A stretch of 64,000 nucleotides of DNA from contig JASLXV010000085.1 of NCBI GenBank assembly GCA_030740155.1, positions 46,041 through 110,040 of the forward strand, written 5' to 3'. Positions 1 through 64,000 of the stretch are shown piece by piece. The position numbers were made by a program, and so were the translations under genes. The stretch is from Dehalococcoidia bacterium. GTDB taxonomy: Bacteria > Chloroflexota > Dehalococcoidia > Lucifugimonadales > UBA3495. Numbering within the stretch: the stretch's first letter is position 1; every line of letters starts with the position of its first letter. The notes beneath the pieces are model-generated. The model did no database searches and was not told where the DNA came from. It saw only the letters and a program-made list of their open reading frames with translations.

Positions 1-93
1 ACCCGATGACTCCTCAGAGTTCCCGGCGTCCGGAGGCCATTCAGCCGCGGCATATCATGATAAGATTAGGCACAACTATCTAGGAGAATCACC

Positions 94-1566
94 TTGGCTG
101 AAGCCGTCCGCGTCAGGTTCGCCCCCAGTCCCACCGGTTTGCCTCACATCGGCAACATCCGCACGGCCCTGTTCAATTGGCTCTTTGCCCGGCATCACGG
201 CGGCAAGTTCATAGTGCGGGTCGAAGATACCGACCAGGACCGGCTGGTACCCGGGGCGGTGGATGCCGTACTGGAATCCCTGGAATGGCTGCACCTGGAC
301 TGGGACGAGGGCCCACGGGTAGGCGGCCCTTTCGCTCCCTACCGCCAATCCGAGCGCCTGGACACCTACCGGCGAATGGCCGAGCAAATGATTGAAAAGG
401 GGCGCGCCTACCGCTGCTACTGTAGCGAGGACCGCCTGCTACAGATGCGGGAAGAGCAGCAACGGCTGAAGCGATCATCCGGATATGACCGCCGTTGTCG
501 CCACCTGGACCCGGAAGAGCGCCGGACTCTGGAGGCAGATGGCGGGCCGTCGGTAATTCGGTTCGCCATGCGGCTTTCCGGCACTACCAGAGTCCGCGAC
601 ATTATCCACGGGGACGTGGAGTGGCAGAACGAACTGCTGGACGATTTCGTCCTTTTGAAGTCCGACGGCTTTCCCACTTACCACCTGGCGGTGGTGGTGG
701 ACGACCACTTGATGGAGATCAGCCACGTCCTGCGGGCCGAGGAATGGCTGCCCAGTACGCCGCGCCACCTGCAAATCTACGAGGCTTTGGGCTTCGACCC
801 GCCCCGGTTCGGCCACCTGCCCATGATCTTGGGCCCGGACCGTTCCAAGCTGTCCAAGCGCCATGGGGCTACTGCACTTTTGGAATATCGCGACGAAGGG
901 TTCCTGCCCGAGGCCGTGGCCAACTTCTTGCTTCTGCTGGGCTGGTCGCTGGATGACAAGACGGAGATCATGGGGCCTGAAGCCGCCATAGAGGGTTTTT
1001 CCCTGGAACGGGTGAGCCGGTCCGCGGCAATTTTCGACCACGACAAGTTGACGTGGATGAACGGGGTGTACATCCGGCAGCTCTCGGTTGAGGAGCTGGC
1101 AGACCGGTTGCTGCCAATTCTTCAACAGGGCTTGCCTGCCGTCCTGCCGCCGGTGAGCCGGGACCAACTGCTTCGTATCGTCCCTCTGATCCAGCAGCGG
1201 ACCAAGCTGCTCTCGGAGGCGGTGGACTTGACCTCCTACTTTTTCCAGGCCGAAGTGGAATACGATCCTCTCAATCTGGTGCAGAAGGGCATGGACCGGG
1301 AGAGCGCCCTGGCGGCGCTGGGGGCTGCCAAGGAAGGATTGGCCAAGGTCGCCCAGTTTGAGCACGAAGCCATGGAAGAGCTGCTGCGGGCCGAGGCGTC
1401 TCGCCTGGGCCTCTCGGCGCGCCAGTTTTTCGGCACGCTCCGGGTGGCCGCCACCGGCCGGGAGACATCGCCGCCGCTGTTTGAGACAATGGAGGTCCTG
1501 GGCCGGCAGCGGGTGCTCGCGCGCGTCGGGTCCGCGATCGAGCGGCTAAATGCTGTCCCGCATTAG
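94..1566 (+). CDS. gltX: Glutamate--tRNA ligase
   Basis: RVRFAPSPTG, PHIGN (HIGH-like) and KLSKR (KMSKS-like) motifs; C-terminal anticodon domain with SPPLF; TTG start after AGGAG. Confidence 0.97.
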   Translation: MAEAVRVRFAPSPTGLPHIGNIRTALFNWLFARHHGGKFIVRVEDTDQDRLVPGAVDAVLESLEWLHLDWDEGPRVGGPFAPYRQSERLDTYRRMAEQMIEKGRAYRCYCSEDRLLQMREEQQRLKRSSGYDRRCRHLDPEERRTLEADGGPSVIRFAMRLSGTTRVRDIIHGDVEWQNELLDDFVLLKSDGFPTYHLAVVVDDHLMEISHVLRAEEWLPSTPRHLQIYEALGFDPPRFGHLPMILGPDRSKLSKRHGATALLEYRDEGFLPEAVANFLLLLGWSLDDKTEIMGPEAAIEGFSLERVSRSAAIFDHDKLTWMNGVYIRQLSVEELADRLLPILQQGLPAVLPPVSRDQLLRIVPLIQQRTKLLSEAVDLTSYFFQAEVEYDPLNLVQKGMDRESALAALGAAKEGLAKVAQFEHEAMEELLRAEASRLGLSARQFFGTLRVAATGRETSPPLFETMEVLGRQRVLARVGSAIERLNAVPH

Positions 1567-1587
1567 AATGGAAAGAGGACACTGAGT

Positions 1588-3288
1588 ATGACCATGCCCG
1601 AAACTCACCCTTCCGCCGATTTCGTACGGAGCATCGTGGCGGAGGACCTGAAGAATAACAAAAACGGCGGCCGCGTCGTGACCCGGTTCCCTCCCGAACC
1701 GAACGGCTACCTGCATATCGGCCACGCTAAGTCCGTCTGCCTCAATTTCGGCATCGCCCGCGAAAACCAGGGTGTCTGCCACCTGCGGTTCGACGACACC
1801 AATCCTACCAAGGAAGCGCTGGAATACGTTGAATCCATCCAGGAGGACGTGCGCTGGCTTGGTTGGGATTGGGATGATCATTTGTACTTTGCTTCAGACT
1901 ACTTTGAAACTTTGTATGATTATGCGGTGAAGTTAATCAAAGCGGCGAAGGCCTATGTTTGCTGTTTGAGCCCCCAAGAGATCAGGGATTACCGGGGTAC
2001 CCTGACCGAGCCGGGGAAGGACAGCCCATACCGGGACCGCCCGATGGAAGAGAACCTGGACCTGTTCGGCCGGATGCGGGCCGGGGAGTTTGAAGAGGGC
2101 AGCCACGTGCTCCGGGCCAAGATCGACATGGCGTCCCCCAACTTGAACCTGCGCGACCCCGTCATCTACCGGATTCTCAAGGCTTCACACCATAGAACCG
2201 GGGACCAATGGTGCGCCTACCCCACCTACGACTTCACCCACGGCCAGTCGGACTCCATCGAAGGTATCACCCATTCAATTTGCACGTTGGAATTCGAAGA
2301 CCATAGGCCCCTGTACGATTGGTTCCTCGATGCATTGGGTATCTTTCATCCCCAGCAGATCGAGTTCGCCCGGCTCAACCTAACCTACACGGTGTTGAGC
2401 AAGCGGAAGCTGGTGGAGCTGGTGGAGGGAGGGTACGTCACCGGCTGGAACGACCCGCGGATGCCCACGGTGTGCGGCCTCCGGAGGCGCGGCTACACCC
2501 CGGAGGCGATCCGCAACTTCTGCGAGCGGATTGGTGTGGCCAAGCGGGATAGCGTAGTGGAAGTCGCGCTGCTGGAGCACCATCTAAGGGAAGACTTGAA
2601 CCGGCGGTCTCCCCGGGTCATGGCCGTGCTGCGGCCGCTGCGGTTGGTCATCGACAACTACCCGGAAGGTCAGGTGGAGGAACTGGAGAGCCAGAACAAT
2701 CCGGAGGACCCCGGCATGGGGTCGAGAAAGATCCCGTTCTCGCGGGTGGTGTACATCGAGCAGGAGGATTTTCGCGAGGACCCGCCGAATAAATACTTCC
2801 GCTTGGCCCCCGGCCGGGAGATACGCCTGAAGGACGCCTACTACGTTACCTGCGTGGACGTGGTCAAGGACGACTCGACCGGCGAGGTGCTCGAGGTGCA
2901 TTGCACCTATGACCCGGAGACGCGGGGAGGGCGTTCCCAAGACGGACGCCGGGTCAGAGGAACGTCCCATTGGGTCTCCGAGGCCCACTCCGTGGAAGCC
3001 GAGGTCCGCCTCTACGACCGCCTTCTCCTGAAGGCGGATCCCAGCGAAGATGATGACGGGGCGGACTACAAAGACTACTTGAACCCGAACTCGCTGGAGA
3101 CGCTGACCGGGTGCCGCGTTGAGCCGGGTCTGGCCGGCGCCGCGCCGGGTAGTCTCTTCCAGTTCCTGCGCCAGGGCTACTTCTGTGTCGATTCTGTCGA
3201 CTCCACCCCCGGGGCCCTGGTCTTCAACCGAACCGTGCCACTCCGCGACTCCTGGGCCAAAATGGAAAAGGCCGGCAAGGGAATCTAG
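1588..3288 (+). CDS. glnS: Glutamine--tRNA ligase
   Basis: [49 protein letters not shown] motifs; 21 bp after gltX. Confidence 0.96.
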
Positions 3289-3724
3289 CACCTCTTTCCA
3301 GTACCGCCACAATGTGAATGTGATGGTTGCGGGTTGACCCCCTCTTGGATATCCCCATTCGCAAAAGGGACAGAACCGTTCCTTCCCCTTCCGCGGAGGA
3401 ACGCTAGGAAGGGGGGTCTTGGGCAAGCACCAGCCCTACCCGTGAGGGGTGCTGCCTAACTCGGCGGGGTGGAAACTTTTTCCGATGCCGCCGATTTGCG
3501 GAGGTCCTCCGATCCGGCTGGCAGGCTATCCGCGCCTCCGCCTGGACGGCTTTCCCCCTCGTCCCTCTTACGGCCCAACTCGGTTGCGGTGGGCAATCTT
3601 CCAGGCGCGTTTTGGCTCGGCTGAAGGTTGAGTTAGATACGGAAGTTGAACAATTGCTAGAAGTGGTTTAAGAGAAATGTTCAAAAAGATTTTAGGAATT
3701 GCTAAGAATTCATCGATTTCTGCC

Positions 3725-3754
3725 TTGACAACGGGTATGTCTCTCTCCCATTAT
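3725..3754 (+). promoter_or_regulatory. Putative sigma70 promoter TTGACA-N18-CATTAT in an AT-rich intergenic region
   Basis: Perfect -35 at 3725-3730 and CATTAT at 3749-3754, preceded by an AT-rich tract (3640-3720). Confidence 0.45.
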
Positions 3755-4086
3755 CGTTGTTGAACTATAAGGGGGTAATGCCGGGGGCATCCGGTAGACA
3801 TAATATGCCCCGGCTGGGCCGTCCCTTCGGCCGGCAGAGCGGCGTCGGCCAAAAGGAATCGGATCAGAGGAGGTGGCCACTGAGCAAAGTACATGGCTTT
3901 TTCAAGGACAGGCGCATCGGCTGGAAAGGCTGGTGCTAGGCCCCGTCGGGAAACGTCCCTCAACATCAATGTTGCCTTCATAACATTTGTAGATACCATA
4001 CGTCATCATAGATATTAGTCCTTCTTCCTGGAATGGGGATAGCTTCGACGGGTGCGAGATTTAAGCAATTTTTGCGAAGGGATTGG

Positions 4087-4926
4087 GTGAATAAGATGAT
4101 GTCGACAGCTGTCAAGATCATCAGTGATGGTGTCATCAAGCTAGATGGCGGTTCAATGTTTGGGCAGGTGCCCAAAATGGCCTGGGAAAACAACGTGGTT
4201 ACCGACCGAAAGAACCGGATGACACTAGGGCTGAACTGCACGCTGCTTCAAGTTTGTGGACGCAACGTGCTGGTGGATGCGGGAGTCGGGTCGAAAGACG
4301 CCGACAATGACAAGGAAACCCTGGGACTGGTTCCCAGCCGGCTGCTCAAAGGCCTCAAGGCGATGGGGCTAACTCCCAAAGATATCCATGCAGTAGTTCT
4401 TTCTCACCTTCATTTTGATCATAGCGGCGGTTGCACCCGGCTGGACCGCGCGGGCAACGTGATGCCCACCTTCCCGAAAGCCACCTACTACGTTCAACAG
4501 GCCTGTTGGGACGAGGCCCGTCACCCCAACGAGCGCTGCCACGCGATACACCGGGCGGATAACTTCCTGCCCATCGAGGAGCGAGGCCAACTGGAGTTGC
4601 TGGATGGGGACACGGAGATATTCCCCGGGCTGAACGTGATCGTGACCGACGGCCACGCCAAAGGCCATCAAATGGTAATGTTCAATCACGGTGGAGAGAG
4701 GGTGGTCTTCTTGGGAGACATTGTCCCCACGCCGCATCACCTGAACCTGCCGGTGATCTCCGCCTTCGACAGCTCTCCTGAGGTGACCCTGGAGCAGAAG
4801 CGCGACCTGCTGAGCCAGGCGGAGCGCCAGGGCTGGCTGTTGGTCTTCTACCACGGGAATGACACCAAGGCGGGTTATCTGGAACGGAGGGGTGACGCAA
4901 ACTATCTGCGGCCCGTCGCGTTGTAA
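4087..4926 (+). CDS. MBL-fold metallo-hydrolase (YtnP-like lactonase family); start uncertain (4033/4087/4096)
   Basis: LDGGSMFG-VPK N-terminal motif, SHLHFDHSGG metal motif, GHAKGHQ, FLGD, YH. Confidence 0.88.
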   Translation: MNKMMSTAVKIISDGVIKLDGGSMFGQVPKMAWENNVVTDRKNRMTLGLNCTLLQVCGRNVLVDAGVGSKDADNDKETLGLVPSRLLKGLKAMGLTPKDIHAVVLSHLHFDHSGGCTRLDRAGNVMPTFPKATYYVQQACWDEARHPNERCHAIHRADNFLPIEERGQLELLDGDTEIFPGLNVIVTDGHAKGHQMVMFNHGGERVVFLGDIVPTPHHLNLPVISAFDSSPEVTLEQKRDLLSQAERQGWLLVFYHGNDTKAGYLERRGDANYLRPVAL

Positions 4927-4961
4927 TCCGCTAGCTTCCTGGTATTCCCCCGGTCGGGGTA

Positions 4962-5007
4962 CGGCGGCTGTCTCGCTTTGACTCTCTGAAGCGCAAGACA
5001 GCCGCCG
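4962..5007. terminator. GC-rich hairpin between convergent genes
   Basis: CGGCGGCTGTCT (4962-4973) pairs perfectly with AGACAGCCGCCG (4996-5007); no clear U-tract. Confidence 0.45.
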
Positions 5008-5100
5008 CTGCATTTAGGGGCAGGTCGGCCCTGGCCGGCCGATGCTGATGCATTGCTCGGAGAATAGCCCTGCATCGGCGAATTTGTGCAACACCCCCCC

Positions 5101-5260
5101 CCGTCTTTCCGGCGAAGGCCGGAACCCAGAGAAGCGTGGAGTGGACCCCGGCGTTCGCCGGGGTGACGGATTGGATACCGGGCCAGTTACGAGATACTTG
5201 CCCTGGCGATCTCCCGCGTCATCCCCACGGCCGTCTTTCCGGTGAAAGATGGAATCCAGA
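5101..5260. repeat. REP-like palindromic element (CGTC..TCCGGCGAAGGCCGGAA.CCAG type) plus a partial second copy
   Basis: ccgtctttccggcgaaggccggaacccag...ggaccccggcgttcgccggggtgacgg (5101-5169); the left half recurs at 5231-5260; related sequence near 32291-32340. Confidence 0.6.
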
Positions 5261-5305
5261 TCGGCGCCAACTGGACCCGGGTCTTCAATAGGCGGGCGGC
5301 CCGGG

Positions 5306-6682
5306 TCACGACGCCAGCGTGGTTACCGAATCTCCGGCAAGGCCGACCAGCCGCGCCGGAGCGATCGTGTTGCGCAGGTCCCTCCGGTCTTCGGTACTGA
5401 CCCGGATGTAGTTATCCGTCAGTCCGCTCCATATCGGTACGGCACCGCTTTCCCGCGCCACTTCCCACAGCACGGGCCGGGTCTGCCCCAGTTGTTTATG
5501 ACGAAAGGCCTCGAAACCCCCGGCCGCGACCTCGAGCATTTCCGCGGTCCGGGCCTTCTTCACGAGGTCCGGGACGTTCACGGCAAGGTAGGCGGCGCTG
5601 GTCCCCGGTCTGGAGGAGTAAGGGAAGATGTGCATGTCACTGAACTGCATGGATTGGGCGAAGCTATGGCTCTCGCGGAACTCGCTATCTCCTTCACCGG
5701 GAAACCCCACGATCAGGTCGGTGGTGATTCCGGCGTCGGGGACCTCCTGCCGGACCAACTCCACGGTGCGGGCGAAGTGCTCCGTATCATAACGACGCCG
5801 CATCGCCGCCAATATTCGGTCGCTCCCGCTCTGCAACGGCACGTGGAAGTGGGGGCACAGACGGCGGTCCGCCCACAGCTTCAGCAGTTCCGGGGTGATC
5901 TCCTGGGCCTGCAGAGAAGAAACCCTGATGCGGGGCACGGCGCTCTCCGCCAGGATGCGCCGCAATAGATCAATGAGGCTGGCCCCGGCGATGTCGTAGC
6001 CGTAGGTCCCCAATTGGGTCCCGGTGAGGACGACCTCCCGGCAACCCTGGTCCACCCGGTGAATAATCTGCTGAACCACGGTGTCCGGAGGGACGCTGCG
6101 CTCGCGTCCCCGCACTTTGGGCACGATGCAATAGGCGCAGACCTGGCCGCACCCCTCTTGGATCTTGATCATCGCCCGGCTGCGCCCGGAGGCGGACCGA
6201 ACGGTGTCGGCTTCGAGTTGGTCCCGTTCCTCCCCGGCAGGCCTCGCCTCCGGGGGATCCTGGGAAGGTTCGCTCCGCGAGCCGCCGCGACAGGCGAGGG
6301 TGGCGGTGACGGCCGAGACCAACTGGTCTTTCCGAGTGTTGCCTATCACCAGGATCGCCGGACCCAACCTCTCGAGGTCGTGGGCGGCCCGTTCGGCATA
6401 GCAACCGGTGGCGACGATGAGGGACTTCTGGTTGTCGCGCCGGGCGGCCCGCAAGGCCTGTCGGGCTTTGGCGTCGGCCGTCGCGGTGACCGTGCAGGTG
6501 TTCAGCACCAAGACATCGGCGCCGGCCGGCCATTCGACGATCTGGTATCCGGCTTCAGCGAAATACCGGGCCAGCGTTTCACTGTCGGCCTGGTTCAATT
6601 TGCATCCGTGGGTGTGGATGGCCACCGTGCCGCGATAGCCACCAGCCGCGGATCGCACCGCCGACGGATTAGTCTGGGTCAT
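5306..6682 (-). CDS. mtaB: tRNA t6A37 methylthiotransferase (radical SAM, MtaB-type)
   Basis: HTHGCKLNQADS, LNTCTVT, TGCYA, KIQEGCGQVCAYC (CxxxCxxC), HFHVPLQSGSD, FPYSSRPGT, GLTDNY. Confidence 0.92.
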   Translation of the reverse strand: MTQTNPSAVRSAAGGYRGTVAIHTHGCKLNQADSETLARYFAEAGYQIVEWPAGADVLVLNTCTVTATADAKARQALRAARRDNQKSLIVATGCYAERAAHDLERLGPAILVIGNTRKDQLVSAVTATLACRGGSRSEPSQDPPEARPAGEERDQLEADTVRSASGRSRAMIKIQEGCGQVCAYCIVPKVRGRERSVPPDTVVQQIIHRVDQGCREVVLTGTQLGTYGYDIAGASLIDLLRRILAESAVPRIRVSSLQAQEITPELLKLWADRRLCPHFHVPLQSGSDRILAAMRRRYDTEHFARTVELVRQEVPDAGITTDLIVGFPGEGDSEFRESHSFAQSMQFSDMHIFPYSSRPGTSAAYLAVNVPDLVKKARTAEMLEVAAGGFEAFRHKQLGQTRPVLWEVARESGAVPIWSGLTDNYIRVSTEDRRDLRNTIAPARLVGLAGDSVTTLAS

Positions 6683-7061
6683 CCTGGGGTACCATCTCCC
6701 AAAGCCGCTCCACCGCCGAGCTGATGTCTTCGAGTACCGGAACCAGGCGGTCCACCCGGTAACGCAGCTCTCGGACCCGCTCGACCCAGTCGGCGAAGGT
6801 ACTCAAATGGGTGAACGCGTCCCGGATGCGCCGGTCCCGATGTTCCAGGCCCAGTTGGGTGGCGTACTCCCGCACCGCCTCTTGGCCCTCGATCTGTTCC
6901 GCCCGGCTCAGGGCCACCCCTTTCACGGCCAGGGTAAGGCTGCCCCAAAGGAAGTCCTCGGTGCGCGACCAGCGGCCCCCACGCATCTCGTCGAACGCGC
7001 TATCCAGGTATTGGAAGCTCTGTCTGCGGTAGCGGCGGATTCGTTGGCGGTCCACGGCCAT
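6669..7061 (-). CDS. Small helical protein resembling the PaREP1/HEPN-fold family
   Basis: YLDSAFDEMRGGRWSRTEDFLWGSLTLAVKGVA resembles the PaREP1 pattern; overlaps the mtaB start by 14 nt. Start uncertain. Confidence 0.55.
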   Translation of the reverse strand: MAVDRQRIRRYRRQSFQYLDSAFDEMRGGRWSRTEDFLWGSLTLAVKGVALSRAEQIEGQEAVREYATQLGLEHRDRRIRDAFTHLSTFADWVERVRELRYRVDRLVPVLEDISSAVERLWEMVPQDDPD

Positions 7062-7238
7062 TGCTTTTTCGTCTTCGCGGCGTCGGTGAGAGCCGGCTGC
7101 GGTATTTGCCACGCTGGACGTGGTGGCGTGCCAATTTATTCTAGCATGAGTTCACGGCTCCGGAGGGGAACCACTCGTTTATCTGCGTCCGCGCAACTAC
7201 GAATCCGGGCCGGGACCAGGCCAAGGAGGGATCGCTCT

Positions 7239-8891
7239 TCATCGGGCCGGATGGCCGGATCCCGGAGGCGGAATTTGGAACGGCGGCAACAGGACGGGCA
7301 GGGGCACCTCGATGACCACCGGCCGCTGGGCGCGGAGGGCGCTGCGGAGGGCATCTCCCAGCTCCTGGTGGCCGGAGAGCTTCACCCCCTGTGCACCGTA
7401 AACCTCCGCCAGTTGGGAGAAACTGGGGTTGTGGAGCCTGGTCCCGATGGCCCGTCCGCCGAGGCGGTCCCGCTGCTCGCTGTAGGACGCGCCTAGGGCC
7501 CCGTTGTTGAACACCAGGGTGACGGCGTTAATCTCCTCCTGCACCGCGGTGGCCAGCTCGCTGGAGGCGTACCCGAACCCGCCGTCTCCGCTGGTGGCCA
7601 CCACCTGCCGGTGAGGGTTGCCCACCTTAGCTCCCAGAGCCGTGGGGAAGGCGTAGCCCAGGGTGGCGAAGTACCCCGAGGTGATGTAGGAGCGGGGCTT
7701 GAGGACCGGGAACGCCAGGTGGCTCCAATACCCGATCTCGGTGGTGCCGCTGATCAGGATGGCGTCGTCGTCCAGCTCCCGGCGGATGGTCTCTATGATC
7801 TCGACCTGCAAGGGAGCTATCTCCTTGATCTTCTGGTAAGAATCCTGCCGGATCGAGGTCAGTTCCCCGCCGGTCCACTGGCTGGACCCGGTGGCGCCTC
7901 CCAGCTCGTTCAGCAGCGCCTGCAGGGCCAGCCGTCCGTCGGCGGTTATGCCCACGGCCAGGGGTAGGTTGCGGCCCACCTCCTCGGGGTCGGCGTCGAT
8001 TTGGATTAGCTTCTGATGGGGCTGAATGCCCCAGGGGAGCTTTGGCGCAAAGTGCATCCGGCTGCCCACGGCCAGGATCACGTCCGCTTGGGGCAGCACC
8101 TGGTGTCCGGGACCGTGGGCGTAATAATAGGCGCCCAGGGACAGGGGGTTGTCTTCTGGAATGGCGCCTTTCCCCTGAGCCGTGGTGATTACCGGGGCAT
8201 TCAGGGCCTGGGCCAGTCCCAAGAGTTCTGCCGAGAGGCCGGCCTCACGGGACCCGCCTCCGGCCCAGATCAGCGGACGCCGCGCTTCGGCCAGTAGCCG
8301 GGCAGCTTCCTTTATGTCCGGCGGCTCCGGGTGCTGCTTGGCAAAGACCTCCCGCTCCGGCAGCTCCGCCTCGGCGGTCGCCGGTAGGACGTCCCACGGT
8401 ATCTCGATCTCCACCGGCCGCGGTCTCCCGGTTGACAGGTGCTGCATGGCGGTGTGGACCAGTCCGGGTATCTCTTCTACCCGGGAGGTGCGGGCACACC
8501 ACTTGGTGATCTGCCGGAACACCTCCATCTGTTCCCCGATTTCGTGGAGGGCGCCCCGGTTTTCTCCCAGGTTGTAGCTTTCGATCTGGCCGCAGATCAG
8601 GAGCACCGGCGACGAGGTGGCGTAGGCGGTACCCAGTCCGGCGGTGGCGTTGAGGGCCCCCGGTCCGGGAACGACCAGGCCGACACCTGGCCGGCCGGTG
8701 GTGCGGGCGTAGCCGTCGGCCATGTAGGTAACCGATTGCTCGTGGCGCACCAGCACCAAGCGGATGGCAGGCTCGTCGTACAACGCGTCGAAGGCGTCCA
8801 TTATCTGAACGCCGGGAAGGGCGAAGACCACGCCGACGCCCTCGCGGGCCAGTGAACGAATTAAAGCCTGGGCGCCGCTCATCATCGGCAT
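7239..8891 (-). CDS. Thiamine pyrophosphate-binding protein (acetolactate synthase-like superfamily, substrate unknown)
   Basis: VRHEQ, MADGYAR, PGPGALN, GDGGF...FNNG ThDP motif. Confidence 0.9.
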   Translation of the reverse strand: MPMMSGAQALIRSLAREGVGVVFALPGVQIMDAFDALYDEPAIRLVLVRHEQSVTYMADGYARTTGRPGVGLVVPGPGALNATAGLGTAYATSSPVLLICGQIESYNLGENRGALHEIGEQMEVFRQITKWCARTSRVEEIPGLVHTAMQHLSTGRPRPVEIEIPWDVLPATAEAELPEREVFAKQHPEPPDIKEAARLLAEARRPLIWAGGGSREAGLSAELLGLAQALNAPVITTAQGKGAIPEDNPLSLGAYYYAHGPGHQVLPQADVILAVGSRMHFAPKLPWGIQPHQKLIQIDADPEEVGRNLPLAVGITADGRLALQALLNELGGATGSSQWTGGELTSIRQDSYQKIKEIAPLQVEIIETIRRELDDDAILISGTTEIGYWSHLAFPVLKPRSYITSGYFATLGYAFPTALGAKVGNPHRQVVATSGDGGFGYASSELATAVQEEINAVTLVFNNGALGASYSEQRDRLGGRAIGTRLHNPSFSQLAEVYGAQGVKLSGHQELGDALRSALRAQRPVVIEVPLPVLLPPFQIPPPGSGHPAR

Positions 8892-9065
8892 GGCACTCCT
8901 CGGCGGGAACTGGTTATCAGGTTCGTTGAATCACCCAGGGAAGCTGCATCTCATGATAGACGAACGGCCTCGCCTGTCAACCGGACCCGAAGGCTGGTTG
9001 CCAAAAGGACGGGGGAATGGCAACATAAGTGCCAGACCAAGAACGCAACGCGGTGGGAGACGACT

Positions 9066-10271
9066 GTGCCAGGTCCGAACAGTTTTCGCATCTCAGGGTA
9101 CTCGATTCGAGTCCATGCCGGGGACGACGCCATCGCCCGGCTGAGCGATGAGGCGGATCGAGCCCGGGCCAAGCGGGTTTTCGTGGTGTGCGGCCAGTCG
9201 GTGGCTCACCGAACTGATTTGCTGAACCGGGTAAGAGACGTGCTGGGAGGCCGGCTGGCCGGCGTGTTCGACGGCGCCCAGACCGGCTCGCCCGTTCCCT
9301 CGGTGACGAAGGGCGCGGCCATGGCGGCTGAAGCCGGTGCGGACCTCATTGTCGCCGTGGGCGGAGGCAGCGCCGTCGTCACCGCCCGGGCCATCACCAT
9401 CCTTCTCGCCGAAGGGGGCACGGCCCGCGACCACGCCACTAAGTACCCGCAAGGCCTGCCACCGGTCAGCCCGCGCCTGATGCAGCCAAAAATTCCCAAT
9501 GTCCTGGTGTTGACCACTCCCACCACGGCGGCAACCCGGGCGGGCACGGCGGTTATCGACCCGGAGACGGGACACCGGCTGGAATTGTTTGACCCCAAGA
9601 CCCGCCCGGCCGCTTTGATATGGGACACGAGGGCTCTGCTGACCGCGCCTCCTTCGCTCTGCGTGAGCGCCGCGGCCTCCTGCTACAGCGGAGTGGTGGG
9701 GGCCTTGCAATCCCGTGAGAGACTGAACCCGCTGGCCGGGGGGGACCTGGTTCAGGCGTTGCGGCTGCTCCAGGAGAACCTGCCGCTTGTGGCGCTGCGG
9801 CCGGACGCCGGGGAGGTGCGGCTCAACCTGTCCGCCGCCGCCTTCCTGTACAATCGTGCCGGAGACAGTGGCGCGGGCGGGAGCGCGGTTGGAGTGGTGA
9901 GCGCCATGGCCCACTCCCTGGATACGCGCTACCCGGAGTGCGACCACGGTGCGGCCTACGCCATCCTCACGGCGCCGGGGATGCGGTTCAACCGGGATCA
10001 CAACCTTGCCGGGCAAGCCCGGCTGGCCTCTGTAATGGGTGTGCGGCAGCATTCAATGGAAAACGATGCTGCCGCCAGAGCGGCCGCGGATGCCGTGGCC
10101 CAGACCTTCAACTCTCTCGGGTTGCCGGCTCGGCTAAGCCAGGTGGGAGTAGGCGAGGAAGGAGTGAAGCTGTTGGCGGAGGACACGATGACCGACTTCG
10201 CCTTGCACCGTAACGTCCGGCCGGTCAAAGAGGTCTCCGAGTTGGAGGAGCTGCTGCGGGAGATTTGGTGA
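9066..10271 (+). CDS. Iron-containing alcohol dehydrogenase-fold protein with degenerate metal ligands
   Basis: VAVGGGS, PTT, MAHSL, HG, LGLPARL, NVRP match the Fe-ADH fold. Confidence 0.8.
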   Translation: MPGPNSFRISGYSIRVHAGDDAIARLSDEADRARAKRVFVVCGQSVAHRTDLLNRVRDVLGGRLAGVFDGAQTGSPVPSVTKGAAMAAEAGADLIVAVGGGSAVVTARAITILLAEGGTARDHATKYPQGLPPVSPRLMQPKIPNVLVLTTPTTAATRAGTAVIDPETGHRLELFDPKTRPAALIWDTRALLTAPPSLCVSAAASCYSGVVGALQSRERLNPLAGGDLVQALRLLQENLPLVALRPDAGEVRLNLSAAAFLYNRAGDSGAGGSAVGVVSAMAHSLDTRYPECDHGAAYAILTAPGMRFNRDHNLAGQARLASVMGVRQHSMENDAAARAAADAVAQTFNSLGLPARLSQVGVGEEGVKLLAEDTMTDFALHRNVRPVKEVSELEELLREIW

Positions 10272-10306
10272 GGGGCTTCCTTCCAAGAACCCGACCAAGA
10301 GGGAAA

Positions 10307-10522
10307 ACGGGAACAGAGCGGGTAACCGTAACCGATGACCGGCCTGGCGGCACGTTGACCGGGCGGCTTGGAGACCCTGGCCGCGAGCATGTCTGTGAAG
10401 AAACCGGGGACGAGGCCATATTGATGTAGGACCGGGACGGACGAGTTATCGGCTTCGAGAAACCGCAAACTTCGATCCCAAACAGGGAACGATTGGCAGT
10501 AACCTTCGAAGCCGTGGGATGA
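10307..10522 (+). pseudogene. DUF2283-like small protein pseudogene (ACG in place of a start codon; internal TAG at 10427-10429)
   Basis: My translation: TGTERVTVTDDRPGGTLTGRLGDPGREHVCEETGDEAILM*DRDGRVIGFEKPQTSIPNRERLAVTFEAVG; EETGDEV-LMKD--GRVIGFEK pattern; RBS-like GAGGGA upstream. Confidence 0.65.
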
Positions 10523-10586
10523 GGGCCGTTAGATGCCCTTCAGTCGAGCAGATCTTCAGCAGTCTTGGCAAAAGGACGGTGATTCA

Positions 10587-12011
10587 ATGACAACTGGCGA
10601 CAACAAGGTCAGAATAGAGCGAGACTCCATGGGACCCATGGAAGTCCCCGCCGGCGCTCTCTACGGCGCCTCCACCATGCGCGCGGTGCTGAACTTTCCT
10701 ATCAGCGACCTGCGCTTTCCCCGGTCTTTCATCCGTTCCTTGGGTCTCGTGAAGCTGGCGGCGGCCAAGACCAACATGGCCCTGGGTCTCCTGGCGGTGA
10801 AAGAGGGCAACGCCGTGGTGGCCGCCGCCCAAGAGGTGGCCGACGGAAAACTGGACGAGCACTTCGTCCTGGATGTTTTTCAGACCGGCTCCGGCACCTC
10901 CACCAATACCAACGCCAATGAGGTCATCGCCAATCGGGCGTCCCAGATACTAGGTGGCGACCTCGGGTCCGGCCTGGTCCACCCCAACGACCACGTCAAC
11001 ATGGGTCAGTCGTCCAACGACGTTATTCCCACCTGCATCCACCTGGCGGCGCTGATGGCCGCCACGGAGGACCTGGTCCCCGCTTTGGAGAAGCTTGAGG
11101 GAGCGCTTCGGAAAAAATCCGAGGAATTGTGGCTCGTCATAAAAACCGGCCGCACCCACCTCCAGGACGCAACCCCGGTGCGGCTGGGCCAGGAGTTTCT
11201 GGGCTTCGCCGGCCAGGCTGGATACAGCATTCAACGTCTGGGCAGAATGACGGATGCCCTGGCCGAGGTGGCACTGGGCGGCACCGCCGTGGGCACCGGG
11301 GTCAACACCCACCCGGAGTTTTCCGCCCGCACCTGCCGGCTCCTGTCCGAGATTACCGGAGTCCAAGTCCGAGAGACGGACAATCACTTCCAGGCTCAGG
11401 CAGCCCTGGACGGCGTGGTGGAGGCCAGCGGCATCCTCAAGACCATCGCCATCAGCCTGCACAAGATGGCCAACGACATCCGCTTCCTGGCCTGCGGCCC
11501 CCGCGCCGGGCTCGGTGAGATACTGGTGCCTGAAGTGCAGCCGGGCAGCTCCATCATGCCGGGCAAGGTCAACCCGGTGATCTCGGAGTCGGTGATCCAG
11601 GTGGTGGCCCAGGTGGTCGGCAACGATGCCACGGTAACCCTGGCCGGCCAAGGTGGCTACTTCGAGCTGAACACCATGATGCCGGTGGCCGCCTACAACA
11701 TACTGCAATCGATCTCCCTGTTGGCGGCGTCCGCCGACAATTTTGCCGAACAGTGCGTCAAGGGCATCCAGGCCACTGAGACAGGGCCCCAGATGGTGGA
11801 AAAGGGACTAATGCTCGGTACCGCGCTGACTCCGGCCATCGGCTACGACGCCGCGGCCACCATCGCCAAAGAGGCAGCCGCGACCGGCAGCACGATCCGT
11901 GAGATGGCCAAACTCAAGACCAGCCTGTCCGACGCCGAGCTGGACAATCTGCTGAACCCCGCGGCCATGACCGAGCCGGGCCTGGGGTCCGGCGTTGGTG
12001 GCGGGGGCTAG
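10587..12011 (+). CDS. fumC: Class II fumarate hydratase
   Basis: RIERDSMG, DVFQTGSGTS, HPNDHVNMGQSSND, KTGRTHLQDATP, GSSIMPGKVNP signature. Confidence 0.93.
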   Translation: MTTGDNKVRIERDSMGPMEVPAGALYGASTMRAVLNFPISDLRFPRSFIRSLGLVKLAAAKTNMALGLLAVKEGNAVVAAAQEVADGKLDEHFVLDVFQTGSGTSTNTNANEVIANRASQILGGDLGSGLVHPNDHVNMGQSSNDVIPTCIHLAALMAATEDLVPALEKLEGALRKKSEELWLVIKTGRTHLQDATPVRLGQEFLGFAGQAGYSIQRLGRMTDALAEVALGGTAVGTGVNTHPEFSARTCRLLSEITGVQVRETDNHFQAQAALDGVVEASGILKTIAISLHKMANDIRFLACGPRAGLGEILVPEVQPGSSIMPGKVNPVISESVIQVVAQVVGNDATVTLAGQGGYFELNTMMPVAAYNILQSISLLAASADNFAEQCVKGIQATETGPQMVEKGLMLGTALTPAIGYDAAATIAKEAAATGSTIREMAKLKTSLSDAELDNLLNPAAMTEPGLGSGVGGGG

Positions 12012-12174
12012 ACCCTCCTCCGGCCGGACCCGCAGCACGGCCAATCCGATTACCGGAAGGGCGGCCCTGGCCTCCCGATCCTGGCCCATGCCGGGAAATG
12101 TCTGGGACCCTGCCGGGAACTTTCCGGCGACGCCGGGCGTCTTTGATGGAAAGATTAAAGACAGAGGTGGCCCC

Positions 12175-13362
12175 ATGATGAAGCTAATCGTTTTTCTCAC
12201 ATTGGCCGTATCGATCTTCCTGATGGCGTGCTCGGCGGGGGACGACCCACAAGCATCTGTTGGGTCGTTCGGGGAAGACTCCGCCGAGAACAAAGGAGGC
12301 GCTCGGGACGCCGACATGGCACTCCTTTCGGTGGCTTCGGCGCCCACGGCAGCGCCCGCGGCCACGGCGGCGCCCGGCGCTTCATTCGCTGCCCTGGCCG
12401 CGGGGGATGGCCGGGTATCCGGCGCCGCCCTGGAAACCGCCCAGAGGATGGTCATCTCGACGGCTTCTATTTCCATCGAGGTGGAGATGGTGCAAACCGC
12501 CATCGCCGAGGTGCGGGCCATCGCCGAGAGCCTTGGGGGGTTCGTGGAGCATCTGGACAGCTCCGGAGGGCCGGAGCGCCAGCGGGCCTCCATGACCGTT
12601 CGCGTTCCTCAGGCCCAGTTTGAAACCGCGCTGGGGCGCATCGAAGTACTGGGCGAAGTGCAAAGCCGTAATGAGGGCGCTTAAGACGTATCGGAGCAGT
12701 TCATCGACTTGGAAGCTCGCCTGAAAAGCTCGCTGCGGGAGGAGCAGAGCCTGCTGTCTTTGCTGGGGAGAACTGGGACGGTGGGCGAAATCCTGACCAT
12801 AGAACGGGAGTTGGCCAGGGTCCGGTCTGAGATCGAGCGATTCCAGGGCCAGCTCAATTTCCTGGAAAGGCGAGTGGACCTGGCTACCATATCAGTGTCG
12901 CTCTTCCCTCCGGATGAGGAAGTCTCCGAGGCTCCCTCGGCTGCCCTGGTGATCCGGGTATCGGATGTCGGCGCCGCCGTGGCGGAGGTCAAAGGCCTGA
13001 TCGGCACCTATGAAGGAGTCGTGGAACGCGTCTTCCTGTCGCAGCGAAATGACCAGGAGGAGGCGACCCTCTCCCTCAAGGTGTTTGCCGGCGAGTTCCC
13101 GCAGGTAATGGACCTACTGGAAGCGCAGGGCGAGGTGAAGAGCAAGGAAGTGCAGGAGGGCAGAGTCCCGCCGGGCGGGACGCCAGAGCGTGCCAAGAAG
13201 CCCGACGCCAGGATAGACCTCTCTCTGGTTGAAAAGGATGAAGACTCGAACGACGCCCTGATAGTGATAATCATCGCGGCTATCGGCGGGGTTTGGCTGA
13301 TAGCAATTCTGGGGGCCCTGGTCTTCTTGGGCAGCCGCGCGGCGCGACGCCGAGGAAACTGA
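12175..13362 (+). pseudogene. DUF4349-like lipoprotein interrupted by an in-frame TAA (12682-12684)
   Basis: ORFs 11995..12684 and 12709..13362 share a frame and read EGA*DVSEQFIDLEARL (EDVT-QY-DL-ARL pattern); lipobox LMAC; TVRVP; C-terminal TM helix. Confidence 0.8.
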
Positions 13363-13410
13363 TTCCGGGGCACTGTTAAGGCGGTGCCGCTGGGAACCCA
13401 CGAGAGGTTA

Positions 13411-13470
13411 GCCACGGAGGCACAGAGACACGGAGCTATTACGTCCTATTTATCTCTGTGCCTCCGTGGC
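13411..13470. repeat. 18-bp perfect inverted repeat (REP/MITE-like)
   Basis: GCCACGGAGGCACAGAGA (13411-13428) and TCTCTGTGCCTCCGTGGC (13453-13470), 24-nt spacer. Confidence 0.8.
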
Positions 13471-13596
13471 TCTGTGGCTTATCTAGTTCCAGGCACAGTT
13501 TTCGGCAGGCGCGGGCGGAAAAGGCTTGCCTCAAAACTGTCAATCCGAGTCGTCATGCCCCGGTGAGACGCCACCGGCAGACGGAAACACCTGATG

Positions 13597-13635
13597 CCCC
13601 CCTCTCCCACCGGGAGAGGGGCTGGGGGTGAGGGG
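13597..13635. repeat. CCCTCTCCC..GGGAGAGGG..GGGTGAGGG REP-like palindrome, copy 1
   Basis: The same motif recurs at 38324-38358 and, inverted and degenerate, at 42068-42111. Confidence 0.7.
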
Positions 13636-13644
13636 CGAATCCCT

Positions 13645-15345
13645 CTATTGAGGCCCGGTCCCGTTATGCTGCAGCGGGTTTTCCATGGTATCGCCCAAAC
13701 CGCCGCCCGGCCGTACCATTGGGTACACGTTGGCCGAGCCGTCGACGACGAATTCGATGAGGAAGGGGCCTTCGTGGGCTTGGGCCTGGCGGAGGGCAGG
13801 GAGGACATCCTCCTGCTCGTTTACGCGCACCGCGGGTACGCCGTAGGCCTCGGCCAGCTTGACATAATCGGGGCCGGTCAGTTCGGTCGCCTTGATATGC
13901 TTTTGAAAGAACAGCTCCTGCCACTGGCGGACCATTCCCAGGGACCCGTTATTGAACAACGCGATCTTGATCGGCAGATTCGCCTCGGTCGCCGTCGCCA
14001 GCTCTTGCGAGGTCATCTGAAACCCGCCATCGCCGGCGATACTCCAGACCGGCGCGCCGGGCCGGCCCGCTTGAGCGCCCAGGGCCGCCGGCAACTCGAA
14101 TCCCATGGTGCCCTGGCCGCCCGAAGAGACGAAGGTGTTGGACTGATTGAAGTAGAGGAACTGGGCGGCCCACATCTGATGCTGGCCCACGCCGGTTACC
14201 ACGACGGTCTCCGGGTTCTCCTGAAGGAGTTCGTTCAAGCTGGCCAGCACCTGCTGGGGTTGCAGGGTATCGGACTGGGGGATGGCCAGGCATGGATGAT
14301 GGACCCTCTCGCCGTCGATGAAGTCCATCCACTCCTGCCGCTTGGCGTAGGTCACCAGGGGCAGCAGCTCCCGAAGCACCCCTTTGGCGTCGCCGACCAG
14401 AGGCACCTCCACCGGGACGTTCCGGCCGATTTGAGATGCTTCGATATCCAGGTGAATGATCCGGGCGTGGGGCGCGAAGGTGGAGGCCTTGCCGGTGACC
14501 CGGTCGTCGAAGCGCATCCCCAGGCCGACGATGAGGTCGGCCCGGTCCACCGCCATATTTGCCCAGTACATGCCGTGCATCCCCAGCATTCCCAGGCTCA
14601 AGGGATGATTTCCCGGGAAGCCGCCGAGGCCGAGAAGGGTGGTGATGACCGGGATGCCCGTGGTCTCCGCTAGGGCCTTGACCTCTTGGGAGGCGCCGGA
14701 AGCCATGACGCCGTGTCCGCTGATGATGAGGGGCCGTTGGGCCTCGTTGATCAGCCGTGCCGCCCGCTGCACCGCCTCGAAGGTCTCCGGGGACAGGGAA
14801 GAAGAAGCCGGCTCGGCGACCTCGGGGAACTCCAACTCGGCTTCTTCAAGTTGAACATCCCGCGGTACATCGATCAACACGGGCCCCGGCCGTCCCTCCA
14901 TCGCGGTGGCGAACGCCTCACGGATGGTGGGCGCCAGGTCTTGGGTGGACAGCACCATGTAGCTCTTCTTGGTGCACGAAGCGGTGATCGAGCAGATGTC
15001 GCATTCCTGGAACGCCTCTGATCCCAGCGAAGTCCGGGCCACCTGGCCGGTGATGACCACCATGGGTATCGAGTCGGCTTTGGCACTCATGATCCCGGTG
15101 ACCAGGTTGGTGCCGCCGGGGCCGGAGGTGGCCATGCAAACGCCCACCTTGCCGGTCACGCGGGAGTAGCCGTCGGCGGCGTGGGCCGCGGCCTGTTCGT
15201 GACGAACCAGGATGTGCCGCAGCTGGGGATAACTCCAGAGGGCGTCGTAAAGGGGAAGGATAGCCCCTCCGGGATACCCGAAAACGACTTCAACGCCTTC
15301 CCGAAGAAGGCTCTCGCAGATGATTTCCGAACCTTTTAGTTTCAA
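13645..15345 (-). CDS. ilvB: Biosynthetic-type acetolactate synthase large subunit, stand-alone paralog
   Basis: FGYPGGA, RHEQ, TSGPG-TN, MLGMHG, MRFDDRVTG, GVGQHQMWAAQ, GDGGFQM, LGMVRQWQ. Confidence 0.93.
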   Translation of the reverse strand: MKLKGSEIICESLLREGVEVVFGYPGGAILPLYDALWSYPQLRHILVRHEQAAAHAADGYSRVTGKVGVCMATSGPGGTNLVTGIMSAKADSIPMVVITGQVARTSLGSEAFQECDICSITASCTKKSYMVLSTQDLAPTIREAFATAMEGRPGPVLIDVPRDVQLEEAELEFPEVAEPASSSLSPETFEAVQRAARLINEAQRPLIISGHGVMASGASQEVKALAETTGIPVITTLLGLGGFPGNHPLSLGMLGMHGMYWANMAVDRADLIVGLGMRFDDRVTGKASTFAPHARIIHLDIEASQIGRNVPVEVPLVGDAKGVLRELLPLVTYAKRQEWMDFIDGERVHHPCLAIPQSDTLQPQQVLASLNELLQENPETVVVTGVGQHQMWAAQFLYFNQSNTFVSSGGQGTMGFELPAALGAQAGRPGAPVWSIAGDGGFQMTSQELATATEANLPIKIALFNNGSLGMVRQWQELFFQKHIKATELTGPDYVKLAEAYGVPAVRVNEQEDVLPALRQAQAHEGPFLIEFVVDGSANVYPMVRPGGGLGDTMENPLQHNGTGPQ

Positions 15346-15364
15346 AGCAGCCCCTTCTTAAAGA

Positions 15365-15645
15365 CAACAAAAAAACCCGCCCCCTATAGGGACGGGATTT
15401 CTAAGCTCCCGCGGTACCACCCTATTTGCCCCGACATAGTCGAGACCTCTCAGTGAGGACACTAACATGCCCCGCCATCTCTAACGGGCGGCGACCCCGG
15501 CTCAGCTTACCTGCCTTTCCAGTTCAGGAAGGCCTCAGCTGGCGGCTCCGGAGGGATTTTCGAATAAGCTCGGCACACCTGCTCACACCGCACCAGGCTC
15601 GCTTTGCGCCTACCCTTATCTACTCGTCTCCATCACAGCTTCTAA
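15365..15645 (-). promoter_or_regulatory. T-box riboswitch, probable Ile (AUC) specifier, with intrinsic terminator
   Basis: Minus strand: stem I with GAGACGAGUAG, AGCGAG/GGUGUGAG loops and GAAA-AUC-C-CUCC-GGAGC (AUC at 15557-15555); AGGGUGGUACCGCG T-box (15423-15410); terminator CCCGUCCCUAUAGGGGCGGG-U7. Confidence 0.9.
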
Positions 15646-15651
15646 CTGCGT

Positions 15652-15681
15652 AAAGTACCACAAATAGTGCCTAGCTGTCAA
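15652..15681 (-). promoter_or_regulatory. Sigma70 promoter for the ilvB T-box leader
   Basis: Minus strand TTGACA-N18-TACTTT with an extended -10 TG, directly upstream of stem I. Confidence 0.7.
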
Positions 15682-15732
15682 TACGGGCTACTTGCGGGCT
15701 CGCCTCAATCCTGCCCCGCGTGTCCCTGCCGG

Positions 15733-16756
15733 TCAGACGCTCTCGGACGTGCCGGACCGCACTGCTATACCCATCCACCAGTGGCGTCCCTGACCCCTGC
15801 GGCGACGGCGGAAACCAAGACCGGTAAGGGCCCAAGCCAAAATTTCGTTGGCGCCACGGTTTTGCCCGGTTCTCATCGCACCATCTGAGATACGCAACGT
15901 AGAGGTCTCTAGCGGGCGCAGCCTGATCGGAGGATACGAGGCACGCCTCCGCTACGAACCGATTCAGCGAATTGGCCTCCGGCGGGCCGGTGACAGGGGT
16001 GCCGCCATCCGCATCCTCTGGTGTGTCCTCTCCCAGGCCGGGAGGCGGACCGGAATCCTCTTCCTCCAGGGGGGTTACCCTGCGCCTGCCTCCCACGGTG
16101 GTGCCCCGTTGGCCATCGAAGAGCTTGCGGCCGCGGGCCACGTTGATACCCGGTGAACGGGTCGCCGGTTCCCGGGCCTGATCCGAAGATTCTTGGGGCG
16201 CCTCTTCCCCAGTACGGAGCATCCAGGCGTTCTCGGTAGCCGGGTCGGTTAGCCAGTTCTTCACCACCCGTTGGAAATTGCCGGGGATCTCAACCCCCAA
16301 ACTGCTGGCGACGCGGTTCATGAAGTTGAACAAACAGGTAACCAGGACGATGGAAAGGATATCCTGCTCGAGGAAGCCCGCGTCCCGCAGCCCATCAAGG
16401 ACGCCCTCGGTCATGGAGGCCGGCTCCACGGTTACCTTCAGCGCGAAGTCCAGCATCTTGAGGTCTGGCGCGGACAGTTCCGCCTGAGTGTAGTCGGAGA
16501 GCAATTGGCTGGCCAGGCCCGAGTCGCCGGAGTGGCGGCGCACGAATCCTCCGTGGGTCAAGGCCCCGTACCGGCACTGGTTGGCTACTGCCACTACGGT
16601 GGCGATAGCCTCCTCTTGAACTCGGCTCAAGGTCGAACCGCCGAAGGCGAGGGTCTCGTTCAGCCCTTTGACCGCCTCCAACGCCTCGGGGTTCAACGAC
16701 AGCGCCTGGAAAATCGCGGGCAAGTCTGGCAGGTTTGCTTCTTCAATCCATGACAT
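15733..16756 (-). CDS. AhpD/CMD-like peroxidase-related protein fused to a primase/D5-type C-terminal winged-helix domain; 1-nt frameshift near 15830
   Basis: N-term: EAIATVVAVANQCRYG..H, FNFMNRVASSLG. C-term: RFVAEAC..DLYVAYLRWC..RNFG, continuing in another frame as LALTGLGFRRRRRGQGRHWWMGIAV to TGA at 15735-15733. Confidence 0.75.
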
Positions 16757-16887
16757 ATAACTGCCTATCGACGAAAACTACCTCTCTAATCCACTCTCCG
16801 CCACCGGACTGGAATTTGTCAAGGGTATACGCTGATTCACCCGATTCCCCGATTCGAGTGTGGTAGTATGGTTCGTGGAGGAAGAAG

Positions 16888-17487
16888 TTGATTGGCGGTT
16901 TCCAAGGCCCAAAGAGTCCTGATGTGTACATACGCGACGTGGCGCTACTGCCCGCAGAGAAGGTAACCCATATCTTCTCCGCCGACCTGGGCCTCGCCGA
17001 CGAGACCCCGGAGGCCGGGCAGGCTTTGATAACCACCAACCGGCGCATTCTGGCCTTCACCAAGCGTGAAGGGCGCGACGTAACCTTCGTGGCCTTCGTT
17101 GAAGAGCTGAAGGGCGTGGCCGTGAAGGCCGCGTCCCGAAGGGGCGGATCGCTGCTTCAAAGCCTGCTGCTGGCGGCAGGAGGAATCCTCCTCTACGTGG
17201 CCTTCGCCTACTGGGTGACCGGCCGGATTGGCGGCCCGAACATTCCGATCCTCAACATGGACTTTGGGCCTTTCATTTTATTGATCGGGGCGCTGCTCGG
17301 CGCGGTATTCATCGGCCGGTACTTCTACAGTCAGGGAGATGGCTCGGTCACTTTCCAGGGAAGTAGCTGGAACTTTGTTTTCGCCTTCAACGGTAACCTC
17401 GCCAGTGAAGATATCTACCGGGTGGTCAACACGCTCTTTGCCACCCGCGACTCCTCCATCGGCTACTCGCTGCTCTGGAAAGACTGA
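16888..17487 (+). CDS. Hypothetical membrane protein (2 TM segments)
   Basis: TTG start after GGAGGAAG; two hydrophobic helices; LITTNRRIL is reminiscent of bacterial PH-like domains. Confidence 0.7.
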   Translation: MIGGFQGPKSPDVYIRDVALLPAEKVTHIFSADLGLADETPEAGQALITTNRRILAFTKREGRDVTFVAFVEELKGVAVKAASRRGGSLLQSLLLAAGGILLYVAFAYWVTGRIGGPNIPILNMDFGPFILLIGALLGAVFIGRYFYSQGDGSVTFQGSSWNFVFAFNGNLASEDIYRVVNTLFATRDSSIGYSLLWKD

Positions 17488-17575
17488 GTACGCATCCACG
17501 GCAGAACCGGAGAGATCCGGCCCGCCGATAATGGTGCGCGGCATCGGCCCGGCCCGGGCCCACGGGCCATCGCCT

Positions 17576-18613
17576 CTAGCCCAGGGGCAGGCTGGGGTCG
17601 ATGTCCAACTCCATGCCGGACTGCTCTCCCCTCTGATTCATGAAATAGGCGCACGCCGCGATCATCGCCCCGTTATCGGTACACAAGACCGGAGGAGGAA
17701 CGATGACCGGCAAGGGGGAGCGGCGGGTTATTTCCTGACGCAGCCTGGAGTTGGCCGCGACGCCTCCACCCAGGATGAGGCCACGAGCCCCATACTTTTT
17801 GGCCATGTCCAGCAGCTTGGCCGTCATCACTTCTACCAACGACTCCTGGAAGGCGGCGGCCAACTCTCGGACCAGGCTGGTGGTGCCGGCCTGGTCCAGG
17901 GCCCCACCCCCCGGCGGATAAACCCCTTTGGCCTGGGCCAGGTGCAATAGGGCCGTCTTCACGCCGCTGAAGCTGAAGTCCAGCGTATTCTTCATCCAGG
18001 CCCGGGGCAACCGCTCGGTTCCGGCCGCTCCCTCGGAGACCCGCTGAATCTCCGGGCCCCCGGGAAAGCCCAAGCCAAGGATGCGGGCCGCTTTGTCGAA
18101 AGCCTCTCCCGCCGCGTCATCCCGGGTGCGGCCCAACAGCTTGTAGACCCCGTGGCCTTCCATCAGGATCAAGTCAGTGTGCCCGCCGGAGGCCACCAGG
18201 CAGGCCAGCGGGAACCCCGGGTCTTCCTCAGGCCGGTTTTCGGTGAGCCAGGAGGCATAGATGTGGCCCTCCAGGTGGTTTACCCCGATCATGGGCACGC
18301 CAAGGGTGTAGGCAATGGCCTTGGCCGCGTTGAGCCCGGTGATCAGCGACCCGGCCAGCCCCGGCCCATAGGTGACGGCGACGATGTCGGTTTCCTCCAG
18401 CGACTGGCTGCCGTCGGCCAGCGCTTTTTCCAGGACCGGCACGAGGTCCCGGACGTGCTGGCGGGAGGCCACCTCGGGGACCACGCCTCCAAAGGGGGAG
18501 TGCAACTCCACCTGGGATGCGATGACATTGGACCGCAAGCGTCGGCCGTCTTCCACGACGGCGATCGCCGTTTCATCACAGGACGTCTCGATGCCCAGAA
18601 TCTTCAGACCCAT
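17576..18613 (-). CDS. tsaD: tRNA t6A threonylcarbamoyltransferase
   Basis: LGIETSCDET, GGVVPEVASRQH, NHLEGH, SGGHT, DDAAGEAFDK, FSFSG-KT, GGVAAN, CTDNGAMIA. Confidence 0.97.
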   Translation of the reverse strand: MGLKILGIETSCDETAIAVVEDGRRLRSNVIASQVELHSPFGGVVPEVASRQHVRDLVPVLEKALADGSQSLEETDIVAVTYGPGLAGSLITGLNAAKAIAYTLGVPMIGVNHLEGHIYASWLTENRPEEDPGFPLACLVASGGHTDLILMEGHGVYKLLGRTRDDAAGEAFDKAARILGLGFPGGPEIQRVSEGAAGTERLPRAWMKNTLDFSFSGVKTALLHLAQAKGVYPPGGGALDQAGTTSLVRELAAAFQESLVEVMTAKLLDMAKKYGARGLILGGGVAANSRLRQEITRRSPLPVIVPPPVLCTDNGAMIAACAYFMNQRGEQSGMELDIDPSLPLG

Positions 18614-18616
18614 TTT

Positions 18617-18651
18617 TCAGCCATCAGCAGTCAGTAGTCAGCAGTCAGCAG
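18617..18651. repeat. Heptamer tandem repeat (TCAGCAG)x5, imperfect
   Basis: tcagcca tcagcag tcagtag tcagcag tcagcag, immediately upstream of the tsaD start. Confidence 0.85.
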
Positions 18652-18774
18652 AAACATGATATGGGCCGGCTCCTTGGGCGTCAACTTTACACCCCAACAG
18701 GCCGATGCTATTATCGTGGCACAGCCTAGGGTGGGCAGCGCCCCCCCTCCGGCGACTGGAGGTGTTTCCCGAAA

Positions 18775-20058
18775 ATGGATGCCGCCGACTTATGGAGGCT
18801 AGCCCTACTGCTTCTTTGTCTGACCATATCCGGCTTCTTCTCCGCCTCGGAAACTGCCTTTATCGCCCTCCCCAGGGCGCGGCTGATGCACCTTGTGAAC
18901 ATCGGGCAGCCGGGCGCCGGACGGGTGGCCCATCTCATGCTCCGGCCGGACAAATTTCTGGCCACGGTGCTGCTGGGCAACAACTTGGTGAACACCGCCG
19001 CCGCGGCGTTGGGAACGGTTCTGGCAGTGAGCCTGATCGGCAACACCCCCCTGGCGGTGCTGGTGGCCACCCTCGGCGTCACCCTGGTTCTGCTGGTATT
19101 CGGAGAAACGATGCCCAAGACCATCGCCTGGCAGCGGTCCGAGAAGGTCGCTTTCGCCGTCTCCCGGCCGCTGGCAATGGTGGAGACGACCTTGGCCCCG
19201 GCGACCCGAATACTCCGGCTGGTAAGCTTGGTGACCAACAAAGCCCTGGGCATCAGCGGCGCTGCTCCCCAGGTGGGGGTGGAGGAGATACGGACCCTCA
19301 TCGCCGCCGGCGCCCGCTCCGGCACCGTGGAACCGGAGGAAGCCGCCCTACTGGAAAAGGTCTTCCGGTTCGGAGATCAGCAGATGCGGGAGATAATGAC
19401 CCCCAGGCCCGAGATCGTGTGGATCGAGCGGGGGACCACGCTGGAAGGGTTCCTGCGGATGTACCAGGACCATTCCCACACCCGCTTTCCGGTCTACGAA
19501 GGCTCTACCGAGAACGTGGTCGGCGTCCTGGCAATCAAAGATGTGTTCATGGCCATGGGACGGGGAGAGCTTGAACTCCAGGACCCCATCACCGGCAATC
19601 TGCGGCCGGCCTATTTCGTTCCGGAAACCAAAGCCCTCAGCAGCACCTTTGGCGAGATGCAGCACAGCGGATATGGCCTGGTGCTGACGGTGGATGAGTT
19701 CGGAGGTATCGCCGGCCTCGCCACGCTGAAGCAACTGCTGGAAGTTATCGTGGGTCAGGTGGGCGAAGAGGGCGCCGCCCCTGATAATGCCTATACCCCG
19801 GTGGACGAGCATACCTTCTGGTTGGACGCCGGCGTCGGTATCCTTGAAATCAACGAGGAGTTGAAGTTGGGCTTGCCGGAAGGAGATTACCAGACGGTGG
19901 CCGGGTTTATTCTGGACTGGATGGGGCGGATTCCCGAAGAGGGCGATGTGCTTGAATACCGCAACTTGAGGTTGACAATTAAGAAGATGGCCGGGGTCCG
20001 AATCGATGAAGTCGAGTTGCGCAAAATCCTTGGCGGCCAAGATGGAGATGCCGGATGA
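18775..20058 (+). CDS. Hemolysin-family / CNNM protein (DUF21 + CBS pair + CorC/HlyC)
   Basis: FFSASETA, LLGNNLVN, FGETMPK, REIMTPR, HTRFPV, VDEFGG, YQTVAGF. Confidence 0.92.
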   Translation: MDAADLWRLALLLLCLTISGFFSASETAFIALPRARLMHLVNIGQPGAGRVAHLMLRPDKFLATVLLGNNLVNTAAAALGTVLAVSLIGNTPLAVLVATLGVTLVLLVFGETMPKTIAWQRSEKVAFAVSRPLAMVETTLAPATRILRLVSLVTNKALGISGAAPQVGVEEIRTLIAAGARSGTVEPEEAALLEKVFRFGDQQMREIMTPRPEIVWIERGTTLEGFLRMYQDHSHTRFPVYEGSTENVVGVLAIKDVFMAMGRGELELQDPITGNLRPAYFVPETKALSSTFGEMQHSGYGLVLTVDEFGGIAGLATLKQLLEVIVGQVGEEGAAPDNAYTPVDEHTFWLDAGVGILEINEELKLGLPEGDYQTVAGFILDWMGRIPEEGDVLEYRNLRLTIKKMAGVRIDEVELRKILGGQDGDAG

Positions 20059-20672
20059 AGCTGGTCTTGGTGCGCCACGGCGAAACCGAATGGAACAAGC
20101 TGGGCAGGTTCCAAGGGCATCACGATGTCGAATTGAACGAAAAGGGAGCGGCTCAAGCCCGGGAGACGGCCCAGGCCGTGGCCAAATGGCAGCACTCAGC
20201 GGTCTTCTCCAGCCCCCTGCATCGTGCGATGCGGGTTGCCGAAGAGATATCGCTACTGAGCGGAATGCCCGTGGTGCCGGTGCCGGAGTTCATGGAGCTG
20301 AAGCTGGGCGACCTGGAGGGGATCACCGGCGCAGATTTACGAAAGACCTGGCCCGAACTCTCAACCACCTGGCGAAGTGACCCGGGCCGGGTGGTGATGC
20401 CCAACGGCGAGTCTTTGGCCCAGCTTCAGGAACGGGCCTGGTGCGCCCTCATCGACCTGGAGCAGAACCACCAGGGAGATGAGACCGTGATCGTCGTATC
20501 CCATAATTTTGCCATACGGACCATGATCGGCAAGCTTCTGGGGATGCCGCTTTCCAACTTCCATCGCATGTCGCTGAACTTGGCCTCCATCTGTGTCATC
20601 GAATGCGACCGGCGGGGCCGGCGGCTGATTTCCTACAACTCCACCTTTCACCTGTCCCCCGAAAACCGGTAG
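20055..20672 (+). CDS. Histidine phosphatase family protein
   Basis: LVRHGETEWN, SSPL-RA, NGES, VSH; ATGA overlap with the upstream gene. Confidence 0.92.
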   Translation: MKLVLVRHGETEWNKLGRFQGHHDVELNEKGAAQARETAQAVAKWQHSAVFSSPLHRAMRVAEEISLLSGMPVVPVPEFMELKLGDLEGITGADLRKTWPELSTTWRSDPGRVVMPNGESLAQLQERAWCALIDLEQNHQGDETVIVVSHNFAIRTMIGKLLGMPLSNFHRMSLNLASICVIECDRRGRRLISYNSTFHLSPENR

Positions 20673-20681
20673 GGAAAACCC

Positions 20682-22211
20682 ATGGCCTCGGTCTCCAGGC
20701 TGGAAAGGCAGGTGGCCGGCGCACTAGTCCGGGCGGGCTATTCCGGCAGTGACACCGTCCTGGTGGTGGCAGTGTCGGGCGGTTCCGACTCGTTGGCCCT
20801 TCTCCATTGCCTGCACCGCCTCAGCAATTCGCACCGCCTCCATCTGCACGTGGTCCACCTGAATCACGACTTCCGCGGTGAGGAGGCGTTCGCCGACGCC
20901 CGGTTCGTGGCGGCGGCGGCCCAGGAGTTGGGATGGCCGGCAACGGTGGAGGAGCGCGATGTCGCGGCCCTTCAGCGGGAGCGGCGCATCTCTTCCTTCG
21001 AGCAGGCGGCGCGGGAGTTGCGATACTCTTTCCTGGCCGAGGTGGCGGCCAAGGTTGGGGCCGCCGCCGTGACGACCGGCCACACCGCCGACGACCAGGC
21101 CGAGACCGTGCTGATGCATATCCTCCGGGGCGCGGGCCTCCATGGGCTGCGGGGCATGCCCGAGCTTTCCCTTTGGCCCTGGCCCGGTGATGGCCTCGGC
21201 CTTCGTCTGTTCCGTCCCCTGCTCCAGGCAACCAAGACGGAAACCGTGGCTTACTGCCGGGCCCTGGGGCTCGGCTACCGGGACGATACCGGGAACTACC
21301 TCCATCGCTTTACCCGGAACCGGGTCCGCCATGATCTACTGCCGTTGCTGGAATCTGAGTACAACCCCGGAGTACGGGAGTCCCTGGCCCGGCTGGCCCG
21401 GACCGCGGCGCTGGAAACAGACTACCTGGAGAAAGAGGTGGCCCGGTTGTGGCCTGAGGTAGCGGACCAGGAGGCCGGGGCCGTGGTCTTCGGTCAACCG
21501 GCTTTGTCCTCCCTGCACCCGGCGCTCCGGAGGTTGCTGCTGCGCCGGGGCTATGAGCATCTGACGGGGGACACCCGCAGGCTGGGAGAGGGGCATCTGG
21601 CCGCGATGGACAAGCTGGCGGGGGACATGGCGGCGGGCCGCAGCCTGGACCTGCCGGGCGGCCTGAAGCTTCATAGCACCTACGGCTATCTGCGCCTCTC
21701 CCGAGATATTGCTCTACCCTGTCCGTTCCCGGGACTGGGCGGAGAACATCGCCTGGTTTTGCCCTCCGGTGGGGATCCGGAGGTGGCCGCCGAAGCCGGT
21801 CCGTGGCGGGTATCCTTCCGAGTCGGATGCCCCCCCAGGATACCCTTCGAAGACCCGTCTGCCCGGCCTTTCACGGCGGAGGGGAGAGGTCTGGCAGGAG
21901 TCGCGTCCTGGTCCGCCTGGCTGGACAGCGGGTGCTTGGGCGACGCGGTGCAAATCCGCACCCGGGCGCCCGGCGACCGGTTTCAGCCGCTTGGCATGGA
22001 CCAGGACAAGAAGCTCCAGGACTTCTTCACCGACGCTCGAGTGCCGGGAGACTGGCGTGACCGGGTCCCGTTGCTGGTCTCAAGCCGGGGCATCGCCTGG
22101 GTCGTCGGCTACCGCATCGCTCACTGGGCCAGGCTCCGGGAAGGGGGACCGGCTTCGGTGGAGGCCGTGAGGGTAGAGTTTGAAGCTATTGGTGGTCACG
22201 GCCGGCCCTGA
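20682..22211 (+). CDS. tilS: tRNA(Ile)-lysidine synthetase
   Basis: VAVSGGSDS PP-loop, HLNH, ARELRY, GHTADDQAET, RPLL, RNRVR, C-terminal PGDRF..KKLQD..VP..R. Confidence 0.95.
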   Translation: MASVSRLERQVAGALVRAGYSGSDTVLVVAVSGGSDSLALLHCLHRLSNSHRLHLHVVHLNHDFRGEEAFADARFVAAAAQELGWPATVEERDVAALQRERRISSFEQAARELRYSFLAEVAAKVGAAAVTTGHTADDQAETVLMHILRGAGLHGLRGMPELSLWPWPGDGLGLRLFRPLLQATKTETVAYCRALGLGYRDDTGNYLHRFTRNRVRHDLLPLLESEYNPGVRESLARLARTAALETDYLEKEVARLWPEVADQEAGAVVFGQPALSSLHPALRRLLLRRGYEHLTGDTRRLGEGHLAAMDKLAGDMAAGRSLDLPGGLKLHSTYGYLRLSRDIALPCPFPGLGGEHRLVLPSGGDPEVAAEAGPWRVSFRVGCPPRIPFEDPSARPFTAEGRGLAGVASWSAWLDSGCLGDAVQIRTRAPGDRFQPLGMDQDKKLQDFFTDARVPGDWRDRVPLLVSSRGIAWVVGYRIAHWARLREGGPASVEAVRVEFEAIGGHGRP

Positions 22212-22288
22212 TTAGCGGCCGGGCCGCCGGTGGCCTCGAGGGCTAATTCCAACCGGCGACGCGCGGCACTCCCGTAGCCTATTCCGGC

Positions 22289-23131
22289 CTACAGCCCCAG
22301 CAAGCGGGCCGGGTTGTCTTTCACCAGCATTCCCACCTCCACCTCTTCCATGCCGGCTTGAAGCAGGGTGGCGATGCCCATCCGAAGCCCTTCGGCGGGC
22401 ATCGGGTGGTAGTCCTGGCCGAAGTCGGTGCTCACGATGCAGTTCTCGGGGCCGATGGCGGAGATGGTCTCCGCCAGTTCCTTGGGGTTGAGACGGCAAG
22501 TAACCGGCATCATAACGTGCACGCAGTGCTCGATGTAGGCCCCCATGCCGGCCAGGGTTTTCATGTCATCCAGCGTCATCCCCGTCCAGAAGGACATAGT
22601 CGTGGCATGGGTCACCACGATGCGGCCGATCCCCAGGTTGCGGGCTTCAGCTACCAACACCATGCTCTCCGGCGTGGAGAGATGGCCGGTGGCCAGGATC
22701 AGGTCGTGGGCCTTGACAACCTCCAGGACGGCGTACGCTTCGGGCACCAGCCGGCCCCGCTCGTCGAGCACGGAGATGCCGCCGTTGAGGCCCCTACGCT
22801 GATGGTCGGCTCGGGCCGAGAAGGTGGGCATCCAGACCAGCCGGCCACCCATCGCGGCGCTGCATTCCACCGCCATCGGGTTCAGGCCGCCCACCTGTAC
22901 GTCCAATGCTACCCCGCCAATCAGGGTAATGCCGGGTACGGCCTGACTGGCGGTATACGCCACCGGGTGGGTGAGATACTCGTGGCTCTTGAAGACAACG
23001 CCCCGCATTCCCATATCCCGGGCTTGCTGGGCGATTTCTATGGCGCCACCCCGTCGTTCCACCTTGGGGTCCGGCGCAAAGTGAACGTGGATGTCAAGGG
23101 CACCTTCGAGGAGCCGGTCTACGTTGCTCAT
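22289..23131 (-). CDS. Amidohydrolase-fold metalloprotein (DUF6282-like)
   Basis: DIHVH..PD, FKSH, VGGLNP, VWMPT, ATGH, VTH, STDFGQ. Confidence 0.8.
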   Translation of the reverse strand: MSNVDRLLEGALDIHVHFAPDPKVERRGGAIEIAQQARDMGMRGVVFKSHEYLTHPVAYTASQAVPGITLIGGVALDVQVGGLNPMAVECSAAMGGRLVWMPTFSARADHQRRGLNGGISVLDERGRLVPEAYAVLEVVKAHDLILATGHLSTPESMVLVAEARNLGIGRIVVTHATTMSFWTGMTLDDMKTLAGMGAYIEHCVHVMMPVTCRLNPKELAETISAIGPENCIVSTDFGQDYHPMPAEGLRMGIATLLQAGMEEVEVGMLVKDNPARLLGL

Positions 23132-23520
23132 GGTATCCTTTCATGCCCTTTAGAGCCGCGCCGCCAAGCGGCCACCGGCCAGGGTCCGGTTCGCCGTGGA
23201 GAAGCTGACAGCCGGGGCGAAGTTGCGCCGGCTCAAGCCGGGGGCGGCCTGATGACCGGCGTATGCCTTCGAGATTTAACCCGATTGTAGGTTACCCGGC
23301 TATTGAAGTCAAAGTACCCGCACGCGGAATTTCCGGTGCATCCGGACCTGCGGCCCCGGTTGCTATCGGCAAGCGCCACTCCATGATACGCATCAAGGCC
23401 GGTGACGACCGGGCGCCGAACCACGGCCGGACGCCCGGTTCGCGAGTGGCTTTGGAGTACAGGATGCTTGGGTGGCGTGCAAATACCCGAGTAGCCAGGC
23501 TGCTACCCGTGTCCGAAGCC

Positions 23521-24672
23521 CTACGGGGCCCAGGAAGGCGACTGATCCACGCCGGGGTAGCTGGTGATGTTCGTCTGGCCGGAGCCGTCGGCGTTCATCA
23601 CGTATACCTCGGCGTTGTCGCCCCGGTAGGTGGTGAAGGCGATCCTGGAGCCGTCGGGCGACCAACTCGGCCCTTCATCCGTGCCTGGGTTGCTGGTTAG
23701 TTTGGTGACCCCGGAGCCGTCGGCGTTCATTACGTAGATCTCGGCGAATCCGGTCCGGTCGGAGTGGAAGGCGATCGTTGCGCCGTCGGGCGACCAGGAA
23801 GGCTCCCGGTCCGAGCCCGGGTCGTTGGTTAGCCTGGTGACTTCGGAGCCGTCGGTGCTCATGACGTAGATCTCGGCGTAGCCGTCGCGCCAGGAGTAGA
23901 AGGCGATCGAGGCGCCGTCGGGCGACCATGAAGGGTGGGCGTCGAATGCGGGTTCATCGGTCAGCCTGGTTACTTCAGCGCCGTCGGCGTTCATCATGTA
24001 AATCTCGGCGTTGCCATCCCGCGAGGAGTAGAAGACGATTCTGGAGCCGTCGGGCGACCAAGAAGGCTCCCGGTCCACCCCCGGATCGTCGGTCAGCCTG
24101 GTGACGCCGGAGCCGTCGGCGTTCATCACGTAGATACTCTGGTTGCCGTCGCGAGTGGAGGCAAAGACAATCTTGGCGCCGTCGGGAGACCAGGAAGGGA
24201 ACTCGTCGTCGGCCGGGTCCTGGGTAAGCCTCTCAACTCTGGAGCCGTCGGCGTTCATCGCGTATACGTCGTACTTGCCGTCCCGCCTGGACGCGAAGGT
24301 GATGCGGTCTTGAAGCTGGGGCGCAGCGGGCGCCGGCGACGGAGCGGCGGTGGCGGGGAGGGGAATCGAAGTATTGCCGGGAGTGGGAGTGGGAGTGGGG
24401 GCCGGAGCAGGCGTCGGCGCCGGAAGTGCGGTCGGGGTTGCGGTGGGCACGGGGGCCGGAGCGGTCGTGGCCGTTGGCGTAAGCGTGGGAGTTACCACGG
24501 GAGGTGTAACTGCGGGAAGGGGCGTCGGCGTGGATACCCTTTGACAGGCCGCCAGGATAAGCGCCAAAGATAGAATTACGCCAATCGGAACCAATTGCTG
24601 AAGTCTGCGGGCGATTATTGTGGCTCTTCCTTGTGGCTCTTCCTTGTGGCGCTGGTCGATTCTGCCGGTCAC
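23521..24672 (-). CDS. TolB-like lipoprotein with a Pro/Thr linker and about six PD40 (WSPDG) repeats; start uncertain
   Basis: LILAAC lipobox; repeated P-SWSPDG-IAF-S-RDG-AEIYVMNADGS-VTRLT units, also visible as about 132-bp DNA repeats. Confidence 0.9.
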   Translation of the reverse strand: MTGRIDQRHKEEPQGRATIIARRLQQLVPIGVILSLALILAACQRVSTPTPLPAVTPPVVTPTLTPTATTAPAPVPTATPTALPAPTPAPAPTPTPTPGNTSIPLPATAAPSPAPAAPQLQDRITFASRRDGKYDVYAMNADGSRVERLTQDPADDEFPSWSPDGAKIVFASTRDGNQSIYVMNADGSGVTRLTDDPGVDREPSWSPDGSRIVFYSSRDGNAEIYMMNADGAEVTRLTDEPAFDAHPSWSPDGASIAFYSWRDGYAEIYVMSTDGSEVTRLTNDPGSDREPSWSPDGATIAFHSDRTGFAEIYVMNADGSGVTKLTSNPGTDEGPSWSPDGSRIAFTTYRGDNAEVYVMNADGSGQTNITSYPGVDQSPSWAP

Positions 24673-24776
24673 CGGCTCTATTCTACATCCGGCTGTCCAG
24701 CGGCTGCCAGAGATTTCACTGCCCTGGATTCAAGGGAGTCACATTGACTGCCCCAAAGGGGGATGGTATATCTATT

Positions 24777-24811
24777 CTTGGAACTTGGAACTTGGAACTT
24801 GGAACTTGGAT
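24777..24811. repeat. Heptamer tandem repeat (CTTGGAA)x4 + CTTGGAT
   Basis: Direct read; lies between a putative promoter (TTGACT at 24744, TATATC at 24767) and the ATG at 24823. Confidence 0.9.
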
Positions 24812-24822
24812 GGTGTAACCGC

Positions 24823-25248
24823 ATGGCTACTTCGGCGCCAAAGGAATTCGACTACCACTCGATAGAAATCGGCGAGGATCTGGGGTCCTACGAGTACGTC
24901 CTCAGCCAAGAGACGCTCGACAACTTTCGGCAGGCGGTAGACGATCCCGACGCGCGATACCCCACCATCGCGGTCAAACACGACCTGACCGCGTTTTTCA
25001 AGAGCTACAACGACTCCACCGGTGGCGTCAACGCGGGAAATGAAACCGAATTCTTCAACCCGCCCGTCCCCGGCAAGAAGATCAAGGTCTTGGCTCGAAT
25101 CGCCGACAAGTACTCGCGCCGGGACAAGCCCTACCTGGTGACCGAGGCTACGGCCGTCGACGAAGACGGGCGGCTGCTGGAGATAACTCGCACCTACATG
25201 ATGAAGAAACCCGACGAACTGGGAAAGAAGTGGCAGCCTAAGAGCTAG
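24823..25248 (+). CDS. MaoC/hot-dog fold protein
   Basis: IGEDLG, EFFNPPVPGKKI, IADKYSRRDKPY, AVDEDG patterns typical of single hot-dog dehydratase-like proteins. Confidence 0.75.
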   Translation: MATSAPKEFDYHSIEIGEDLGSYEYVLSQETLDNFRQAVDDPDARYPTIAVKHDLTAFFKSYNDSTGGVNAGNETEFFNPPVPGKKIKVLARIADKYSRRDKPYLVTEATAVDEDGRLLEITRTYMMKKPDELGKKWQPKS

Positions 25249-25833
25249 ATTCTGGCCCGGAGGCCTCGCCGGTATCCAGGCGCACCATCCCGGTCCGGCG
25301 GCCAACCTGCCGGACCACTCGACGGCAGTTCGAGAGGGGGCTGCTCCGGAAAGTGTATCCGCCGTCCAGGTTCCGTCTAAGCATCCCAGCCAACCGGGCC
25401 ACCTGCTCGTCGGCGCGCTCGCGCAAGTGGCCGACCCAATTCGATGCCGGCTGAAAAGGGTAAGGCCGTTGCTGGCCGGTGTATACTAGCTGTGGCGCAC
25501 GAGAGTTGACAGTGGCGGAACGGCCGCCGGATGTTCTAGCCGAAAGATATTCCGGGTCCGGCGCACAACGGTCCTCGTGCGCGCCTGGACCAGCTCCCGA
25601 GACGGGAAGTGTTTGCAGAAATCAAGCTGTAGCGATGACCTGTCTCGGTCTTCCAGGCCGCGCCGCTATCGGCCCGGAGCCATTCTACGCCCTGATCGAC
25701 GGACTGTAGGCGTGGATTAGGTCTTGGGCGGCCGGTATCGGGACCAGTCTCGAGCTGGAAAGCCGACAACCGTTGCCTGATAAAGATACCGCGGCGCTCA
25801 CGCCGAGCGGAACCATCCCCAAGGGGAGGCGGA

Positions 25834-27408
25834 ATGGGGGCTCCTAAGTCAGACTCTTACGATGTTGTGGTGATCGGCGCGGGCCTGGCGGGCATGACGG
25901 CCGGCGCCATGCTGGCCAAGCAAGGGATGCGAGTGCTGGTGGCGGACCACCGGCCTTCTCCGGGGGGAGTTTGCCACAGCTTCGAACGCGAGGGCTTCAC
26001 CTTCGACGTGGGGCCCCACCTGCTCAGCGGCTGTAGCGATGGATGGGTGGTGGACCAAGCTTTGCGCCGCATCGGCGGCCGTGACCAGGTGGAGTTCCTT
26101 CCGGTCAACCCGCTGGCCCGGGTTGTCTTCCCGGAGCACACATTCGACATTCCCGCCGACGGAGAAGCGTTTCTGGATATACTCTCCGAACACTTCCCCG
26201 GCGAGCGCCGCCAGCTCGGCATGCTGTTCGGAGAGATGCTGGCCATGTACCGTGAGGTGGACGAGCTGCCGCACACCTTCGGCATCTGGCAATACCTGAA
26301 GGTGCCGGTCAACCAGCCTATCTTTCTCAAGTATCCGGCCAAAACCTACCAGGATGCCATGGACAACTTTGTCCTGGATCCGCGCCTCAAGGCCGCCATG
26401 GCGTCTCTGTGGGTCTTCTTCGGCCTGCCTCCGTCCCGCATATCGGCGGTATTTTGGACGATGGTCATGGCCACCTATTTCCTGGGCGGCGGGTCCTATC
26501 CCAAAGGCGGGCTGTCGCATCTGGCGCAGGCCTTCGCCTCCGGACTGGAGCAGTCTGGCGGGGAGCTGCTGCTGAACGCCCGCGCCGAAAAAATCCTGGT
26601 GTCCAAGGGACGGGTGACAGGCGTCAAATTCACGGACGTGACCGGGCGGTGGCTGCCCGACGGAAGAGCCGCCAGCCCGGACGGGACCTCGGGGGAGAAC
26701 TTTCAGGTGAACGCGTCTCACGTTGTGTCCACCGGGGATGCCATGGACACCCTCCTCAACCTCGTTGGAGTGGAGCAACTGCCGGGCAAGTTCGTCAAGG
26801 GCCTCAAGAAGTTGGAGCCGTCCCTGTCGCTGGTCAAGGTGGCGCTGGGCGTGGATTTGGATATGGCGGCCGCCGGGTTCGGGCGGCACGACACCGTCTT
26901 CTACGATACCTATGACATGGATCGAGTCTTCGGCAGGATGATGTCCGGACTTCCCGACGCCCCGTGCGATGTCACGGTACCTTCGGTAACCGACCCGTCG
27001 CTGGCGCCCCAGGGGGCCCACACCGTTTACCTGTGGAACTACGTACCTTATTCGGAGGCTCGGGACTGGCAGGCCACCGGAGGAGAGGTCGCCAAACGCT
27101 TCGTGAAGTGGATGGACGACCGGGCTCCGGGTTTCGCCGGGGCGGTGCAGCAACAGGTCGTTGCCACCCCGGAGACCCTTCGGGAGTTCGCCTTGACGGT
27201 GGATGGCGCTCCCTACGGGTGGGCGTTCTCCCCTCAGCAGATGGGCTTCAACCGGCTTCAACCTAGGACTCCCATCAAAGGGTTGTACCTGGCGGGCCAT
27301 TGGACCACGCCGGGTGCCGGGGTTGCCGGAGTGGTCATGTCTGGGGAGCGCACGGCGAATATTGTGGCGGCAAAAGAGGGGTTCGCGCTATGGCGGAAGA
27401 GCGCATAG
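25834..27408 (+). CDS. Phytoene desaturase/CrtH/retinol saturase-like FAD oxidoreductase
   Basis: VIGAGLAG, PGG--HSFER-GF-FDVG, YPKGG, PSVTDPSLAP-G, TP-T, GAPYG, TPIKGLYLAG-WT-PG-GV-GV-SG. Confidence 0.9.
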   Translation: MGAPKSDSYDVVVIGAGLAGMTAGAMLAKQGMRVLVADHRPSPGGVCHSFEREGFTFDVGPHLLSGCSDGWVVDQALRRIGGRDQVEFLPVNPLARVVFPEHTFDIPADGEAFLDILSEHFPGERRQLGMLFGEMLAMYREVDELPHTFGIWQYLKVPVNQPIFLKYPAKTYQDAMDNFVLDPRLKAAMASLWVFFGLPPSRISAVFWTMVMATYFLGGGSYPKGGLSHLAQAFASGLEQSGGELLLNARAEKILVSKGRVTGVKFTDVTGRWLPDGRAASPDGTSGENFQVNASHVVSTGDAMDTLLNLVGVEQLPGKFVKGLKKLEPSLSLVKVALGVDLDMAAAGFGRHDTVFYDTYDMDRVFGRMMSGLPDAPCDVTVPSVTDPSLAPQGAHTVYLWNYVPYSEARDWQATGGEVAKRFVKWMDDRAPGFAGAVQQQVVATPETLREFALTVDGAPYGWAFSPQQMGFNRLQPRTPIKGLYLAGHWTTPGAGVAGVVMSGERTANIVAAKEGFALWRKSA

Positions 27409-28331
27409 TAGCTCGAAACTGGTCCAGCAAGATCTCGATCTGGTACCGGGAGACCCGTCCCCCGTTTCTGACGGCCTCGGTCGTGCCCATCCTGTTGGGC
27501 ACCTGCATGGCTTGGAGCCGGGAAGGCGAATGGGACTGGGGTCTCTTCGCGCTGGCTATGTTGGGAGGGGTCCTCCTACACGTCGGCACCAACGTCATCA
27601 ATGATTACTTCGACCATAGGTCGGGCGCCGATAACGTGAACTTCGAGTTCGTACGCCCCTATGGCGGCGGGAGCCGGATGATTCAGCTTCAACTGATGTC
27701 TCCCCGGGAGGTGCTGCTGGAGTCCATCCTCGCCTTCGCAGGGGCGATACTGGCGGGAGTGGCGCTTATTTTCCTGGTGGGTATCCCTATCCTGTATATC
27801 GGACTGGCGGGTCTCCTTTCGGGTGTTCTCTACACCGTCTGGCTGGTGCGCGTGGGCGTGGGTGAGTTGTTTGTCGGCCTGAACTTCGGCGTGCTCATGA
27901 CCGTGGGCGCCTATTACGTTCAAACCCGCGCCGTCTCCACCGAGGTGGTTGCGGCCTCCATCCCTCTGGCGCTCCTGATCGCGGTGGTCCTGTTCATCAA
28001 CCAATTCCAAGACTATACGGCGGACAAAGCTACGGGGAAGCACAACCTGGTGGTCCGCCTGGGCAGGGCCCGCTCGTCGGTCGTGTTCGCGGCAATGCTG
28101 GCCGCCAGCTACCTGTCGTTGATCGTGGGCGTGGCCGCGTTCGATGTCTCGCCCTTCACGTTGCTGGCGTTGTTGACCGTGCCACTGGCGTGGAAGGCAG
28201 GGCGGACGGCCCGGCGCTTCTACGACGATTACCTTCGGCTCACGCCGGCGAACCAGTCCACCATCATGGTTCACATGCTCGCCGCCCTTTTGATGACCCT
28301 GGGCTACGCGGTCCAGAAGGCCGTCAGCTAG
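27390..28331 (+). CDS. menA: 1,4-dihydroxy-2-naphthoate prenyltransferase-like (UbiA family)
   Basis: RPPFL, NVINDYFD, GGSR, GVGEL, INQFQD-AD-GK-NLVVRLG; multiple TM helices; overlaps the upstream gene by 19 nt. Confidence 0.82.
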   Translation: MAEERIVARNWSSKISIWYRETRPPFLTASVVPILLGTCMAWSREGEWDWGLFALAMLGGVLLHVGTNVINDYFDHRSGADNVNFEFVRPYGGGSRMIQLQLMSPREVLLESILAFAGAILAGVALIFLVGIPILYIGLAGLLSGVLYTVWLVRVGVGELFVGLNFGVLMTVGAYYVQTRAVSTEVVAASIPLALLIAVVLFINQFQDYTADKATGKHNLVVRLGRARSSVVFAAMLAASYLSLIVGVAAFDVSPFTLLALLTVPLAWKAGRTARRFYDDYLRLTPANQSTIMVHMLAALLMTLGYAVQKAVS

Positions 28332-28772
28332 CGGCTGCCGTTAAAGGCTGCGGGGTCAGCGCGTGGCCTTTGGCCGTCGCCGCGCCTTGGCGGTGGGACT
28401 GGGCCTCCGCCGGCGGGCGAATTGCCCTGAATCGGTTAATCCGGATCGGAGATTTCCCCTCATCCATCTTTCCTCTCCTCACCCTGGTGGCGGCTGTCAT
28501 GACCCACGGGTTTTCAGGATAGCCGAGTCGACTGGGGCCGGCTACGGCGACGCTGTTGTGTCCGGGAGCGAGGCTGCAGATTTAATGGTGTGTCGTAATA
28601 CACCGGTAATTCTCAGGGGTGTAAAAGGGAAGCGGGTGGCAAGGGATCAATCTCGGGGTCATGCCATTGGCGCATTTTCATTTAAGTTAACGAGTTGTAT
28701 CATAAATACATCACCATGATTGGAGCCGGAGCCGGCGGCTGGCTCGGCGCTGCCAATTTGGGAAGAGGGCTT

Positions 28773-30614
28773 TTGAGAAACCTGGCGAGCTTTCTGGTGC
28801 ACCTGTTCGGCAGGGATGAAGACCTGAGCCATGTGTATCTCTCCGTCGTGCACGACCGGTGCTTGCTGTGTGAGGAGCCCATCAGCGAATCCGCGGCCTA
28901 CCTGACCTACCGGGTATGCCCATTTTGCCGTTTCCACTACACCCTGACCGCCAGAGAGCGGATCGAGCAACTGGCCGATAAGGGCAGTTTCAAAGAGTCC
29001 CACAAGTACCTCAGTTCAGTGGCCCCCCTCTCGTTTTCCCGGCGAGGCCGCTACCGAAAGCTGCTCGTCCAGGACCAAAACCGCACCGGCCTAACCGAGG
29101 CCGCGGTGACGGGCCGCTGTCGAATCGACGGCTTAGAGCTGATGCTGGTGGTTTTGGACTTTGGTTTCATGGGCGGCAGCATGGGCAGCGTAGTGGGAGA
29201 GAAGGTGGCCATGGCCCTGGAGACGGCAGCCCGCCGGGAACTTCCCCTGCTGGCGCTGGTTTCCGGCGGTGGCGCCCGGGTTCAAGAAGGTGTCCTGTCG
29301 TTGATGCAGATGGCTAAAACCGTGACCGCGGCCAAACGGCTACGGGAGGCCGGAGCCCCGTTCATAGTGGTGCTCGCCAACCCCTCCACGGGCCAGGCCT
29401 ACGCTAGCTTCGCCAACCTGGCCGACGTAATTCTGGCCGAGCCGGGCTCTCTGATCGGGCTATCGCCGTTGAGGACCTTGCGTGAGATATCCAAGGCCCC
29501 GCTGCCTCTTGACGCCCACACCGCCGAGGCCCATCTGGGACATGGCCTCTTGGACAATGTGGTGGACCGGGAAGCCCTGCAGTCACGGCTTTCAACGCTA
29601 TTGCAGATACTCACCTCCCAGAAGCAGAGCAAAGGGAACCACAAGGACCTGCTTCAGACCGAGCTGGAGGTGGCCGCGGAAACTGGGGTCTGGGAGGCGG
29701 TAACCATCGCCCGGAACGAGGAACGTCCTCTGGCGATTGCCTACATGCGGTCGATGCTGGACCCTTTCTTCGAGTTGCGAGGAGACCGTTTGAGCAGCGA
29801 CGACCGGTCGGTTGTCGGAGGAGTCGGGTTCCTGTTGGGGGAGCCGGTGGTCGTCATCGGCCAGCAACGCCGCGCTCCGCTACAGGGCCAGCGGTACCAC
29901 GTGTGCCCCGACGGTCTACGCAAGGCCCAGCGGCTGATCTCCCTGGCAGGCCGGTTCAAGCTCCCTCTGGTGACGCTGATCGACACGCAGGGAGCCGATC
30001 CAAGTCTGGAAGCGGAGGAGCAGGGCATCGGCAATGCCATTGCCAACACCCTGTCATTGATGGTCGAGGCGCCCGTTCCGATCGTCTCCGTGATCATTGG
30101 GGAAGGCGGCAGCGAAGGGGCGTTGGCTCTTGGGATGTCCGACCGCATTCTCATGCAACAGTACGCCATCTACTCACCGATCTCGTTGAACCGCAACCTG
30201 GGCGGACCTTTCCCCGACCGGATGTTGGACCGGGAGGCGGCGGAAGCGTTGATGCTGACGGTCCAGGACTGTTCGGAGCTGGGCATCGTCGATCAGGCGG
30301 TGCCGGAACCGGAAGGCGGGTCTCACACGAACCCCAGGGAAGCGGCGAGCGTGATGCAGTTGGCCGTCGTCAAGCAAATTGCGGAACTCTCCAAGCTGTC
30401 CCCGAGCAAGCTGCTCAAGCGGCGCTATCAGAAGTACCGCCGGATGGGCGAGCGAAGCGCGTTTTCTCAGGAAGCCATGAGCCTGGAAGTGGAGCTGTTG
30501 ATCAATATCGCCGCCCATGGCCAGCGGCAGGGCCGCGCCGTCCGGGCCCAGAAAGTAAAGGCTCCGGAGGGAGAGCCTATCGAAGCCCTGGCTACCGCCG
30601 CGATAGAAACCTAG
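28773..30614 (+). CDS. accDA: Fused acetyl-CoA carboxylase carboxyltransferase beta+alpha (AccD-AccA), divergent; start uncertain (28716 or 28773)
   Basis: CLLC..CPFC zinc finger, DFGFMGGSMGSVVGEK, SGGARVQEG-LSLMQMAK, then ELRGDR, KAQRL, IDT-GA, IGEGGS-GALAL, RYQKYRRMG. Confidence 0.85.
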   Translation: MRNLASFLVHLFGRDEDLSHVYLSVVHDRCLLCEEPISESAAYLTYRVCPFCRFHYTLTARERIEQLADKGSFKESHKYLSSVAPLSFSRRGRYRKLLVQDQNRTGLTEAAVTGRCRIDGLELMLVVLDFGFMGGSMGSVVGEKVAMALETAARRELPLLALVSGGGARVQEGVLSLMQMAKTVTAAKRLREAGAPFIVVLANPSTGQAYASFANLADVILAEPGSLIGLSPLRTLREISKAPLPLDAHTAEAHLGHGLLDNVVDREALQSRLSTLLQILTSQKQSKGNHKDLLQTELEVAAETGVWEAVTIARNEERPLAIAYMRSMLDPFFELRGDRLSSDDRSVVGGVGFLLGEPVVVIGQQRRAPLQGQRYHVCPDGLRKAQRLISLAGRFKLPLVTLIDTQGADPSLEAEEQGIGNAIANTLSLMVEAPVPIVSVIIGEGGSEGALALGMSDRILMQQYAIYSPISLNRNLGGPFPDRMLDREAAEALMLTVQDCSELGIVDQAVPEPEGGSHTNPREAASVMQLAVVKQIAELSKLSPSKLLKRRYQKYRRMGERSAFSQEAMSLEVELLINIAAHGQRQGRAVRAQKVKAPEGEPIEALATAAIET

Positions 30615-30630
30615 CGGAGCGCCGTAAAGG

Positions 30631-31440
30631 TCAGGCTGCTTCTCGTCCCAATTCCCGCAGGCTCTTCTTGACCTCCTCGGCCAAGCGGACGTACTCATCG
30701 CCCACCGCCTCGTCGACCAAGGCGGTCGGTCTGGAGTTGTCCTGGTAGGACGACCGTAGCGCGATGGTTCCCAGGAAAGGTGCTTCAACATCCTGGGCCA
30801 GCACCTTGCCGGCGCCCTCGCCAAATATCTCGCCGGTGTAGTTTTCGACAATCCCCAGGACGTTCAGGTTGAGCTTCCGGATCATGTTGATGCAACGTTT
30901 GGCGTCTATGTTGGCCAGTTGCTGGGGAGTGCTAACGACCACGAAGCCGTCCATGGGCAAAGTCTGCATGATGGTCAACGGAGCGTCTGAGGTGCCGGGG
31001 GGCAGGTCCACCACCAGATAATCCAACTCGCCCCATTCAGTGATCTCCAGGAACTGATTGATAGCGTTGTGAATCATCGGCCCGCGCCAGATAATGGCCT
31101 CTTCTTCATTCTCCTGGAAAAAAGCCATCGACACCACTTTGACTCCCCATTTTTGTGAAGGAAGAATCTGGCCGTCGACGAAGTCCGGTTTGTCGGCGAT
31201 GCCCAGAACCTTCGTTGCGTTGGGGCAGTCGATGTCCACGTCCAGCAGCCCGACCAGCTTTCCCTCCTGGGCCAGGGTAACGGCCAGGTTCACCGCGACG
31301 GTGGTCTTCCCGACGCCTCCCTTGCCGCTGTAAACTCCGATCTTGGTCCCGATCTTGGACAGGCGGCCCGTTATTTGGCGCTTTTGCTGCCAGCTTCGTT
31401 TGATCTGCTCCAGCCTGGGGTTTCCTTCGGGAGTCGACAT
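30631..31440 (-). CDS. mrp: Mrp/NBP35 (ApbC-like) P-loop ATPase
   Basis: SGKGGVGKTT, IWRGPM, WGELDYLVVDLPPGTSD, STPQ, GIVEN. Confidence 0.9.
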   Translation of the reverse strand: MSTPEGNPRLEQIKRSWQQKRQITGRLSKIGTKIGVYSGKGGVGKTTVAVNLAVTLAQEGKLVGLLDVDIDCPNATKVLGIADKPDFVDGQILPSQKWGVKVVSMAFFQENEEEAIIWRGPMIHNAINQFLEITEWGELDYLVVDLPPGTSDAPLTIMQTLPMDGFVVVSTPQQLANIDAKRCINMIRKLNLNVLGIVENYTGEIFGEGAGKVLAQDVEAPFLGTIALRSSYQDNSRPTALVDEAVGDEYVRLAEEVKKSLRELGREAA

Positions 31441-31878
31441 GCTTTATTCCTTTCGGCCGCCATCATCGGTGGAGTTCTGCCGGCGGAGTACGCGGCGTTC
31501 CTTCGGGCGAGCCCTGCTATTTGCTTTGGCAGGTTATCCTAAAGCCGCCCGGCCTCACCGGGCGAAGCGTTGATCGGCAGGTTGAGCACACGATAAGGCC
31601 GCAGGGACTGGCCTGCGGCCGGAGCCGGGGACGGACGGCCCCACCAATCTTTCCCGTATCACCGGGGGTGTCGAGGGGCGGTCTCGTCGGCCTATCGAGC
31701 CACGAGGCCCGTGATTATCTTGGTCAAATCGCCGGGCTTCATGGGCGGCCGGCGCCGCATTGAGACTTCTCGGTTCACCGTGGCGGCGGCGGCATCGAAT
31801 CCGTGGGTCGCCTGGCCGTTTCCCGGGTGCAGCGCGGAATATTCCGGTACAGGCGGGCCGGGCGACGCGAGATGAGCG

Positions 31879-32187
31879 CTAGATCCCCAACATGGACCTG
31901 GCTTCTTCGCTAATCAGGTCGGGCGTCCAGGGCGGATCGAAGACCAACTCTACCTCCACATCATTCACCCCTTCGATCTCCTGGATGGCCGTTTCCGCCT
32001 GCTGCGCGATGAACGGTCCCATTCCGCAACCCGCGAAGGTCAACGTCATCTGGACATAAACATCGCTGCCGGTGACCTGGACATCGTAGATAAGCCCTAG
32101 GTCCACAATGTTCACCGGTATTTCCGGATCGAATACGCTTTTTAGGGTCTCAAAGACAACCTCTTGCGTTACCGTGGCCTCCGCCAT
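31879..32187 (-). CDS. DUF59/SufT-like Fe-S cluster assembly factor
   Basis: VFDPEIPVNIVDLGLIY, MTLT-AGC, VFDPPWTP; RBS GGAGGAG. Confidence 0.92.
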   Translation of the reverse strand: MAEATVTQEVVFETLKSVFDPEIPVNIVDLGLIYDVQVTGSDVYVQMTLTFAGCGMGPFIAQQAETAIQEIEGVNDVEVELVFDPPWTPDLISEEARSMLGI

Positions 32188-32216
32188 TCTCTCCTCCTGC
32201 TGCCGGGCCTTAACCA

Positions 32217-32250
32217 ATTATATATAATGTTGACTGAATAGGTCAACAAT
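32217..32250 (-). promoter_or_regulatory. Sigma70 promoter overlapped by an Rrf2/IscR-type palindromic operator
   Basis: Minus strand TTGACC (32246-32241)-N18-TATAAT (32222-32217); palindrome TGTTGAC-N7-GTCAACA at 32228-32248. Confidence 0.75.
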
Positions 32251-32417
32251 CTGATTTAGTGTCTCGTAGGCGGCTCGATCCCCAGCCGGCCGTCCCGGCG
32301 AAGGCCGGGTACCGGCGAAAACATCTCTGGATTCCGGCCTCGATGGCGTCGGGGACGATGGCCGGAAGGGCGTGTTACACAGGTTCGCCGGTGTAAAGCT
32401 ATTTGCCAGACAGGCTA

Positions 32418-33386
32418 CTAGGGAATGAGCAGCATCTTGCCGGTGGTGGCTCGGCCCTCTAGCTGACGGTGGGCCTCGGCTGCCTCCGACAGGGGCAATA
32501 CGTGCTCGACCCGCAGCTTCAGTTCTCCGGTCTTCACCCAGTTCAGCACGTCCCCAGCGCGTTTTTCCAGCTCCTCCCTGGTTACGGTATAATCGCCCAG
32601 GCCGGGCCGGGTGAGAAACCGGGAGCCGTTGCCGAGGATCCTCGGGTTCAGAGGTGGCACGGGGCCGCTGGCCTGGCCGTACAGCACCATGTAGCCCCGG
32701 CGGGCCAGGCAGCTAAGGCCCTTGTCGAAGGTGGTCCGACCCACGCCGTCGTAGACTGCCTGAACGCCCGCTCCGCCGGTCTCCCGTTTGACCTCCTCAG
32801 CGAAATCCTGCTGGGTGTAGATGATGACGTGGTCGGCGCCGGCCCCCCGGGACAGCTCCGCCTTGGCCTCGGTGGAGACCGTGGAGAAAACGTAGCCGCC
32901 CAGGCGCTTGATCATCTGCGTGAGCAGCAGCCCGGTACCGCCGGCGCTTGCGTGGACCAGAACCCGGTCGCCGTCCTGCACCGGGTAGGTGCTGTGGCAC
33001 AGGTAATGGGCGGTCATCCCCTGTAGAATGGCCGCTGCCCCCGCCTGGGCGTCCAGACCCTGGGGCATCTTGATGAGCCGGGAGGCGGGGACCACCGCCC
33101 GCTCGGCGTAGGAGCCCGGAACACTGCAGTAAACCACCAGATCACCGGTGCTGACACTGGTGACACCGAGACCAACGTCCCGCACCACCCCCGCGCCCTC
33201 CACCCCGATGGTTCTCGGGAGGGGCGGCCCCGGGTTGATGCCGGCCCGGCTGTAAACATCGGTGAAGTTGACCCCTACCGCCTGGATTTCTACGACCGCC
33301 TCTCCGTCGCCGGGAGCCGGGTCAGGCACGTCTTGGTATTTCATGACCTCAGGGCCACCGAACTCAGTGATCTGTATCGCTTTCAT
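32418..33386 (-). CDS. qor: NADPH:quinone oxidoreductase (zeta-crystallin/MDR family)
   Basis: FGGPEV, VGVNFTD, GVEGAG, QGMTAHYL, HASAGGTG, YDGVG, YGQASG, EGRATTGK. Confidence 0.9.
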   Translation of the reverse strand: MKAIQITEFGGPEVMKYQDVPDPAPGDGEAVVEIQAVGVNFTDVYSRAGINPGPPLPRTIGVEGAGVVRDVGLGVTSVSTGDLVVYCSVPGSYAERAVVPASRLIKMPQGLDAQAGAAAILQGMTAHYLCHSTYPVQDGDRVLVHASAGGTGLLLTQMIKRLGGYVFSTVSTEAKAELSRGAGADHVIIYTQQDFAEEVKRETGGAGVQAVYDGVGRTTFDKGLSCLARRGYMVLYGQASGPVPPLNPRILGNGSRFLTRPGLGDYTVTREELEKRAGDVLNWVKTGELKLRVEHVLPLSEAAEAHRQLEGRATTGKMLLIP

Positions 33387-33698
33387 GGCTGCTCCTTTTG
33401 AGATCAAAATGAAGCCAAGGCGACAGTATACACCGGATCGGAACGCCGGCACCCGAAGCTGAACGACAGGAGACGATGCGCGGGATCAACCGAGAGGATG
33501 TCCCGCGTGCCACCGCCTACCGGACCTCTTGAACTAAGCACTCGGAGCCGTGAATCTTTGCGGAGGCGGAAAGGGAACAGGTAGAATGTGAGATGTGTAG
33601 AGAGCGCCCTCTCTTCATCGCCGTGACGTATTTACCCGAGGGGAGTGTTGGCCGGGGACTTTGCCGGCCCTTGAGAAGACGGCGGGCATGCATGGTGA

Positions 33699-33734
33699 GC
33701 GAAATCCCCCTGTATCCCCCTTTACAAAGGGGGA
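33699..33734. repeat. GAAATCCCCC..CCCCCTTT..AAAGGGGG REP-like palindrome
   Basis: An inverted near-copy lies at 56097-56132; degenerate relative near 3339-3416. Confidence 0.65.
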
Positions 33735-33840
33735 CTGGATGGGCACTACTCGTTGGGATGTCTTGCAGCTTCGGCAAGGATTGGTAACCTGAATGAAAAA
33801 GTTGCACCGGCTGCCATCGTGATCCCCATGGACGTAGCAA

Positions 33841-35526
33841 ATGTCTGAACTTCCACATCGCAGCAGCGGGGAGTGGCGGGCCGCCGGGCCCCCGGACCTT
33901 CTGCTGGTAAACGCCCGGGTGGTGACCCTCGAACCGGGACAGCCCAGGGCCGAGGCCGTGGCGGTGCGCGGCGATACCATTGTCGCCGTCGGCGGCCAGG
34001 CCGAAGCGGTGGCCCTTGCCGGACCCGGCACCCGGACCGTCGATTGCCAGCGGATGTGCCTGCTGCCGGGCTTCGTGGACGCTCACTGCCACCTGATGGC
34101 CCTGGCCGCCTCCCTACAGGGGCTCGATTGCGGTCCGGGGGTCGTCTCATCCATGAAAGGGCTGCAAGACATGCTGCGCCACCGGGCCATGCAGACCCAA
34201 CCCGGCCGTTGGATTCGTGGTTTCGGATACGACGACCTGGCATTGGCCGAAGGGCGGCACCCGGCTCGCTGGGACCTGGACGAGGCGGTTCCCCACCACC
34301 CTACCCGGCTAGACCATCGCAGTGGCCACGCCACGGTGCTGAACAGCCGGGGGTTGCGGCTCGCCGGGATCGACCGGGATACCCCCGACCCCCCAGAGGG
34401 AGTGATCGACCGGGACGGCGCCACCGGAGAGCCCACCGGGTTGCTGCTCGATCTGGCGGGATTTCTGCGGCAGCGCCTGGGCAGCTTGCGAGACGCCGAA
34501 CAGATCGAGGAAGGTATCGTCCGGCTGAACCGAGAGTTGCTCGGCTACGGCATTACCTCGGTTCAGGACGCCGGGCCTGACAACGACCCGGCTCGTTGGG
34601 AGTCCTTCGCCAGCCTGCAGGGCTCGGGGAAGCTGCAATGCCGGGTTACCATGCTGGCCGGGGAGGCCCGCCTGAACGAGTTTTTGGCGGAGGGCCGGCG
34701 CCCGGCCGGTGGTGATCGATGGCTGCGGCTGGGCCATGCCAAGGTGATGCTCACGCTGACTACCGGAGCGCTCCAGCCAGACCTTGCCAGCCTGGGCCGG
34801 ATCGTCGTCGAGGCGCATCATGCGGGGTTTCCCGTGGCCATTCACGCGGTGGAGCAGGAGGCGGTCGCGGCGGCGGCGCGGGTACTCGGGGAAAACCCGT
34901 TTGCGCCCCCTCCTGGAAGATTGGGAGATAGGGCTTCGGGGGCCACGAGCCCGCCGGTCGCCGCCCTCGCGCTCAAGGACCGCATTGAGCACTGTGCCGA
35001 GTGCCCGCCCGATCTGGTGATCCAGGTGCGGAGAAGCGGGGCCGGGGTGGTGACCCAGCCGGGTTTCGTCTACTGGAATGGAGACCGCTATCGGGAGCGG
35101 GTGGAAGCGTCGCTGCTGGATCACCTCTATCCGGTGGGCGCCCTGCTTCGCTCCGGCGTGCCGGTGGCTTTCGGCTCCGACGCTCCGGTCATCGATCCCA
35201 ACCCCTGGCCGGGCATCTTCAGCGCCGTGACCGGGGCCACGCGGGCCGGAGCGTCGCTGTCCCCGGCAGAAGAAACCGGGTCCGGAGTGGGCCGTGGGGT
35301 TTCCATTCAAGCGGCATTGGAGATATATACCTTGGCCGGCGCGCGCTCCGAAGGCAACCAGAACAGCAAAGGGACGATCCGTCCGGGGAAGCTGGCCGAC
35401 TTGGTGCTGGTGGACGCGGACCCGACAATGGCTCCCATTTCCGGCCTGGCGGACATCCGGCCGGTCTTGACGGTGGTGGGAGGCCGGGTGGTCTGGACCA
35501 ACGGCCGAGTGGGGATCGATGGTTAG
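33841..35526 (+). CDS. Amidohydrolase 3 family (YtcJ-like)
   Basis: PGFVDAHCH, SGH--VLNS, GEPTG, GITSVQDA, IHA, RIEHC, FGSDAPV, GTI-PGKLADLV. Confidence 0.9.
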   Translation: MSELPHRSSGEWRAAGPPDLLLVNARVVTLEPGQPRAEAVAVRGDTIVAVGGQAEAVALAGPGTRTVDCQRMCLLPGFVDAHCHLMALAASLQGLDCGPGVVSSMKGLQDMLRHRAMQTQPGRWIRGFGYDDLALAEGRHPARWDLDEAVPHHPTRLDHRSGHATVLNSRGLRLAGIDRDTPDPPEGVIDRDGATGEPTGLLLDLAGFLRQRLGSLRDAEQIEEGIVRLNRELLGYGITSVQDAGPDNDPARWESFASLQGSGKLQCRVTMLAGEARLNEFLAEGRRPAGGDRWLRLGHAKVMLTLTTGALQPDLASLGRIVVEAHHAGFPVAIHAVEQEAVAAAARVLGENPFAPPPGRLGDRASGATSPPVAALALKDRIEHCAECPPDLVIQVRRSGAGVVTQPGFVYWNGDRYRERVEASLLDHLYPVGALLRSGVPVAFGSDAPVIDPNPWPGIFSAVTGATRAGASLSPAEETGSGVGRGVSIQAALEIYTLAGARSEGNQNSKGTIRPGKLADLVLVDADPTMAPISGLADIRPVLTVVGGRVVWTNGRVGIDG

Positions 35527-36521
35527 TGGGTGCGCTCCCGGAGGTAGCCAGACAGGTCCAGCAGGGAGTGCCGTGCCTGGCAATCGGGAAGTTCGTCCAG
35601 GGACCTCGATGCCGTCTCACAGTATTGCCGGATGACGGTGTAGCAGTCCTTGATAATGGTGGAATCGTTTATCATGTCCAGGACCTTTGGCACCTGGCCA
35701 TCCTGATCACGGTCCTCAGACAACTCCCGGAACAGCTTTTCGATGGGGTTATCCGCCGGATACCGTTCCATCAGCATGATGGCCGGCAGCGTCAGCACCC
35801 CTTGCCGGAGGTCGCTGCCGACCGGCTTGCCCAGCTCGGCGGCGTCGCCCTGGACGTCCAGCAGGTCGTCCATTATCTGGAAGGCCATGCCGATGTTGAA
35901 GCCATAAGCCCGGAGCGCCTGGGTTTGTGGCTCCGGAGCCCCGCCCAGGATGGCGCCCGTTTCCGCCGCGGTGCAAAACAGAGAGGCGGTCTTGCGGTAG
36001 ATGCGCTCGTCGTAGAGCTTGCGGGCCTGCTTGGCATCGAAGGCGCTGAACAGCTCGATCAGCTCGCCGCTGGCCAGATCCATGATGGTCTCGGAGAACC
36101 GGCGGATGACCCGCACGTTCCCAGTTTCGCAAACGAACGTGGCGGACGTGGCGAAGACGTAGTCGCCGAACAGCACCGCCACGTTCCGGCCCCAAGCGTT
36201 GCTGACGGTGGCCTTGCCGCGGCGCAGGTCCGAGTTGTCCACCGTGTCGTCGTGGATCAGGGTGGCCACGTGAAGCAGTTCCACCGCCGCGGCCATGGTG
36301 ATCGGATTTTCCGGCTGGTGGGGGTAGAAATCGGCGGCCAACAGGGTGATGGCAGGCCGGATCCGTTTCCCGCCGCTCGTCAGTACGTGGTCCAGCAGGG
36401 GGCCCAGGTAGGGGCTGTCGTCGGTTTGGCTCAGGCCCCGAAGACGCGCTTCCACACGGCCCAGATCGAGCTGAATCGGCGTGTAAATTGACGCGGTCCT
36501 CTCATCCAGCCCTTTGAGCAA
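35523..36521 (-). CDS. Polyprenyl diphosphate synthase (HepT/IspB-like)
   Basis: GGKRIRP, LIHDDTVD..RRG, KTA, AFQIMDDLLD, GK--GSDL. Confidence 0.92.
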   Translation of the reverse strand: MLKGLDERTASIYTPIQLDLGRVEARLRGLSQTDDSPYLGPLLDHVLTSGGKRIRPAITLLAADFYPHQPENPITMAAAVELLHVATLIHDDTVDNSDLRRGKATVSNAWGRNVAVLFGDYVFATSATFVCETGNVRVIRRFSETIMDLASGELIELFSAFDAKQARKLYDERIYRKTASLFCTAAETGAILGGAPEPQTQALRAYGFNIGMAFQIMDDLLDVQGDAAELGKPVGSDLRQGVLTLPAIMLMERYPADNPIEKLFRELSEDRDQDGQVPKVLDMINDSTIIKDCYTVIRQYCETASRSLDELPDCQARHSLLDLSGYLRERTH

Positions 36522-36529
36522 GCTGCCCC

Positions 36530-38215
36530 CTATGCGGTCCCGACGCCTAGCCGCTGCACCTCATCATCCACCACCTGGGCGTCCAGCTTGGTATACAGCG
36601 GCGAGGGCCCGCGCAAGGACTTGCCGCCCTCCACCCCTTTCAGGATCGCATCAAAATCCCACTGTTCCTCTTCGACCGGGCCGTCAAATCCCAAGAATTC
36701 ATGCAAGCGGTGAGCGCTGAACGGGAGGAAGGGGTACAAGATCACCTTGAGGCAATTTATCACCGCAATGCTAGTCCACAGGGCGGTGGCGGCATCCTGC
36801 CGGGCGGTCTTGATGGATTTCCAGGGCGCCGTGGTGTCCAGGTAGCGGTTGGCCTCCTGCGCCAGGGAGAAGGCCTGGCCGATGGCAGCCTTGAAGCGGC
36901 AATTGGATAGGCTCTGGTCCACGCCGTCCATCGCGGCGCGGGCACCCTTGAGAATCGCCTCGTCCACCGGGCTCAGCGGCCCCGGCGAGGGAATCTTGCC
37001 ATCGAAGTTCCGGTAGGTGAAGGACAGTACCCGATGCACCAGGTTCCCGTAGGTCGCCACCAGCTCTTCATTGTTCCGGCGCACGAACTCGCCCCAGGAG
37101 AAGTCGGTATCGGCGGACTCCGGCATATTGATGGAGAGGACGAAACGGAGGGGATCAGGATCGTACCGGGCCAGGTAGTCGGGCACCCAGACCGCCCAGT
37201 TCTGGCTGGTGGAGAACTTCTGGTTCTCCAAACTCAGGAACTCGTTGGCCGGAACGTCGTAGGGCAAGTTGAGGCCGCCGTGGCCCATGAGGATGGCCGG
37301 CCAGATGATGGAGTGGAAGGGGATGTTGTCCTTGCCGATGAAGTAGTAGGGCCTGGTGTTGGGGTCCTTCCAGAACTCCTCCCACTTGCCGGGAGTCCCG
37401 GCCCGCTGCGCCCATTCGACCGCCGCCGACAGGTAGCCGATCACCGCCTCGAACCAGACGTAGATTCGTTTGCCCTCGTATCCTTCCACGGGGACGGGTA
37501 TCCCCCAGGTGAGGTCGCGGGTGATGGCCCGGTCCTTCAGCCCGTCCTCCAGGTAGCGCCGGGTGAAGTTGAGAACGTTGGGTCTCCAGTGATCATGCTG
37601 GTTTACCCACTCCAGAAGTGGCTCCTGAAAGGCGGACAGCTTGAGAAAGAAGTGCTCCGAGTCACGAAACTCCGGCGCGGTCCCACATAGGTTGCAGCGG
37701 GGCTCCAGCAGGTCTTTGGAGTCCAAGGTGCGGCCGCACGTTTCGCACTGGTCACCCCTGGCCCGGTTGGAGTGGCAGTGGGGGCAGACGCCTTCCACGT
37801 ACCGGTCTGGCAGGAAACGGTCGCATGCCGGGCAGTAGGCCAGCAGTGTCACATCGGTGTAGATGTATCCCTTCTCCCGTAGGAGCCGGAATATGCCCTG
37901 GACCACCTCTTGGTGATTCTCGGTGCGGGTGGTGGTGAACAGGTCGAAAGATATGCCCAGACGGTCCCAGGTGTCCAGGAACTGGGCGTGGTACCGGTCC
38001 ACGACCTCTTGGGGAGTCACGCCTTCCTGCTCGGCCCGGACGGTAATGGGGGTGCCGTGGCTGTCGCTGCCCGATACCATCAACACCTGGTTACCCTTCA
38101 TCCGATGGTAGCGGGCGAAGATGTCGGCGGGGAGATAGCACCCGGCTACATGGCCCAGGTGCAGGGGTCCGTTAGCGTAGGGCCAGGCGACGGCGACGAA
38201 TATGCGCTCGGGCAA
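36530..38215 (-). CDS. metG: Methionine--tRNA ligase
   Basis: WPYANGPLHLGH, four CxxC zinc knuckles, YVWFEA, IGKDN, KFSTS. Confidence 0.97.
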   Translation of the reverse strand: MPERIFVAVAWPYANGPLHLGHVAGCYLPADIFARYHRMKGNQVLMVSGSDSHGTPITVRAEQEGVTPQEVVDRYHAQFLDTWDRLGISFDLFTTTRTENHQEVVQGIFRLLREKGYIYTDVTLLAYCPACDRFLPDRYVEGVCPHCHSNRARGDQCETCGRTLDSKDLLEPRCNLCGTAPEFRDSEHFFLKLSAFQEPLLEWVNQHDHWRPNVLNFTRRYLEDGLKDRAITRDLTWGIPVPVEGYEGKRIYVWFEAVIGYLSAAVEWAQRAGTPGKWEEFWKDPNTRPYYFIGKDNIPFHSIIWPAILMGHGGLNLPYDVPANEFLSLENQKFSTSQNWAVWVPDYLARYDPDPLRFVLSINMPESADTDFSWGEFVRRNNEELVATYGNLVHRVLSFTYRNFDGKIPSPGPLSPVDEAILKGARAAMDGVDQSLSNCRFKAAIGQAFSLAQEANRYLDTTAPWKSIKTARQDAATALWTSIAVINCLKVILYPFLPFSAHRLHEFLGFDGPVEEEQWDFDAILKGVEGGKSLRGPSPLYTKLDAQVVDDEVQRLGVGTA

Positions 38216-38323
38216 CGGCGGACTTCCTCTAGGTGTCTCACGGAATGGGTTCGTTCATTCTATCATAACCACCAGGCATAATCGCCACACGCTGCCTCGC
38301 CCGGCCCAGGCTGCGCCAGGGCA

Positions 38324-38358
38324 TCCCTCTCCCGAGGGAGAGGGAACGAGGGTGAGGG
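38324..38358. repeat. CCCTCTCCC..GGGAGAGGG REP-like palindrome, copy 2
   Basis: tccctctccc-ga-gggagaggga..gggtgaggg. Confidence 0.7.
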
Positions 38359-38377
38359 CATCGGCGCGTAGCTGTGG

Positions 38378-38407
38378 TTGACAAGCTGACTTTGGTGCTG
38401 ATAACAT
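38378..38407 (+). promoter_or_regulatory. Sigma70 promoter of the ilv-leu leader
   Basis: TTGACA-N18-TAACAT with an extended -10 TG. Confidence 0.7.
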
Positions 38408-38429
38408 CCACGGGTTACATTGCTAAGAA

Positions 38430-38706
38430 ACCCGCTTAGAAAGGGAGTAGTAGGAGTAACCGTTCCCAGAGAGCCGGTGGTTGGTGGAAAACCGGTGAAG
38501 GCAATACTCCGAACTCGCCCTGGAGCGACCAGCCTGAACTAGAGTAGGGCGCGGCGGCTGGCACCGTTAACGGCCTTGGAGCAGTTCCGGCATCCGAGTT
38601 GGTAATTAGTCAGCCTCAAAGCTGAGTCATGACGACTGGATTCCCGGAAAATAAGGGTGGTACCGCGGGATCTAACGACTCGTCCCTTTGGGGATGGGTT
38701 TTTTTG
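38430..38706 (+). promoter_or_regulatory. T-box riboswitch, Leu (CUC) specifier, with intrinsic terminator
   Basis: AAGGGAGUAGUAG, AGAGAGCCGG-GGUGGAA loops, GAA-CUC-G-CCCU-GGAGC (CUC at 38514-38516), CCGUUA, AAGGGUGGUACCGCG, terminator CUCGUCCCUUUGGGGAUGGG-U7. Confidence 0.93.
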
Positions 38707-38764
38707 TTTATCGAGGCTCTCACTCCGGCTAAACCAAGCGGAGTGGGAGTCACGGGGAGCGGGG

Positions 38765-40456
38765 ATGAAGCTAACGGGCGCCGAAATCGTATGTGAAAGC
38801 CTCCTGAAAGAAGGGGTGGAGGTTATTTTCGGGATTCCTGGGGGCGCGGTGCTGCCTTTCTACGGAGCCCTGTCCAAATACCCCAAGATACGGCACATCC
38901 TGGTGCGCCACGAACAAGGCGCGGCCATGGGCGCCGACGGCTACGCCCGGGCGACCGGCAAGGTTGGGGTATGCACCGCCACTTCGGGGCCGGGGGCCAC
39001 CAACCTGGTTACCGGCATCGCTTGCGCCCAGATGGACTCGGTGCCGATGGTCGCCATTACCGGGCAGGTGTCCCGGGCGGTCTTGGGAAGCGATGCTTTC
39101 CAGGAGATCGACATGACCGGGATCACCCTGCCCATTACCAAGCACAACTACCTGGTCATGAACGTCGCGGAAATTGCCGGAGTCATCAAAGAGGCGTTTC
39201 ACATCGCCCGGACCGGGCGGCCGGGGCCGGTACTGGTGGACCTGCCCAGGGACGTGCTCCAGGACGAGCTGACGGAGTTCGTCTGGCCCGAGACAATCAG
39301 CATTGCTGGCTACAATCCGCCCGGCGATGCGGACCCGGAACAGGTGGCCGAGGCGGCCAGGCTGATCAACCAGGCGGACCGGCCCGTTATCGTGGCCGGA
39401 CATGGGGTGCTCATTTCCCACGCCTACGGAGAGCTGCGGGAGTTTGCGGAGAAGACCCAGACACCGGTGGTCACCACCCTGCTGGGCATCAGCTCATTGC
39501 CCACGGACCACTACCTGAACCTGGGCATGGCGGGAATGCACGGCCTGGCCAGCGCGAGCCTGGCGGTCGACAAGTCCGATCTGATCATAGCCCTGGGAAT
39601 GCGGTTCGACGACCGGATCACGGGGCGCCTGAGCGACTTCGCTCCCAATGCCAAGGTGATCCATGTCGACGTGGACCCTTCGGAATTGAACAAGAACGTC
39701 CAGGCGAATGTGCCCATAGTTGGGGATCTCAAGTGTTTCCTGCAACAGCTCATGCCCCTGGTGGAGCCCAAGGTCCACATCGACTGGCTGCGTAGCGTCG
39801 ACACCCTGTGGACCGAGCACCCGACGGCGCACATCCGGCAGACCGAGGAGCTGCTGCCCCAGTTCGTGCTGCGGAAGCTTTCGGAGGCGACCCAGGGAGA
39901 CTCGATCATCGTGACCGGCGTGGGGCAGCACCAGATGTGGGCCGCCCAGTTCTGCGCCTTTAACGAGCCGAACACGTTGATTACGTCGGGCGGGCTGGGC
40001 TCCATGGGTTATGAGGTCCCCGCCGCCCTGGGAGCCAAGTTGGGACGGCCGGATAAGACCGTCTGGTCCGTCGCCGGCGACGGCGGCTTCCAGATGACCT
40101 TGTGCGACCTGGCTACAGCCGCGGAGAACAACATCGAGGTGAAGTTCGCCATTCTAAACAACGGGTCCCTGGGCATGGTGCACCAGTTGCAGGACCTGTT
40201 CTTCGACCAAGACTATTTTGCTTCCCAATACACGGCCAACCCGGATTTCGTCAAGCTGGCCGGAGCCTACGGGATTCATGGGATTCGGGTCACCGCGAAA
40301 GACCAGGTGAACGGGGCAATCCAAGAGGCGATGGAGACTCCCGGCCCGGTGATCATCGACTTCCGGGTCGTGGAAGAGAACGTGTACCCGACGATCCCGG
40401 CCGGGAAATCCGTCAACGACATGATAGAGGAACCGGCGCCGGAGGGCATTCACTGA
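38765..40456 (+). CDS. ilvB: Acetolactate synthase large subunit
   Basis: FGIPGGA, RHEQ, TSGPGATN, MAGMHG, RFDDR, GQHQMWAAQ, GDGGFQM; first gene of the ilv operon. Confidence 0.95.
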   Translation: MKLTGAEIVCESLLKEGVEVIFGIPGGAVLPFYGALSKYPKIRHILVRHEQGAAMGADGYARATGKVGVCTATSGPGATNLVTGIACAQMDSVPMVAITGQVSRAVLGSDAFQEIDMTGITLPITKHNYLVMNVAEIAGVIKEAFHIARTGRPGPVLVDLPRDVLQDELTEFVWPETISIAGYNPPGDADPEQVAEAARLINQADRPVIVAGHGVLISHAYGELREFAEKTQTPVVTTLLGISSLPTDHYLNLGMAGMHGLASASLAVDKSDLIIALGMRFDDRITGRLSDFAPNAKVIHVDVDPSELNKNVQANVPIVGDLKCFLQQLMPLVEPKVHIDWLRSVDTLWTEHPTAHIRQTEELLPQFVLRKLSEATQGDSIIVTGVGQHQMWAAQFCAFNEPNTLITSGGLGSMGYEVPAALGAKLGRPDKTVWSVAGDGGFQMTLCDLATAAENNIEVKFAILNNGSLGMVHQLQDLFFDQDYFASQYTANPDFVKLAGAYGIHGIRVTAKDQVNGAIQEAMETPGPVIIDFRVVEENVYPTIPAGKSVNDMIEEPAPEGIH

Positions 40457-40457
40457 A

Positions 40458-41009
40458 ATGAACCGGAACGGAGAGCAGCACACCATTGTTGCCCTGGTGG
40501 AGGACCGTCCCGGGGTCCTCACCCGCATCGCCAGCATGTTCCGGCGGCGCGGCTTCAACATCGCGAGTTTGGCAGTTGGAAAGAGCGAGCGGCCCGGCCT
40601 GTCCCGCATGACCTTCGTGGTCGACGGCGATCAGAACACGGTCTACCAGGTGACCAAGCAACTCGACAAGCTCATCGACGTTATCCTGGTTTCCGACATC
40701 TCCGCTGATTCGATCGTGTCCAGGGAGTTGGCCCTGGTCAAAGTGAAAACGGATCCGTCCACCCGTGGCGAGATCATCCAGATCGTCCAGCTGTTTCGGG
40801 CCAACATCGTGGACGTGGGCACCCAGTCCATGGTGATCGAGATCACTGGAGAGGAAGACAAGATCAACGCCTTGAGCAACCTTCTCGAACCCTTTGGCAT
40901 TATTGAGTTGCTGCGCACCGGGCGCGTGGCTATGGTCCGCGGCCAGACCAACGGCCGGGTCACCGACAGTGTTGGAGTCGACCTCGGCGGGAATGGATTC
41001 GGCGACTGA
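40458..41009 (+). CDS. ilvN: Acetolactate synthase small subunit
   Basis: [43 protein letters not shown]. Confidence 0.95.
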
Positions 41010-41062
41010 GGTGGGGCAATCTCCGGGATTGGAGAATTCGGCGAATTGAAGATGATGGTGAA

Positions 41063-42064
41063 ATGGTAAAAGTTTTCTACGACGAAGACGCGGACCTGGG
41101 GGTCCTGGCGGACAAAACCATCGGCATCGTGGGCTACGGGAGCCAGGGGCACGCCCACGCGCTAAACCTGAAGGACAACGGGCAGAAGGTGATGGTCGGC
41201 CTCTACCCGGGCAGCCCTAGCCGGGTCAAAGCCCAAGCGGCGGGCCTGGAAGTGGCGGACGTGCCCGACGTGGTCAAGGCGGCGGACGTGTTGATGGTGG
41301 TGATCCCGGACCACGTGCAAGGCGGGGTGTACCGGAAGGAGATCGCTCCTCACTTAAAGCCGGGCAGCGCCCTCATGTTCGCCCACGGTTTTAGCATTCT
41401 CTACCGGGAGGTGGTCCCACCCAGCAACGTGGACGTGATGATGGTTGCACCGAAGGCCCCCGGCCACCGTATGCGGGAGCTTTTCGAGAGTGGAGTCGGG
41501 GTGCCCAGCCTGCTGGCCATCCACCAAGACGCCACCGGTCACGCTCAAGAGGTCGGTCTGGCCTATGCCAAGGGCGTTGGCTCCACCAGTGCGGGGGTGT
41601 TGGAAACCACTTTCAAGGACGAGACCGAAAGTGATCTGTTCGGCGAGCAGACCATCCTCTGCGGGGGCGTCTCGTCTCTGGTCCGCGCCGCCTTCGAGAC
41701 CCTGGTGGAAGGTGGGTATCCACCGGAGATCGCCTACTTCGAGTGCATGCATGAGCTGAAGATGATCGTGGACCTCATGTACCAGGGAGGGTTCTCCTAC
41801 ATGCGCTACTCGGTCAGCGACACCGCCGAGTACGGGGACCTGACCCGGGGGCCCAGGGTCGTCGACGATCACGTCCGGGATAATATGCGGAAAATCCTGA
41901 AGGAAATCCAGGACGGCACCTTCGCCCGGGAGTGGATCGCCGAGAACGACGAGGGTCGCAAACGGTTCCTTCCCCTCCGGGAGGAGGCGCGCCACAGCCA
42001 GATAGAGGAAGTGGGCAAGAAGCTTCGGGGCATGATGACCTGGCTCGACCCAAAAGAGGTGTAA
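41063..42064 (+). CDS. ilvC: Ketol-acid reductoisomerase
   Basis: [54 protein letters not shown]. Confidence 0.97.
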
Positions 42065-42067
42065 AAT

Positions 42068-42111
42068 CCTCACCCCATCCTTCGATCACCCCTCTCCCAG
42101 CGGTAGAGGGG
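42068..42111. repeat. REP-like palindrome, copy 3 (CCTCACCCC..CCCTCTCCC..AGAGGGG), degenerate
   Basis: Inverted orientation of the motif at 13597 and 38324. Confidence 0.55.
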
Positions 42112-42385
42112 CCGGCGATGAGGAGCCCCTAGGAGAAAGAATCATGACAATGGAGATACAGACAGTAGTTCACCGTCACACGCTGGTCTTGGCAGGGCTG
42201 GGTGCGGTGGACTACGTGACCCTGCCCTTCGTTTCTGCAAGCTAGGCAAGCCGTTTCGCGGGTTTGCCGGCCCGGCGCGGCCGAGGACTCTCGGGGTCCG
42301 GCTGGTCCGGGAGCATCAAGTCGAATATCCGATTTGCCGTAGACCAAACGATACTGCAAAACAGAAAGAGAAAGGGTTGAATAAA

Positions 42386-43945
42386 ATGGCTGAAAGAAAA
42401 GTATTGTTCTTGGACACCACCCTCCGGGATGGAGAGCAGTCCGCCGGGATCGGGATGACCGCGGACGAGAAAATGGAGATCGCCCGGCAGCTACAGCGGC
42501 TGCGGGTCGACATTATCGAAGCCGGGTTTGCCGCCAGCTCCCCGGGGGACTTCCAAGCGGTGAGCAACATCGCCCGGGAAATCCACGGTCCCATCATCGC
42601 CTCCCTGGCCCGTGCCGTCGCCGACGACGTTGACCAGGCATGGGCGGCCGTCAAGCACGCCGAGAAACCCCGCATCCACATCTTCCTCTCCTCCTCGGAG
42701 ATCCACCAGATGCACCAGCTTCGCAAGAACCGGGAAGAGGTGATGGACATGGCGGTGACCATGGTGGCGCGGGCTAAAGGATATTGCGACGACGTGGAAT
42801 TCTCTCCCATGGATGCCACGCGCACCAATCCAGAGTACCTTTTCGAGATGCTGGAGGAGGTGATTCGTGTCGGCGCCACCACCGTCAACGTCGCTGACAC
42901 CGTGGGCTACGCCATCCCTTCCGACTTCGCCAGGCTGCTACTCGAAATTCAGGAGAAGGTGCCGGGCATCGACAAAGTGAACCTCAGTGTCCACTGCCAC
43001 AACGACCTGGGCTTGGCGGTGTCCAACAGCCTCGCCGCCATTCAGGCCGGCGCCCGCCAGGTGGAGGGTTGCATCAACGGTATCGGGGAGCGAGCCGGGA
43101 ACGCCTCCCTGGAAGAGATAATCATGGCGGTCGACACTCGCCAAGACCTCTTCGCGGTGCAGATAGGCATCGACACCACTCAGCTTTACCCCGCCAGCCG
43201 ATTGGTCAGCCGTATCACCGGGATGGCGGTACAGGCCAACAAAGCGGTGGTGGGCGAGAACGCCTTCCGCCACGCCTCCGGCATCCACCAGGATGGGGTG
43301 CTGAAGGACCGGTCCACCTACGAGGTGATGCAGCCGGAACGGGTGGGCGTACCCGGCAGCACGCTGGTGCTGGGCAAGCTGAGCGGCCGGGCCGGTCTCC
43401 AGTCCAGGCTGGAAGACCTGGGATACACCCTGAACCGAGAGGAGATCTCCAAGGTCTTCGAGTCTTTCAAAGTGCTTGCCGACAAAAAGCGCGAGGTCAA
43501 TGACCGGGACCTGGAAATCCTCATGGATGAGGAGAAACGAGTGGCCACCGAGCCCGTCACGTACGCCCTGGACCAGGTCCAGTTCTCGAGCGGCGACCAT
43601 GACATCGCCACGGCCACCGTGCGCCTCATCGGCCCGGACCAGGAACCGGCTACCGACGCCGCCACCGGCAACGGCCCGGTGGACGCCGTCTGCAAGGCCA
43701 TCAACCGGGTAACCGGTTCACCCTGCGAGGTGGTGGACTTCAGCGTCCAATCGGTGACTGAGGGCATCGACTCGATAGGCAGAGTGACCATCCGGGTCGA
43801 AAAAGACGGGCAGGTCTACACCGGCCGCGGGGCCTCCACCGACATTATCGTGGCCAGCGCCAAGGCGTATCTGAGCGCGGTTAACCGCATGTTGGCGTCC
43901 GACGAATCGGACATCCTGCCGCCCGTGGGAACCACGCCCGACTAG
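42386..43945 (+). CDS. leuA: 2-isopropylmalate synthase
   Basis: DTTLRDGEQ, IEAGF, HCHNDLG, NGIGERAGN, HASGIHQDG, GNGPVDA regulatory domain. Confidence 0.96.
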   Translation: MAERKVLFLDTTLRDGEQSAGIGMTADEKMEIARQLQRLRVDIIEAGFAASSPGDFQAVSNIAREIHGPIIASLARAVADDVDQAWAAVKHAEKPRIHIFLSSSEIHQMHQLRKNREEVMDMAVTMVARAKGYCDDVEFSPMDATRTNPEYLFEMLEEVIRVGATTVNVADTVGYAIPSDFARLLLEIQEKVPGIDKVNLSVHCHNDLGLAVSNSLAAIQAGARQVEGCINGIGERAGNASLEEIIMAVDTRQDLFAVQIGIDTTQLYPASRLVSRITGMAVQANKAVVGENAFRHASGIHQDGVLKDRSTYEVMQPERVGVPGSTLVLGKLSGRAGLQSRLEDLGYTLNREEISKVFESFKVLADKKREVNDRDLEILMDEEKRVATEPVTYALDQVQFSSGDHDIATATVRLIGPDQEPATDAATGNGPVDAVCKAINRVTGSPCEVVDFSVQSVTEGIDSIGRVTIRVEKDGQVYTGRGASTDIIVASAKAYLSAVNRMLASDESDILPPVGTTPD

Positions 43946-43966
43946 CGTTACGCCGTTGCCGAAACA

Positions 43967-43994
43967 GTAGGGGCGCAGCATGCTGCGCCCCTAC
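43967..43994. repeat. 28-bp perfect palindrome, GTAG-type REP; possible bidirectional terminator
   Basis: GTAGGGGCGCAGCATGCTGCGCCCCTAC equals its own reverse complement; lies between convergent genes. Confidence 0.85.
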
Positions 43995-44998
43995 AACATT
44001 TTCATCTGAAATCCGGCATCTATCCGCCGGCCCCGTTCATCCAGGTGGACCGCCGGGTAGCCCTCCTGCCGCAGGTGGGCGGACAGCTCCGGAAACCCGT
44101 TGACGGTGTACACCTCTTTGGGGTGCACCCGATGCACGTAGTCCAGCAGCTCGTTGAAATCGGCGTGGTCACTGTAGGGAAGGCTGGAGTCTCCCCGCCG
44201 GCCCCAGCGCCGGTTGCCCGTGGCCCAACCGGTTAGCTCCATGAAGCGGAGGCCGCGAACCCCCTCCAGGTTTGGCCCGCTCCGGGAGCCGGGTGGACAG
44301 AGCAACACCTGGCCCTGGGGCCAGCGGCCTTCGAATGGACGCAACTTGCCGGGGAAGATCACGCCGGCCTGCTGATAGACCTGGGCTATCCGGTAGACGC
44401 TTTCCTCCACCGCCACGTCGAACCCTTGACCCAGCAGGAGATGCAGCAACTCCTGGGCCTTGCCCAACCGCCACCCCTGGACCACCGGCTTCTCCCCGTT
44501 CCCGAGCCAGGTCCTCAGTACCTGGTAGGCCGTGGTCAGCACCTGCTCTTGAGATGGAAAGGTGTACTGTGGCCTGCCGTAGCAAGCATCCAAGATCAGA
44601 ACGTCGCAGGCCACCGGTTCCAGGGGTTCGTTGGTGGGGCTGGAGCGGACCTTGAGGTCGCCGGTATACAGGACCCGCACCCCGCTGGCCTTCGACTCCA
44701 CCAGAGCCTGGGCCGAACCCAAACAGTGCCCCGCCGGATAGAGGGTTAGGGTGTAGTTCTCAGTCTCCAGGGGTTCGTGGTAGTCCAGGTAGATGGGGCT
44801 GGAATTCTTCAGATAATCCGCAAGAAGTAGCCCCGTGTTCCTGGTCAGCACCGGCCGGCGGTGCCGGGCGATGTGGTCGGAATGGGCGTGGGATATCAGG
44901 CCAAATTCCCTCTGCCGCCGGGAATCCATCCACAGGTCCAGCTCGGGCAGGTAAACGCCGCGGTAAAATCCTACTTCCAACGATTCTCCGAGCCACAC
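43991..44998 (-). CDS. MBL/beta-CASP nuclease (ligase-associated DNA damage response exonuclease-like)
   Basis: SHAHSDH, PAGHCLGSAQ, YTGD, LGKAQE, TGW, YSDHADF. Confidence 0.85.
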   Translation of the reverse strand: MWLGESLEVGFYRGVYLPELDLWMDSRRQREFGLISHAHSDHIARHRRPVLTRNTGLLLADYLKNSSPIYLDYHEPLETENYTLTLYPAGHCLGSAQALVESKASGVRVLYTGDLKVRSSPTNEPLEPVACDVLILDACYGRPQYTFPSQEQVLTTAYQVLRTWLGNGEKPVVQGWRLGKAQELLHLLLGQGFDVAVEESVYRIAQVYQQAGVIFPGKLRPFEGRWPQGQVLLCPPGSRSGPNLEGVRGLRFMELTGWATGNRRWGRRGDSSLPYSDHADFNELLDYVHRVHPKEVYTVNGFPELSAHLRQEGYPAVHLDERGRRIDAGFQMKML

Positions 44999-45338
44999 CC
45001 TTCATCGCCATTGACGAGGGACCGCCGCCGGGGGTTGCCCCGTTTACCGGGGTGGAGTTGGGGCGGTGACGCGCCCAAGAAACGGCAACGGCGGAGGCCA
45101 AGCCGGCCCAGTATATCACGGGTTAAGCTCCAATCAGGTTCGTCACCGGACACGATGGAATCCGGTGTGGTGTTCCTTGAGCCAGGCTGCCATGGTCTAC
45201 AATCCGGATAAGGCAAGGCCCTGCATGGTGAAGAGAGGAGGATTGGGGCCGGTTGCTGGTTTCGCGGCCGGAGCAAAATCGAGCCACCCCGGCGAGGGCC
45301 GGGTGGGTACCGAAGGGGGATTTATGGCCGCAAAAGGG

Positions 45339-46157
45339 TCAGGTGGCTATTTTCTCCACCATGTAGCGGACGGTTCCCTTGGGAACGTTAATGACTACCT
45401 CATCACCCACGGACCGGTCTAGTAGCGCCTGCCCGACGGGTGATTTCGTGGAGAGTTTTCCCGATGCCAGATCCGCCTCCCGGATATCCACCAGGGTGTA
45501 TACGATTCGTTTGCCGGAAGCGAGGTCTTTCAAACTGACCTTGGTGCCCAACGCCGATCGCCGGATTCGGGTTGCTCCCTGTTTGGAGAGGATTTGAGCG
45601 TTGGCGAGGCTGGCTTCCAATTCCCGGATCCTGCCCTCGATGACGCCCTGGCGTTCTTTCGCCGCGTCCAACGGGGCGTTCTCCCGAAAGTCTTTGTCCG
45701 CCATCGCCTGCCGGATATCTTCCACCACGCTGGTTCGCTCGAGCTTGAGTACCGCCACCTGGGCTGCCAGGTTATCGTAGCCTTCCTGGCTGAGTTGGGT
45801 GCTCTCCTGTTCTTGGTTCGAACCGGAGCCGGCCCGCCGGCCGCTGGTGCGGCGGGTCCGCGGAAGCCTCAAATGGGCGGCCAGACCGTTCTGAATCCAC
45901 CCTTCATCCTTCCAATAGCTCAAGAATGACTTTACCGGGCTGAGCCGGTTCGCGGACTCAATTCCCCCCAAGCCAATATACTGAGCGTAGTCGGCCACCT
46001 CAGACGGAGTCAGGTCAAGTACGTTTCTGTCCCTTCCACACCAGGCGACGAATCGGCCCAATTCGTGGTGATTCAGTGGCGCCTTCTTGCCGTTCTTCTT
46101 GGCGGCGATAAAACGGGTTAAGGCTTCTGAAAGGGAGGGACCAGAAAAAATTGCCAA
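45339..46157 (-). CDS. greA: GreA transcription elongation factor with an N-terminal integrase core-binding (SAM-like) domain
   Basis: C-term DFRENAPLDAAKERQ, LS-KSPVGQALL--GD-V-VP-G; about 100 extra N-terminal residues; TTG start 8 nt after GGAGG. Confidence 0.85.
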   Translation of the reverse strand: MAIFSGPSLSEALTRFIAAKKNGKKAPLNHHELGRFVAWCGRDRNVLDLTPSEVADYAQYIGLGGIESANRLSPVKSFLSYWKDEGWIQNGLAAHLRLPRTRRTSGRRAGSGSNQEQESTQLSQEGYDNLAAQVAVLKLERTSVVEDIRQAMADKDFRENAPLDAAKERQGVIEGRIRELEASLANAQILSKQGATRIRRSALGTKVSLKDLASGKRIVYTLVDIREADLASGKLSTKSPVGQALLDRSVGDEVVINVPKGTVRYMVEKIAT

Positions 46158-46328
46158 CTCCAACACCTCCGGGGGGCGAACCTGAATCGCGACCACGCCA
46201 TGCGACCGGCGCATTACGCCAGGCTCCAAGGCATAACCGCGGCGATTGCCAGGCCTGTTTGGGTGTCCGATGCCGGAGGAGTTGAGAGGTATTCCGATCC
46301 CGCCCTTCGGACCTTGTAACCCATGTTA

Positions 46329-46357
46329 ATCATAGCAGTTTCTGCCCGCCATAGCAA
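46329..46357 (-). promoter_or_regulatory. Putative sigma70 promoter of greA
   Basis: Minus strand TTGCTA-N17-TATGAT with an extended -10 TG. Confidence 0.55.
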
Positions 46358-46575
46358 CGCGAAGGCCCACCTCCGGCGTCTCGCGGGGCGCCGGCCGGCA
46401 CGCCGGGCGCGGGCCCGGAGGTTCAGATAGAGCGCGTCCGTCCCCCGGTTCGGGTAGAGGTGTCTTGCTCCCGGTATGCCGGCCGCCGGAAGATTCGGCG
46501 GCGATATCCGGCAGGCGCCCAGAGCTGAGGGTCTGGGTGATACGCGGCCCGTCGGCCGCTCTGGTGACGCCGCGA

Positions 46576-47106
46576 CTAGCTCCTTTCGACCAACCGGGCC
46601 TGCTCTATCTGCTCCTTCAAAGCCGGCACCGGGTTCTGGTCTTGGAAGACGTGTGGGTTGGCGTAGTCAGGGGCCTGACCGGTCGGGTTCGTAATCCAGA
46701 CCGACGCTTCGAGGGCGATGCCGTTCGGATCGTGGAAGTAGATAGAGTGGATGAACTTGTGGTCGATTACCTGCGTCACTTCCACGCCGGCCCGGCTCAG
46801 CCGGTCCTGCAACTCCAACAGCCCATCCTCGTCTTCCACGTCGAAGGAGACGTGGTCGAACTGCAACCTGCCTCGCGCCGGCTGGCCGGCGGGTTTGTGG
46901 AACTCCTCTACCATGCCGGGCCACTCGAAGAAGGCGATGGTGCTGTTTGGTCCCGTCTCGAAAAAATAGTGGCGGTACGGATACCCCGCCGGCGTGTTTC
47001 CGATCGCCGCCACCAACGGCATTTGCAGCACGTCTCGGTAGAAGCGAACGGTCTTCTCCATGTCGTTGGTAACCATTGCCAGGTGGTTTACGCCGCGAAA
47101 TTTCAT
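46576..47106 (-). CDS. VOC (glyoxalase/bleomycin resistance) family protein
   Basis: GVNHLA, FYRDVL, RHYFF, IAFF, DHVSF, SIYFHDPNGIALE; RBS GGAGG. Confidence 0.9.
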   Translation of the reverse strand: MKFRGVNHLAMVTNDMEKTVRFYRDVLQMPLVAAIGNTPAGYPYRHYFFETGPNSTIAFFEWPGMVEEFHKPAGQPARGRLQFDHVSFDVEDEDGLLELQDRLSRAGVEVTQVIDHKFIHSIYFHDPNGIALEASVWITNPTGQAPDYANPHVFQDQNPVPALKEQIEQARLVERS

Positions 47107-47408
47107 TGTCCCTCCCCGAATATTCTCCGGCACAGACCCTGGGCAACCGGCTGCGCCTATTGGATTCAATATTAAGATTAGATGCAATTGGAATCGGTTG
47201 GATTTCGCCGGCGCCAAAAGCAGGAAGTTAACCAGCCCAAGCTGCTATGATGTTAGGGCGGCTACCGTCAGGGCTCCCCGGAGCCCGTTGCGGCGGTCCT
47301 CGGTCCGGATTTCAAGATCGTGCTTGGGGCCCGCGAATTTGGCTAGCGATCGAAGCGGTGCGGACCCGTTGGCGCGGCGGGATATGACATAACAGGAGGG
47401 GTGTCGGC

Positions 47409-48053
47409 TTGAAAGCGGTTGTCTTTGACTGGGACCTTACCCTATGGAATAGCTGGGATATGCACGTCTGGATAATGCACCGGATGGGCGACAGCCTCGA
47501 TTTGCCCCGGCCGGGGCTGGCCGCCATCGCCCAAGAGTTCTCCAGACCGTTCCTGCAGCACCTGGCCTGGTTCTTTGGCAAGGACGAGCAAAGCTTGAGG
47601 GACACCTACGTGGGATTCTACCGGGACGCCGTGTCAAGAATGGCCAACTTGTATCCGGAGATAGAGGGAATGCTCCGGGCCCTCAAAGCCGGCGGCTACC
47701 GGCTTGCGGTCTTCTCTGACAAGCGCACGTCATTCGGATTGTCGGAGTTGGACCGGACCAACATCGGCGATTTACTGGACTACACCTTGTTCTTGGCGGA
47801 GGGCCGCCCCTACAAGCCGGACCCTCTTGGCCTGCGGGAAGTGATGGCGGCCTTGGACGTAACCGGCGATGAGACCCTTTACGTTGGAGACGGCCGCCAG
47901 GACGTGGAGTGCGCCTACCGGGCCGGCGCCAAGAGCGGCGCGGCCCTTTGGGGGGCGGTGGACAGGGAGAAGGTGTTGGCCGGTCAGCCGGACTATTCGT
48001 GGGAGCGGGCTGCCCAGATACTCGGCACTCTGGGGGTACCGGCCTGCTCATAG
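47409..48053 (+). CDS. HAD family hydrolase (subfamily IA)
   Basis: VFDWDLTL, KPDP, YVGD---DV-A--AG; RBS AGGAGG. Confidence 0.88.
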   Translation: MKAVVFDWDLTLWNSWDMHVWIMHRMGDSLDLPRPGLAAIAQEFSRPFLQHLAWFFGKDEQSLRDTYVGFYRDAVSRMANLYPEIEGMLRALKAGGYRLAVFSDKRTSFGLSELDRTNIGDLLDYTLFLAEGRPYKPDPLGLREVMAALDVTGDETLYVGDGRQDVECAYRAGAKSGAALWGAVDREKVLAGQPDYSWERAAQILGTLGVPACS

Positions 48054-48090
48054 CGGCGGACCCACCGGTGGACCGGCGCCGAGAGGGCGG

Positions 48091-49227
48091 GTGAGAGCCT
48101 TTCTCAGATCGCCACGCTCCCTCGCCGCCGGGGTCTTCGGCCGCGGCTCACGTTCCGTTACGGACGGCTCCCGAACCCGGTCACTTCCCTCCTCCGGAGG
48201 ACGCTTGGGTGGCAGGGAGCGAGCTGTAATCGCGGCCGTGGTCATGCTGGCACTGGTAGGCGTGTTCCTGGTCATTTTGGACTGGCGGGAGGTCCGGGAT
48301 GTTTTGTCCGAAGGGGAATGGAAGTGGGTACCCCTGGCCCTGTTCATAACCGGTCTCTCGTACCTGTTCCAAGGTGGCAGCTTCAGCCTGATCAATCGGT
48401 CGTTCGGTATCCAACTAGGTTGGGAGGACCTGCTTAAAGTCGGGTACCTATCCGCCGCGATGATCGCCGCCGTCGGCGGGCTGGCCGGCCACTCATTGCG
48501 GCTGTTGCTGATGGTGCGCCGCGGGATGTCGGCAAGTGATGTCATGGCGCCCTCTCTTTTCCACGCCTACCTGGAGAGCCTGCTGTTCGCCGCACTGATA
48601 CCGGCTGGCCTGACCTACCTGCTCCTGACTCACCCCCTATCCCCCGAGGTGGCGGTTGCGTTGGGCATCGGCGCCGGGGCCCTGGCGGTGGCCTTCGCCT
48701 TGACAGCGGTGGTCTTCTTTTACGGGCCTGTAAGGTTGATAACCCTGCGGCTGGTGCGGGTTCTCTGGCGTTGGACTACTCGACACGAACTTGGGCCACC
48801 CCTGGACCGCTTCGAGACCACCCTGGCGCGGGGATTGGCTGCGGTGCGGGAGCGGCCCCAGGTACTGGTCCTGCCCGTGGGCCTGGTCCTGGCTGACCGA
48901 GTCGCCCGGGTGGCAGTGGTTTGGATCTGTTTCCAGGCCTTTGGCAGCAACGTTGAGCTTGGCGTGGTTGTGACGGGGTTCGCCGTGGGCGTGGCTCTGG
49001 GGGTCATGTCCATGGTGCCGGGAGGCTTGGGTGTTCAGGAAGGCTCCATGGCCGCGACTTACCATTTCTTAGGGATGCCCTTGGAAGAGGCCGTCCTGGT
49101 CTCCGTTCTCTTCCGGGTGGTCTACCACTTGGCGCCCTTCAGCGTTAGCTTGGTCTTCTACCGGGGTATCCTATGGGGAGGACGCCGGGGCCAGGTTCAC
49201 GATGGGGCGACGGCCGGCGCCGGCTGA
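48091..49227 (+). CDS. Lysylphosphatidylglycerol synthase TM / flippase-like (UPF0104) membrane protein; start uncertain
   Basis: Multiple TM helices; VPGGLGVQEG and VLFR motifs. Confidence 0.85.
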   Translation: MRAFLRSPRSLAAGVFGRGSRSVTDGSRTRSLPSSGGRLGGRERAVIAAVVMLALVGVFLVILDWREVRDVLSEGEWKWVPLALFITGLSYLFQGGSFSLINRSFGIQLGWEDLLKVGYLSAAMIAAVGGLAGHSLRLLLMVRRGMSASDVMAPSLFHAYLESLLFAALIPAGLTYLLLTHPLSPEVAVALGIGAGALAVAFALTAVVFFYGPVRLITLRLVRVLWRWTTRHELGPPLDRFETTLARGLAAVRERPQVLVLPVGLVLADRVARVAVVWICFQAFGSNVELGVVVTGFAVGVALGVMSMVPGGLGVQEGSMAATYHFLGMPLEEAVLVSVLFRVVYHLAPFSVSLVFYRGILWGGRRGQVHDGATAGAG

Positions 49228-49492
49228 GGAGACGATGGATTACGTCTCAGGGCCGAGTTGATGCGAAGAAAGCGTTGCCGTCTGCGTGCTTCCGGGAGCC
49301 GGGTATTGCTGAGATCCCCTGAGCCCAGGGCGGGACCTGCTCATTACGGGGGAGACAGCTGCTCCCCTCCGGCACCAGGCACCCGGTCCCGGCGCCCCGG
49401 CGGACCCGCCAGGCGAGCCCAGACGCCGGCCCGCTCGCCGTCCGTGACGTGGTAGTATTCGTGCCGTGGTATCCACCAAACGGAGGGGGGCT

Positions 49493-50662
49493 ATGAAAAT
49501 CGTGAACATCGAGACGTTCATCGTGGATGCGGGCTGGCGTCCCTGGACCTTCGTCAAAGTTGAGACCGACGAGGGCATCACCGGGTTCGGCGAGTGCACC
49601 AGCAGGACTCCTTACGGCGTCGCCGGTGCAATTCAAGACCTCAAGCGGTTTCTGATAGGTACAGACCCCCGGGCCTATGAGATGCGTTTCTGGGACATGT
49701 ATCGGGCCACGCGCTCCAGCCGGGGCGGCATAGCGGCCGGGGCAATCGCCGGGATTGAGCTGGCGCTGGTGGACATCAAGGCGCGGGCCCTGGGTATCTC
49801 GGTGGTTGAGCTGTTCGGAGGCCCAACCCGGGAGTCGGTTCGCCTTTACTGGTCTCACTGCGGCTCATCCAGGGCACGTGTTCCCGAGATTCTTGGCACG
49901 CCACCGATACGGACAATGGAAGACATCACGGCTCTGGGCCGCGAGGTGGTCAGGCGGGGCTTCACCGCGCTCAAAACCAACACGGTGATCCCCGGCGACC
50001 CGTCTTCAGTCTACGGCTTCGGTGTTTCAGGCGGACCCGGTACCACCGATCAGGTGATTACAACCCCGATGCTCCGGCACATCGAAACCCTGATCGGTAC
50101 CTTTCGGGATGCCGTCGGCCCTGATGTGGACATCAACCTGGACATCAACTTCCATTTCAAACCCGAAAGCTGCATGCGGATTGCCAAGGTGCTGGAGCAG
50201 TTCAACATGTTGTGGCTCGAAATCGATAATCACGATCCCAAGGCCCTTTTGCAGATCAAGGAGTCGACAACCACTAGGATATGCAGCGGCGAGACCCTGC
50301 ATCACATGCGGGAGTACCTGCCATTCTTCGACCTGCACGCCGCCGACGTGTTCATGCTCGACATCCAGTGGAACGGTTTCAGCCAGTCGAAGAAAGTTGC
50401 CGAGCTGGCCGAGGTGTTCCAGCTCAACGTGGCCCCCCACAACTTCAACAGCCATTTGGGGTCTTTCATCGCCGCCAGCCTGTGCGCCGTCGTCCCGAAC
50501 GTCCGCATCATGGAAATCGACATCGATGACGTGGCCTGGAAGGACGACCTGGTTACGAACGCCCCGGAGATCATCAACGGCCGAATGACCGTACCCACCG
50601 GGCTGGGTTGGGGTACCGAGCTGAACGAAGAAGTAATCAAGGAACACCTGCGGAAAGCATGA
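49493..50662 (+). CDS. Mandelate racemase/muconate lactonizing enzyme family (DgoD-like dehydratase)
   Basis: VKVETDEGITG-GE, IELALVDIKA, GFTALK, WLE, SGE, APHN, PTGLGWG. Confidence 0.9.
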   Translation: MKIVNIETFIVDAGWRPWTFVKVETDEGITGFGECTSRTPYGVAGAIQDLKRFLIGTDPRAYEMRFWDMYRATRSSRGGIAAGAIAGIELALVDIKARALGISVVELFGGPTRESVRLYWSHCGSSRARVPEILGTPPIRTMEDITALGREVVRRGFTALKTNTVIPGDPSSVYGFGVSGGPGTTDQVITTPMLRHIETLIGTFRDAVGPDVDINLDINFHFKPESCMRIAKVLEQFNMLWLEIDNHDPKALLQIKESTTTRICSGETLHHMREYLPFFDLHAADVFMLDIQWNGFSQSKKVAELAEVFQLNVAPHNFNSHLGSFIAASLCAVVPNVRIMEIDIDDVAWKDDLVTNAPEIINGRMTVPTGLGWGTELNEEVIKEHLRKA

Positions 50663-50730
50663 TGGGCTGCGGAGTCCGGGGGCCAAACGGCTTACAGACA
50701 GCTTCTAGGTGCGCTTCTCTGACTCACCCG

Positions 50731-52226
50731 CTAGTCGTCAGCGGTGGCCACTCCGGTCTGGGGCGACTTCAAGCCGGCGCCGGGCGCGGGCAGTGCCTTG
50801 TGGAAAGAGTTGATGACGGCCCCGGCGAGCATTATCGCAACTACGGCGAGCGCCGCGACCTGAAAGCCCCGGATGTAAAACCCTTGAGATTCCGATCCGG
50901 TCATCAGGGCGATGGTGGACGGTAACACCGTTGCCATGATAATCGTCGCCAGGGTGGCTCCAAACGCGTGACCCAAATCCCGTGTCGTCTCCAGCATCCC
51001 CGAAGCGAATCCCCGGTGCTCAACCGGCAAAGCGTTCATCACCGTGGCGTTGTTCACCGTGTTGAAGGCGTTGGTGCCAACCGAGATGGGCAACAAGAGG
51101 AGCGGAATGAGCCAGACCGGAGCCTGGCCGGAAAATAGGCCCAGCAACACGAAGCCCGCCGCGATGGAAAGCATGCATCCGGGCCGCAGAAACTTGGGAT
51201 TGTACTTATCGTACACGTTGCCCGCGATTAGAGGCATGAAAAGCCCAAAGGATTGATGGGGCAGCAATACGAGCGTTACGAATATGGGCGACAAGCCCTT
51301 GCCCTCCTCGATCATCACCGGCACCAGGATAAAGGTCGCGAGCATGGAAAGGTGGAACATTACGTTGGAAATCAGCGAGAGGCTGAAGTACTTCTCCCGG
51401 AAATGCCGGAAATCCAGGAACGGGTACTTTGCCCGGCGCTCGACGACGATGAAAAGAGCCAACAAACCCAGGGACAGCAGGTTCACGGGAATGTGGTAGG
51501 AAAGGGCGCTCTCGCTGGTAAAGGCCCCTTCTCCGCCGTGGATATGCATTCCAGAGAGGAGAAACACCGAGGCCGTGGCAACTAGGAGGCCGGCGCCCAG
51601 GTAGTCGATGGGGTTGGAGTCCGCCACCCGTGACCATGGACCTGACGCAAGACCGGCAAGCTGCTCCAGATGACAATGAGGCCAATGGGCAGCAGGGTGA
51701 GGAATACCAGCCGCCAGCTGAGGAATTCGAGGAACAAGCCGAAAAGCCCGAGCCCAATCAACGTGCCCAATCGAGACCCGGTTATGGGGAAGGCATCGGC
51801 GCGTCCTCGCTCTTCGCTGGGAAAGGCGTAGGCCAGCATGGCGTTGCCATTTCCGTGGATCAGCCTGGCGCCAAGGCCCTAGACCCCGCGCCAGATGACG
51901 ACTTGCTCCAGGCTCTGGGCCGACGCGATCAGCACCGCGGCCACCGAGATGATGATCGTTCCCAGGAAGAAGACCCTGGGGTGCCCGTACCGGTCGCCGA
52001 GCCGTGCTCCCAGGAACACCGGGCTGCCCAGCACCAGCAGGTTGACAATCACGATCCAGGCCGCGTCTTCAAGAGAGGCGTCAAGATGTCTGGCCATGCT
52101 GGGAAGAGCCAGATTCACCGGCATACTGGGGAGCTGCACCAGCAACTGGCCGCCGGTCATGGCCACCAGCACTTCTTTACGCTCCCGCGTCCCCACGATG
52201 GCCTTGTAACTACTCAGTATGCCCAC
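50731..52226 (-). pseudogene. MFS (DHA2-like) transporter disrupted by an in-frame TAG (51881-51879) and a frameshift near 51630
   Basis: ARLGDRYG, WRGV*GLGA (expected RxxQG), FPSEERGRA, SWRLVF; then a frame change to IDYLGA, ERRAKYPFLD, GFASG. Confidence 0.82.
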
Positions 52227-52636
52227 TGACTACTCGAGCCTGATGAATGCTGACCCGATCGCGCCATAGGTCCGCCCGGCGCCCTCCGACTGAAAATGGC
52301 GCTTGGCCAGGGCCGGTCCAACCCTTACGAAAAGTGAGGCAAGCCGTGTTGTCCCACCGAGGCGTGGCAGCATGGCTTGCCGTCTTCCGGTCTCGGTGAC
52401 TCTCTGTGGCGGACCAGAAGTATAAATAAATCTAACAGAATTCCTAGCGGCTGGTTAGCCCGGGCCGAGGGACCGGCGCCACTTCTTCGATGAGCCAGCC
52501 TCGCTTTCGTGGCGATGGCCGGCGGGTCAATGCCCGCCGCGACTACTCCCCGTTCCAAGCGGGATCGACCGAAGATCCGCCGAAAGCCTATCCAGCAAAC
52601 CGCCGAACAAAGGCCGTGAGATGGGCTTTTCGCGGT

Positions 52637-53281
52637 TCAGGAGCCGGAATGCAGCGTCGCCGCGGACTGGGACGCTTCTTTTTCAGCCCGGAGCATGTCC
52701 GTGGTCAGCCTGACCAGGGTGTTACGGTTGATTGCGCCCGCCCGTCTTTCGAAAATCTCTCCGTCCGACGTGATGAACACCGTGGTCGGCATACCGGTCA
52801 CATCGTACTTGCGGGGTACGCCGCCGTCGCCGGTGAACCCGGCGGGATAGGTAACTCCCAGCTCCCGCAGCAGGTCTTCCGCGTCCCGGTGCGATCCCAG
52901 GCCCACGAATGGCCCGATGTCGACACCAACAAGGGTCACCTGATCGCGGTACTCTTCGAAAAACTGCTGGAACTGGGGCATCTCGGCCCGGCAGGGCGGA
53001 CAGAGGCCCGCCCAGAAGTTGAGGATCACCGGCTGGCCTCGGAGCTGTGATAACTCCAGGTCTCGGGCGCCCAACTCGGTAACCCCTTGGTACAGAGAGA
53101 ACGAGAAGTTGGGTGCGTTGGAGGCCCCTGCAATAGCTCCGACGGCCAAGACTATGACCACGGCCAAGACGGCAAACGCCGCAGCGCCCAGTCCGCCAAA
53201 CTTCAATGTTTGCCGGCGTTGCTTTTGGGAGCCCGCTCGGGCCGCGGCTGAGACCCGCTGTCCTGACCTCCGTTTCGCCAT
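52637..53281 (-). CDS. TlpA/ResA-like thiol-disulfide oxidoreductase with an N-terminal membrane anchor
   Basis: APNF, ILNFWAGLCPPCRAEMP, GMPTTVFI--DG. Confidence 0.9.
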   Translation of the reverse strand: MAKRRSGQRVSAAARAGSQKQRRQTLKFGGLGAAAFAVLAVVIVLAVGAIAGASNAPNFSFSLYQGVTELGARDLELSQLRGQPVILNFWAGLCPPCRAEMPQFQQFFEEYRDQVTLVGVDIGPFVGLGSHRDAEDLLRELGVTYPAGFTGDGGVPRKYDVTGMPTTVFITSDGEIFERRAGAINRNTLVRLTTDMLRAEKEASQSAATLHSGS

Positions 53282-53592
53282 CGTCCGATCCTCCTAGAAA
53301 GAAGTTGCGTCCCCACGGAAAACAAGAGTTGGACACAAGCTTTAGATGCATCTCGCGACGATGGGATGTAGCACCCCGGCGCTTCACGGATTCCAGCAGG
53401 TACAGCCCGGCGGCAGGGTGAGTCTGGCGAAGAAGGGCAGAGGCAGTTGGGCCTTGGCTCGAAAGCCGGATCGGCGATCAGCCATAGCGCTGCCGGCAGC
53501 AGACGGCAGGCGGGATTGACTTGTCGAGCGATGGGGAGCGGGTGACCATCGAGTTGAGGCGGAGGCAACCGCAATCGTGCCTCAACCGGCCC

Positions 53593-56010
53593 TCAGATTA
53601 CCACCTCTGTCCGCACCAGCTCGTCGAGCTTCTCGGCGGATAGCCCCAGGATGTCCTCGAAGACGAGGCGGTTGTGTTCTCCCTGGTTGGCCCATCCGTC
53701 GATGCGTCCCGGGGTCTCGGAAAGACCCATGGTGACGCCGGGGTACTCCACTGGCCCCGTTTCCGGGTGGTCCATGGTCGTCAGGTAGCTCCGCGCCCTC
53801 AGGTGGTGGTCGTAGACCAGGTCCTCCCCGCTCTGGACCACGCCCGACGCGATGCCAGCCTTTTGCAACGTGCGCATCACCTGCCGGGGGGTGTATTCCC
53901 GGGTCCATTCCCCAACGTGCCGGTCCAGCTCGGCGCGATTCTCAAGGCGCTGTTCGAGGCTGGCGAAGCGCGGGTCCCCGCACCAACGGGGGTCTCCCAT
54001 CACGTTCCGGAAGGCCTGCCACTCCTCCTCGGTGAAGCAGGCAATCACACACCAATCATCGTCGCCCCGGCACTGGTAGGACCCGTGGGGTGCGGCATGG
54101 GGGTGCCAGTTTCCCACCGGTTGGGCGATCCGGTCGTTTACCAAATAATCCAGGTACATGGGCCCCATCAACGAGGCCATGGCGTCGGCGTGGGAGAGGT
54201 CGACATTCTGGCCCTTGCCCGTGAGGGTGTGGTAGTGCAGGGCCGCCGTGGTTGCCAGCGTGGCATATATGGCGGCAACGTAGTCCGGCAGCACGGAATT
54301 GGGCGCCGCCGGTTCATCTGCGCCGGCATAAGACCAGATGTGATAGAGGCCCGAGAAGGCCGCCGTGGTGGCCGCGGCACCTAAATACTCGCTTCGAGGC
54401 CCCGTCATGCCGAAGGCCGGCATGTCCACCACGATGATATCGGGCTTGACGTTTCGCAGGTTCTCGTAATCCAGGCCCCATCTCTTCATGATCTTGGGGT
54501 TGAAGTTCTCCACGACCACGTCGCTGACCCGAACCAAATCCCGGAACAGTTCTTGGCCCTCGGCGGTGTTGAGGTTGATCGTGATGGCTTTCTTGTTCCG
54601 GTTCAGGCCGCCGAAGGTGACCTTCTGCTGAAGGACCACTCTCGGGTCGGGGAAGTCACGTCCTCGACGCTGGTGCGTGGCCGACTCCACCATGATTACC
54701 TCGGCCCCATGCTCTGCGAGCAAACCCGACACCTCGGGCCCGGCGATGGCCATGCCCACGTCGAGGATGCGGATTCCCTCGAGCGCCCGTTTTCCGGGTG
54801 TCAGGGGCGTGGCCGGGGGCGTCGCCGGGCGGGGCGTCCCGGCCAGCCAGGACTCCGACACCTCCCGGTTGTGCTGGCCCAAGAGGGGAGCGGTGCGCCG
54901 CACCACGCATGGGGTCTCGCTCAACTTGTAGGGGGCCCCCAGGATGAAGTGCGGGCCGACTTCAGGGTGATTTGCCTCCTGGAAGGTTCCTCGATGACGG
55001 GTCTGAGGGTCATTGAAGAACTCGCCAGGGGTGTTGATCGGCACGATAGGAATGTGGCGTCGCTGGGCCTCTTCGGATACCTCCAACTTGTCGAATTTGG
55101 CGGCGAACTCGTGGATGTAGGGATCGATGACATCGACGTTCTGTGCCCGGAAGTGGCGGTTCTCCCAGATGGAATCGTTCAGGGCCTCAGGCTTGCCCAT
55201 CCAATCGAAGAGATTGCGCCAATGCCACGGCGAGAGAATGAAGAACTCCGCGAACCCGTCTTTGCACCGGTACGCTCCGTTGGGAGCGGACCCACCCCGG
55301 GCCGAGCGTGACCCCATGCGGCTCAGCAGGTTCTCCAGCGCACTGTAGTTAACCACGATGTACTGCTGCGACGCCTGCACCTCTTGTGACGACACATCGA
55401 CGTGCTGGCCTCTTCCCGAAAGGCGCTGTTGCCGGGCGGCGATGAGCACTCCCACCGCCGTATACACCGAGGCGAGCTGGTAGCCAAGCTCATAGGGCAT
55501 GCTGAGAGGGGGCTTGTCCGCGTCGCCGGACAGGTACATGACCCCGCCCATGGCGAAGGAAACTATTTCGGGGGCTTTGTACTGGCTGTGGGGACCCGTC
55601 TGCCCAAATCCGGAGACGGAGCCCATGACCAGGCCTGGGTTGAGGGATTGGAGGGTGTCGTACCCCAGCCCCAGGGATGCCATATATCCCGGCTGGAAAC
55701 TCTCGATGACGATGTCGGCGCGTTTCACTAACTGTTTGAACGTCTCCCTATCGGCGGGGTCCGGCAGGTCGAGCTGGATACCCTTCTTGTTGCTGTTGGA
55801 GTAGAGGAAGTACAGACTGCGTTCCGGGTGGGGCACATCATCCTTGAAAGGCCCCCAGCCCCGCTCCTCGGCGCCGCCTCGCGGCTCCACCTTCACCACC
55901 TCCGCGCCCAGGTCGGCCAGGAGCCGGCCACACAATTGACCCCGGCAGTCCGCCAGGTCCAATACCCGGAGACCCTGAAGAGCAGAGTCTCCGTCTGAAG
56001 CTGAATTCAT
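53593..56010 (-). CDS. Family III CoA-transferase, fused two-domain (BbsE/BbsF-like halves)
   Basis: Two copies of L-G-RV/ILD..GAEV-K/MVE..N-NKK; APLLGQHN junction; Asp in LPDY only in the C-terminal half. Confidence 0.92.
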   Translation of the reverse strand: MNSASDGDSALQGLRVLDLADCRGQLCGRLLADLGAEVVKVEPRGGAEERGWGPFKDDVPHPERSLYFLYSNSNKKGIQLDLPDPADRETFKQLVKRADIVIESFQPGYMASLGLGYDTLQSLNPGLVMGSVSGFGQTGPHSQYKAPEIVSFAMGGVMYLSGDADKPPLSMPYELGYQLASVYTAVGVLIAARQQRLSGRGQHVDVSSQEVQASQQYIVVNYSALENLLSRMGSRSARGGSAPNGAYRCKDGFAEFFILSPWHWRNLFDWMGKPEALNDSIWENRHFRAQNVDVIDPYIHEFAAKFDKLEVSEEAQRRHIPIVPINTPGEFFNDPQTRHRGTFQEANHPEVGPHFILGAPYKLSETPCVVRRTAPLLGQHNREVSESWLAGTPRPATPPATPLTPGKRALEGIRILDVGMAIAGPEVSGLLAEHGAEVIMVESATHQRRGRDFPDPRVVLQQKVTFGGLNRNKKAITINLNTAEGQELFRDLVRVSDVVVENFNPKIMKRWGLDYENLRNVKPDIIVVDMPAFGMTGPRSEYLGAAATTAAFSGLYHIWSYAGADEPAAPNSVLPDYVAAIYATLATTAALHYHTLTGKGQNVDLSHADAMASLMGPMYLDYLVNDRIAQPVGNWHPHAAPHGSYQCRGDDDWCVIACFTEEEWQAFRNVMGDPRWCGDPRFASLEQRLENRAELDRHVGEWTREYTPRQVMRTLQKAGIASGVVQSGEDLVYDHHLRARSYLTTMDHPETGPVEYPGVTMGLSETPGRIDGWANQGEHNRLVFEDILGLSAEKLDELVRTEVVI

Positions 56011-56096
56011 GAATTCCTCCGGCCCAAGGGTTAACTAACGATGCAAAAGACCATTCGACAATCCGGCCCCGAGCCTTTGAACTACGCTGGCCGCCC

Positions 56097-56132
56097 CCCC
56101 CCTTTTGTAAAAGGGGGCAAGGGGGGATTTCG
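56097..56132. repeat. REP-like palindrome related to 33699-33734
   Basis: Reverse complement reads gcgaaatccccccttgcccccttttacaaaagggg. Confidence 0.65.
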
Positions 56133-56411
56133 CCCGCCGTAACCGCCCTGAAGGCAGCTGACAACTCAGGGGAAATCCCATCTAAAGGCCCGCCAGGTGC
56201 CCGATGCCCTTTGACCGATGAAGGGCGAGCAAATACAATTCTGCCGTTGGATTCTGTACTGGACGATTATACTGGATGCACCCATGTAATCAAGAGTTCA
56301 CCGGCACTGGACCCCGCCGAAAGCTGCGAGGCCCCTTACCAATGTCATGCGGGCTGGCGCAACACAGAGTCGCGGGAGCAATCCAGAGAACGCCCTGATG
56401 AGACAGATGCA

Positions 56412-57167
56412 ATGAACGAACAAGGGATGACGGAAGTGTTCTTCGATATCCACAACAATATTCCGAGAGAGGGTCCAGGCGACTTCGGGTCAACCCAAAA
56501 AGCATTTTCAATGCTGACGAATTTACCCAAAGAGCCTAACATTTTGGATATCGGGTGCGGTCCGGGTAAGCAGACTTTGGACTTAATCCGTCTCACTGCC
56601 GGCAAGATCAAGGCCGTTGACATGCACCAACCTTATCTGGACGCACTCAACGAAAAGGTGGCGCAGGAGGGCCTTTCTGACAGGGTTACAGCCCTGAAAG
56701 GTGACATGTTTGACCTTGGCTTCGAGGAGAGGACTTTTGACCTTATTTGGTCTGAAGGCGCCATCTACATCGTGGGTTTTGAAAAAGGGCTACGAACATG
56801 GCTACCCCTGCTCAAGAAGGGCGGTTACCTCGCCGCCACTGAAATCACATGGATCAAAAACGGTGCACCGAAAGAACCCAGGGCTTTCTGGGAAGAAGCT
56901 TACCCGGCCATGCAGGATGTCGAGGCCAACCTGAAGGTTATTCAGCAGACAGGATATCGACACATTGGGCACTTTACGATTCCAGAATCAGCCTGGTGGA
57001 ACGATTACTACAATCCTGTGGAGAAGAAGCTGGCCGTGCTCCGAGAAAAATACAGAGCAAACATTGAAGCCATGAGTGTTCTTGAAATGGAACAGAAAGA
57101 GATTGACCTGTTCAGGAAGTACTCCAATTGCTACGGCTATGTGTTCTACGTTATGCGAGTCTGTTAG
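56412..57167 (+). CDS. Class I SAM-dependent methyltransferase
   Basis: REGPG, LDIGCGPG, FDLIWSEGAIY-GFE-GL--W--LK-GG, YGYVFY; visibly more AT-rich than its neighbours. Confidence 0.9.
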   Translation: MNEQGMTEVFFDIHNNIPREGPGDFGSTQKAFSMLTNLPKEPNILDIGCGPGKQTLDLIRLTAGKIKAVDMHQPYLDALNEKVAQEGLSDRVTALKGDMFDLGFEERTFDLIWSEGAIYIVGFEKGLRTWLPLLKKGGYLAATEITWIKNGAPKEPRAFWEEAYPAMQDVEANLKVIQQTGYRHIGHFTIPESAWWNDYYNPVEKKLAVLREKYRANIEAMSVLEMEQKEIDLFRKYSNCYGYVFYVMRVC

Positions 57168-57342
57168 GCTCGGCCAAGTAGATTGTTGTCCTCGAACGGC
57201 TCGCTCAAGCAGAGCATGCACTGCGCCGCGTCCGAAGGCGGACTTCAGATTGTCAGTCCGTCTTTCATCGGCTGACTACTCAAAACCCCCCCGCGGGCTC
57301 CGACCGCAGCGCCAAGACTTCAGTCGTGAGGCCGTCTGGCCG

Positions 57343-58560
57343 TCACTCCAGCACCCCCTCGGCCGTCAAGGCGTCGATCTCTTCGTCGCCGAGGTCCAGC
57401 CACTCTCGGAGTACCGGACGAGTGTGCTCGCCGAGGAGAGGGCCCGGGGAGTGAATCCGCGGAGGCGTCCGCGAGAGTTTCCATGGCGCGCCCTCGACGG
57501 TGTGCTTCCCCACCACCGCGTGGTCCACATCCAGGAAGACCTGCCTCTCCTGGATGTGCGAGTTGCGGGTCAGTTCCAAGAGGCTGAAACTGGGAATGGC
57601 CGCGACGCCGTGGGATTGTAGGAGTTCCATCGCCTCCGTGGCGGTCCGCTGCCGCGTCCACTCGGACAGGTGGCGGTCCAGGTTCTCATGGTGGAGCCAG
57701 CGGGCTTGGGCGTCCCGGAAATTCGGGTCCGCGGTCCAGGCGGGGTTGCCCATCGCCCGGCACAGGGACTGCCACTCGCCCTCATCGGACACCGCGATGC
57801 TAATCCATTTGTCGTGCCCCTGGCACGGGTAGCAGTCGTGGGGAGCCATGAAGGGGTGCCGGTTCCCGCGGCGGGTCTGCACCCTCCCGGTCAGGCTGTA
57901 GTCCAACATCGTGTCTCCCACGACACAAGTGGCGACGTCGGAGGCGGCGAGGTCGATATACTGGCCTTTTCGGGTGTCCTGGCGTTCCAGAAGAGCCGCG
58001 ATAACCGCCATGGCAGCCATGGTCCCGGTAGCGAAGTCGAGAGGGATGCGCAGGTCGGCGGGCCGTAGTTCGGGGTAGCCGGTCAGGTGACTGGCTCCAC
58101 CGACGCCGGCGAAGATGGCGGCGTATCCGGGCAGCTTGGTATCCGGACCGCTCTGGCCCCGGGCGGAAACGGAGGCCATAACCAGCCCCGGATTGTTGGC
58201 GCTGAGTTCCTCGTAGCCCAGCCCTAGGCGCTTGGCGACCCCGGGCCGAAAGTTCTCGATCACCACGTCGGCCATCTCCGTCAACCGCTTGGCCACGGCA
58301 CGCCCCTCGGGCTTGCCCAAGTTCAGGCTGACGCTCCGCTTGTTCAGATTCATGGCGCTGAACCTCAACGAAGAATCCAGGTCGTCAGCGGATGCCTCGA
58401 CCCCCGACGCAGGACGCCGGCGCGCCCCGTCGGACCGGTGACGGCTCTCGATCTTGATGGAGTCGGCGCCGAGCATGGCGAGCAGCCCACCGGAGTAGGG
58501 ACCGGCCGCGACCCAGGTGAATTCAACCACTCGTATGCCGTCCAGAGCGGACTGGTGCAC
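57343..58560 (-). CDS. Family III CoA-transferase (BbsF-like)
   Basis: LDGIRVVEFTWVAAGP, NLNKRS, ENFRPG, IPLD, P-LGEHT. Confidence 0.92.
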   Translation of the reverse strand: MHQSALDGIRVVEFTWVAAGPYSGGLLAMLGADSIKIESRHRSDGARRRPASGVEASADDLDSSLRFSAMNLNKRSVSLNLGKPEGRAVAKRLTEMADVVIENFRPGVAKRLGLGYEELSANNPGLVMASVSARGQSGPDTKLPGYAAIFAGVGGASHLTGYPELRPADLRIPLDFATGTMAAMAVIAALLERQDTRKGQYIDLAASDVATCVVGDTMLDYSLTGRVQTRRGNRHPFMAPHDCYPCQGHDKWISIAVSDEGEWQSLCRAMGNPAWTADPNFRDAQARWLHHENLDRHLSEWTRQRTATEAMELLQSHGVAAIPSFSLLELTRNSHIQERQVFLDVDHAVVGKHTVEGAPWKLSRTPPRIHSPGPLLGEHTRPVLREWLDLGDEEIDALTAEGVLE

Positions 58561-58676
58561 TGCGATACCTCTAATCCTTACTGGAAACTAGTGCTAAATG
58601 TCGAGAAACCGGGTCACAACATCTGAACCTGAGGACTACCCCAACAGTTACGAATCAATCTAACGCTGATTTATGA

Positions 58677-59885
58677 CTAGATTATCCCATCCCGGTGGAG
58701 TAGCTCTAGCTTGTTCGGAGAATATCCGAGCCTCTCGCCCAGCACCAGTTGGTTGTGTTCGCCCAGTAGCGGGGCCGGCTGTGGCGGACGGCCCGCGCTT
58801 TCCGTCAGCACGAAGGGCAGGGCTGCATACTGTCCCGTCCCCGCCACGGGGTGTTGGATTTCCTGGAATAGGCCTCGGGCGGCGGATTGGGGGGAATTTA
58901 CCACCTCATCCGGTGTCGCCACATACCCGATGGGGCAGCCGAGTTCAAGGGCGTCCCGGTAGACTTCACCCTTCGTATGCTGGATGGCCCACTCGGCAAT
59001 GTGGCGGTTGATCTCGTCGCCGTGCCGGCACCGGGATTCGTGGGACTCGAACCGGATATCTTCGACCAGATCGAGCCGGCCCATGATCCTCGCCAGCGAG
59101 TGCCAGTGGTTGTTCTCAGCTACTGCGATGACGATGTAGCCGTCCTTACAGGGCATCATCCCGCCATAGGGGTAGGTTCTGGTGAGCCTGGTCTCCTCTT
59201 TCTCACCGCTGGCGATCCGGGCTACGATGTCGCGGTTCAACGCCAGCAGGGCCTCTTGTTTGGATACATCCACGTGCTGCCCTTCCCCCGTTAATCGGCC
59301 GGCGAAGAGGGCGGCGACCGTGGCCAATGCGGCGCTCCCGCCAACTTCGTAATCGCCCATGTGCCCGCCTCCGGTCATGGGCGGTAGCTCAAGGGATTCC
59401 GGGCCGCTCTGGAGGAGGTAGCCGTCACCCCCGGAGTGGTAGCTGTTGATGGGATAGGCCCGGTAGTCGCGGTACGGGCCGGTCTGGCCAAAGGGTGTGA
59501 TCGAGGTAACCACCAGGCGGCGATTGATCTGGCTCAGCCGCGCATATCCCAGACCCAAGGCGTCCAGCGTGCCGGGCGAGGTATCTTCCAGCAGGACATC
59601 CGCCGTCTCGATAAGCTGCTCGAAGATGCGCCGGCCCTTGGGGGTATCCAGGCTCAAGGTGATGCCCAGCTTGCCGGCGTTGGCGTAGAAGTAGAGGCAA
59701 CTCTTTTCAGGATGCGGGGATTCCCCCACGAATGGGCCCTCGTGGCGGGCCGGGTCACCGGCCGGGGGCTCCGCCTTGACCACCTCCGCTCCCAGCGCGG
59801 CGAGCATCTTGCCACAATACGGACCCGCCGCCAACTGGCAATACTCCAGCACGCGAAACCGGCTAAGACACGAATATACGGCCAA
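58677..59885 (-). CDS. Family III CoA-transferase (BbsE-like N-terminus)
   Basis: AGPYCGK-LA-LGAEV-K-EPP-GD-AR--GPF, NAGK, SITPFGQTGPY, GQHVDVS, APLLGEHN. Confidence 0.92.
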   Translation of the reverse strand: MAVYSCLSRFRVLEYCQLAAGPYCGKMLAALGAEVVKAEPPAGDPARHEGPFVGESPHPEKSCLYFYANAGKLGITLSLDTPKGRRIFEQLIETADVLLEDTSPGTLDALGLGYARLSQINRRLVVTSITPFGQTGPYRDYRAYPINSYHSGGDGYLLQSGPESLELPPMTGGGHMGDYEVGGSAALATVAALFAGRLTGEGQHVDVSKQEALLALNRDIVARIASGEKEETRLTRTYPYGGMMPCKDGYIVIAVAENNHWHSLARIMGRLDLVEDIRFESHESRCRHGDEINRHIAEWAIQHTKGEVYRDALELGCPIGYVATPDEVVNSPQSAARGLFQEIQHPVAGTGQYAALPFVLTESAGRPPQPAPLLGEHNQLVLGERLGYSPNKLELLHRDGII

Positions 59886-59977
59886 ATTCCTCCAAGCTCA
59901 TGGGCGGGTGGCGTGACGCCCAGGTCACGGCACCCGGTTACGTTATCGGGATTCTACTGAGCAACCGAAAATGGCGG

Positions 59978-61282
59978 TTACCGATGCGCGGCGTATCCGG
60001 TACGAGTCAGGAACTCCGTGGCCCTGGCGAACTTCTCGCCCACCCTGGCTCCCTCCAACTCCCTGGGCGACCGTGGCAACTGGACCGGGCCGTGCTCCCT
60101 GGAGGGCAGGATAACCGTGCCGCGAGAGGGCGCGACCACTTCGCCTCGCTGGTTGGTCAGGTTCATCTCCACGTCCACCAGGCATCCCAGCTCCGGCGAT
60201 GTGTACTTGTCAACGACATTCCCGCTGAACCGTATCACGTCGCCGATGTAGACGAACCGGCGTATCTGGTCGTACTCGCGCCACAGCCAGGCGTCGTCCC
60301 CCATCCAGTTGGTCAGATAGTTGCAAACCCAGGCGTTGCGCTGCCAGCCGTAGTCGTAAGCGTAGGGGTTGCCGATGCTCCGGGCCCAGGCGTCCTCCCA
60401 GTGCACTCGCTCGACCACGTCGGGCACGCCGAACTCGTTGAGCGAAAAGGCCCGCGGATGGCGCTTGTAACTCTGGTGGCGAATCTTGTGGGCCTTGGCG
60501 AAGCGTGCCTCCGACCCCTGGAGGAAGCAGAGCAGGTCGGTGAGCAAGATAGGACCCTTGACCATGGGCCTCATCTCGTCTCCCACCTGCACGTCCTCCC
60601 AATAGCGAGGCAGGGCGCCCCGGACCTCCTCGTTTTCGGTCAGCTCATCGATCTCTTTTAGCATCTCGGGGGTATAGTAAGGCTGTTTGATATCCATGTA
60701 CTTGCGTTGCTTGCCGGCGGCCACCGCGCGTTGCGTCCGGGTGGTCCAGTCGCGCCATATCGCCACCAGCTCGTTCCGCTGGTTCCAGAAGATGCCCCGC
60801 ACCCGGGATATGATCACGGACCGCCCGCTGAAGGCGCTGTTTTCCTTTACATCGACGCCGACGATGGGGAAGCCGATTCGAACAATCTTGTCTCCCTCAC
60901 GAACCGGATTGTAGAATTCGATGTCGTTGCCTGAATAGAACCCGTGGATGCCGGCCATGGCGCCGCCCCTGCCCCGGTCCCGCACCTCCTTGGGTATCTC
61001 GGGTATCTCCTCGGTGGAGCCCATGTTGTAAATGTAGGTTGGAGGGGCGATTAGGCCGCCCCACCGGGTCTTCTTGGCGTACTCGTAGTCGGTGAAGAGG
61101 GGGTTGTCATCGCCGAGACCGTAAGCCCAGTGCCGCATAGTATCTCGGGACGCGACCTCAACCCAGGGTCGGTCCCAGGCCAGCGTAGGCGCGGCCACGC
61201 CGATCCGGGCCCGCGCGGCCTCGACCAGCTCGTCGGTAATCATCTCGCCGACGTCCAGTTTTTGCTGCTCTTGAGTGGCCAT
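59978..61282 (-). CDS. Double hot-dog MaoC/FAS1-like acyl-CoA dehydratase
   Basis: AYGLGDDNPLF, APPT, YNPVREGD, RYWEDVQVGDE, VHWE, YDYG, NWMGDD, YIGD, NQRG; RBS AAGGAGG. Confidence 0.88.
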   Translation of the reverse strand: MATQEQQKLDVGEMITDELVEAARARIGVAAPTLAWDRPWVEVASRDTMRHWAYGLGDDNPLFTDYEYAKKTRWGGLIAPPTYIYNMGSTEEIPEIPKEVRDRGRGGAMAGIHGFYSGNDIEFYNPVREGDKIVRIGFPIVGVDVKENSAFSGRSVIISRVRGIFWNQRNELVAIWRDWTTRTQRAVAAGKQRKYMDIKQPYYTPEMLKEIDELTENEEVRGALPRYWEDVQVGDEMRPMVKGPILLTDLLCFLQGSEARFAKAHKIRHQSYKRHPRAFSLNEFGVPDVVERVHWEDAWARSIGNPYAYDYGWQRNAWVCNYLTNWMGDDAWLWREYDQIRRFVYIGDVIRFSGNVVDKYTSPELGCLVDVEMNLTNQRGEVVAPSRGTVILPSREHGPVQLPRSPRELEGARVGEKFARATEFLTRTGYAAHR

Positions 61283-62070
61283 GGTAAGCCTCCTTCTTGA
61301 CGGTGTTGGCCTGGCCTGGCCCCAATTGCACCGAAGCTCTCTGAATCCACGCCGTCCGCCCTCGCCCGCCGCTGAACCGCCTCCAAAACCGCCAAGAGCA
61401 GGCGTAGGCTGGGGTTCAACGAAGTGAACGAACAGTCCCAGCTCTAGCTTGAAATGCTCTAACGCGGCTGAGATGGAGCCTTCAAGCCGGCCGTACTGAA
61501 GACTGGCCCAGGACGTTCATGGTAGCCTTCAGGTCATTCCGGAGCCAATCTTCCCACCGGAATGGCCAACCTTTCGTACCGGTAAGAGTTTCTTGCGGAA
61601 ACGAATCAAGAGTCCAGTGGCCGTCTTGCCATTTGGCTCCCCGGAGCTGTCGCCAGGAGGGCCTCCCGGTAATCCGTTGGACGCCCCTTTCCCAGCTTAT
61701 GCAAGGAAGCCGGTGGCCGCGCCGGCCGGTGCGCAACCGAAGTTATCCCTGAGTGGCAGCGAATCTTGCCCGAGTCTTGGCCCGTACCTGAGTTAGCCGA
61801 ATAACGCGGTGACCCGGACTCTCCCTGAGTCACCAGCAAGCGAAAGGCCAGCACCGGGCAATTCTACCCTATCAATATCCGGAATGCCATAGGCGTTCTT
61901 CCCGGCTGGTGTGAGCGGGCAGTGTTCGACTTAAGCGCTCATTCTCTATACCTCACAGTCGTACGCTGCTAACCTTATTATTTCACGTGTTCAAGGGAAC
62001 TAGCGCCCTAGAATCCGCTTCCACCACGCCCGTTTTGGACGGACGGCGGGTTCTCGGTTCGCGCAGATCG

Positions 62071-62344
62071 GAGGTCTTCAACACCGACCAAGGGCGGCAG
62101 TGCACCAGCGAGGGGTTCACCGGGCTCCTTGAGTAGTACGATGTCAGGATCAGCTTGGACGGGAAGGGGCGCTATACCGACAACATCTTCGTGGAAAGAC
62201 TGTGGCGCACCGATAAGTACGAGGAGGCCTACCTAAGAGCCTACTCCAACGGAAGGGAGGCTAGAGCCGGGTTCGACGCTTACTTCTTCTACAATACCCA
62301 AAGGCCCCATCAAGCTTTGGACTATCGGACACCAGCCGAGGTGC
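62071..62344 (+). mobile_element. IS3-family transposase C-terminal relic (internal TAG at 62134-62136)
   Basis: EVFNTDQG-Q-TS--F---LE*YDVRIS-DGKGR--DNIFVERLWRT-KYEE-YL..YN--RPHQAL-YRTPAEV. Confidence 0.88.
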
Positions 62345-62377
62345 TGTCAAGGGCGCTTGAAAACTGTACCGCCTGTC
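62345..62377. mobile_element. IS21-family-like terminal inverted repeat (one end only)
   Basis: TGTCAAGGGCGCTTGAAAACTGTACC starts where IS3 similarity stops and resembles IS21-type ends (TGT....G..TTGAAAA.TG.AC). Confidence 0.55.
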
Positions 62378-64000
62378 TGTCGATGACATACGATTAGGTC
62401 AGTAGCTAACGGTCGAGGGAAAATGTCAGTCATGGAAGGACTGACGTTGACCCAAAGAGAACAAGCGAGGTTAGGAGTTTTGAATCGGGTGTTACAGGGG
62501 TTTATGGGGGTAGGCGAGGCGGCCCACCTCCTAGGGGTGAGCGAACGCCATGCCTGGCGAATGTTGGCGGCATATCGGGAGGAAGGTGCCGCCGCGTTGG
62601 CCCATGGGAACCGGGGCCGTCGACCAGCCAACACCATCCCCGAGGAGATCCGGCAGCAGGTGATCACACTGGCCGGCACGCGCTACGCGAGGCTGAACCA
62701 GACGCATTTCACCGACCTGCTGGAGGAGCGTGAGGGCGTGATCCTGGCGCGCTCCACCGTGCGCAACATACTGGTGGGAGCCGGGATAGGCAGCCCCCGG
62801 CGGCGCCGACCCCCGCGCCATCGCGTCCGTCGAGAGCGCTTCCCCCAGGAAGGGATGTTGGTGCAGATCGACGGGAGTCACCATGACTGGCTGGGAGGCC
62901 GGGGCCCGGTGATGGCGTTGCTCTTGGCCGTGGACGACGCCACGGGCACGGTGCCATGGAGCCTGTTTCGTTACCAAGAGGACACTTACGGCTATTTCCT
63001 CCTGTTCCAGGGCATCCTCGAGCGCCGGGGGATTCCCCTGGCGGTGTACAGTGACCGCCACGCCGTCTTCCAGTTCACGGCCACAGCCCGGTGCCCGCTG
63101 GAGGACCATGTGGCCAGGGACCACGGCCTCACGCAATTCGGCCGGGCGATGGGGGAGCTGGGGGTGACGCAGATCTTTGCCCGATCACCGGAGGCGAAAG
63201 GGCGCGTCGAGCGGGCAGCGGGCACATTGCAGGATAGGCTGGTGGCCGAGCTCCGGCTGGCGGGGGCCAGCACCTTAGATGAGGCCAACTGTGTGCTCTG
63301 GGAGTTCTTGCCCCGGTACAACCAGCGCTTCGGCGTGCCAGCGGCCCACCCGGCCAGTGCTTACCGCCCAATGGACCCGGACCTGGACCTGGCTGGGGTC
63401 CTGTGTTTCAAGCATAACCGGAAAGTGGCGAGGGACAACACGGTGAAATACCAGTGGAGACCCGTGCAACTGCTCCCCGGACCGGACCGCCCCAGCTATG
63501 CGGGGACACGGGTGGAGGTGCAGGAGCGGTTGGATGGCCGCTTGGTTGTGAGCTACCAGGGCCGGATCATCCCCAGCCGGGAAGCACCCCCGAGGCCGTC
63601 AGTTCTCCGGATGGCCAACGGCATCCGGCCTTGGGAACCCACCACTACCCTTCAAAGCCTCGCGATGGGGGTGACCCCCGTTGGTGCCGGGGATCACCCC
63701 CATCGCGAGGGAGCTGCCGCAGGCAGCTATCGGCAGGCTACCAATGGAGTAGCTCGTCGCCTTGGCAGGCCACGTTCCCCAGCCCCACCAACAGGACAGA
63801 GCCGACGGCCCACCCCGCGTCAACAGGCACGCTGGAGGGCCGTACAGAAGGCCAAGCGCCGTGGACTGGGCCTTCGTGCTATCGCCAGGGAACTCGGTAT
63901 CCATCGGAACACTGCCCGCAAGTATGCTGCGGCTACCATTCCGCCCACCTATCCTAAACACCAGCCCAGCGTAACCACCGGAGTAAACGCAACTGACATA
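62378..64000 (+). mobile_element. ISNCY/IS1202-like insertion sequence, truncated by the window edge
   Basis: Left end TGTCGATGACATACGATTAGGTCAG..GAAAATGTCAGT; complementary ACTGACAT at 63992-63999 marks the probable start of the right end. Confidence 0.8.
62432..64000 (+). CDS. ISNCY/IS1202-type DDE transposase with an extra C-terminal HTH (no stop within the window)
   Basis: My translation is open throughout: MEGLTLTQREQARL..AAHLLGVSERHAWR..HGNRGR..VQIDGSHHDW..VDDATG..YSDRH..TQFGRAM..SPEAKGRVER--GTLQDRL..GLGLRAIARELGIHRNTARKY. Confidence 0.92.
   Translation, partial: MEGLTLTQREQARLGVLNRVLQGFMGVGEAAHLLGVSERHAWRMLAAYREEGAAALAHGNRGRRPANTIPEEIRQQVITLAGTRYARLNQTHFTDLLEEREGVILARSTVRNILVGAGIGSPRRRRPPRHRVRRERFPQEGMLVQIDGSHHDWLGGRGPVMALLLAVDDATGTVPWSLFRYQEDTYGYFLLFQGILERRGIPLAVYSDRHAVFQFTATARCPLEDHVARDHGLTQFGRAMGELGVTQIFARSPEAKGRVERAAGTLQDRLVAELRLAGASTLDEANCVLWEFLPRYNQRFGVPAAHPASAYRPMDPDLDLAGVLCFKHNRKVARDNTVKYQWRPVQLLPGPDRPSYAGTRVEVQERLDGRLVVSYQGRIIPSREAPPRPSVLRMANGIRPWEPTTTLQSLAMGVTPVGAGDHPHREGAAAGSYRQATNGVARRLGRPRSPAPPTGQSRRPTPRQQARWRAVQKAKRRGLGLRAIARELGIHRNTARKYAAATIPPTYPKHQPSVTTGVNATDI

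Follow-up and report, generated by a model that had tools for sequence, protein, structure and literature searches.

OhrR, OxyR and NemR are thiol-based one-component regulators. Winged helices of the primase type have been described in the replication proteins of mobile elements and in eukaryotic RFX. The relay residues of AhpD are described in the accessible part of PMC3141380; those of the peroxidase-related protein 2PRR are Glu74, Cys86, Tyr88, Cys89 and His93 (PMC4674687, available sections). According to the same sections, Sestrin2 keeps the first cysteine only (Cys125, Tyr127, Leu128, His132), reduces cumene hydroperoxide and not H2O2, and is sulfenylated. Sestrins are defined, in the part of PMC11429811 that was available, by duplicated AhpD domains and a DD-motif C domain. 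The winged-helix domains of P4 alpha and pRN1 ORF904 and the RFX domain are akin, and the isolated pRN1 ORF904 domain binds DNA, sequence specificity being undetected (PMC2777425, available sections). Term searches of PMC10530576 and PMC3417536 gave nothing on whether RFX came from bacteria or phages.

The window is a stretch of 64,000 nucleotides from a Dehalococcoidia bacterium (contig JASLXV010000085.1). At 15733..16756 (minus strand), it carries a gene whose intact allele encodes 340 aa (stop 15735-15733); as it stands in the window (shifted allele), the ORF spans 16756-15671 (minus strand) and encodes 361 aa. Fusions of this kind are carried by some marine SAR202 bacteria. The intact protein may be a regulator of a new kind, controlled by stress or by a ligand. 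It consists of three parts, all encoded on the minus strand: an AhpD/CMD-like peroxidase-related domain (aa 1-180; 16217..16756), all-helical in a high-confidence model; a disordered acidic/Pro linker (aa 181-258; 15983..16216; pLDDT <50); and a winged helix of the RFX/P4-origin-binding type (aa 259-334 of the intact allele; 15754..15982). In the window, the last part is interrupted by a one-base insertion in a GGG run (15831..15833, minus strand); it follows Leu308, within the recognition helix (aa 303-312). Upstream are a divergent conserved hypothetical gene (16888..17487, plus strand; no Pfam family above cut-off), which is a syntenic neighbour, and then a gene whose sequence reads as tsaD-like (18613-17576). 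Downstream, on the minus strand, are a T-box leader (RF00230, 15385..15645; 99.1 bits, gathering score 93) and a gene (15345-13645) that, read by eye, is presumably that of an acetolactate synthase (ilvB).

The preliminary description had proposed an AhpD/CMD-like domain with CRYG in place of CxxC or CxxU, joined by a disordered acidic/Pro linker to a P4/D5-primase-type winged helix and masked by a one-base frameshift. Each of these parts was recovered. CRYG, with a GGG codon, is read directly in the window, the linker is net negative in orthologs, primase/D5 profiles match the C-terminal region, and the +1 frame continues as claimed to the stop at 15735-15733. Intact fusions exist in relatives. 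Existing annotation of the fusion proteins is 'peroxidase-related enzyme' or 'hypothetical', nothing more. No published description of the fusion or of its family was found (most subscription papers and supplements lay outside the search), and no paper was found on SAR202, transcription factor and winged helix together. The defining features of the primase, RFX and Sestrin families exclude the fusion from all three. We think that it works like a one-component regulator, and its parts were not found described in that role in the literature searched.

Residues 12-155 match TIGR01926 (peroxid_rel) with 110.9 bits (cut-off 81.8). The modelled domain has the fold of the peroxidase-related AhpD-like proteins 2PFX, 3C1L, 6K40 and 2PRR (Z 17.5-19.3; for 3c1l, Z 19.3, rmsd 3.5, 150 residues aligned). 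With a score above cut-off, it shares the Glu/Cys/Tyr/His relay positions of TIGR01926 proteins and CxxU forms; unlike them, it has the second Cys or Sec replaced, the hairpin gone, and a linker and winged helix added. By spacing, E49, C61, Y63, G64 and H68, on the active-site helix pair (16553..16612, minus strand), are the relay positions of 2PRR (2PRR residues from the available sections of PMC4674687). Among 72 aligned fusions, E49 is kept in 72, position 63 is Tyr in 63, Phe in eight and His in one, and H68 is kept in 71; N144 and R148 of the old pocket are also kept (71-72 of 72), as is a second cysteine, Cys141 (68/72). Position 64 (codon GGG, 16567-16565, minus strand; the former Sec position) is Gly in 68 and Ser, Glu, Ala or Asn in one each, never Cys; the CxxC/CxxU dyad of TIGR01926 proteins is thus absent. 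Cys61 (codon TGC, 16576-16574, minus strand) is kept in 66/72 and replaced in six separate terminal lineages (five Ser, one Tyr); it is also Ser in an unfused ortholog (G008). The first Cys of Sec paralogs is kept in 25/25, a difference from 66/72 that is not significant (p 0.33).

In the closest paralogs, C-R-Y-UGA precedes a perfect hairpin; in the window, the corresponding SECIS-like hairpin (16537..16555, minus strand) is decayed. The hairpin was found at 16/16 Sec-type vs 0/17 non-Sec loci, and at 23/25 of a wider Sec set. In the CxxU AhpD-like selenoprotein it lies 12 nt after the UGA and is very conserved (L103-L116, L132-L157). Paralogs with an in-frame TGA occur at 106 places in 201 genomes of the SAR202 family; none was found in G000. 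Judging from these comparisons, the AhpD domain arose by duplication of a selenoprotein and has lost Sec (CxxU to CxxG) together with its SECIS-like hairpin. The single-Cys motif of the preliminary description is present, and its origin is corrected to selenocysteine loss in a paralog. In a quick tree of AhpD domains (intact allele, genome loci, 30 fused and 20 unfused sampled proteins), rooted with 12 Sec rows, all non-Sec proteins are on one side of a branch (support 100) and divide into an unfused group (88) and a fused or long-tailed group (82). The ilvB protein tree, for which sequence was obtained from 14/18 loci, separates fused from unfused carriers (9 vs 4, support 89). From both trees, Sec loss first, a single fusion and vertical inheritance would most simply account for the data, though the unfused group may instead have lost a winged helix that it once had. 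Since unfused CxxG forms occupy the same locus, the one-Cys state probably preceded the fusion.

The Sestrin2 N-terminal domain is alike in its AhpD fold, in a first-Cys-only Cys-x-Tyr...His site and in the use of an enzyme fold in signalling, as far as the available sections of PMC4674687 describe it. Unlike Sestrin2, the fusion would derive, convergently, from a bacterial selenoprotein, and its output is a DNA-binding domain; unlike Sestrins in general, it has a single AhpD domain, no Sesn-C and no DD motif. It may serve as a bacterial test case of whether a Sestrin-type one-cysteine site acts as a sensor.

For residues 260-307, the matches are to Pox_D5 over its first half (24.7 bits when scored as a separate piece; gathering score 21.4) and, at the profile end, to positions 258-304 of TIGR01613. 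Matches to RFX (PF02257) are below the gathering score (14.9 and 16.9 vs 27 bits). The nearest solved folds of the C-domain model are RFX5 (8ZJR; Z 10.1, rmsd 2.3, 77 aligned), RFX1 (1DP7; Z 8.8, rmsd 2.1) and the P4 origin-binding domain (1KA8; Z 7.9); RFX1 is also the best PDB sequence match of the winged-helix profile (E 0.03). Its Arg-rich beta-hairpin wing aligns to that of RFX1 and, unlike it, is three residues shorter in that alignment. Between the winged helix and a primase, identity is 41% (hhalign 99.3%). The C-terminal winged helices of P4 alpha, pRN1 ORF904 and D5-type primase-helicases (PF03288) are alike in sequence and fold; the fusion differs from these proteins in being chromosomal and, on the trees above, vertically inherited, in lacking primase and SF3 helicase domains, and in its own wing signature, RRRRGxGRHWWxG. 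No primase, D5_N or SF3 helicase domain was found in Pfam and NCBIfam scans of the protein. Kinship with eukaryotic RFX is probably through a shared primase-type ancestor. In the 72 fusions, Q303, G307 and R319 are invariant and W327 is kept in 71. On its fold and this conservation, we consider it quite likely that the intact protein binds DNA.

A second protein, of about 285 aa, ends with the same winged helix (G000:C54; L021:4899-5753). This sister domain has the same nearest folds (RFX5, RFX1, P4 origin-binding domain) and near-identical recognition residues. The sister gene is downstream of a zinc-type alcohol dehydrogenase gene at 13/15 loci. Its N-domain is confidently modelled, helical, without a Pfam family and weakly HEPN-like (Atlas label 0.87; Z 7.5-7.7 among helical look-alikes); no RxxxxH motif was seen in it. 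A profile of both winged-helix types matches 182/200 genomes of the SAR202 family, mostly once each, and 6/286 genomes elsewhere in the order, weakly. In a search of 1.84 billion representatives, full-length single-domain matches above about 90 bits were of these two architectures; fragments and one other arrangement (P0202) fell in the same range, and primases scored lower. In a tree of 116 domains (40/77 fusion, 45/66 sister, all 31 long primase-type; 73 columns), which is based on a short alignment and a bootstrap not fully settled, support is 100/96 for the fusion clade, 87/76 for the sister clade and 97/83 for both against the primases. These primases were chosen by the two-family profile, so closer outgroups are unlikely to be missing. 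The preliminary description had proposed a domesticated mobile-element domain. Domestication and the primase type stand; fresh capture does not, as a near-core gene of the chromosome carries the sister domain, and the domain is thus long domesticated. Recent capture from a phage or plasmid was rejected on the tree and the genome distribution of the domain and on IMG/VR, where the five matches to the wing pattern are weak and the two inspected are one short chance frame. SAR202 bacteria are abundant in the dark ocean, and few studies deal with how their genes are regulated. A bacterial family encoded on the chromosome in some nine tenths of the genomes of the SAR202 family would be a second, independent domestication of this domain, and the near-core sister gene may be a more important object than the fusion gene. 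This winged helix is also used in other proteins that are not primases (P0147, P0202, P0175, P0201, P0205, P0227), among them an ECF-type sigma factor with three copies of the winged helix, a 271-aa protein with a SAR202-like wing, and proteins made of tandem winged-helix copies.

A search with the intact allele gave 144 matches. Among the 120 listed, 69 have a complete winged helix (69 of the 85 long-tailed non-Sec homologs); in another 16, also long-tailed, it is partial or missing, and the other 35 are short and unfused, two of them of 187 aa. By these sequences, the intact fusion appears as a family of about 70 clusters restricted to SAR202 Dehalococcoidia. Both domains are conserved in 72 aligned fusions; the linker is variable and acidic (40-238 aa, net negative in 71/71 orthologs measured). 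From four pairs, two values being not computable, dN/dS is 0.06-0.26 for the winged helix, 0.09-0.28 for the AhpD domain and 0.47-0.75 for the linker, which points to purifying selection on both domains. In 201 genomes of the SAR202 family, 16 places have a non-Sec gene whose AhpD domain contains no internal stop; two further copies, in G003 and G019, are broken. The fused locus is present in eleven genomes of 6/27 genera: as one ORF in six, split over contig ends in one, and interrupted in four, including that of the window. GTDB-wide, eight of the 80 loci kept have a winged-helix match, all recorded as Chloroflexota or Dehalococcoidia. The tsaD and ilvB neighbours are nearly always present at non-Sec loci and never at the Sec-type loci examined. 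The fusion locus is conserved between housekeeping genes, with no phage, plasmid or integrated-element location. In the sister species G001, a genome 90% complete with an IS and a contig end at the locus, this query detected no fusion gene, and the divergent hypothetical gene was not found either. The ESM Atlas gave no usable match for the fusion and PADLOC no match.

The intact alleles and the about 70 clusters thus carry a sensor-type and a DNA-binding domain in one chain. The reading that we place first, tentatively and at a little below an even chance, makes the intact protein a DNA-binding regulator of the one-component type, encoded on the chromosome and gated via the remnant pocket. The Sec codon and the hairpin are gone from a duplicate of a CxxU selenoprotein; this duplicate stands upstream of the ilvB T-box and, in one clade, carries a winged helix taken earlier by the family from a phage or plasmid primase-helicase. 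The AhpD member would thus record the order of events from selenoprotein duplication, through loss of Sec and hairpin, to gain of a DNA-binding domain. The AhpD domain may oligomerise like its solved relatives, bringing together several winged helices on long flexible acidic tethers, and the Arg-rich wing may read DNA in the RFX manner. The Glu49/Cys61/Tyr63/His68 pocket would sense an organic hydroperoxide through Cys sulfenylation, or a small ligand, and the signal would alter the oligomer state or the masking of the basic wing by the linker. A complex prediction of two AhpD domains and one winged helix scored 0.01, a result taken neither for nor against this reading. The logic proposed is that of OhrR, OxyR and NemR, in which Cys oxidation in the sensor controls DNA binding; unlike in these, the sensor fold is unrelated and the winged helix is of a different class.

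The regulator reading is favoured by several observations: the nearest folds (RFX5, RFX1, P4) are proven DNA binders; wing and helix residues are conserved, with low dN/dS in both domains; the isolated homologous domain of pRN1 ORF904 binds DNA (PMC2777425, available sections); a first-Cys-only site is active in Sestrin2 (PMC4674687, available sections), and E49, C61, Y63 and H68 are kept here; there is no primase or helicase domain, the neighbours are housekeeping genes, and fused and unfused carriers separate in the ilvB tree. It is weakened by the six losses of Cys61; by the position of Sec, second in the paralog motif, a hint that the lost residue had been the ancestral nucleophile; by the pRN1 domain, without sequence-specific binding in the available sections of PMC2777425; by broken winged helices, commoner than in the sister family; and by operator searches that found no target site. 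No conserved upstream motif was seen by eye in 14 non-Sec genes or 15 sister-family genes, and upstream regions of the fusion gene are not conserved across genera. X-box-like sites numbered 22 between genes vs 13.4 expected (crude gene mask), P4-iteron matches were not enriched there (12 vs 26.5 expected), and the over-represented intergenic palindromes of G000 are REP-like repeats. One such REP-like family has 73 matches to GTGGT-N11-ACCAC and, with others, dominates the intergenic dyads.

The missing operator, the lost Sec and hairpin, the six independent losses of Cys61 and the near-identical recognition residues of both families would also fit a pseudo-enzyme scaffold, in which a redox-dead AhpD domain only oligomerises winged helices. 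The product would then bind DNA constitutively, in the nucleoid, in replication or in segregation, or it would work with, or compete against, the near-core sister protein at sites that both use. We regard this as rather unlikely, since E49, Y/F63, H68, N144 and R148 are kept at 71-72 of 72, beyond the needs of a pure scaffold, and since unfused forms are conserved too. The persistence of unfused CxxG forms at the same locus indicates that the AhpD domain has a role without DNA binding, which counts against the regulator reading.

Less probable still is a DNA-tethered enzyme, either a selenium-free one-Cys alkyl-hydroperoxide reductase or a reductive dehalogenase like AhpD-fold Bmp8, which a winged helix of no sequence specificity would anchor to the chromosome. 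Its site is of Sestrin-A type, Cys141 (68/72) could resolve the cycle, short unfused proteins exist, and Bmp8 is among the fold matches (Z 14.6). The Cys61 to Ser changes argue against it, as do a wing conserved as tightly as that of a sequence reader and a Sec-type paralog listed in eight of the genomes that carry a non-Sec gene, by which catalysis would often be covered.

A wider reading, in which the SAR202 family domesticated a primase-type winged helix and built a small RFX-like system from it, is speculative and rather doubtful as a whole. The near-core factor and its AhpD paralog, a de-selenised Sestrin-like sensor, would read one DNA motif; hydroperoxide would gate the AhpD form, and recurrent loss of the wing would switch the gate off.

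Such losses recur. The winged helix is broken or missing in 16/85 members of the fusion family (among the 120 listed) vs 3/120 of the sister family, a comparison inflated by kin and partial genes, in which long-read errors or contig ends may account for some of the breaks. One linker residue is the shared end of 13 of the 15 listed members of another cluster; in G321 (L091:1501-2850), an in-frame TAG in the linker, which may be a nonsense mutation or a read-through site, is followed by an intact in-frame winged helix. The unfused ortholog of G019 (L023:4462-7170) is interrupted by about 2.7 kb with transposase-like frames, which we take to be IS66-like and ISAs1-like. In each of the two largest clusters (162 and 84 members), most of the 15 members listed are intact. 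From these two patterns together, the DNA-binding function appears to be under long-term selection and dispensable in some populations. A decaying accessory gene, nearly neutral after a former role and lost piecemeal, would also produce the frameshift in 10/13 members of the window protein's cluster, the shared linker stop, the IS-interrupted copy in G019 and the failure of this query to find the fusion gene in G001; it is a poor explanation of the mostly intact large clusters, of the low dN/dS and of retention in six genera, and we hold it to be improbable.

The preliminary description had treated the frameshift as a mere mask of the gene. It is instead a segregating allele, null for the DNA-binding domain by its position. 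The extra base is one G of the minus-strand GGG 15833-15831. The 90% cluster of the window protein has ten shifted and three intact members; the latter (P0009, P0012, P0017; 340 aa, four contig records) and locus L041 carry the corrected frame in nature. The shifted tail occurs in 10 distinct sequences and 31 contig records, which are not independent samples, with differing flanking SNPs. Three DNA runs from three different studies divide two to one: X10 (depth 5.45; near-identical to the window, of which it may be the source) and X13 (depth 9.24) align to the window with no gap, and X12 (depth 13.4) has one base fewer at 15831. A scan of metagenome contigs, which may have omitted close records, gave one locus, L041, intact; it differs from the window by one G fewer and two substitutions, so that natural intact and broken alleles three bases apart form a ready control pair. 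The substitutions S95P and D171G are found on both intact and shifted alleles, indicating recombination or recurrence. The extra G is a natural allele and not an error: sequencing error was rejected on the cluster members, the runs and L041. An assembly error, or a programmed +1 frameshift restoring the protein, is hardly credible although the shift sits in a short homopolymer, since the shifted tail recurs in those varied sequences and, in two separate studies, in contigs from their runs, since relatives with an intact frame do without recoding, and since no slippery site was recognised by eye.

Across the break, the natural intact allele matches phage primase C-termini (PHROG 1156, residues 262-334, E 5e-9). 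In the model, the break falls within helix 303-312 and removes strands 316-320 and 324-332, leaving the shifted protein without a wing; the extra G is thus predicted to destroy half of the recognition helix and the entire wing. The shifted allele ends in an out-of-frame 53-aa tail (15671..15832, minus strand), just past the ilvB -35 box. It would amount to a sensor domain with a non-binding tail, that is, a natural loss-of-DNA-binding allele, and most sampled copies in this species have the DNA-binding part broken by this natural one-base insertion. As this allele makes up the majority of sampled records, the regulator would be dispensable in this population. The one RNA run gave no contig over the gene and is uninformative on expression.

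The downstream T-box/ilvB unit has its own promoter (15652..15681, minus strand: TTGACA 15681-15676, 18 nt, extended TACTTT). Its TTGACA is present in all 14 loci examined, one of them without a fusion gene directly upstream; a consensus promoter scan found no promoter and missed this one. The promoter proposed in the preliminary description is therefore real by conservation, and the argument that the corrected stop clears it is weak, since the intact ortholog at L098 stops a few bases before TTGACA. No conserved site near the promoter was found across the loci compared, so adjacency is taken as synteny only. On this ground, ilvB was rejected as a regulatory target; for a Sestrin-C-like branched-chain amino-acid sensor, an idea drawn from the ilvB neighbourhood, no evidence was found. 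In G001 (L118:1900-2269), the ilvB promoter is intact, with other sequence and a transposase-like start upstream at the contig end. The specifier of the ilvB T-box, read from the Rfam alignment, is apparently AUC (Ile; 15557-15555, minus strand). A second T-box leader is present in the window at 38428-38690 (plus strand; 116.4 bits).

Follow-up and report, generated by a model that had tools for sequence, protein, structure and literature searches.

The window analyzed here, a 64,000-nucleotide stretch of a Dehalococcoidia genome, closes with a transposase gene whose C-terminus carries a helix-turn-helix (HTH) like that of the IS21 transposase IstA, and the element that encodes it lies inside an IS21-like end. 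This raises the question of whether the HTH is a captured targeting domain that steers insertion to IS21 ends, as a sequence-only reading of the locus had proposed. Our best explanation is that this is an IS1202-family element whose C-terminal HTH would read the box bound by IstA HTH-1 and would set a 7-bp target duplication 12 bp away, with the C-terminal tail serving as a modular target selector. We give this reading a probability of about 0.8.

The element is a 1,666-bp member of the IS1202 family (ISNCY) on the forward strand. Its size falls within the family range of 1,320–1,990 bp, and it has a single ORF. The window stops at the end of contig C85 (position 64000) and the downstream sequence of this copy lies beyond that contig. 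The last 141, 97, and ~20 bases of the window recur on contigs C59, C12, and C8, which supplied the right end. The left end had been placed at the TGT at 62378, and both the right end (length 1,666 bp) and a read-depth boundary at the same base agree with it. An alternative left end at 62374 was ruled out because only 62378 fits the spacing of TGT, 12 bases, and repeat as well as the depth step. The left terminal inverted repeat (62378–62402) is identical to the right one at 16 of 25 bases, and the ends read TGT...ACA, as in the IS1202 family. A subterminal repeat near each end is a further feature of the family. On the left it occupies 62417–62429 and, judging from the family, is probably a second transposase-binding repeat; the same motif is present at both ends and in paralogs. 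The inner repeat of the right end begins at 63993–64000, and the remaining 43 bp are found on C59, C12, C8, and L195–L199. In two runs the element was covered ~9–10 times as deeply as its flank, a contig-based value that gives a rough copy number only. The carriers of the exact element were marine metagenomes, and the named relatives were mostly Dehalococcoidia among the matches listed. The same genome also holds solo ends of related IS1202 elements, a left one at C77:28259–28298 and a right one at C32:18830–18880, with no transposase beside either.

The ORF runs from 62423 (a second ATG at 62432 is the likely start) to the window edge and scored 390 bits against the ISNCY model NF033594, which has a cut-off of 250. 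The family named for it in the earlier reading was right, but the gene is not complete as had been stated, since its last two codons lie outside the window. The full transposase has 528 aa in L195, a metagenome contig that shares the same 300-nt left flank. This is slightly above the ~400–500 aa of the IS1202 family, owing to the tail. The catalytic triad is D150/D211/E263, with D171-D172 between the first two aspartates and Q270 seven residues after the glutamate, in line with the IS1202-family rule. AlphaFold predicted an N-terminal HTH pair, a DDE domain, a beta-barrel, a disordered linker (residues 401–459, 63623–63799), and a confident three-helix HTH (residues 465–503, 63815–63931). The linker had a pLDDT below 50 and was unconserved in 65 homologs, and the C-terminal helices had a pLDDT of 83–94. 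The top fold matches of the predicted transposase were IstA and TnsB. A separate feature of the linker-coding DNA is a 23-bp inverted repeat (63658–63710, 96% complementary). No stem longer than 10 bp was present in the 9 relatives checked, so this repeat is specific to the window's element.

An IstA-like HTH after a low-complexity linker had been claimed, and several results confirm it. The peptide is present, residues 476–515 align with the N-terminal part of NF033546, the model for IS21 transposases, and the only PDB sequence matches of the C-terminal HTH were to residues 10–48 (HTH-1) of IS5376 IstA. In the structure of that protein, R31 and K32 of HTH-1 make contact with CS2, the inner of the conserved boxes in every terminal repeat (PMC10122671); R495 and N496 of our HTH align with these two residues. 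The element is not itself an IS21 member. Its transposase reached 42.5 bits with the IS21 model (cut-off 160) through the HTH only, and it has a single ORF where the IS21 family has istA and an istB ATPase gene between tandem-repeat ends.

The DNA into which the element inserted is also mobile. Positions 62352–62377 are identical at 26 of 26 bases to the sequence directly before the istA start on contig C9, and 62345–62355 is the terminal 11-mer of IS21-type ends on C37, C42, and C59 of the same genome; the suggested IS21 origin of 62345–62377 is thereby borne out. This flank comprises the IS21-type terminal heptamer TGTCAAG (62345–62351), a 19-bp terminal repeat unit identical to that before istA on C9 (62352–62370), and the presumed left copy of a 7-bp target duplication (62371–62377). 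Seven base pairs is the length found in the clade, and the same 7 bp abut the right end of the element in L196; they are absent from all three right-end junctions in the assembly (C59, C12, and C8). The inner GTACC box of the repeat unit (62366–62370) would correspond to the CS2 read by IstA HTH-1, following the assignment in PMC10122671. Upstream of the IS21 end and cut by it is what is left of an IS3-family transposase gene, its broken 3' part on the forward strand (62060–62344, left boundary approximate and read from the sequence; rve_3, E 4.6e-12; NF033516). IS3 ends resembling this remnant continue differently on C12 and C24. The whole, 62060–62377 plus the element, is a three-layer nest of IS3 remnant, IS21 end, and IS1202 element.

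The locus is polymorphic, since in run X20 a contig over the upstream flank passes into a second IS21 repeat without the element, and in L198 the same outer flank is joined to a different IS21 end variant. The end seen in the window may be a recombinant between two copies. When junctions of the identical element were sorted by eye in several assemblies, five of the six distinct left junctions were IS21-type and one was IS3-type; the eight right junctions were IS21-type (4), IS3-type (1), or other (3). Both IS3-type junctions carry the target box, described below, in register. The identical element was seen in both orientations at three target sites, with the two orientations about equally frequent. 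The window junction has the clade's minority orientation, and the next box expected from C9 is weak.

A survey of relatives allowed elements with and without the HTH to be compared. Relatives were present in at least 26 of 61 and at least 81 of 401 genomes (24 or 3 candidates scored per genome), and 79 and 80 further loci with relatives came from the best 80 of 396 and the best 80 of 489. From the top of the relative lists 160 regions were fetched, and junctions were deduplicated on 25 bp. The 382 transposase starts yielded 367 with a full core: 222 carried the HTH, 87 ended in a C-terminal P..HPW(R/K) peptide (HPW-tailed), and 58 had other tails. The matrix used to find ends failed on distant elements, so most HPW loci outside Chloroflexota gave no junction. 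Relatives without the HTH resemble the HTH-bearing elements in their ends and were found in several copies flanked by duplications. As these relatives are mobile with such ends, the HTH is dispensable for the element's own ends, and the idea that it serves only these was not borne out.

IS21 ends beside junctions were called from proteins only, as an istA start pointing away from the element or an istB end pointing towards it within 350 nt; flanks shorter than 400 nt were dropped. For HTH-carrying (HTH+) elements, IS21 ends were found at 55 of the 160 left junctions and at 4 of the 175 on the right; for HPW-tailed elements, they were found at none of the 54 left and 40 right junctions. The counts are underestimates, as only 6 istB seeds were used, and the Fisher p of 1e-8 ignores kinship of the elements. 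Adjacency to IS21 ends was seen in 30 of 73 HTH+ lineages at 90% DNA identity and in 12 of 21 at 75%. Tabulated in this way, the flanks support the proposed link between the HTH and insertion at IS21 ends. The sites, though, lie inside the IS21 terminal repeats and not next to them, as had been supposed. The targeting is a preference and is not exclusive: of the 18 copies in G044, 5 are in contact with an IS21 end and 13 are not. Such copies, along with the many that lie within genes of other ISs and lack a clear box, would be expected if insertion were near-random or favored bent, A/T-flanked DNA, with copies in mobile DNA surviving selection and the HTH being a neutral or regulatory passenger. 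IS21 ends are indeed bent in the IstA complex (PMC10122671). Selection cannot, however, account for the lack of IS21 ends at all 94 junctions of HTH-less relatives, which came from the same searches, nor for a one-base register, a 64:6 orientation bias, or covariation of helix and box, and we consider this explanation highly improbable.

The register became visible from the target duplications outward. Among the 61 HTH+ elements with a duplication, it was 7 bp in 48 and 5–6 bp in 10. A length of 7 bp is outside those of the described IS1202 subgroups (5–6, 15–17, and 27–28 bp). No matching duplication was found in 108 of 169 HTH+ elements with both ends located, putatively because of recombination between copies or miscalled ends. 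Outward from the left end, the HTH+ consensus consists of the 7-bp duplication, 12 bp, and then a box of the type G(T/G/A)(A/C)CC after an A/T run. The box was at outward offset 19 in 64 of 167 HTH+ left junctions, with 8 each at offsets 18 and 20, compared to 6 of 180 right junctions and 0 of 73 HPW left junctions; this loose pattern was picked after inspection of the data and has a genome background of 2.1% per position. From the right end, distances to the IS21-like terminus peaked at 9, 32–33, and 56 bp; these peaks took in 56 of the 160 junctions, against 1.8% in the control, and their spacing is the IS21 repeat period. A relation between linker length and orientation was suggestive only. 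No dif-like consensus emerged from the 167 HTH+ left flanks, and the flank in the window is an IS21 repeat, not a XerC site 5–6 bp away.

A held-out test was conducted with a matrix from 35 IS21-labelled sites, applied to 70 left flanks without an IS21 gene or end signature. The box was in register in 15 of the 70 (z 8.8), with 6 at -1 and 0–2 at any other offset; the other 55 scored below the matrix threshold, and some of the 70 may be unrecognized IS ends. Some of the sites in register were inside long ORFs. A box in register outside IS21 indicates that the signal is the DNA box and not the IS21 element as such. The result also bears on the idea that IstA protein sitting on IS21 ends acts as a dock for the transposase, in which case the HTH would mimic a protein contact and would not read DNA. 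A bound IstA could give a fixed register, HTH-1 of IstA is extensively engaged in protein contacts within the tetramer (PMC10122671), and published work proposes contact with XerC for the sister subgroup ISAba32/ISAjo2. Against docking, the box by itself keeps its register where neither an IS21 gene nor an end signature is present, at some sites inside ORFs, and IstA would cover the target bases. We regard docking as unlikely, and direct DNA reading by the HTH appears to be the likeliest mechanism. Separately, six HTH+ elements (L040, L111, L197, L303, L306, and L281) lie at the very tip of ends that we take to be IS3-type, with an internal GTACC/GGTCC box in the same register.

If the HTH reads the box, its recognition helix and the box should vary together. 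Of the 23 HTH clusters, 18 had a box type that matched the class of their recognition helix and 5 did not (permutation p 0.003). The HR.. class had a G(T/G)ACC box in 44 of 49 cases, the SRN class TGA(C/G)CC in 13 of 14, and the RD/KN..GKY class TAGG(A/C)CA in 8 of 10. Each class adjoins the IstA subfamily with the most similar helix, and three IstA types were confirmed.

Among the best 150 of 390 matches to the HTH, most came from this same clade, as C-terminal fragments. The nearest cousin found was inside an ISL3 transposase; at L025:46–1530, an ISL3 transposase has an internal HTH of nearly the same type, followed by a second, IstA-like HTH. The first helix is common to all tails and to the ISL3-internal HTH and is missing from IstA. 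That all tails have it in common suggests one capture followed by retuning. An HTH tree (23 ISNCY, 15 IstA, and 1 ISL3) had supports mostly below 70, left the donor undecided between IstA and another source, and did not separate the number of captures. In a tree of the cores (FastTree, midpoint root), the HTH clade and the Xer clade were each nested among HPW-tailed elements. The HTH+ elements are thus one clade, in which core and tail are confounded. As the two are inherited together, the core could carry the specificity, in its catalytic part or in the beta-barrel, and the HTH could bind the element's own ends or regulate the element. We find this hard to credit, because the structural homolog of the HTH reads this very target box, and the element's own ends are without the box and are common to mobile HTH-less relatives.

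The HPW-tailed relatives insert directly upstream of sigma70 -35 boxes. TTGACA (up to 2 mismatches) directly followed the duplication on the left-end side at 22 of 24 intact sites, and a -10-like TA...T lay 16–18 bp further at 19 of 24. The TTGACA pattern has a background of 0.09% and was found at 0 of 59 sites of the HTH class. Duplications at HPW sites were 5–7 or 15–18 bp, about one helical turn apart. A -35 box also adjoined a Paenibacillus copy and two of three ISEsa1-type plasmid copies; no promoter was found at the junction of the third plasmid copy (L419) or of HPW site L186. Complex prediction for the HPW tail with sigma70 region 4 scored 0.02 (mark, 0.32), which is evidence neither way. 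HPW-tailed loci with the left end facing a promoter include one in the genome of the window (C22:56–1417, L379) as well as L080–L085, L315–L341, L415, L416, and L420.

Other tails were associated with other sites. Acinetobacter loci with a different tail served as a positive control, and the known dif-like sites were recovered. A sister class of 520–547 aa (L008, L346–L348, L351–L355, and L362) has a resolvase-like C-terminal HTH (PF02796, E 0.03), and a CCAGAAGG-n3/4-CCTTTTGG palindrome was seen by eye 10–21 bp from ~8 of 20 junctions. This class possibly hunts res sites; a motif search for serine-resolvase genes in 10 flank pairs beside it found none, with one doubtful match. On balance we favor a wider view, with less assurance than for the HTH+ clade, in which IS1202-family transposases are single-protein modular site hunters with the C-terminal tail as a plug-in address. 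In Chloroflexota, Bacillota, and Enterobacterales, the ancestral HPW tail would direct insertion to the DNA immediately ahead of housekeeping promoters, probably via promoter-bound RNA polymerase. Derived tails would lead to Xer sites, to IS21 ends, with the helix retuned from one IS21 subfamily to another, or to a palindrome that the resolvase-like HTH reads, and exchange of tails would reprogram insertion at one-base register.

For the element in the window, the proposed mechanism is as follows. The N-terminal HTH pair would bind the element's own ends, as expected from the family. The C-terminal HTH on its flexible linker would read (A/T-rich)G(T/G)ACC, or the variant of its subgroup, which is the IstA HTH-1 box in IS21 repeats. 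Tethering through the linker would then set strand transfer and produce the observed pattern, in which 12 bp separate the box from the 7-bp duplication, mostly at the left end. IS21 ends carry the best boxes, and carry them repeatedly, which would lead to insertion within the end at positions 3–9, between its first and second repeats, or a repeat beyond that. Weaker boxes, found in genes and IS3-type ends, would serve as well. As IstA needs two complete repeats (PMC10122671), insertion probably cripples the IS21 end, and it would cost the host little. The HTH would have taken the place of an older HPW tail, with the Xer-site hunters representing a third tail. A circle intermediate is plausible; ISKpn21, another IS1202-family member, forms circles (PMC5001619).

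Among known systems, the ISAba32/ISAjo2 subgroup, which hunts dif/pdif sites (Siguier et al., 10.1101/2022.12.17.520857; Harmer et al., PMC10132070), shares the transposase family and the layout of the ends, inserts in a set orientation in which its left end faces the target, and likewise uses a single targeting protein. It differs in targeting Xer sites and not an IS21 repeat box, in a duplication of 5–6 bp instead of 7 bp, and in lacking the folded HTH tail found here. The available text of these papers calls the C-terminus only "non-conserved" or "C-terminal domain", reports Xer targeting only with its mechanism left open, and gives no target for other subgroups. HPW-tailed relatives with 15–17 bp duplications fit the ISTde1 subgroup by duplication length and host range; that subgroup was published, in the text available, without a detected target, whereas the relatives here abut sigma70 -35 boxes. 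The element in the window has the features of the IS1202 family and belongs to none of the three described subgroups (ISAba32, ISTde1, and IS1202). IS21 IstA (IS5376; PDB 8b4h, 8q4d) has the matching HTH-1 and a similar IstA/TnsB-like overall fold. In IstA, however, HTH-1 is N-terminal and binds the donor ends, while the HTH here is C-terminal and single, appears to choose the target, and works with no IstB.

Other targeted elements divide the labor differently. IS1111 elements combine a DEDD enzyme with a guide RNA, res hunters are multi-gene transposons, and the selectors of Tn7 are separate proteins that act through TnsC. Here, in contrast, one DDE protein has a fused reader, and the selector is the transposase tail. 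The likeness lies elsewhere: IS4321/IS5075 (IS1111 group), which target Tn21 terminal repeats, and Tn5053-type res-site hunters also home on parts of other mobile elements (reference titles in PMC11187229). Tn7-like transposons, with dedicated target selectors of which some target CRISPR repeats (PMC11837452), also place exchangeable targeting modules on a TnsB-like transposase.

Our literature search, which was mostly outside subscription journals, returned nothing on IS1202-family targeting of IS21 ends or promoters. Promoter-adjacent insertion of HPW-tailed relatives and the tail as a swappable selector (promoter, Xer site, or IS21 end) look new. If true, the model would give IS1202-family elements a mechanism for target choice and would supply targets for subgroups published without any. 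One transposon would parasitize the ends of another by reusing its DNA-reading fold, with signs that helix follows box from one IS21 subfamily to the next. At ~500 aa, a lone transposase whose natural reader can be exchanged and fixes insertion to one base would be a far smaller targeted integrase than Tn7 or CAST. The promoter hunters imply a safe-harbor strategy in which the promoter is kept and upstream regulation is altered, including on enterobacterial plasmids.

Elsewhere in the window, upstream of the nest, 53593–61282 holds a run of ORFs that, judged from sequence, resemble class III CoA-transferases and a MaoC-like dehydratase.
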